Of a stretch of DNA of 30,712 nucleotides, positions 1-30,712 are shown in pieces. Each line of letters begins with the position of its first letter. Within the stretch, counting starts at the first letter, position 1. Location: positions 1-30,712 of the IMG/VR virus record IMGVR_UViG_3300047493_000037. One strand, written 5' to 3'. The notes beneath the pieces are model-generated. The model was not told where the DNA came from. It saw nothing but the letters and a program-made list of their open reading frames with translations, and searched no databases. Source of the stretch: a virus (taxonomy: Duplodnaviria > Heunggongvirae > Uroviricota > Caudoviricetes). A program made the translations under genes and the position numbers.

Positions 1-1
1 T

Positions 2-58
2 GCTCAATGGGTCCCAAAGAATCGTAAGTATGCAGGAGAAGATTGGGTGACATGGTAA
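2..58 (+). CDS. 3' end of a hypothetical protein (partial, ...AQWVPKNRKYAGEDWVTW*)
   Basis: Frame is open from the window edge to TAA at 56-58 and overlaps the ATG (52) of the next small ORF. Hand translation. Confidence 0.5.
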   Translation, partial: AQWVPKNRKYAGEDWVTW

Positions 59-213
59 ACGTGGACACAGATATCGACCTTCAAAAAATGAGGTGGAACG
101 TGCTCATGCTTCTTGTGAAGCTAGATTTGTACCCTAGCATACCATTGGGTGATGGCATATGGCCAGCTAGCAAATATTCTATGCAGTATAAGGAATGGTA
201 TGCCGCGCGTTAA
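52..213 (+). CDS. 53-aa microprotein, helix-motif family member (MVNVDTDIDLQKMRWNVLMLLVKLDLYPSIPLGDGIWPASKYSMQYKEWYAAR)
   Basis: Not in the ORF track. ATG 52 overlaps the upstream gene end, AGGAG lies upstream, and TAA 211-213 overlaps the next gene start. Shares a motif with its neighbours. Confidence 0.7.
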   Translation: MVNVDTDIDLQKMRWNVLMLLVKLDLYPSIPLGDGIWPASKYSMQYKEWYAAR

Positions 214-331
214 TTATCTGTTTTATGGAAATCCAATAACTGAAACGGAGCAAGATTACAACGCTAGAATGCACTTGAAGCAACTATTGTCAAACTTAGG
301 TTTACGCCGACGTAACTATGATTTAACTTAG
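200..331 (+). CDS. 43-aa microprotein, helix-motif family member (MPRVNYLFYGNPITETEQDYNARMHLKQLLSNLGLRRRNYDLT)
   Basis: Track ORF 149..331. ATG 200 is preferred because AAGGA lies just upstream and it avoids a long overlap with 52..213. Confidence 0.7.
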   Translation: MPRVNYLFYGNPITETEQDYNARMHLKQLLSNLGLRRRNYDLT

Positions 332-370
332 GGGTGGGAGGGGCTTCAATGCTCTCAGGAAAGAACAAAG

Positions 371-601
371 ATGAAGATATCAAGGTATTCAAGACGCTTC
401 CACGATCCGTGGGGTAGCAAGCAAGGCAACCGCTGCGGAACGATAATCAAGTTTCAGTTTCAGGCTGGAAAGATTATGCTTGAGAAAGAAGAAGGTTCTG
501 TGCACGACGGCTACCACATAGACACAGTGAGCGTACTTGAGTCTACGCACAAGAAGTTTGTTCGCACCGGTAAGAACTCCTCGGAGAAGTTAAGAAGATG
601 A
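371..601 (+). CDS. hypothetical protein, 76 aa
   Basis: ORF track; AGGA upstream; ATGA overlap with the next gene. No recognised motif. Confidence 0.6.
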   Translation: MKISRYSRRFHDPWGSKQGNRCGTIIKFQFQAGKIMLEKEEGSVHDGYHIDTVSVLESTHKKFVRTGKNSSEKLRR

Positions 602-795
602 AAAGCACAAAGTTTGGATCAGAGTATGCACTAAGAAGATTCTTAGCAAAACTAGGAGTTAAGTCCACCATCTGGGGCCTAGAGATGCAACTTAGAGACA
701 TGCACATTAAGTTGGCACAGAACTCTGGCATGCCCAATAACATCATCATGAACCCGCATGTCTACAATGAAATTGTAAAACACCTTAAGAAGTAA
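598..795 (+). CDS. 65-aa microprotein, helix-motif family member (…EYALRRFLAKLGVK…)
   Basis: ORF track; ATGA coupling to the previous gene; carries the shared LxxFLxKLGV motif. Confidence 0.7.
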   Translation: MKSTKFGSEYALRRFLAKLGVKSTIWGLEMQLRDMHIKLAQNSGMPNNIIMNPHVYNEIVKHLKK

Positions 796-910
796 CTCGA
801 TGAGTTTGCAGGATTATCATCAGGAAGTTTCTTAGCTCGATCTTGTGAAAGAGAGCTACTAGCTCGTGGTGGTCGCCGTTAACATCAATCTTATCGATGT
901 GGTTTTCCAT
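785..910 (-). CDS. 41-aa microprotein (MENHIDKIDVNGDHHELVALFHKIELRNFLMIILQTHRVTS)
   Basis: Not in the track. Hand-translated; AGGA Shine-Dalgarno before ATG 910 and an extended -10 element (TGcTAAGAT) at 953-961. Confidence 0.65.
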   Translation of the reverse strand: MENHIDKIDVNGDHHELVALFHKIELRNFLMIILQTHRVTS

Positions 911-952
911 AATGATTCCTTTGCTAAAGCTACTTTGCGCAGCTATACTTCT

Positions 953-961
953 ATCTTAGCA
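953..961 (-). promoter_or_regulatory. extended -10 promoter-like element TGcTAAGAT
   Basis: Minus-strand motif in the gap upstream of 785..910. Confidence 0.45.
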
Positions 962-971
962 GGAATTTAAG

Positions 972-1100
972 CTAACTTGTTATTGTCCAAGGTCCAGTGA
1001 CGTGTACTACGTTTAACTTAATCATGAACATAAGTAGAGACCATCTTGCTTGATCTTGCTTTGCCTTATCTATTGGGCATGTACTTATTTTTTGTCCCAT
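972..1100 (-). CDS. 42-aa microprotein, helix-motif family member (MGQKISTCPIDKAKQDQARWSLLMFMIKLNVVHVTGPWTITS)
   Basis: Not in the track. ATG 1100 has AGGAAGGA upstream, overlaps the end of the upstream minus-strand gene, and stops at TAG 972-974. ARWSLLMFMIKLNV closely resembles MRWNVLMLLVKLDL of 52..213. Confidence 0.7.
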   Translation of the reverse strand: MGQKISTCPIDKAKQDQARWSLLMFMIKLNVVHVTGPWTITS

Positions 1101-1336
1101 TTAAAATCCTTCCTAATGTCCTCTATCTCAACTTCATCATCTATTAAGTAGTGGTGGGTTAGAACATCTTGAGCCATCTTCAATCGCTGTTCCTGACTTG
1201 GAGGTATCGGGTTTAAAAACTCTGGTAAGCATATAGCACGAAACGGGCACTTCTCGCACCTCTTTGAGTTCATGCACTGCCCGTCAGTGGTGACTATCTC
1301 TTCTAATATGTTTTTGTCAGTGGTTGATAACGCCAT
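1085..1336 (-). CDS. small Cys-rich metal-binding protein (C-x5-C-x2-CP-x4-C), paralogue of 1336..1584
   Basis: ILEEIVTTDGQCMNSKRCEKCPFRAIC. ATG 1336 overlaps the upstream TGA (TGATG). Confidence 0.8.
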   Translation of the reverse strand: MALSTTDKNILEEIVTTDGQCMNSKRCEKCPFRAICLPEFLNPIPPSQEQRLKMAQDVLTHHYLIDDEVEIEDIRKDFKWDKK

Positions 1337-1584
1337 CAATCAGTCTCGATTGCGTTATTTAATGTGATATCTATCAATTTGTCTATTGCGGCTGTTTTAT
1401 ACTTAAGATCAGCTTCTTCTTCACTTAAACCATCTATACTTAGAGCTTCTACGCAGCTCATATATTTTCCATTATCAGACCTAACGAGTTGTCCTAATGG
1501 ACATTGAGCGCATATCGAAGGGGTTGCCCAAGTACATGAGCCATCTTCATCAACTATGCGCTCAAGAATTTTCACACCATTCAT
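1336..1584 (-). CDS. small Cys-rich metal-binding protein (C-x7-C-x2-CP...C), paralogue of 1085..1336
   Basis: ILERIVDEDGSCTWATPSICAQCPL...SC. GGGGA SD and TACAAT upstream on the minus strand. Confidence 0.8.
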   Translation of the reverse strand: MNGVKILERIVDEDGSCTWATPSICAQCPLGQLVRSDNGKYMSCVEALSIDGLSEEEADLKYKTAAIDKLIDITLNNAIETD

Positions 1585-1606
1585 TGAATCAGGTTCCCCA
1601 TACTAG

Positions 1607-1612
1607 ATTGTA
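1607..1612 (-). promoter_or_regulatory. -10 element TACAAT for the leftward operon (flanked by CTAG on both sides)
   Basis: Minus strand reads ctagTACAATctag upstream of ATG 1584. Confidence 0.45.
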
Positions 1613-1638
1613 CTAGGGCGATAGTTAGATGGTTGAGA

Positions 1639-1647
1639 TGGTATAAT
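1639..1647 (+). promoter_or_regulatory. extended -10 promoter-like element TGgTATAAT
   Basis: Upstream of AGGAG and GTG 1666; no TTGACA-like -35. Confidence 0.6.
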
Positions 1648-1665
1648 TGAGTTTAGGAGTGACTT

Positions 1666-2472
1666 GTGGCCGAAGATAAACCAACAGCTATATATCCATC
1701 TTACCCAACTAGTTCACCTAGTGAGATGCCTATGTACAACCCTGATCCAAGCATCAGAGGTTCGTCATTCGATGATTTGCTTAAGAATCGCGGAGTGAGA
1801 ATGACTCACGAGAAAGCAACTCCTTGCCCAAACATCTTGACGCTTGACAGCAATGCGCACGAGCCTCAATGCACCTTCTGCGATAACAATGGTTTTCAAC
1901 ATTACGGCGCCAAAGATATATGGGGCACTTTCACAGGCAACTCTATACAGAAGACCTTTGAAGCTCACGGCGTGTGGGAAATTGGTACTGCAGTTGTAAC
2001 TCTACCCACTGAATATCCTGATGGCACTGAGGCAGACTTCAATGCTTTTGACAGGTTGACTCTTCCAGATTTTACCGTGAGACTATGGGAACTAAAAGAG
2101 TATGAGCCAAGACCTGGTAATGTTCAGCAACTTAGATATCCTATAGAAAAAGTTGATAGAGTGAGCTCAATCCTTCAATCGGGTCAAGTAGAAAAAATCT
2201 ACACCCAAGGAGTTGAATTCAATATTGTTAACGGCAACATTGTTTGGGTCGACGGGATGCAGCCAAGTTATGACCCCTTAACAGGTCATGGAGAAGTCCT
2301 TACTTGGTCATTTTATGCCCACCCTGTATATTTAGTTGTTCAAACTCTTCGTGAACTTAGAATTACGCAAGAGCTAGTAGCTGGACAGAAGGTAGCAAGA
2401 CGTTTACCTCAACAAGTTCTAGTGAGAAGAGATTTCTTGCCTACGGCGGCTGAAACCTTAGTTAAACCATAA
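1666..2472 (+). CDS. putative neck/head-closure protein with Cys/Zn-knuckle motif
   Basis: CPN...HEPQCTFCDNNGF motif and beta-rich body. First gene of the structural operon, upstream of tail completion and sheath. GTG start with AGGAG. Confidence 0.6.
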   Translation: MAEDKPTAIYPSYPTSSPSEMPMYNPDPSIRGSSFDDLLKNRGVRMTHEKATPCPNILTLDSNAHEPQCTFCDNNGFQHYGAKDIWGTFTGNSIQKTFEAHGVWEIGTAVVTLPTEYPDGTEADFNAFDRLTLPDFTVRLWELKEYEPRPGNVQQLRYPIEKVDRVSSILQSGQVEKIYTQGVEFNIVNGNIVWVDGMQPSYDPLTGHGEVLTWSFYAHPVYLVVQTLRELRITQELVAGQKVARRLPQQVLVRRDFLPTAAETLVKP

Positions 2473-2492
2473 TGTTAACTCTCAACTTAAGT

Positions 2493-2498
2493 TATAAT
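2493..2498 (+). promoter_or_regulatory. -10 element TATAAT, abutting the palindrome AACTTAAGTT (2484-2493)
   Basis: Intergenic; AGGAG and ATG 2525 downstream. Confidence 0.55.
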
Positions 2499-2524
2499 GA
2501 GACAGTTAACAGGAGTATAGAGTA

Positions 2525-4066
2525 ATGCCCGCTGCAGTAAGTCGCAGACAATATCGCATGATGATGGCGATCGTTCACGGCAACGTGAAAGATGGTCCGC
2601 GCGGTCGTCCTCCAAAGAGTGTTGCTGCCAAGTATACCGATCCTGGCAAGGACGCACCGGATTCCAAAGACAAAGACACTGGCGGAACTTGGGGCGAGAA
2701 GCACCATAAGAAAGCCAAAGAAAAATCCAAAGAAGATCGCATTGCTAGAAAGAAGTCTAAGAAGGACCTTAAGAAGTCTTTTGAAGAGTATCTGGAGAAA
2801 AAGCATAAGAATAGTAATTGTGCAGCTGTTCTAGTGATGGATCAACATAACCGCATTCTTCTTGGGACCCATAACAAAGGCGGTCTAGCTTTTCCTGGTG
2901 GTCATTGCCATGAAGATGAAGCATTTGAGTTAGCGGCTGTAAGAGAAGCTGCAGAAGAGACTGGTTGCCCAGTAAGAATTAGCACTGAAATTTTTAGAGG
3001 TAAGACTAACGGAAATAACACTGTTGTTTATCTTGGTGAAATTGTAAGTGGAAAACCAAAGAACACTAAAAGTGATAGCGGCAAAGAATCCATGACCGAT
3101 TGGAAGTGGCATGAGATTGATGAGCTCCCATGGAGCGATCTACGTGCCTGCTGCAAGAAGCCAATTGAATCTTTTATCGGCACTCGTTTTGGTAAGTCCC
3201 TTAAGGGAATGGTTGCTCTTGAAAAGTTAGAGAAGAACATTATCCGTCAAAAGGCTGATGCTGTATTTGAAGTGACACACGGTGATGCCCTAAGACTTGT
3301 TGGCAATGGCATGTTTAGAACCCTCAGGAAAGTAGTTGAGGGGATGCAAGATGAAGAATTTAAAGATGTTCACATTGATACATACGTAATGAGCATCAGA
3401 AAGCATATGAGCGACGTTTATTCTGGCAGGGTAAATGACGGACATAAGACTATCTATCAATTCACTAATAAAAGTTTACCTGAACTCACTGCTGCACTCA
3501 TGAGCGTATTCGAATGGTATCTTCCAGAAGACGAGAAAGAGCTAAACATGCTCGATGACTCATCTCTGGATGATGATGCCGTTCATGGTGGATTGCATCA
3601 CCTGATTGAAGAATATAAGCGTCACAACATTGGTGACATCTACGAAGAGATGGAATCTATTCGTGAAACTATGCGCAACGGTGTTGCGGTAGATTTGCAG
3701 CAAATTGAAGCTAGAATAATGAGCTTATTTGATAAGCTAGAAGAAGCTGTTCATGACGTTGTTGGCAAGCATAATCAACTTGCGCAAGCGGTTGGAAAAG
3801 ACATGGACGAGCTTGAAGCAAAACTAAGAGAACTTCAAAGTAAGATTAATGATCCCGCGCCAACTCCTCAAACGGTAGAAGCTTACTCTGCCAATCCTGC
3901 AAATAAAGATAAGGTTCACGACGAGTATTACTCCTACCTTTCTAAGCCAAAGATTGAAATTTCACCTAACGGAAAAATTACTATTAGTTTTGCTCAAGAT
4001 TGGCAAGGCGAAGAGAAAGATAACTTTTTGCGTGACATGCGAGTAAGGGTGCTTAGTAAAAAATAA
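2525..4066 (+). CDS. Nudix hydrolase fusion protein (basic N-terminus + Nudix + unknown/coiled-coil C-terminal domain)
   Basis: Nudix box G-x5-E-x7-RE-xx-EE-x-G (GHCHEDEAFELAAVREAAEETGC, ~2900-2968), preceded by the AAVLVMD..RILLG strand. Lys-rich N-terminus; heptad-rich C-terminus. Confidence 0.9.
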   Translation: MPAAVSRRQYRMMMAIVHGNVKDGPRGRPPKSVAAKYTDPGKDAPDSKDKDTGGTWGEKHHKKAKEKSKEDRIARKKSKKDLKKSFEEYLEKKHKNSNCAAVLVMDQHNRILLGTHNKGGLAFPGGHCHEDEAFELAAVREAAEETGCPVRISTEIFRGKTNGNNTVVYLGEIVSGKPKNTKSDSGKESMTDWKWHEIDELPWSDLRACCKKPIESFIGTRFGKSLKGMVALEKLEKNIIRQKADAVFEVTHGDALRLVGNGMFRTLRKVVEGMQDEEFKDVHIDTYVMSIRKHMSDVYSGRVNDGHKTIYQFTNKSLPELTAALMSVFEWYLPEDEKELNMLDDSSLDDDAVHGGLHHLIEEYKRHNIGDIYEEMESIRETMRNGVAVDLQQIEARIMSLFDKLEEAVHDVVGKHNQLAQAVGKDMDELEAKLRELQSKINDPAPTPQTVEAYSANPANKDKVHDEYYSYLSKPKIEISPNGKITISFAQDWQGEEKDNFLRDMRVRVLSKK

Positions 4067-4107
4067 TGCAATGTGCATTTGAAAACTGCAGTAAGGGAAA
4101 CCGCTAA
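4066..4107 (+). pseudogene. 13-codon mini-ORF MQCAFENCSKGNR, probable collapsed HNH/homing endonuclease gene
   Basis: TAATG overlaps at both ends. C-x4-C resembles the N-terminal Zn-knuckle of many phage HNH proteins (inference). Confidence 0.5.
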
Positions 4108-4748
4108 TGGCTAACATTTTTTTTGAGCTTGAGAAGTTGAGAGCAATCCTTAGAAATAAGGGTCTTGACGCAAGAGCTATAGAAACCATAGTGAATAACG
4201 CCAGTAGAGAAATTTACAGCGTATTTGAAGAGCAAGGTGAATCTGCAATGGAACTAGCTATTGAAGCTGGTATTGCACAAAGATCTCCGGAATTCATTAA
4301 TGAGCTAAGACTTGATGCGGTTAACATGAGTCTTACAACTGACTCTGGTAACCTAGAGTTCACAGATCCTCCTTACCCCATGTTGAACAGATTACTTCAA
4401 AATGCTCAACCTATGAAAGATGGGTCGGGTGTTTATAAGGTTATCCCTATTGGCTCTTCAGGGAATGATAGACCAAAAGTGTCTACTAATATTTATGATG
4501 CTGCAAAGCAAGTTAATGCAGAACGTATTGAAAACGCTAAGAGACAATATCAGTCTATCTCTCCAACAGGTAAAAGAGCAGTTCAGTTTAGGACTGCAAC
4601 AAGCAAACAAGATCCTAATCAAGCGTGGGTAAGACCAGCTAGAACTAAAGATTTCTCTGAAGATGTTGGAACAATCAATAGAGAGCTGGCTGCCTCAATA
4701 GAGTCAAAAATAAAAGACATAATTAGGTCTTACGAGGAGAGTTTTTAA
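4107..4748 (+). CDS. hypothetical virion morphogenesis (neck/tail-completion region) protein, 213 aa
   Basis: ORF track; position between neck and tail-completion genes; no diagnostic motif. Confidence 0.75.
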   Translation: MANIFFELEKLRAILRNKGLDARAIETIVNNASREIYSVFEEQGESAMELAIEAGIAQRSPEFINELRLDAVNMSLTTDSGNLEFTDPPYPMLNRLLQNAQPMKDGSGVYKVIPIGSSGNDRPKVSTNIYDAAKQVNAERIENAKRQYQSISPTGKRAVQFRTATSKQDPNQAWVRPARTKDFSEDVGTINRELAASIESKIKDIIRSYEESF

Positions 4749-4952
4749 GTGGATTTAGAGTACAAGGAGCATAGACGACTTTTACAAATTTCTTGGCGTG
4801 CTAAAAATAAGCAGCACATAGATCACATTGTTCCACTAGCTAGTTTTAACTTAGAAGACTATGAACAACTTAAAAAGGCTTGTCATTATACCAATCTTCA
4901 ACCTCTATGGGCTAAAGACAACATGGCTAAAAAGGACAAAATATGTTTGTAA
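4749..4952 (+). pseudogene. internally deleted HNH endonuclease (HIDH...HYTNLQPLW...N..K type)
   Basis: [13 protein letters not shown]...[17 protein letters not shown] is a typical HNH core, but only 22 aa precede it. GAGGAG SD and GTG start are retained. Confidence 0.8.
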
Positions 4953-5701
4953 TGCCGGAGTTGGTAATAAGAAGGTTAATTGATTTTGGCATTAAGGAGT
5001 TAAGGACTGATAGAGTTGCATTTGATGACTTATTTGCTCAAATGTTAGATACAGAGCTCAACCCTGATTTCGGTCCGCAATATGTTGAACAGATATGGCA
5101 ATGGTTTACAACAACGAAAATACCTGTAGTTCAAGCATGGTCATTTAATGCTCAAAAAATACCCTGTATTTCTTGTCACCTTGCGAATGAAACAGAAGAT
5201 GAATCTAAGGCTGCAATGGAAGACTTAGTTGGTATAGGTCAAAACTCTGTTGTTGGAACTGGTGTCTTTACGGTGATGGTAGATATTGGCATACATGTTG
5301 CTAGAGGCGGAGACCATGTTCTCTGGCTATACTACATCACATCTTACATTCTGTTTAAGTATAAGCCACTTGCCGAAAAATGGGGTCTAAAACTTCAAAC
5401 TTATAGTGCCTCTGACTATGCAAAAGATGCAGATAAAGCAGCTAACAACTTGTGGACTAGGTGGGTAAGATTTAGATGCACCACTGAAAACTTCTGGGCA
5501 GCTGAACCACTCAAAGAGATTGACTATGTTAACACTGATCCATCTATAGGAAACCCAGTTTCTTGTGACATATCTACCAGCCTAGACGTCGATCCTAACT
5601 TAGTTGATAGAACAGCTAATAAGGGCATAATTGCTCGACCAGTTGAAGAAGATTGTGAAGAGTACGACACGTTCATTGACCCAGATGACATCGTTATTTA
5701 A
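4943..5701 (+). CDS. putative tail completion / tail terminator protein
   Basis: [14 protein letters not shown] and VDIGIH...WLYYIT pattern, acidic C-tail, and position just upstream of the sheath gene. Confidence 0.55.
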
Positions 5702-5736
5702 GCGCTCAAGTGAGATATATTAAAGAAGGAGCAATT

Positions 5737-5961
5737 ATGGCCAATATGGTTAAAAAGACAGAAGCAGTTCATGTGCCACCAGCAACTCAACCTGTGAAAG
5801 TTGATTTCGATGCTTGGTGGGCTATGAATGAGAAAAAGATTCCTGTGCAACACAAGAAGGAAATCATTCTTGCTGACTTTCGCGCTAGAGGGTTATCTAT
5901 GAAAGAAACGCTCCAAGCTTACAACGACGGACTCAAGAAGTACGGCGTAAAACTGAAGTAA
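5737..5961 (+). CDS. small hypothetical protein upstream of sheath, 74 aa
   Basis: Track ORF 5710..5961; ATG 5737 preferred (AAGGAG at 5726-5731). Confidence 0.8.
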   Translation: MANMVKKTEAVHVPPATQPVKVDFDAWWAMNEKKIPVQHKKEIILADFRARGLSMKETLQAYNDGLKKYGVKLK

Positions 5962-5976
5962 TTAACTATAGCGACA

Positions 5977-5985
5977 TGTTATAAT
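5977..5985 (+). promoter_or_regulatory. extended -10 promoter-like element TGtTATAAT
   Basis: Upstream of AGGAG and the sheath ATG 6019. Confidence 0.6.
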
Positions 5986-6018
5986 TAGTTTTGACTTAAC
6001 TGACTTAGGAGATTTGCT

Positions 6019-8232
6019 ATGGCAATCAACGTAACATTTAACGGAGCTACAATTTACAAGCCAGGTGGCTACTCTGAGGAACTCATCGACCTCGGTGGCG
6101 GTTTTCCTGTAGGACCAACTGGTTTGGTTGCCATCTTTGGCGAAGCCGCAGCAGGTCCTCCTGGATCGCAAGTTCCTGATCTCTCTGCGAACGTGTTTTC
6201 GCCAGATCAACTTCCAGCTATTCAGTCTCTTTATGGTTCAGGTCCAATTGTAGACGCATGTAACTTCTTGTTTGCCCCAGGCGCTGACGGCGCAATTCCA
6301 GGCGGTGCACAGCAGGTTTATATCTATAAGACAAATGCAAGTGTGCAAGCAACTGCTGCGCTCTCTAATTCTTATGGTTCTCTTCTTGCGAATGTTTATG
6401 GATCTGGCGGAAATCAAATCACATATCAGGATGTAACAGCTCCAGCAATGCCTGCTACAACGTCTTCAACTGCTCCATTTAATCTCACCGGCGCAGCACA
6501 AAGCGGAGACACGATGGTGTTGAGAATTCAAGGTGCAGTAAGCACTCTTGACAACACCTTCACAATGCCTGTTTCTACGATTACTAGAGCCGAATTCCAA
6601 ACTGCGCTAAACACTTCTGGAAATTGGTCAAATGGTCTTCCTGCTAACATGACATTTACTGTTACTGGCACCTCTGATGCTGCAGCAAGTCTAACGATTG
6701 CTCAAGGTCTTGGAACCAATGCGCAGCGCAATGGGTACGGTATGAACTTCCAATTGGTAAGTGGAACTCTACTTGCAGCAATTAATATTGCTCCAGGTTT
6801 GTACACTTCTGAAAGTGAAGACATGGCTGTTATCACCATCAAGAACAATGCTACTCTTATCACTGAGTCTGGCACTGTCGGTGGAAACATTGTTCTTCAA
6901 CTTGGAAGAAACGGTGGTGTTGCTCCTGCAGTGACAATCACTGCTACTCAGATGTTTTTGATCAATAACTCTGTTCATGAGTATACAATAACCTTGGCGG
7001 ATTTCCCATCCTTGTATACACTTGTTCAGTACATTAACAACACAACCGGTGGAAACTGGTTTGCACAATTGAGCAGCACGCTTGTTGGCCAACTACCTCC
7101 CAGTGTTCTTGATGAAGTAACTAATCTTGGCGCAAATGGTTCTAGCACGATCTTGCCAGCACAGATTAAAGATGATGCTTACGAAACTCAGCAATTCTTT
7201 GCTCAGTCTGCAAGCGTATCTCTAGTTCAAACTACTGGTGAAGGTGTTGTTGGTCTTCCAGATCCACAGGGTCCTACCTATCTAACTGGTGGTGCTTTGG
7301 GCGGAACGTCTTCTGCTGATATTGTTAACGCGCTCACTGCCTTCCAGGCAATCCGTGTTAACTCGGTCGTTCCTTTGTTTTCTAGAGATGCATCGGCTGA
7401 TATCATCGACGGACTCACCGATCCTAGTTCTACTTACACCATCGACGCTATTCACCAAGCTGTTAAGACTCATCTCAGTTTGATGGCTACGACAAAAGAA
7501 AAGTCTGAACGTCAAGGATATCTATCTTTGAAGGACACGTATTTGAACTGCAAACTTGAAAGTCAGAATATGGCTGATGCTCGCATCCAGCTCAATATTC
7601 AGGACATTCGCCAGGTTAACTCTGCTGGAGTAATTCAGTGGTTCTTGCCTTGGGCTGGTTCTTGCCTAGTTGCAGGCGCACGCGGCGGTTCACCAGTTGG
7701 TCTGCCAATGACGTTCAAGTATTTCAACATGTCTGGCATTCGTCAAACGGCTCAACCTATGACAACTCCAGAGGCACAGATTGTTCAGGACTTCAACCCT
7801 GGAACTCAGTACGACGACGCGATCATGAATGGCATAACCTTCTGGGAAAAGCCACAAACTGGTGGTTTCCGTCTTGTAGTCGACAATACGACTTATGGCG
7901 CTGATGCAAACTGGGTTTATAACCGTGCCAATGTTCTATATGCCGCTGACGTTCTTGCTTTTGACTTCCGTAGTCAACTTGAGAATATTTTTGTCGGTAT
8001 TAAGAACACTATCTCTGCAGCCTCTGTTAAGTCTACATGCGACAGCATCTTGACTGGTTACTTGGCTCAAGGTATTACGGTATCTACAAGCGATGCCCCT
8101 AACGGATATAAGCAACTAGTTGTTCAGATCGTTGGTAATACGATCAACATCTCAGTTGTTGTAAAGCTTGTCGAAGGTATTGACTTCGTGTTGGCAACGA
8201 TCACGCTTCAAAGAGCGTCTTCTAGCGCCTAA
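6019..8232 (+). CDS. contractile tail sheath protein (737 aa, with inserted outer domains)
   Basis: N-terminal IYKPGGYS...AIFGEAAAGP, middle LTGGALG, and C-terminal FRLVVDNTTY...ADVLAFDFRSQLENIFVG...IDFVLATITL match the sheath architecture; followed by tube genes. Confidence 0.92.
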   Translation: MAINVTFNGATIYKPGGYSEELIDLGGGFPVGPTGLVAIFGEAAAGPPGSQVPDLSANVFSPDQLPAIQSLYGSGPIVDACNFLFAPGADGAIPGGAQQVYIYKTNASVQATAALSNSYGSLLANVYGSGGNQITYQDVTAPAMPATTSSTAPFNLTGAAQSGDTMVLRIQGAVSTLDNTFTMPVSTITRAEFQTALNTSGNWSNGLPANMTFTVTGTSDAAASLTIAQGLGTNAQRNGYGMNFQLVSGTLLAAINIAPGLYTSESEDMAVITIKNNATLITESGTVGGNIVLQLGRNGGVAPAVTITATQMFLINNSVHEYTITLADFPSLYTLVQYINNTTGGNWFAQLSSTLVGQLPPSVLDEVTNLGANGSSTILPAQIKDDAYETQQFFAQSASVSLVQTTGEGVVGLPDPQGPTYLTGGALGGTSSADIVNALTAFQAIRVNSVVPLFSRDASADIIDGLTDPSSTYTIDAIHQAVKTHLSLMATTKEKSERQGYLSLKDTYLNCKLESQNMADARIQLNIQDIRQVNSAGVIQWFLPWAGSCLVAGARGGSPVGLPMTFKYFNMSGIRQTAQPMTTPEAQIVQDFNPGTQYDDAIMNGITFWEKPQTGGFRLVVDNTTYGADANWVYNRANVLYAADVLAFDFRSQLENIFVGIKNTISAASVKSTCDSILTGYLAQGITVSTSDAPNGYKQLVVQIVGNTINISVVVKLVEGIDFVLATITLQRASSSA

Positions 8233-8253
8233 TAATTAAGCGAACTAATATAG

Positions 8254-8291
8254 AGCCCTGGTATGTGTAAGCGTATCAGGGCTTTTAGTTT
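8254..8291 (+). terminator. intrinsic terminator-like hairpin after sheath
   Basis: AGCCCTGGTATG-tgtaag-CGTATCAGGGCT (12 bp with two G-U pairs) followed by TTTAGTTT. Confidence 0.7.
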
Positions 8292-8300
8292 AACTTAGTT

Positions 8301-8311
8301 TGTGGTATTCT
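8301..8311 (+). promoter_or_regulatory. extended -10 promoter-like element TGTGgTATTCT for the major tube gene
   Basis: Between the sheath terminator and the tube gene; an alternative TACAAT lies at 8321-8326. Confidence 0.45.
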
Positions 8312-8377
8312 TAAGTTATCTACAATGTTGTAGATTTAAATTCTCGGTAGCCAGAACCGAACTGGCAAGGAGTTAGT

Positions 8378-8950
8378 ATGGCAGGCATGATACCTTCATT
8401 TATTACTGGTGCAAATGCACGAGTTTCCGCAGGCGGAAAGACATTTGCTTATGCATCTGATGTTTCTTATAGCGTATCAATCGACACGGTTCCTATCGAG
8501 ACGATGGGTCGTTACGAAGCAGTGTCTAATGAACCTGTTAACTATTCAGTTGGTGGAGAGTTAAGTATCGTTCGCTATACAAAACTTGCAACTACAAATC
8601 CTTCTGTTACTGGTACTCAAGTTCCTCCTAAGGGCACTGTTGCCACTGGTAACGGTCTAGGTCAGATTACAACAACTAACGGTGACAATATGTCAAATCA
8701 GATTAATCCTGGTAACATCTTGCTCTCTATGACTTGGGACCTTAACGTTTATCAGAAAACTGTTAATACTACACCCGATAGTAATGAAGTAGCTTTCATC
8801 ACTATCACGGATTGCAGATTTAACAGAATGTCTGCTGGTATCAATAAGCGTGGCATTCTAGTCGATCGCCTCTCTTTTGTTGGCATCTTGATGCAGGATG
8901 ATTCGTTTGCTGCAACAAGCTCTGGAGATCTAGATCTAAGTACAGGCTAA
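8378..8950 (+). CDS. tail tube protein (probable major tube subunit)
   Basis: Directly after sheath; beta-rich 190 aa (FITGANARV...IETMGRYEAVSNEPV); strong AAGGAG; own terminator. Confidence 0.85.
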   Translation: MAGMIPSFITGANARVSAGGKTFAYASDVSYSVSIDTVPIETMGRYEAVSNEPVNYSVGGELSIVRYTKLATTNPSVTGTQVPPKGTVATGNGLGQITTTNGDNMSNQINPGNILLSMTWDLNVYQKTVNTTPDSNEVAFITITDCRFNRMSAGINKRGILVDRLSFVGILMQDDSFAATSSGDLDLSTG

Positions 8951-8977
8951 TCAATAATTCAGTAAAGTCATAAGATT

Positions 8978-9005
8978 GGCAGCCTTGAAAAGGGCTGCCT
9001 TTTTT
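8978..9005 (+). terminator. intrinsic terminator
   Basis: GGCAGCCTT-GAAA-AGGGCTGCC followed by TTTTTT. Confidence 0.9.
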
Positions 9006-9030
9006 ATTTCTAAGTTAACCTATTAAGATC

Positions 9031-9036
9031 TATAAT
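9031..9036 (+). promoter_or_regulatory. -10 element TATAAT, 6 nt before ATG 9043 (leaderless arrangement)
   Basis: TATAATgagcatATG; no SD; lies just after a terminator, so a promoter is needed here. Confidence 0.65.
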
Positions 9037-9042
9037 GAGCAT

Positions 9043-9651
9043 ATGGGCGGCGTAAAACCTTTTTTTCTTACTGGAGCTAATGCTAAACTTGTCTTAAACG
9101 GCAAAACCTTAGCCTTTTGTACAGATTTTTCTTGTTCTGTGATGATAAGTCATCAAACCCCTAAAGTTCTTGGCATGTATGAAGGCGTTAGTGTTGAACC
9201 ACTAGGTTACAATGTTGCGGGAACCTTTAGTGTGATCAGGTATGTTAACAATGCTGCAGACAACATTGGAGCAGGTGCTACACTACCTTTTGGAGTCACT
9301 GCAGCCGGTAATGGAGTCGGCAACTGGGGAAGTATTTGGGGCGGTGGAGCGCTTGGAAACCTGCCTTCGCAACTTGGAACACCAGGATCAGGAAGCGATG
9401 GGCGTGCAAACGAAGCCTTAGATCCTAGCACCTATTCACAGGGCACTACCTTTGACATTCTCATCTATCAGCATAATCCTAACGGTGATCCACTCGGCGT
9501 GATTAGAGTTAGAAGCGCAAGAATTAGTAAGGCAGATTTTGGCGTCACTAAAAAATCAGCAGCCATGGACAGATTTGAGTTTATAGCTCTATATGTAGAT
9601 GGCGACGCATATCAAGCAAATCCATCTGGTAATGGACAGCAGAATAGTTAA
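9043..9651 (+). CDS. tail tube paralogue 2 (minor tube / tube initiator)
   Basis: FLTGANAKLVLNGKTLAF...VLGMYEGVSVEPLGYNVAGTFSVIRY aligns with tube 1. Confidence 0.8.
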   Translation: MGGVKPFFLTGANAKLVLNGKTLAFCTDFSCSVMISHQTPKVLGMYEGVSVEPLGYNVAGTFSVIRYVNNAADNIGAGATLPFGVTAAGNGVGNWGSIWGGGALGNLPSQLGTPGSGSDGRANEALDPSTYSQGTTFDILIYQHNPNGDPLGVIRVRSARISKADFGVTKKSAAMDRFEFIALYVDGDAYQANPSGNGQQNS

Positions 9652-9653
9652 TT

Positions 9654-10286
9654 ATGCCAAATACCGGTTTTGATAATTCACCAGGCTTTTCAGAAAATCT
9701 AGTTAACAATGTTGCTAGTAACGTTAGCGGCATTTTCTCCTTAAGGCCAAATGCAAAGTTTATGAGTGGTGCTCGCTGCACGCTCAAGATAAATGGCAAA
9801 CTTGTTGGTTTCGCGTTCGGTATTAGCTGGACAATTAATACTATGGTAACAGAGATCAATACCGTAGATGACTATTTACCATATGAACTTGCACCACAAA
9901 GAGTAACAGTTGAAGGTACCATCTCTGCTCTACACATTCCAGGCGTAAGCGCCAACACAGAAGGATGGCAGCCGAATGTGTTGTCATTCTTATTTGCCCC
10001 ATACATATCTATTGAAGCTAGAGATGAAGCAACTAACCAGATTATCTTTGCAACAGATAAAGCAATGGTAGTAACTAGAAGTGAAGAGTTAAGGGTTGAG
10101 CAACTCTCTAATGTAACTATTCGTTGGAGAGCAATTGGCTATATTGACGAACAAACTCCTACGCCTTTGCATAACTATAATCAACCAAATAATAACTTGA
10201 ATAGTCCACCTACAAGTCAAACTAACCCTGTTACCAGCGCAATCTCTGGCGCAGCCTCTGCTATCGCCAACGCAGTTGGCTTGTAA
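9654..10286 (+). CDS. tail tube paralogue 3 (minor tube / tube initiator)
   Basis: FMSGARCTLKINGKLVGF...INTVDDYLPYELAPQRVTVEGTIS aligns with tubes 1 and 2; N- and C-terminal extensions. Confidence 0.75.
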   Translation: MPNTGFDNSPGFSENLVNNVASNVSGIFSLRPNAKFMSGARCTLKINGKLVGFAFGISWTINTMVTEINTVDDYLPYELAPQRVTVEGTISALHIPGVSANTEGWQPNVLSFLFAPYISIEARDEATNQIIFATDKAMVVTRSEELRVEQLSNVTIRWRAIGYIDEQTPTPLHNYNQPNNNLNSPPTSQTNPVTSAISGAASAIANAVGL

Positions 10287-10287
10287 T

Positions 10288-10296
10288 TGGTATAAT
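10288..10296 (+). promoter_or_regulatory. extended -10 promoter-like element TGgTATAAT
   Basis: Upstream of GAGG and ATG 10317. Confidence 0.6.
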
Positions 10297-10316
10297 CTAA
10301 ACCAGAGGTTTAATAC

Positions 10317-10703
10317 ATGGAACTACCTAAGAACGAAGCCACATTCGATGTTGATGTCCAAGGAGATACTACATTTAAGCAGTACCAAGGACAATTTACT
10401 TGCCGCTGTGTGCTCTCTATGGGACAAAAGCATGGCATGGAGATTGAAAAATCAAGACTTCTAGGAAGCTACGTAAACCCAACGAATGAGCTAGAAGGGT
10501 TAGCGATCATATTTGCCAGCCTAAGAGCTAAGATCGTCGACGGACCAGAATGGTGGAAGCAAAGCACTGGTGGCGCAACCATCAACGATGAGAATGTCCT
10601 TGTTGATCTGTACAACAAAGTTGAGAAAGCAGAAAAAGAATGGCGTCAGAAGGTGAAAGATTTAGCGAATCCCTCGATGGACTCACAGTTGCCGAATCCA
10701 TAA
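10317..10703 (+). CDS. putative tail assembly chaperone
   Basis: 128 aa between tube and tape-measure genes; ...IVDGPEWW...LVDLYNKVEKAEKEWR C-terminus. Confidence 0.65.
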   Translation: MELPKNEATFDVDVQGDTTFKQYQGQFTCRCVLSMGQKHGMEIEKSRLLGSYVNPTNELEGLAIIFASLRAKIVDGPEWWKQSTGGATINDENVLVDLYNKVEKAEKEWRQKVKDLANPSMDSQLPNP

Positions 10704-11137
10704 GGAAGATTGCTGCTAAAAATGCCAGAGCAGACCTTGACAGCGAGGAGCAACTTCTTCTGTTCCTACAAAGCTGGTGGTCTAGGCTTTACAACAGGCC
10801 TCTGCTAGATCCACTTCTTCAATCCTACACACTAGAGCAGCTCCTATACGAGTTCTGGGACCGCGTTGAGCGCAAGGCGGCGGAAGAAGAACGTATAAAG
10901 GATGTAGAGATCGAACACGAACAAAATAAAGAAAAAGCTGACCTTGATTGGGCCGAAAAGATGGAGCAAGAAGAGCTTGCCCAAATTAAGGCGAAAGCAA
11001 CTATCTCGGAAGAAAAGAAACCTTTAGATCCAACTAAGGATCCTGCTAACATTAAGTGGATGGAAGAGCAAATGAAGTTACACAAAGAACAATTTGGGGC
11101 TTCTTTTGGTGAAGACATAGAAGAGAACTTTGAATGA
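10640..11137 (+). CDS. putative second tail assembly chaperone (acidic, helical), -1 frame overlap with the previous gene
   Basis: ORF track; WWSRLYNRP...YTLEQLLYEFW; 64-nt overlap. Confidence 0.65.
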   Translation: MASEGERFSESLDGLTVAESIRKIAAKNARADLDSEEQLLLFLQSWWSRLYNRPLLDPLLQSYTLEQLLYEFWDRVERKAAEEERIKDVEIEHEQNKEKADLDWAEKMEQEELAQIKAKATISEEKKPLDPTKDPANIKWMEEQMKLHKEQFGASFGEDIEENFE

Positions 11138-11424
11138 AAAAGCCACTTGATAACCCGTATTCTAAATACAGGTTTGACAATACATTCAATCCGAAGTTTA
11201 GAGTTGAGAATAATCTTACTAGACTATACGGCATTGAACAAAGAGCCTTTAAGGACAATATTAAAGACCAAATGCCAGAGGTGCCGTCTACCTGGGTCAA
11301 CAATGGCGCAACATGGGTTGTAAATAACGTATATAAGTGCACCCAGATCAATAAAGTTGATCAACCAGTCGTTAACGATAAGAACGCTTCAAAGCAAACT
11401 TACTTTAAGCTTTTTAAGTTATAA
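11134..11424 (+). CDS. hypothetical protein, 96 aa
   Basis: ATGA coupling; fills the gap before the tape measure gene. Confidence 0.7.
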   Translation: MKKPLDNPYSKYRFDNTFNPKFRVENNLTRLYGIEQRAFKDNIKDQMPEVPSTWVNNGATWVVNNVYKCTQINKVDQPVVNDKNASKQTYFKLFKL

Positions 11425-11425
11425 T
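11420..11425 (+). promoter_or_regulatory. -10 element TATAAT, 8 nt before the tape-measure ATG
   Basis: ttaagtTATAATagccttctATG; no SD. Confidence 0.55.
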
Positions 11426-11433
11426 AGCCTTCT

Positions 11434-14127
11434 ATGGCTAACACCCCAAACAGCAGCGATAACGGAAACAAACCTAACCAGATAGGTGACTTTGGTCTGT
11501 CCCGTTTAGCAGAAATTGCTGCTGAAAACAGACCATCAGCCAAAGAAGCAGCCGACAGAGCAAAGGCTAGAGTAGCTAGAGAGGGATTGCGTGTTGACGC
11601 TTCGCTTACCAGCGAGCAACGTGATTTCGAATCTATCGCTCAAATTCGTAAAAGCAATATCAACACGATGCACAGGACCGAACCTAGAATTAGGATCGCG
11701 GTCGAGGCCAGACAGCAGCGCTTATCCTCACAAGCTGTTAATGCCGTAAGTAAAGAATTCTCTGAGTCCACAATAAGTGGAATGATAAACGAGTTGTCAA
11801 GTTCACCAGAGGCGCAACATGGCGCCATGAGCATGATGGGTGTTCCATATAATGATTTGGTAGCACAACAGCGTTCACGCATGGCTCGCCTACAAGAGCT
11901 TGGCGCCGTAAACAAAGGTTTAGCTGGAAGAGTTATTGGCAGAAAAGGTATCAATCAAGATATCTATGGGAATATCCAAGCCAATACACAAGAAGCTCAA
12001 GGATTGATGAACGAGCTCGGCACTATCAGTGCCGCGTTGGGACAGCAAAAAGCAATTGGCAACGATCCTAGGTCTCGTGCTGCTGGGCTTGTTCAAGACG
12101 TTGCAATGGCAAAAGGCGTTTCTAGCTCAGATTCAACTTACGAATCCGCTCAAACATTAATAAAAGCATTTGAAAGATTAAGTGAGGTCACTGATGTAAC
12201 CTCTAAAGAGTTTTTAGATCTACAGAAAACTACAGATGAGGCTCGTAAAAACTTTGTAGCGGGTGGCAGTGGCGGTGGAAGCAGATTTGCTAACTACGCT
12301 GGAATGGCGCAAGCTGGATTCGGTGCATTCAGCGGTGCAGTGATGCAAATCGGTGTAAACCAAAAATTAGCACAAGCTCAAAACGCTACTGGGTTTGCTG
12401 ACTGGGAAAATCAAAAATATCAAACCTATAAAGCTGCAGCTGGTGGTGACATAGCCTCTCTTATGCGCATGTCGCAATTCACAGGGGCAGAAGCTTTTGG
12501 AATTAGAACAAGAAAAGCAGCTAATTTAGCAGTTGGATCTCAAATGGTAGGCGGTCTTGCCGGCGCAGTTGGCAGCGGCGCAGTAGACGATATCTCTGGT
12601 TCAATTGGTAATCTTAGTGGTTCCGCTGTTGCTCTATCTGACTATGCTAGAAATGTAAGTGGTGGTCAAGCAGAAATTGCTGCTCGTCAAGCAAGACTCT
12701 CTGTAGCAAATGCAGTTAATGCAGTTGGTGCAGAACAGATACAAGGATTTAGAGATTTCTCAGTTGGTCTTGGCACTGCTGCCATAGGCATGGGTTCTAG
12801 CGGTGGCGACTTCTTAAGGAGATCTATCTCTGGCGATAACATGAGTCGTATGACTGCTTCAAGAATAAGTCCAGAACAAATGGTTCAGATGACTCAAATG
12901 GGCGTTGCTAACATGGGATCAATGTTCAACGAGAATCAAATCTTTGAAGCACGTAACTATGAACGTCGCGGCTTAGGTTCGATGGGTGAGAACATGCAAA
13001 GAATGGCTGGACTTGCTGCGGCAGGTTCTAATAATCCTTCTAGCTCATTAAGCGCAATCACCGAAGCAGCAATCACAAGAGGTTTAGATTCTTCTAAGGC
13101 CTTAAATGCTGTTGTTGATCATACGGCATCTATGGCTGCATCTACTGCTGGTAGGGCAATGGGACTAGATACTACTGCAGCATCAGCAACTCTCCTTATG
13201 GCAGGCGTTGCTAAGGATGCTCCAAACAAGGAAGCAGCCATTGAGCATGCCGCTGCGGTACAAGATATTGCCCACGGTATTAGTGCCAACATTGGTGCTA
13301 ACTATGCAGGAATGAGTGCGGTTGCAAGAACGCAAAGAACTCTTGGTGTAGGTGGACCACAAGCAATTGCTGCGCAACTAATCGATGTTGACACGCTCAA
13401 GACAATTCAGGGATTAGGCACACCAGGAGCAAAAGCTGCTGCGCTAAGAAACAAAGGTGTTAATGTCGCTGAAAGCACCGTAGACAAGTCTATCTCTGGA
13501 ATGTTAAGTGACGCAGAAATGAAGTTATTAGAAGCAGGCGGAAAAGGCATTGCCCTTAGTGGTTCTATTAAGGGCGGATTAGGTGGTCTTCGCTCTCGTC
13601 TTGACAAGGCCGGTGGTTTTGGAGACTTATCTCCTGAAGATCAAGCTTCATTAGGATTAATCGGTGGATTTAGTGGAATGAAGGGTGGCGGCAAGGACAT
13701 GTTCGGCGTCCTTAAGGGCGTCAACGCTGAAGTCGGCAAGGAAGCATACGGACCATCTGCGGCTCCAGATAAAATGCTTGCATCACTGGATAAATTGCGC
13801 ACCACCGGATTTGAACAACTGGCTACTGCAGCTCAAACAGGTGCTGCAGCCTTTGGCGGTGCAGCAGAAGCAGTAGACAAGTTAACTACTGCATTTGATA
13901 ATCTTGCCGCATCAATGCCTAAGATAGAAGGCGAAAGCACCACTTCTGCTGGTCGAGCGACTGCCAGTGGAAGAGGTATGAACGTAGATGTAACAAAGTT
14001 TAATGGTGCAATTGATAAGCTTGACGCAGTTCTAAACAAGGCACTCAAGAACGCAGGCGTTGTGGAAATGCCTAGAGAAGCTGTAAATAAAAATAACTAC
14101 GGTAAGACCGGATTAAGTCATCCATGA
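11434..14127 (+). CDS. tape measure protein (897 aa)
   Basis: Long Ala/Gly/Met-rich helical protein between the chaperones and the baseplate hub. Confidence 0.8.
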   Translation: MANTPNSSDNGNKPNQIGDFGLSRLAEIAAENRPSAKEAADRAKARVAREGLRVDASLTSEQRDFESIAQIRKSNINTMHRTEPRIRIAVEARQQRLSSQAVNAVSKEFSESTISGMINELSSSPEAQHGAMSMMGVPYNDLVAQQRSRMARLQELGAVNKGLAGRVIGRKGINQDIYGNIQANTQEAQGLMNELGTISAALGQQKAIGNDPRSRAAGLVQDVAMAKGVSSSDSTYESAQTLIKAFERLSEVTDVTSKEFLDLQKTTDEARKNFVAGGSGGGSRFANYAGMAQAGFGAFSGAVMQIGVNQKLAQAQNATGFADWENQKYQTYKAAAGGDIASLMRMSQFTGAEAFGIRTRKAANLAVGSQMVGGLAGAVGSGAVDDISGSIGNLSGSAVALSDYARNVSGGQAEIAARQARLSVANAVNAVGAEQIQGFRDFSVGLGTAAIGMGSSGGDFLRRSISGDNMSRMTASRISPEQMVQMTQMGVANMGSMFNENQIFEARNYERRGLGSMGENMQRMAGLAAAGSNNPSSSLSAITEAAITRGLDSSKALNAVVDHTASMAASTAGRAMGLDTTAASATLLMAGVAKDAPNKEAAIEHAAAVQDIAHGISANIGANYAGMSAVARTQRTLGVGGPQAIAAQLIDVDTLKTIQGLGTPGAKAAALRNKGVNVAESTVDKSISGMLSDAEMKLLEAGGKGIALSGSIKGGLGGLRSRLDKAGGFGDLSPEDQASLGLIGGFSGMKGGGKDMFGVLKGVNAEVGKEAYGPSAAPDKMLASLDKLRTTGFEQLATAAQTGAAAFGGAAEAVDKLTTAFDNLAASMPKIEGESTTSAGRATASGRGMNVDVTKFNGAIDKLDAVLNKALKNAGVVEMPREAVNKNNYGKTGLSHP

Positions 14128-15884
14128 CACTTAACCAAACAAACAATTACAGGATAACGACTCCGCATGCGGCCGTCATTGTATGGAACTACAATGACCG
14201 TTTGGGTGCCGATCCAACAGACGCTAGCTCAATTAATGATGTGAATGAGATCATATTAAGCACTGTATCTTGTACTTCGATTCAAACTAGTAAAAGCAAA
14301 GGTTCACCTGCAGGTTCATTCACAATTACTTTAGCACCTACAAGAGATTGGGTTTCAGCTATTACAGCAGGTAGCTGGTGCACAATATTAATGTCTAATA
14401 GACCTATAACAAAGGCGCAACTAGATAACGCAGATCCTAATTTTGTTAAAATGATTGGCAAAATAGATACAGTTCGCGCTAACGTACAAGTTGATGACGA
14501 TGGCGCAAGACACACAACATATGTAGTCACTGGAAGTGATTGGGGTTACATATTTAATAATGTGTTATATATAGATAACCTTATTGCTGCAGCCAATGAT
14601 CCAACAAACCAAGGTAATACTATTGCGTTAGCGCTTCAACAACAGTTATTCGGAGAAGGAAATACTCCGCAGAGCTTTAAGGTTGCAGATAATCTAGTTG
14701 CGCTACTTGGAATATTTGGCGTATCATCCTCTGGATTAGACGCTGCTGGAACAGACATCAACAGAATTAACAAGTCAATATATGACTTTTTAATACCCGT
14801 GCAGATGTCTACATACTTTAACTTCATTGATGCAGACAATAATGTTAATCAGTCAACAATGCTTTCAGATTTGCTGACATTGCAGACAGGTAAATTAACA
14901 TCATACAACTCTTATCAAGACACAAATGAAGCTTATGGATTTATAGATCCATTTTCACTACAAGGGACAAACTCATTTTGGCAGATTCTTATGGACAATA
15001 GTAATCCTGCCTTAAATGAAATGTACAACGAGATTGAGTGGGAAACTAGCAACAGTGGAAAGATAGGACCATCTCTAACTATTTTTAACAGAATTAAGCC
15101 ATTCTCTTATAGAACTGATCTATCTACCACAGATTCTGAGAATAGTCTTAGGTCTCAATTTACCCTCTTAAAGACACACACTATTGACAATGTTAAGGTA
15201 ACTTCTGTAAACGTTGGAACTAACTGGCGTGACAAATATAACTTTGTAGAGATTAGGCCTCAATTTCAAGACTTTGAGATATTGGCAGGATGGACGGCTC
15301 AAAAATCGCAAGGCGCAGACACGCAAGCCTTTAATAGAGAAGGATTTAGGCCTCTTATAATTGGTACTAAACAATTCCCGGTTGATCCTTCTGTAAAAGG
15401 TTCTCAATACGATGCTAGTTTACTTACTAGTTGGGTATCTCTTCTAAAAGAATGGTTCTTCGATACGCACAAGCTACTAAATGGAACAATCACCGTGAAA
15501 GGTGGAAGTGAGTACATTGGCGTAGGCAACAACATACTATTTGAGGCTGCCTTAATCAACCCAACCATGAATCTTAACTTAGGTGCTAATAAGAGCGTTA
15601 ACACTAACTATATTCTTGCCCATGTAGAAAATGTAGATCATACATTCACAGTTGCCGATGATGGCGCGCGCAACTACACAACAAACATTCAGTTTGTTAG
15701 AGGCATAGTAGTTAACAAGAGTAATGGAAACTTTACACTGGTTGGAAGTGGATCTATAGATGAATTGGCATCTGACATTGCCGGCAAAACTGAAAACACA
15801 ACAAACACCTTTGGCACATCTGATGGCATATCAGACTCAACTCACCCGATCGACCCAGATCCTCGCAAGTTGAGAGGAACGTAA
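14124..15884 (+). CDS. baseplate hub protein (T4 gp27 / P2 gpD-like)
   Basis: SKSKGSPAGSFTITLAP, MIGKIDTVR, LNGTITVKG..YIGVGNNI, and HVENVDHTF...YTTNIQFVRG pattern; follows tape measure. Confidence 0.75.
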   Translation: MTLNQTNNYRITTPHAAVIVWNYNDRLGADPTDASSINDVNEIILSTVSCTSIQTSKSKGSPAGSFTITLAPTRDWVSAITAGSWCTILMSNRPITKAQLDNADPNFVKMIGKIDTVRANVQVDDDGARHTTYVVTGSDWGYIFNNVLYIDNLIAAANDPTNQGNTIALALQQQLFGEGNTPQSFKVADNLVALLGIFGVSSSGLDAAGTDINRINKSIYDFLIPVQMSTYFNFIDADNNVNQSTMLSDLLTLQTGKLTSYNSYQDTNEAYGFIDPFSLQGTNSFWQILMDNSNPALNEMYNEIEWETSNSGKIGPSLTIFNRIKPFSYRTDLSTTDSENSLRSQFTLLKTHTIDNVKVTSVNVGTNWRDKYNFVEIRPQFQDFEILAGWTAQKSQGADTQAFNREGFRPLIIGTKQFPVDPSVKGSQYDASLLTSWVSLLKEWFFDTHKLLNGTITVKGGSEYIGVGNNILFEAALINPTMNLNLGANKSVNTNYILAHVENVDHTFTVADDGARNYTTNIQFVRGIVVNKSNGNFTLVGSGSIDELASDIAGKTENTTNTFGTSDGISDSTHPIDPDPRKLRGT

Positions 15885-15885
15885 T

Positions 15886-16878
15886 ATGACGGTAAAAGAT
15901 AGTTCTATCTGGTCAGATCCAGAAAGCACAGCAGTTGTTAATAGACTAGATGGCCTAATTAGAATAGGTATTGTGAAGGGTGCATTCAATGACACTGCTT
16001 CGGGTGAATTACGCTATCTTGTTGAGATTCAAAGCAATGCCAAAAAGATTAACATGAATTGCAGGATGTTAAGGAGATTTGGTGGAGTCTACAACTATGA
16101 AGATTTCATTGATAGAGGCTATAAGACAAATGACTCTCCAGATCCTGTTACAGGCTTTAATGCGAAAGCAGGCGATGCTGTTCTTGTGGGTCAACTCAAC
16201 GGGCAAGGCAGAGAAGGAATAATACTTGGTGGATTAACTCATGCTGCTAGAACAACCAATATTCAAGCAGTAGATGGACCGCAATATGACTCTGAGTTCA
16301 ATGGTATTCATACTAATATAAACGTAGATGGAGAGTGGACCTTAACATTCAAGGGTCAACCTACTAACTTAGACTTACTTGACAATAATCCTTCTGGAGC
16401 AATTCCGCCGCCAACATATGACACTACAGTAGGTAGCAGCTTCATGATGTTCGATAAGGACGGCGGCTGGACTGTAAGTGACAACGCCATTAGCGATCCC
16501 CAATCTGTTGTCATAGATAAAGCCAATGGAACAATCACGACAACGGCAGGACAAGTATCTTTGGTGATAAGTAAGCAGGACCAATCAGTCGAGCTTACTT
16601 CTAAAACTCTTACCTTAAACTCTTCTGACTCAATTAATGAGTCTACAAATGATTACAGTTTACTTGCCAATTCTAGTGCAAAATTTGATTCACCGCAGAT
16701 TGCAATAGGCCATGATGGCGTCGAACTACTAGATCAACTTACACAACTCATAGATGCACTAGGCCAATTAACTGTAATATCCCCAATGGGGCCTTGTTCA
16801 CCAGTGATGGCATCACCACAATGGGCTATGGTAACGCAGATACAGTCTAAGATTAAGCAAATAATGGGTTCTTTATAA
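15886..16878 (+). CDS. baseplate central spike protein (gpV/gp5-like OB fold + beta-strand repeats)
   Basis: GDAVLVGQLNGQGREGIILGGL OB-fold motif, alternating beta-strands, helical C-terminal tip; follows hub. Confidence 0.75.
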   Translation: MTVKDSSIWSDPESTAVVNRLDGLIRIGIVKGAFNDTASGELRYLVEIQSNAKKINMNCRMLRRFGGVYNYEDFIDRGYKTNDSPDPVTGFNAKAGDAVLVGQLNGQGREGIILGGLTHAARTTNIQAVDGPQYDSEFNGIHTNINVDGEWTLTFKGQPTNLDLLDNNPSGAIPPPTYDTTVGSSFMMFDKDGGWTVSDNAISDPQSVVIDKANGTITTTAGQVSLVISKQDQSVELTSKTLTLNSSDSINESTNDYSLLANSSAKFDSPQIAIGHDGVELLDQLTQLIDALGQLTVISPMGPCSPVMASPQWAMVTQIQSKIKQIMGSL

Positions 16879-16884
16879 CTTAAG

Positions 16885-16893
16885 TGATAGAAT
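16885..16893 (+). promoter_or_regulatory. extended -10 element TGaTAGAAT, 6 nt before ATG 16900 (leaderless arrangement)
   Basis: TGATAGAATataactATG; no SD. Confidence 0.6.
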
Positions 16894-16899
16894 ATAACT

Positions 16900-17862
16900 A
16901 TGGGCATCTTTAGTTCTTTAGCAGATACATTTAGCGTTCCAAATCCATCGCAGGCTCCTAATACGGCCTATAACGATGTCATTGCCGCATCAAGTGATCT
17001 ACAACTTGACAAGATGTACACACCAGATCCTAATAACTGGTTCACTGCTAAACCATATGGTTTTAAGTTTACAAAGAGAGGTACACCAGGAACACCTTTC
17101 ACGATGTTCTTGCCAATTAATCCTAGTAACATAAACGTGTCTACTAACTTTGCTACAAACATTGTTCCAACATTATATGGAACTGTAGAAGAACACTCTG
17201 ATATTAGATACTACGACATAGTCATCGAAGGAACAACCGGTATGTCGCCGAAGTTTGTTGAACCAACAAACAGCACAGATCCTAGTTATGCTTATGGCGC
17301 ATTACAGCAACCAGGAAGAGCTAAGTTCAAGATTGCAACTACTGCAGCTGGTGGATTCTTCTCTAACACTATTGCTCAGGTAGGAAACATCTTGGCTCAA
17401 GCTGGTAAGGCTGTTACAGCAATCACTGGATCTCAGCCGATGGAGACTGCTCTTTATAATAATCAAACTGGTTATCTTGCTTTTCATAACCTATATCGCT
17501 TTTTGATGAAATATAAGAAAGACGCTGCTGGCGTAGAAGGCAATGGTCCGCGCACCACTCATCCACTTACATTCTTTAACTATAAAGATGGTAACGAATA
17601 TGATGTCGCTATTAGAAATTTTACTCTAAGAAGATCTGCAGAAAATCCAATGTTATATTACTATTCAATCACCATGAGAGGTTACAACATTAGACCTTGC
17701 GGCGGCTTGAAGAATCTTGAAGATCTAAATCAACGCTTAAACGATCTTGGCCTTAACGGCGTGCAATCATCTAGTTTGCTATCCAGTGTTAAGGGAGTCT
17801 CTGATGCAGCTAAAGCAGTTGTTGGTTCTGCAATCAATGGCGTCAACTTATTTGGTAGGTAA
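16900..17862 (+). CDS. baseplate tube-initiator-like protein (P2 gpU-like tube fold)
   Basis: FLPINPSNINVS...IVIEGTTG and FTLRRSAENPMLYYYSITM pattern; precedes the LysM/gp25 gene. Confidence 0.6.
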   Translation: MGIFSSLADTFSVPNPSQAPNTAYNDVIAASSDLQLDKMYTPDPNNWFTAKPYGFKFTKRGTPGTPFTMFLPINPSNINVSTNFATNIVPTLYGTVEEHSDIRYYDIVIEGTTGMSPKFVEPTNSTDPSYAYGALQQPGRAKFKIATTAAGGFFSNTIAQVGNILAQAGKAVTAITGSQPMETALYNNQTGYLAFHNLYRFLMKYKKDAAGVEGNGPRTTHPLTFFNYKDGNEYDVAIRNFTLRRSAENPMLYYYSITMRGYNIRPCGGLKNLEDLNQRLNDLGLNGVQSSSLLSSVKGVSDAAKAVVGSAINGVNLFGR

Positions 17863-17864
17863 AT

Positions 17865-19457
17865 ATGGCAACTATTGCTCAAGCTTATCAAAGTATAGCG
17901 AATATCAATCTTTGGTTTAAACTTCAAACTGGAGATCAACTTGTTCTCACCGATGTTCCTTCAATAATCCCTCTAAGGTGGACTTATTTTAGTCAATCAT
18001 GGAACATGATTCTACCCACACTACAAGCTAAGGTAGCAGGATATGCACAGTCTGATTTATTTGCACAACAGCTTATAGATTTCACTAACTTCATAGATGT
18101 TCAAAGAAACAGCACTTCCATCGTTAATCCTTTATCAGATAGTAGCACACTGTATAAGTTTTACACTGTCTTTGACAATATCACTATTAAGTCAATTAAC
18201 TTAAATAATCAAGAACAAACATTATTGAACAATGCAACAACTATAGTGTCTCAATACTCTAAAAATGAATTTTTAGCACTTCAGGCAAATATAGCTTCAT
18301 ATAGAGATAGTCAAGCAGATGTTGTTGGATTAACGGATGCTACATACAATGCCACATACAACAGAAGCGCAATTACGGCTCAAACAACGGCACAAGTTCA
18401 AGACATCTCATACTTAGAAACCTTACAAGCTTCTATTCAAACTATAGATTTTATTCTTGCTAACTTATTTGCGGTTGATACTGCAATAGATCCGTTCTCA
18501 GTGGCTAGAGCAAACGCAAACAATCCTGCTATCAACATTGGTCAGTACTCATCAGGACAATTAGTGAGATTCCAATACGGTGATGACTTAGAAAGTTTAG
18601 CCAATAGATACCTTGGTGATCCCGCAAAATGGATAGACATTGCAATAGCAAACGGTTTACAACCTCCATACATTGATGAGATAGGTCAAAACATTCCATT
18701 ACAAGCTAATGGTAGTGGCAATCAGATAAACATTGCAGCAACTGATGCAAGTGGAAATGACAATAGTGAGAAGTTCTACGTAAATCAAACTATATTCTTA
18801 CAATCTAGTGCACAACTTTTCCCTGACCAAAGAAACATTATCAGCATAGAAGAAATTTCCGCTACTGGAGACTTAATTATTAGTTTGGATGGCGCAAGTA
18901 ATCTAAGTCAATATACGACAGCAGCCAATGCTTATGTGCTTGTATATGCCCCAAATACTATAAATAGCGCTCTATTCATTCTTATCCCATCCACTAATCC
19001 TCTTCCAAATCAGAGGCAAGACACAGTGCCTTGGTTTTTAGCAAAAGACGCAGAAGATGAGAAGAGAATGGGCATAGACTTGTTGATTGGCCCAAATGAC
19101 GATCTCATATTTACACCAAACAACGATTTAAGTTTAAGTTATAGTTTGCAAAATGCCACACAAGCAATGAAGTTAAAAATAGTTACAGAGTTAGGTGAAC
19201 TTCGTTACCATACTGGTTTTGGACTAGTTAATGTAATAGGTAATAAAAACAACAACATAAGCTCCGTTAAAACTGCCATAACAAACTCCTTAATCACTCA
19301 AGTGGCACAGGATAGCAGATTTGACAGAATAGAATCATTAAATGTTGATTATGTTATAAGTGGAAATTCTCCGTCTGCCTTGGTTATAGAGATGAATGTA
19401 AGGTTGTCTGGCGGTAGTCAAGTAATACCTATTAGTTTCAGCGTCAACTATACATAA
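17865..19457 (+). CDS. baseplate protein: LysM-like (gpX/gp53) domain fused to a C-terminal gp25-like sheath-initiator domain
   Basis: GDDLESLANRYLGDPAKWIDIAIANGL (LysM-like); NATQAMKLKIVTELGELRYHTGFG...QDSRFDRIESLNV (gp25/gpW-like). Confidence 0.75.
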   Translation: MATIAQAYQSIANINLWFKLQTGDQLVLTDVPSIIPLRWTYFSQSWNMILPTLQAKVAGYAQSDLFAQQLIDFTNFIDVQRNSTSIVNPLSDSSTLYKFYTVFDNITIKSINLNNQEQTLLNNATTIVSQYSKNEFLALQANIASYRDSQADVVGLTDATYNATYNRSAITAQTTAQVQDISYLETLQASIQTIDFILANLFAVDTAIDPFSVARANANNPAINIGQYSSGQLVRFQYGDDLESLANRYLGDPAKWIDIAIANGLQPPYIDEIGQNIPLQANGSGNQINIAATDASGNDNSEKFYVNQTIFLQSSAQLFPDQRNIISIEEISATGDLIISLDGASNLSQYTTAANAYVLVYAPNTINSALFILIPSTNPLPNQRQDTVPWFLAKDAEDEKRMGIDLLIGPNDDLIFTPNNDLSLSYSLQNATQAMKLKIVTELGELRYHTGFGLVNVIGNKNNNISSVKTAITNSLITQVAQDSRFDRIESLNVDYVISGNSPSALVIEMNVRLSGGSQVIPISFSVNYT

Positions 19458-19469
19458 CGTCATTCAGAG

Positions 19470-19475
19470 TAGAAT
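19470..19475 (+). promoter_or_regulatory. -10 element TAGAAT, 9 nt before ATG 19485
   Basis: In the 27-nt gap; no clear SD. Confidence 0.45.
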
Positions 19476-19484
19476 AGAGTAGCA

Positions 19485-22400
19485 ATGGCGTCACAGATTC
19501 AAATTCAGAGCTTTAATCAGTTTCTAGGTGCGATGATTAGAACAATCATTGCAAACACTCCACTTAACGACGTTAACCAAGGATCAGTTCTCCTAACGAT
19601 TCTTGAAGCGGCGGCAGCTAATGACTTTGAAAACAATGCTGCAATCTTAAGTTTGCTAAATCTACTGAATATCAGTACGGTTTCTGGTAGTGACTTAGAT
19701 AATAGAGCTGCTGACTTTGGTTTGACTCGTAATGCTGCAACTAAAGCCTCTGGCAACATTACGATATACAACACCAGCATCACTAAGCAAAGTTCTAGTT
19801 TGTACATTATCAAGCCCGCACCCATTGCAGGACAGACAGTCCTATACGTTAATGATACGACTGATTGGTCTGCTTCTGGAACTCTTTATGTAGGCAGAGG
19901 AACGACTCAGTTTGAAGGTCCAATTCCTTATAGTTCTATAAACGTGTTTCCGACCTATTCTCAGATTAATCTCTCAACGGCGTTGCAGAACAACCATCTC
20001 ATCTCGGACACCGTTATAAACTCCCAGGGTCAGCCGGATCGCATTATCGCGGCTGGTACGATCGTCAAGATCCCCGCAAATAATCAATCGCCTGAGATCG
20101 ATTATAGCACCCTCAGAGACGCCGTTTTACCTGCCGGTGAGACACAGGTCACAAACATAAACGCTATCGCTCTAGTTGCTGGATCAATCGGTAACGCACC
20201 AATTAACAGCATCACCCAATTTAACACATCTCCTTTCACAGGAGCTGGAGTATCTAATACTTCGGCCTTTTCCGGCGGCAATGACGTCGAGACTGACCAA
20301 GAACTAAGAGACAGAATCAACTCATACCCTAACACTCTAGCTAGAGGAACAGAGGGTGCTATTCTTGCCGCAGTAGAGCAAGTTTCTGACTCAGATGACA
20401 ATAAGCAGGTAGCCTCTGCTATTATCGCGGAACCTGCCGCAGTTGACGAGCCATCTATCCTATATATTGACGATGGTACGGGGTTCCAACCCTCTTATGC
20501 TGGTCAATCAGTCGATACACTTCTTACTAATGCTACTGGTAAAGAGGAGTTTTTACAACTTGCCAATTATCCAGTAACTAGACCACAAGTAATTAATACA
20601 GGTACTGGCCCATTTGCATTGCTAGATGGTTCATTCTTAAGAGTTGCTGTTGATGGAACTACAGAAGAGATATTCTTTTCAACTACTGACTTCGTTAATA
20701 TCTCTTCTGCTCAAGTTGCAGAAGTTGTTGTAGCTATTAACAAGCAATCAACTAATTTTAGCGCTAGATTGACCAACAATTCTGCAAATATTTTGCTTTA
20801 TCCACAGGCATTTGATGCCGAAATAATTCAAGTATTACCACTACAGACCAATGATGATCCTGCATTGAATGCAAATGCGTTGTTTGAGTTCCCTGTTACT
20901 GAGTTTTCTTTTATTGCTCTATTCCAAAATAGCACAAGACTTAGAGAAAAAACCATTACAGCTCAACTTGAAACAACAGGATTTGCATTCTGGAACATCA
21001 CCGGTCCAGGCGATTTAGCTATATCTGTTGATGGAACCCCAGAGCAAGATAGAGCCTTTAGTCTAAGTAACTTTCCAGGCGCATCTTCATTTTCTTCTTT
21101 AACTCTTGCTGATTGGGTCACTGCCTTTAATCAACAATTTGCTGGCATCACAGCTGTGGCAACTGCTAACCAAACAATGCAGATCAACTCTAATCAAGGT
21201 GGATCTAACTCTTCATTGTTAATCACTGGTGGTTCATTGCTGTTGAACTTATTCCCTATTCAACCGTTAAGTGCTGTTGGTCAGACTGGTCAATTCCTAC
21301 TAAATAGGCAGACGGGCAACCTTCAAATCTTAACAACTATAAATCCTGGCGATGATATCACTGCTGGCACAACTGATGCAAAAGGTTTCGTAGTATCTGC
21401 TGCATCTGCTAGCGGTACATATTCGCTATCTACTGATAGTTCGGGGCGTCCAGCTGAGGCAATCGTTGTTGCAGATTCAACCTATTGCAATAAGCGCACT
21501 CTTAATGCGGCAATTGGAACCACACTCACAATTAGTAATCCAAGTGGAAACATTATGAGAATAATGTCTAGTTCACTTACTGCTTTGGTTACATTACTAC
21601 CTGGTGATTTCATCTTTACGCCAGTGCGCACCACAGCATGGCTATCAGCGGGAAATACTGGCCTATTTAAGATTGTCGACAAGGGAAGTCATACTGCCGC
21701 AGGCGTAGACACGTATGTTGACGTCATGAATCCAGCTTCCAACATCACTCCTCAAACAGTAACAGTAGCTGATCCTGCAGACGTGCAAGCATTCTCTACG
21801 AATGGCTATCCACAAATCTGGTTTGGCTCGTTCACTCCAAATCCTCCATTAGCAACTATTGATGATATTGTGGCATCATTCAACAATGACCTAATTAATG
21901 TTATTGCTAGCGTTTATCACTCAGATGCTATCAAACTTACATCAACTACTGAACAAGGTGGAAGCATTGCGATCCCTGTAGTTGTTGGTAATGCATTGGG
22001 GCTATTTACTCCAACAAACACAGCTCAATTCGGCAATCCATCTGAAATTGCAAGTATCGTTTCTCAAAAGAGCTTACTAACCCACTTTAAGATTGCACAA
22101 CCCACTAACAAAGACACATTCTTAAATAGACAAGTCTTCACAGATTCAAAAGGTGCACTAACGTCTAATGCAATCCCAGCAGCACCTCCATATACTGCAA
22201 CATACAGTGAAACTCTACAATCTTCTGGTGTACTAAACACTAGCTATGTAGATTATGACAGCATTGTTTCTTTCACAAGAGGGAACAATAGAGACCAACT
22301 TAGAAGCGTGGCAGCATTAATAGCTGGAGACGAATTAGGTACCCAGGAAGCATTAGCGAGAACTAGTCTAGATCACACTGTTGGCGATGAATTTGAAATC

Positions 22401-25400
22401 GTTAAGCCACTACAAATTTCAGCGACTGACACTATCGTTGTCATCGTAGACGAAAACCCTGAACAGAACACGATAAATATTCCTATGTCAAGAACTGGAC
22501 AAGTAAACTCTGGTTCTAACTCAATGACGTTTATTCCAACCTCTACTGAATTCTCTGCTAATGATTATGACCATGATCAAGCAGCTCCGCCTGTTGGCAT
22601 TGACTTTTCTAACGCTAATGTATGGAGCACAACGCTAAACAACACTAATTTTTCTGACTATGCTGTTTGGTCTAGATCTAGAAACTGGTATGCCTCAGGC
22701 GGAGTTGGTTCTGGCGAAGGTGCAATGCTTGTTAGAGCCGTTGAATACGGCCCAAATGGCAACTTCTTACGTTTCAACGTAATGTATCCTACTATTGCTG
22801 CTCAAGCGGCAACTACATCGTTTGTTAACACTCCTTCATTCTCAACGTTTTCATACTATTTTGGGTCTGGCTCTGCTAGAGGAATAGCATTGACGGGTGG
22901 TAACACAATTACTGTTTATGGTCCATACCCAGACACAACTACTAATTTTCCAGATGGAGCATCATCTTCTGGTAATTATTATGACTATGCATTCTCTGCC
23001 GGAAATTTTGCGTCTGTTCAAGTTGGGGATGTAATTAGTGTTACTGGAGCATCTGGAGTATCTACCCCAAATCAAGGGCAATTTAGCGTACAAAATATAT
23101 CTGGAAACACCATTCGTGTACTAAATGTAAATGGTTCTGCTTCTAGTCCAGGTTCACCAGAAATTGATACAGTAACGACAGTAGCAGATGTGCTTGGAAC
23201 ACCTACTGCTTACGGTATTACTACTACTGCAGATACTAGTAGTTCACTAAATGGTAAGTATTTCATTGTCTACGACACAGCAGGATCTGTGGCTGTGTGG
23301 ATTAACGAGTCAGGCACTGCTGCTCAACCTGCAGCTGGCGCAAATAGATATATTATGGTTGGGACTGTTTTAGCCAATGATGATGCCTCAACAGTGGCAA
23401 CTAAAGTGACTAATGCAGTTAACCAAGATAGAGCATTTACTGCTGGAGTAAGTGGACCTCTTGTTACGATAACAAACGTTCAAAATGGTGCTCTTGCAAA
23501 TGGCAATGCTGGAACTTCAGGATTCACAGTGACCACAACCGCTGGAACAAACAACGATTCTCTTTCTGGAAAGTATTTTATTGTCTACGATGCAAATGGT
23601 TCCGTGTCAATTTGGTTTGACGTAGGCAATCAAGGCATTAATGAACCTTTTGATGGTGCAAACAGAGGAATAAGAGTCTACAACTTAAGTCCTGGAGCAA
23701 GTGCTGCAACAGTGGCAAGCGCAATTCAGCAGGCAGTAAACTCTGATTCAGCATTTACTGCAACTTCAACTGGTGATACAGTTACTATTACTAATAACTT
23801 TGACGGTAATGTTACAAGTGGCAACGCAGGAACTTCAGGATTCACAGTAGTATCCACGCCGGGAAGTAAAGCTGGTCCAGAGGCGATTACCAATCCTGTT
23901 GGTGTTAATATTTTCCCACTCACTGGTACATCTGTTTCTAGTATTACTGCAACTATCAACCTTAGTGCCCTAATGAGTGCGACTCCAATAGGTATACCTA
24001 GTTTAACCATTACTAAGTCTACAGAAGAAGATAAGTATGCTTACGCTGGAAATGCTACAGCTCTTGGTTACGGCCACAATCCAGATGATCCTAATGCAGA
24101 TAGTTTTATTGCCATGTTTGATGGGGCAAATTGGGTTAAAACATTTGAGAATGCAAATCCTAACTTCATACTAAAGACTCCTTATACATTACAGGGCGTA
24201 TCGACGATATACTCTATGGATACTGCCCCTAACTTTGATGTTGTGACCAATGGAGAACTATTTAAGCTAATTCCAACTACAGTTCAAAACCTTTATCACC
24301 AGTTAACACAGAAAGCTCTATCACAGTTACCAATTGTAGCTACTGTAAACATTGCAGATGATAGAAAAAACGTTCAGATAAAGTCTAATAAACTTGGATC
24401 TGCTGGTGCAATTGAACTTGTTGGTGGAGCAGGCAATCAGTCAACGATGTATATTCAGACAGAAGCTGAAACAGATACTGATGCTAATGGCAGCGTCCTA
24501 ATCGTAAAAACTCAAGCGTTCCCTGACACATTTAGCGTAGGTGACACAGTATTACTGCAAAACAATGCTGGAGTTCAAAGATTCAATCGTTTAACATCTA
24601 CGGACACAATTGACGTGTTAAGTGCCGGTGTTAATACATTTGAATACACGTATAACGCCAAGACAACAGGGATTAACTCTGGAACACTGTTCACGATAAC
24701 AGATGTTGGCGCATCTTACTCATTACCTGCTGGCTTTGTATGGAGATGGACAGCAACAGATGCAGGAGTATCCTTTGCCGAAGTAAATGCAGGCGATTTA
24801 CTGTACGCGTTCGGATCGTTGTCTGGCTGGGATCATAACAATCAGGTTCATCCATCGGGTGATGCCCAGGTTTCAGGTTTCCCTATTATTCATGTGAATA
24901 TTGGATCAAATTACGTAGATTTGGTCAATCCTTTTGGGATTGCAATGTCTTCTACGGCAGTTGGATCGGGCACTGTGCAGATTTGCCCAACGCCAGCCAT
25001 TAAATGGTATCTTACCCATGCAAATTACACACCAATTGTGAGTATCTCTTCTACTTCAGATGTAGTAACAGTAATCACCTCTGGTCCACACTATCTAAGC
25101 ACTGGAAATACTGTTAATATCCGTGATAGTTTTAACTTACCTGACGGCACATACACAGGGATCACTGTCACTGGGGCTAATACGTTTACTTTTAGTTATT
25201 CAGTAACAGATTTCACTGAAACCAACACTTTTGCTTCTGTAATCATGGGCACATTAACTCCAACGAGATATAGACTACAATCCTTGGGCTTTAATGGTCT
25301 TGTTAGACTTAATGCAGCTAATGGTCAATCACCAAACTTTTTAAGTTGTGGTGTTGCTGTTGATGATTACATACTAATCAGCGGTACAACATTTAGCTCA

Positions 25401-26597
25401 AATAACAATGGACGCTTTAGAGTATTGGCAGTTGATAATAATTCAATAATTCTTATTAACCCACAAGCAAGTGATCAACTAAACACTGTTACCCTGATGA
25501 ACAACATGGACATTAATGTAACCTTTGTCGCTAACACAAACACTGTCACCGGCGTTGCAGGAGCATTCAAGTATGTCGCAGTTGGTAACTGGATTAAGAA
25601 GCAATCAGATCCAGATAGTGCCTATTTACAAGTTTTGAGTCTAAACAATTCCAATCCTGCACTTGCTACCTCTATTACCCTTGGCAGCAACTATACAGGA
25701 TCAGACAATACAACTATTGGCGTTGTATATGACGAAACTCAAAACTATGATCAGGGTGTATATTTGCAAAATGCTTCCGATATACAGATATTTGAAGGCG
25801 ATTCAGTAGTCGAAGGCGATACACTCTTTGTTCAAAACATTGTAGACGCATCTTGGTTCAACATTAGTAACGTAGGAAGTTTTCCTGTGGTTGAATACGG
25901 AACCGAGCCATCTACTTACTTACCATTTATTAGAGTAACGAACGAAGGTGGAGTTGCTCAAACTGATGTGCAAATGTCTGTGAACCCTAATGGGCTTTAC
26001 ACAATAGAAAGTTTGGCTAATAAATTTTATTCAATCAGAGAAGTGACACACACCGTATTAGACGATATTGCGCCCAATCTAAGAGACATCTTTATTACTC
26101 CTTACAGTAGAAGTTATAAGTTTAGTCCATCTAATAATTCGACAATCACCCACCTTGGGAAAATTGGGTACAGTAATGAAGTAACCATTGGAACAGATGG
26201 TTACACTTACTACACAGGTCTTTTACAAAAAGTTCAAAGAATAGTAGATGGATTTGAACCTGATGCAGAAGACTATCCTGGTCAACGTGCAGTTGGAGCA
26301 GCAGTTGAAACTCTTCCTCCTCTTCCGTTTGAACTTAATTTAGCTCTAAATGTAGTTACAAACATTGGTGTAAACCTTGGCGATGTATCTAATAACATCA
26401 AATCGACTATTATTAACTATGTAGAAGGTTTAGGAGTTGGTCAACCTGTGATCCTCTCTCAGATTATTGCTGACGTGCAACAAGTAAAAGGCGTTGCTTC
26501 TGTAGTGTTCACCAATCCTGCACCAAGTACGCCAAGTATAACACTATCTAGCAATGAAAAAGCTATTATTAGCTCTAACAATATCAGTATAGCATAA
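19485..26597 (+). CDS. giant baseplate wedge protein (baseplate J / gp6-like, 2370 aa)
   Basis: N-terminal GSVLLTILEA...LDNRAADFGLTRNAATKASG and GGNDVETDQELRDRI...ARGT; C-terminal RAVGAAV...LGVGQPVILSQIIADVQQVKGV. About 1900 aa of extra beta-rich modules lie in between. Confidence 0.88.
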   Translation: MASQIQIQSFNQFLGAMIRTIIANTPLNDVNQGSVLLTILEAAAANDFENNAAILSLLNLLNISTVSGSDLDNRAADFGLTRNAATKASGNITIYNTSITKQSSSLYIIKPAPIAGQTVLYVNDTTDWSASGTLYVGRGTTQFEGPIPYSSINVFPTYSQINLSTALQNNHLISDTVINSQGQPDRIIAAGTIVKIPANNQSPEIDYSTLRDAVLPAGETQVTNINAIALVAGSIGNAPINSITQFNTSPFTGAGVSNTSAFSGGNDVETDQELRDRINSYPNTLARGTEGAILAAVEQVSDSDDNKQVASAIIAEPAAVDEPSILYIDDGTGFQPSYAGQSVDTLLTNATGKEEFLQLANYPVTRPQVINTGTGPFALLDGSFLRVAVDGTTEEIFFSTTDFVNISSAQVAEVVVAINKQSTNFSARLTNNSANILLYPQAFDAEIIQVLPLQTNDDPALNANALFEFPVTEFSFIALFQNSTRLREKTITAQLETTGFAFWNITGPGDLAISVDGTPEQDRAFSLSNFPGASSFSSLTLADWVTAFNQQFAGITAVATANQTMQINSNQGGSNSSLLITGGSLLLNLFPIQPLSAVGQTGQFLLNRQTGNLQILTTINPGDDITAGTTDAKGFVVSAASASGTYSLSTDSSGRPAEAIVVADSTYCNKRTLNAAIGTTLTISNPSGNIMRIMSSSLTALVTLLPGDFIFTPVRTTAWLSAGNTGLFKIVDKGSHTAAGVDTYVDVMNPASNITPQTVTVADPADVQAFSTNGYPQIWFGSFTPNPPLATIDDIVASFNNDLINVIASVYHSDAIKLTSTTEQGGSIAIPVVVGNALGLFTPTNTAQFGNPSEIASIVSQKSLLTHFKIAQPTNKDTFLNRQVFTDSKGALTSNAIPAAPPYTATYSETLQSSGVLNTSYVDYDSIVSFTRGNNRDQLRSVAALIAGDELGTQEALARTSLDHTVGDEFEIVKPLQISATDTIVVIVDENPEQNTINIPMSRTGQVNSGSNSMTFIPTSTEFSANDYDHDQAAPPVGIDFSNANVWSTTLNNTNFSDYAVWSRSRNWYASGGVGSGEGAMLVRAVEYGPNGNFLRFNVMYPTIAAQAATTSFVNTPSFSTFSYYFGSGSARGIALTGGNTITVYGPYPDTTTNFPDGASSSGNYYDYAFSAGNFASVQVGDVISVTGASGVSTPNQGQFSVQNISGNTIRVLNVNGSASSPGSPEIDTVTTVADVLGTPTAYGITTTADTSSSLNGKYFIVYDTAGSVAVWINESGTAAQPAAGANRYIMVGTVLANDDASTVATKVTNAVNQDRAFTAGVSGPLVTITNVQNGALANGNAGTSGFTVTTTAGTNNDSLSGKYFIVYDANGSVSIWFDVGNQGINEPFDGANRGIRVYNLSPGASAATVASAIQQAVNSDSAFTATSTGDTVTITNNFDGNVTSGNAGTSGFTVVSTPGSKAGPEAITNPVGVNIFPLTGTSVSSITATINLSALMSATPIGIPSLTITKSTEEDKYAYAGNATALGYGHNPDDPNADSFIAMFDGANWVKTFENANPNFILKTPYTLQGVSTIYSMDTAPNFDVVTNGELFKLIPTTVQNLYHQLTQKALSQLPIVATVNIADDRKNVQIKSNKLGSAGAIELVGGAGNQSTMYIQTEAETDTDANGSVLIVKTQAFPDTFSVGDTVLLQNNAGVQRFNRLTSTDTIDVLSAGVNTFEYTYNAKTTGINSGTLFTITDVGASYSLPAGFVWRWTATDAGVSFAEVNAGDLLYAFGSLSGWDHNNQVHPSGDAQVSGFPIIHVNIGSNYVDLVNPFGIAMSSTAVGSGTVQICPTPAIKWYLTHANYTPIVSISSTSDVVTVITSGPHYLSTGNTVNIRDSFNLPDGTYTGITVTGANTFTFSYSVTDFTETNTFASVIMGTLTPTRYRLQSLGFNGLVRLNAANGQSPNFLSCGVAVDDYILISGTTFSSNNNGRFRVLAVDNNSIILINPQASDQLNTVTLMNNMDINVTFVANTNTVTGVAGAFKYVAVGNWIKKQSDPDSAYLQVLSLNNSNPALATSITLGSNYTGSDNTTIGVVYDETQNYDQGVYLQNASDIQIFEGDSVVEGDTLFVQNIVDASWFNISNVGSFPVVEYGTEPSTYLPFIRVTNEGGVAQTDVQMSVNPNGLYTIESLANKFYSIREVTHTVLDDIAPNLRDIFITPYSRSYKFSPSNNSTITHLGKIGYSNEVTIGTDGYTYYTGLLQKVQRIVDGFEPDAEDYPGQRAVGAAVETLPPLPFELNLALNVVTNIGVNLGDVSNNIKSTIINYVEGLGVGQPVILSQIIADVQQVKGVASVVFTNPAPSTPSITLSSNEKAIISSNNISIA
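23244..23860 (+). repeat. internal ~106-aa (318-nt period) duplicated module in the giant wedge protein
   Basis: SLNGKYFIVYD...GNAGTSGFTV vs SLSGKYFIVYD...GNAGTSGFTV; identical 20-mer GGAACTTCAGGATTCACAGT at 23511 and 23829. Confidence 0.9.
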
Positions 26598-26598
26598 C

Positions 26599-29100
26599 AT
26601 GGAAAATCGTAGCAAAATAGATCAAATTCATGACCTAATGCCAGCTCATTTCAATACTAGGAATAATCCTAATTGGAATGCTCTTATTAGTGCTCTTGGT
26701 ACTTCTGACCAAGCAATTGTTGACTTGATCACAGAAGTAAAGAAGCAATTCTTTGTCAAAACAGCATATAGACCATATATAGATAATCTTGGCGCTAACA
26801 GTGGTGTGGCGCGCCCACCAGGAGTTGGAATGACCGACTCCACTTACAAGAAGTTTATTCCTATAATGGCCTACACGCCAAAACAAGTGAAGTTGATAGT
26901 TGATCAACTTTTGAATATTTTCTTTGCTAAAGAAACTACAACAGCATATGTTATATCTGGACAAACTCAACCATTTCTCCTTGAAGATGGCTGGGAATTA
27001 ACTTACACTGTTGATGAAATTTATTACGAATCTATTTACTTTCGTACGTCTGACTTTACAAACATTGCAGCAGCAACAGCAGAAGAAATTGTTGCCGCTA
27101 TCAATAGGCAGGCTCAACACAGTTTTGCTGAAAATTATTATGACAATATTACCAAGGGGTACTACGTCAAGATATTCACTAACACTATTGGCTCTAAGGG
27201 ATCAGTACAGATCACTGGTGGACGAGCAGATATTCCACTTCAATTTAATGGATTCATCACAGGAGCAGGTACTGGTCCGGATACAACTTGGGTAGTTACT
27301 AAAATTGGCGACCAGGTTACATATCAATACACTGCTGGCACAAACCCAAACATTAATCTCCTTGAACCTGGAGACATGATAATCTCTCTGTTACCAGGAA
27401 ACGTGGGCACGTTTCCTATTACTAAAGTAGATCTAGGCACTCAAAGTTTTACATTAACTAATCTCTTTGGTACACCTGGGATATATACCCAAACTGATGA
27501 TACTCAAACCAAATTTTTCGTATCAAATAAGTATGTTGTTTATACTCAAGACAGTAGAGCTATCACATGGGAAATAACACCAGGTGAAGTTATCATTGAG
27601 ATGCCTGCAACACCACCAGTTGTCAAGAGATCCTTAATAGGTTCTGCTCACATTAATGGAGCAGAAAGTCCTGTTACTGCGACAAACAGTAGTACCTCTT
27701 TGACAGTGACAGATGCATCAAAGTTTCCGCTATCAGGCACTTTTTGGTTGCAACAAGAAGAAGAAATAACTACCAGATTTTTCACTCCTAGCGAAAACAC
27801 AATTGCTTCGACTACCTTTAATACTAGATTTCAAGGTAGACCAACAGAATACACATATGCTTCAAGACTAGTACTTCAAACAACTGGCAACACTGAAGTA
27901 GAAAGCAACCAAATTACTAATTTAGCATCTACTGCAGGATTAGCCGTTGGTCAAAATGTGTTTATGGCTGGTGTTCCTTCTTATGCCTTAATAACAGAAA
28001 TATCAGGCACTACAGTGTTTATTGACTGGCCCGCTAATGCAACCAACAATACAGTACCTGTAATATTTGCAGGCAATGTGCTATCTGGCATCACTCCTAA
28101 TCTTCCTGCATTAGCCTTCTTAGATGAAAATCAACTTACTAATCTTACTAGATCCGGTAACATAGTTACTGCCACCACTGCAACTCCACATGATTATCAA
28201 GTTGGTGATATAGTAGCCATATATGGATCAAGTGGAATAGCAACTCAAGTTTCTACTGGCACCCTGCAAAATGGCACTACCGTTATTACAAATGTAACGC
28301 CAATCGGTATTATTGCTGATGGAATGATTGCGGTCGGTGCCAATATCCCTTCAGGATCACTGGTGGACGACGTGTCTGGTAACACAGTCATAATCTCTCA
28401 GAACGCAATGGCAGATGTCACAGAATCTATTACCTTTAATGAAGATTTAAATGGAGCATTTGTAATCACGTCCGTAACTAGTAATACATTCACGTATGGC
28501 TTAGTTGGCGTCGATGGATCTTCTACAACGCCTGGAACAGCAAGAGTTGACACAATCGGAATGGCGCCAAGCGGATCATTGGTTTTAATCACTGGGGCCC
28601 AACCAGTAAGTTTCACTAGAATTACAGGCCCATACATGTGGGATGTTACGGCCCCATTTGTATTGTCTGACAACTTAGCAACAATAGTTGGAAACATTCA
28701 AGCAGGACAAACTATTACATTGTTGAATTTAAGTGAGAACACTATTCCATCTCAAGGCGGTTTTGTTATTTTTGACTATGGTTTAAACACGCAAGAAGGG
28801 CCAGTTAGATACCTATATGCCCCTAATGACACTACAATAGTGATCGACCCATCATATATTTTTCAATATAGTCATGCTAATGGTTCTAGCATAGTTGCTA
28901 TAGATCACAAGGGCCCACACATCATGAGTGGATTAGGCACAGAGTATCCAGCTTATATAACAGACCCATCAGCTGTTATAATTACACTAGAAAATCTAAT
29001 TCGTTCAGTGACCAGTTCTGGCATATTTATAGACTTTTTGGTGCGCTATCCAGATCAGTTGTATAGTGTGCTACCAACGTATACAATAGTTAGTAGTTGA
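26599..29100 (+). CDS. baseplate wedge protein (gp7 / P2 gpI-like) with inserted beta modules, 833 aa
   Basis: FVKTAYRPYIDNLGANSGVARP..MTDSTYKK N-terminus and LENLIRSVTSSGI C-terminus; follows the J-like gene. Confidence 0.7.
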   Translation: MENRSKIDQIHDLMPAHFNTRNNPNWNALISALGTSDQAIVDLITEVKKQFFVKTAYRPYIDNLGANSGVARPPGVGMTDSTYKKFIPIMAYTPKQVKLIVDQLLNIFFAKETTTAYVISGQTQPFLLEDGWELTYTVDEIYYESIYFRTSDFTNIAAATAEEIVAAINRQAQHSFAENYYDNITKGYYVKIFTNTIGSKGSVQITGGRADIPLQFNGFITGAGTGPDTTWVVTKIGDQVTYQYTAGTNPNINLLEPGDMIISLLPGNVGTFPITKVDLGTQSFTLTNLFGTPGIYTQTDDTQTKFFVSNKYVVYTQDSRAITWEITPGEVIIEMPATPPVVKRSLIGSAHINGAESPVTATNSSTSLTVTDASKFPLSGTFWLQQEEEITTRFFTPSENTIASTTFNTRFQGRPTEYTYASRLVLQTTGNTEVESNQITNLASTAGLAVGQNVFMAGVPSYALITEISGTTVFIDWPANATNNTVPVIFAGNVLSGITPNLPALAFLDENQLTNLTRSGNIVTATTATPHDYQVGDIVAIYGSSGIATQVSTGTLQNGTTVITNVTPIGIIADGMIAVGANIPSGSLVDDVSGNTVIISQNAMADVTESITFNEDLNGAFVITSVTSNTFTYGLVGVDGSSTTPGTARVDTIGMAPSGSLVLITGAQPVSFTRITGPYMWDVTAPFVLSDNLATIVGNIQAGQTITLLNLSENTIPSQGGFVIFDYGLNTQEGPVRYLYAPNDTTIVIDPSYIFQYSHANGSSIVAIDHKGPHIMSGLGTEYPAYITDPSAVIITLENLIRSVTSSGIFIDFLVRYPDQLYSVLPTYTIVSS
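27868..28440 (+). repeat. two divergent 68-aa beta modules (27868-28071 and 28237-28440)
   Basis: TG-x8-ITN...G..PS..L....SG.TV.I...A.A aligns without gaps over the core. Confidence 0.75.
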
Positions 29101-29123
29101 CTACAGACTAGTCTATAGTGCTG

Positions 29124-29129
29124 TATAAT
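29124..29129 (+). promoter_or_regulatory. -10 element TATAAT preceded by a near-perfect palindrome (29100-29119)
   Basis: ACTACAGACTAGTCTATAGT, then TATAAT, AAGGAG and GTG 29149. Confidence 0.55.
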
Positions 29130-29148
29130 CTAGGTTAAGGAGATACTT

Positions 29149-30712
29149 GTGGCCGTACTAGGACGCTTATTGATGTCAAGCGCTGAAAGATTAGATCTTC
29201 CAGATCTACTCAGCATTGATAGTTATTCAGCAGGTGATTGGCAGTATTTTCTTAAGACTATAGTTGGGGAAGATACTCCATATATCATTAAGGGATTTGA
29301 CATCATTAATCCTGCTGCTACTATTGGCACGCAGAATTGCTCTATTAATATTGCTGATTCAGCCATGTACTATCCAGGCTCTGGAGCTGGATCTTTCTAC
29401 TACGGACTTCCTGCCGGCAATCCTAACGCGCAACCACTAGTTCCTGAGTTAAGAAAAAACGCGACAAATTACCTGTATCTTGTATTTACAACTTTAGCAA
29501 CTGCTGAGGATGCCAGGGCATTCTGGGATCCAGACGCAAATGGTGGGGTTGGATCTGAGTTTACTCAAGAAGTTAATACTGAGTCTGTAATTCAAGTTCA
29601 AGTTAATGTATCTACTGGTTCATTTCCAGACAACACCGTCCCTATTGCTATTGTCAATGTAGGTCCATCTGTTATCACTAGCATTGAGGATGCAAGGCCT
29701 TTGATGTTTAGATTGGGCACTGGTGGGGTATCCCCAAACCCTTCTGCTAGATTTGCATGGCCAGCTATCCCTGACGCGGCGCATGAGCGCCAAGAAACCC
29801 CAATAACAATTAATTCCCCAATTGGTTTAAACCCATTTCAAGGTGGAGATAAAAATCTAACCTCTCTTAAAGAGTGGATGGACGCTGTTATGACCAAACT
29901 CGCAGAGCTTGGTGGTACACAGTATTGGTACGAAGATGCTTCAGCATTTAGTATCGTTAATATCTTTCATGATGCACTAGCTACCACCTTTAAATCTAAA
30001 GGTCAATATCTACATAGCTCTGTTACTCCTGGTCAACTCACTTACACAGAAGATGTCTTAATTTTAAGCGCATCAGATCCAAGAGAGTATATCTTGCGAG
30101 CTGGTGTCATACAAATACCAAACGAATATGTTGCTTATCTTGACTTAATCAGAGCGCAACCAATTAATACTCTTAACGAAGCAGTGTCATGGACAAACAG
30201 TCAACCGTATGTAAATACGCCTAATGGCTCTATTGGATTCTTTGCAAATCTAAATCAGGGCGATTGGATAACAAAAGTTGGAGATGATCCGACAGAATTC
30301 TTAAGAGTTGAACAATTTTATGATTCAGCTAATCTAGGCGGATCTGTTACCACTCCTGCAAACGCTAAATCAATTAGACTTAGTGCAGCATACCAAGGAA
30401 CAACTTCAACGGATGTCGCAGCGTATGACAAGGGAGTTTATTTATCTACAGATATCTTAATTCAACCAAGAACTGATGCTGCAATTACTGCAGCTGGTGG
30501 AGATTTCTTGTGGTTGGCTCTTCGTAGCGATGTTATCGAAGGAATCGCAAGCGTTGTTTCCACAACACTATCTGGTACACTTACAACAGGTAATGGCTCT
30601 ACTGCAGAAATCGTATCTACTGCTCATGGTTTAATAAATGGTGATGTAATCACTGTTACTGCACCTGCAGCATATGCAGGAACATATACCGTTGAAGTTG
30701 CAGATGTCAATA
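29149..30712 (+). CDS. structural baseplate/tail-fibre-attachment protein (partial, >520 aa; MAVLGRLLMSSAERLDLPDLL...)
   Basis: Not in the track because it has no stop in the window. GTG start with AAGGAG; frame reads open towards the window end; shares modules with the giant wedge. Confidence 0.85.
   Translation, partial: MAVLGRLLMSSAERLDLPDLLSIDSYSAGDWQYFLKTIVGEDTPYIIKGFDIINPAATIGTQNCSINIADSAMYYPGSGAGSFYYGLPAGNPNAQPLVPELRKNATNYLYLVFTTLATAEDARAFWDPDANGGVGSEFTQEVNTESVIQVQVNVSTGSFPDNTVPIAIVNVGPSVITSIEDARPLMFRLGTGGVSPNPSARFAWPAIPDAAHERQETPITINSPIGLNPFQGGDKNLTSLKEWMDAVMTKLAELGGTQYWYEDASAFSIVNIFHDALATTFKSKGQYLHSSVTPGQLTYTEDVLILSASDPREYILRAGVIQIPNEYVAYLDLIRAQPINTLNEAVSWTNSQPYVNTPNGSIGFFANLNQGDWITKVGDDPTEFLRVEQFYDSANLGGSVTTPANAKSIRLSAAYQGTTSTDVAAYDKGVYLSTDILIQPRTDAAITAAGGDFLWLALRSDVIEGIASVVSTTLSGTLTTGNGSTAEIVSTAHGLINGDVITVTAPAAYAGTYTVEVADVN

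Follow-up and report, generated by a model that had tools for sequence, protein, structure and literature searches.

The start of the window (the whole 30,712-nt stretch analysed here, bases 1–30712 of a 176,837-bp IMG/VR virus record that is rated complete) falls within an island of tiny accessory genes in the genome of an uncultivated ~177-kb myophage. The best explanation of these genes is that most of them belong to one clade-specific, fast-evolving modular family. Its constant part comprises 13–16 residues, an amphipathic, glycine-capped Leu-rich alpha-helix and the short basic turn after it. The coding content of the window is a contractile-tail structural module of sheath, baseplate and virion proteins. 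The nearest cultured phage is Myxococcus phage Mx1, which is distant (sheath identity 34%), and nucleotide searches with the window region against 50,697 phage records gave no match.

A sequence-only reading of the window had picked out four small ORFs sharing a helix pattern and a weaker fifth. All five were found with the peptides given there and at exactly the same coordinates. The small genes at the start of the window, with their orthologues in related loci, are:

1–58, plus strand: 3' end of a small gene (gA) whose start lies beyond the assembly junction, at genome position 176497, with its motif copy, RRIPMLMLLTKLNV, also outside the window; 12 orthologous ORFs with LLxKL[DNKQ]V
52–213, plus strand: gB, ORF 1 of the sequence-only reading, with the divergent motif variant MRWNVLMLLVKLDL at 88–129; 3 orthologous ORFs (related loci including L003 and L007)
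200–331, plus strand: gC, ORF 2, with motif ARMHLKQLLSNLGL at 263–304; 3–4 orthologous ORFs (loci including L013 and L023)
371–601, plus strand: gD, a conserved 76-aa gene without the motif, serving as internal negative control; 7 orthologues (E 1e-33 to 1e-38)
598–795, plus strand: gE, ORF 3, a canonical member with the motif at 619–660, then a module resembling residues 231–267 of the major capsid protein; about 11 full-length orthologues
785–910, minus strand: gF, the weaker fifth ORF, a conserved 41-aa gene with hELKxFhxKLLYxH and its motif site at 809–844; 29 orthologous ORFs
972–1100, minus strand: gG, ORF 4, with a motif variant at 1008–1049; 26 orthologous ORFs, in which residues 1–29 are conserved (MGQK...[KR][YW]xLYMFMxKL)

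The claim that each of these ORFs has an SD or a coupled start was confirmed. AGGA-like motifs lie 6–13 nt upstream, ATG 52 overlaps the upstream stop codon (ATGGTAA), ATG 598 shares ATGA with the stop of 371–601, and ATG 200 and ATG 1100 overlap the preceding gene by 14 nt and 16 nt, respectively. Orthologues were sought by tblastn and HMM searches of 75 related loci, which had been retrieved by the adjacent 268-aa virion protein (identity 46–88%). In these loci, from uncultivated myophages of ~175 kb, the small ORFs are found again, conserved at the protein level and in unchanged order. Judged by this conservation, all five ORFs are real, syntenic genes that are predicted to be expressed. 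Their divergence is much more rapid than that of neighbouring genes: in L003, identity is 88% for the 268-aa gene, whereas the motif genes are 42–69% identical (598–795, 42%) or absent (200–331). A coding-potential model trained on long late genes discriminated frames but barely separated small genes from background, and conservation was therefore used as the gene test instead. Scanning positions 1–1800 for promoters and terminators gave a signal no higher than in shuffles. Next to the small ORFs, on the minus strand, lie two adjacent and highly conserved genes of 82–84 aa (1085–1339 and 1336–1584, found in 34 and 60 related loci), whose proteins have a common N-terminal Cys motif, 'ILExIVxxDGxC...CxxCP' (pairwise E 3e-4). 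They are probably tandem paralogues and possibly metal-binding.

The first 170 nt of the contig are repeated at its end (window 1–170, genome 176667–176837), which makes the assembly either circular or terminally redundant. Between the two copies there is a difference of a single G, in a G-run at window position ~44–47. With the extra G of the contig-end copy, gA is fused to 52–213 into a 127-aa ORF with two motif copies, whereas the window copy keeps them apart as two coupled genes. As they are also separate in relatives, the coordinates 52–213 are the likelier form; the single-G difference could be a sequencing error or population heterogeneity.

The motif signal from the window alone was borderline, with a best four-way 13-mer score of 81 against 55 ± 8.6 (maximum 80) in 50 other windows; proof was obtained from sequences beyond it. 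The regular expression of the sequence-only reading had been fitted after the fact and matched only its own four sites genome-wide. An HMM built from its four peptides alone proved too weak (non-seed matches at E ≥ 0.3), and pairwise BLAST among the ORFs of this genome linked just a few of the small ones. The relatives carry a much sharper motif than this genome, where it is more degenerate: their consensus, h-x-L-x-x-LL-x-K-L-G-I-K-S-A-[RK], was found in many otherwise unrelated ORFs on both strands. A motif HMM trained on relatives only, and thus independent of this genome, scored 598–795 at 15.0–16.4 bits and 200–331 at 13.6 bits. Genome-wide, it found 12 ORFs at ≥10 bits, compared with none in 20 shuffles. 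Across five complete genomes, with shuffle counts of 0–0.2, the numbers of motif ORFs at ≥8 bits were:

G000 (this genome): 16 (shuffles 0.2)
G001: 17
G003: 10
G004: 3
G002: 0

G002 is of similar size and closer than G003 on the marker gene, yet has no motif ORFs, which shows a lineage-specific expansion and rules out a compositional artefact. The motif was also not found in Mx1. In a target-decoy run on 15,206 ORFs, 113 ORFs compared with no reversed decoys scored ≥11 bits, and 150 compared with 3 scored ≥9 bits. This bears out the earlier claim of an undescribed, expanded family in which a constant helix is combined with unrelated arms, at far more than the four copies first noticed: this genome has at least 14 canonical copies, or about 25–30 counting divergent variants, and more than 100 distinct motif ORFs are spread across the clade.

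Within the genome, tandem arrays occupy 161–162 kb, 167–173 kb and the stretch from 175 kb through window position 795. Further motif copies lie across the junction on the plus strand (175.1–176.9 kb). On the minus strand, the arrays at 167–173 kb and 161–162 kb are long and tiled with genes of 46–100 aa, nearly all of which have a similar helix. Interspersed with the small-gene arrays are three paralogous proteins of 150–166 aa on the minus strand (genome 156806–157300, 169249–169749 and 174182–174634; 49–61% identical), for which only a weak PHROG match to a family of unknown function was found. Elsewhere, a 195-aa protein (genome 43349–43936; L116:1349–1933) with an internal motif, LLAKLGLK, matched no family and is conserved in G001 alone, the other genome rich in motif copies. 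In a set of 1.8e9 proteins, the 598–795 family had 128 cluster representatives, for which 'hypothetical protein' was the only source name seen. All are 51–135 aa long except P0119 (1391 aa), in which 'RRLLAxxGIASAEAFG' repeats matched the motif region five times; we judged this to be a different repeat.

Which of the window ORFs belong to the family was decided by hhalign comparison of orthologue profiles built for each gene family. At E ≤ 1e-3, 11 of 55 family pairs were linked, compared with 0 of 110 reversed-profile controls, and the alignments always paired the motif helices, in favour of a common origin of the helix in the different families. A canonical group comprises 200–331, 598–795, 175480, 175944, 176346 and a seven-member C-terminal sub-family, 'LCxLLSxLIGTGxF', with links of up to 94% probability (E 2e-7 to 1e-4). 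Within it, 200–331 was linked to 598–795 at E 1e-4 (58%), to gH at 94% and to famC at 85%. A variant group, 'LxMhhxKL[DN]h', unites 52–213, 972–1100 and gA (links at E 6e-5 to 3e-4), with 52–213 matching 972–1100 at 65% (E 6e-5) and 972–1100 matching gA at 49%. Weaker bridges (E 4e-4 to 1e-3) join the two groups. The motif-less 371–601 had no link to any motif family (P ≥ 0.19), and the best value for 785–910 (P 0.0036) was no better than in reversed controls. By these profiles, 598–795 and 200–331 are clear members. ORFs 52–213, which the canonical motif HMM did not match, and 972–1100 are probable members with a divergent variant, in line with their moderate profile scores (E 6e-5 to 4e-4). 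The fifth, 785–910, is a real gene whose membership is not supported.

The codon usage of the motif is that of a protein element. Among 37 distinct motif copies, third codon positions carried 0.02–0.48 bit compared with up to 2 bits at positions 1–2. Serine was encoded by AGY in 16 cases and TCN in 14, leucine by all six codons, and all copies sat in open frames. As third positions are free, both serine codon families and all leucine codons are used and the frame is always open, the motif is not a DNA element. It is selected at the protein level, and for its canonical form both chance and a DNA repeat can in effect be dismissed.

Motif proteins have a median length of 60 aa, with the motif centre at 0.31–0.84 of protein length. 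KLGIKSA is conserved far better than any flank. The motif is C-terminal in famC, gH and gI, many members stop or carry a proline right after SAR, and proteins with two fused motifs exist (the 127-aa contig-end ORF; P0050). An AF2 model of 598–795 has three helices (pLDDT 68, pTM 0.30), of which the motif is the best-predicted element, a helix at residues 5–18 that ends at the glycine (helix 1 and Gly cap). The suggestion that the peptides are membrane-associated was not supported: in all six window ORFs, the Kyte-Doolittle 19-residue mean was ≤1.3 at its maximum, with no transmembrane-length stretch.

Searches of PHROG and Pfam with the small ORFs and 10 canonical relatives gave no relevant match, nor did Pfam on 20 motif proteins, where no HTH family appeared at E up to 0.1–10. 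A PDB sequence profile search gave only a chance match at E=2, Foldseek found no PDB match for the 598–795 model (pLDDT 68), and the ESM Atlas gave no usable feature match, only rows with TM<0.5 or short matches. Literature searches found no description of the motif family. Arrays of small early or accessory genes are a feature of large phages, as in the SPO1 host-takeover module and the terminal-repeat genes of Twort-like and T5-like phages. Like these, the genes described here are tightly tiled, 40–100 aa long, with overlapping starts and stops, fast turnover and no database annotation. To our knowledge, no single peptide motif runs across the unrelated genes of those arrays. Unlike in terminal-repeat arrays, the motif cluster of G001, which has terminal repeats, lies at 94–103 kb and is not tied to the genome ends. 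An expanded family of small phage accessory proteins is of a known kind, and its portable helix together with copies of virion-protein segments makes it an unusual variant.

After masking of the motif, matches to large proteins at E ≤ 1e-3 were obtained for 12 of 149 motif ORFs, compared with 1 of 149 reversed queries, and virion-like arms were enriched relative to non-motif small ORFs (odds ratio 4, p 5e-4). The arm targets that could be identified are mostly virion proteins, of which certain pieces are used repeatedly. A detectable virion-like arm is present in only about 7–8% of members. Capsid residues 231–267 resemble the C-terminal module of the 598–795 family, and a 598–795 HMM built without capsid proteins matched the capsid protein in 5 of 5 genomes, at residues 231–266 (E 5e-5 to 0.05). 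Capsid residues 43–74 are copied in the 67078–67374 ORF of this genome and in three ORFs of relatives. In one sub-family only, capsid-like small proteins are colinear with capsid residues 1–75, including an invariant Glu (LQxE|S). Residues 1–22 of the sheath are copied in four relatives and in the 176173 ORF of this genome, and residues 34–68 of a 210-aa tail protein (window 9654–10286) are also reused. The first ~17 codons of the sheath-like 58-aa ORF (genome 176173–176349; L115:16173–16349) are about 80% DNA-identical to those of the sheath gene (window 6019–), and relatives carry equivalent small genes with a sheath N-arm and the motif. The similarity starts precisely at the ATG, with unrelated DNA upstream, and is thus not a borrowed promoter. 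The virion-like arms fit the idea, raised in the sequence-only reading, of adaptors or decoys for a phage partner.

Two further likenesses concern large proteins of this phage. Residues ~459–499 of the head maturation protease (genome 67399–69057; L117:3399–5054) are 61% identical to residues 14–54 of the major head protein (70443–71891; L117:6443–7888), which suggests a common prohead-targeting or cleavage segment. The arm of the 175480–175671 sub-family (relatives at L003:5019–5228 and elsewhere) contains 'G-E-T-D-x-x-L-R-x-R-I', which weakly resembles residues 269–281 of a giant baseplate-J-like protein (window 19485–26597; E 0.1).

We tentatively favour a modular family built on the helix as a common protein-protein interaction module. 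The helix would dock to one common partner, or join family members to each other, and the arms would set what each member is brought to, for example assembling virions or binders of the virion segments concerned; several of the arms reproduce terminal or arm segments of virion proteins that this phage encodes. The counterpoint is that a conserved core helix of diverging paralogues gives identical sequence signals without a common partner. In this main rival, which we hold to be somewhat unlikely, the genes are ordinary fast-diverging paralogues of unrelated function, and the helix is what remains of the core, as its structurally most constrained element. Paralogue expansion does typically yield tandem arrays and copy numbers that differ by lineage, and sub-families show full-length homology (seven famC members at E 1e-18 to 1e-24; 169941 and 170538 are a pair). 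Yet the motif stands N-terminally, centrally or C-terminally beside at least 8–10 unrelated arm types, and the contrast between KLGIKSA and its flanks also argues against plain paralogues. Its variable position and the arms taken from capsid, sheath and tail genes require module shuffling, not divergence alone. Comparison across the clade shows the motif as a protein-level module shuffled between contexts, and the family as large, modular and clade-specific, with fast turnover and lineage-variable copy number. A docking role of the helix and an anti-defence repertoire, both put forward in the sequence-only reading, are putative. A more specific version of the interaction-module reading, which we regard as unlikely, is a display system, in which the constant helix would be the handle for one partner, of either the phage or the host, and would carry a varying set of short copies of the phage's capsid, sheath and tail segments. 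The micro-proteins would then act as targeted decoys or adaptors, blocking host immune sensors or rival-phage assembly where these recognise the copied segments, or would enter the virion by way of such segments. Phage decoys and mimics occupy the sites of immune sensors that recognise capsid or tail proteins, and the small proteins with copies of such segments could likewise compete for a binder with the genuine virion proteins; unlike those decoys, only a minority of the members have virion-like arms.

It is quite improbable that the motif is itself a virion-targeting or maturation-linked signal through which the small proteins would be packaged, for delivery into the host. In T4, the internal proteins (IPI-III, Alt) bear an N-terminal capsid-targeting sequence of about 10 residues that is cleaved at L/I-x-E, the gp21 cleavage site. 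The motif resembles this sequence as a short conserved peptide common to otherwise unrelated small proteins of a large myophage, and the sub-family colinear with capsid residues 1–75 mimics the N-terminal region of the capsid protein with its conserved Glu, much as T4 targets do around the gp21 site. The head protease C-terminus bears the same capsid segment, and other members begin with the sheath N-terminal arm. Against this, it is the arms and not the motif that resemble virion proteins, and most members are without such arms. Whereas the T4 signal is strictly N-terminal and cleaved, the motif is helical, can lie anywhere in the protein and is followed by no consistent cleavage consensus. 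We consider a small nucleic-acid-binding helix-Gly-helix element, of the HeH/SAP/Rho_N or helix-turn-helix type, very unlikely. Basic residues do follow the glycine, and by eye, as a lead only, L-x-x-x-L-G-I-K is like the 'LAKELGIK' of Rho_N-type domains and like an HTH turn. As in Rho_N, SAP and HeH (PF07498, PF02037), a Leu-rich helix ending in L-G-[IL]-K precedes basic residues, and a small module sits on varied, often phage, proteins. However, neither the Rho_N (PF07498) nor the SAP (PF02037) model matched any motif ORF in four genomes (G000, G001, G003 and G006) even at E ≤ 10, and the Pfam and PDB sequence searches likewise argue against this type. The second helix is often absent: as many members end or carry a proline after SAR, there is no second or recognition helix, and an HTH was rejected given the lack of a Pfam HTH match among 20 proteins and the C-terminal motif of famC, gH and gI. 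A chance or compositional likeness of Leu-rich helices, or a DNA-level repeat (a promoter or mobile cassette) read in one frame, is extremely improbable. The borderline four-way similarity within the window and the after-the-fact regular expression would speak for chance, but shuffle, reversed-decoy and reversed-profile controls were all near zero and the similar-sized G002 has no matches, and a DNA repeat is at odds with the free third codon positions, the two serine codon families and the sheath-like piece that begins at the ATG. Such an origin could apply only to the membership of 785–910 and, less so, to that of 52–213 and 972–1100.

Phage genomes are rich in tiny unannotated genes that are mostly dismissed as uncertain ORFs; here, over a hundred of them across a clade are united by one protein-level motif. 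The motif permits a natural classification of the variable arms, and its profile can serve to annotate metagenomic phage contigs, in which such genes often escape gene callers. With one bait peptide, it also offers a handle for seeking a shared partner. Should the virion-like arms be functional mimics, the family would represent a simple modular route to targeted decoys or virion-directed cargo.
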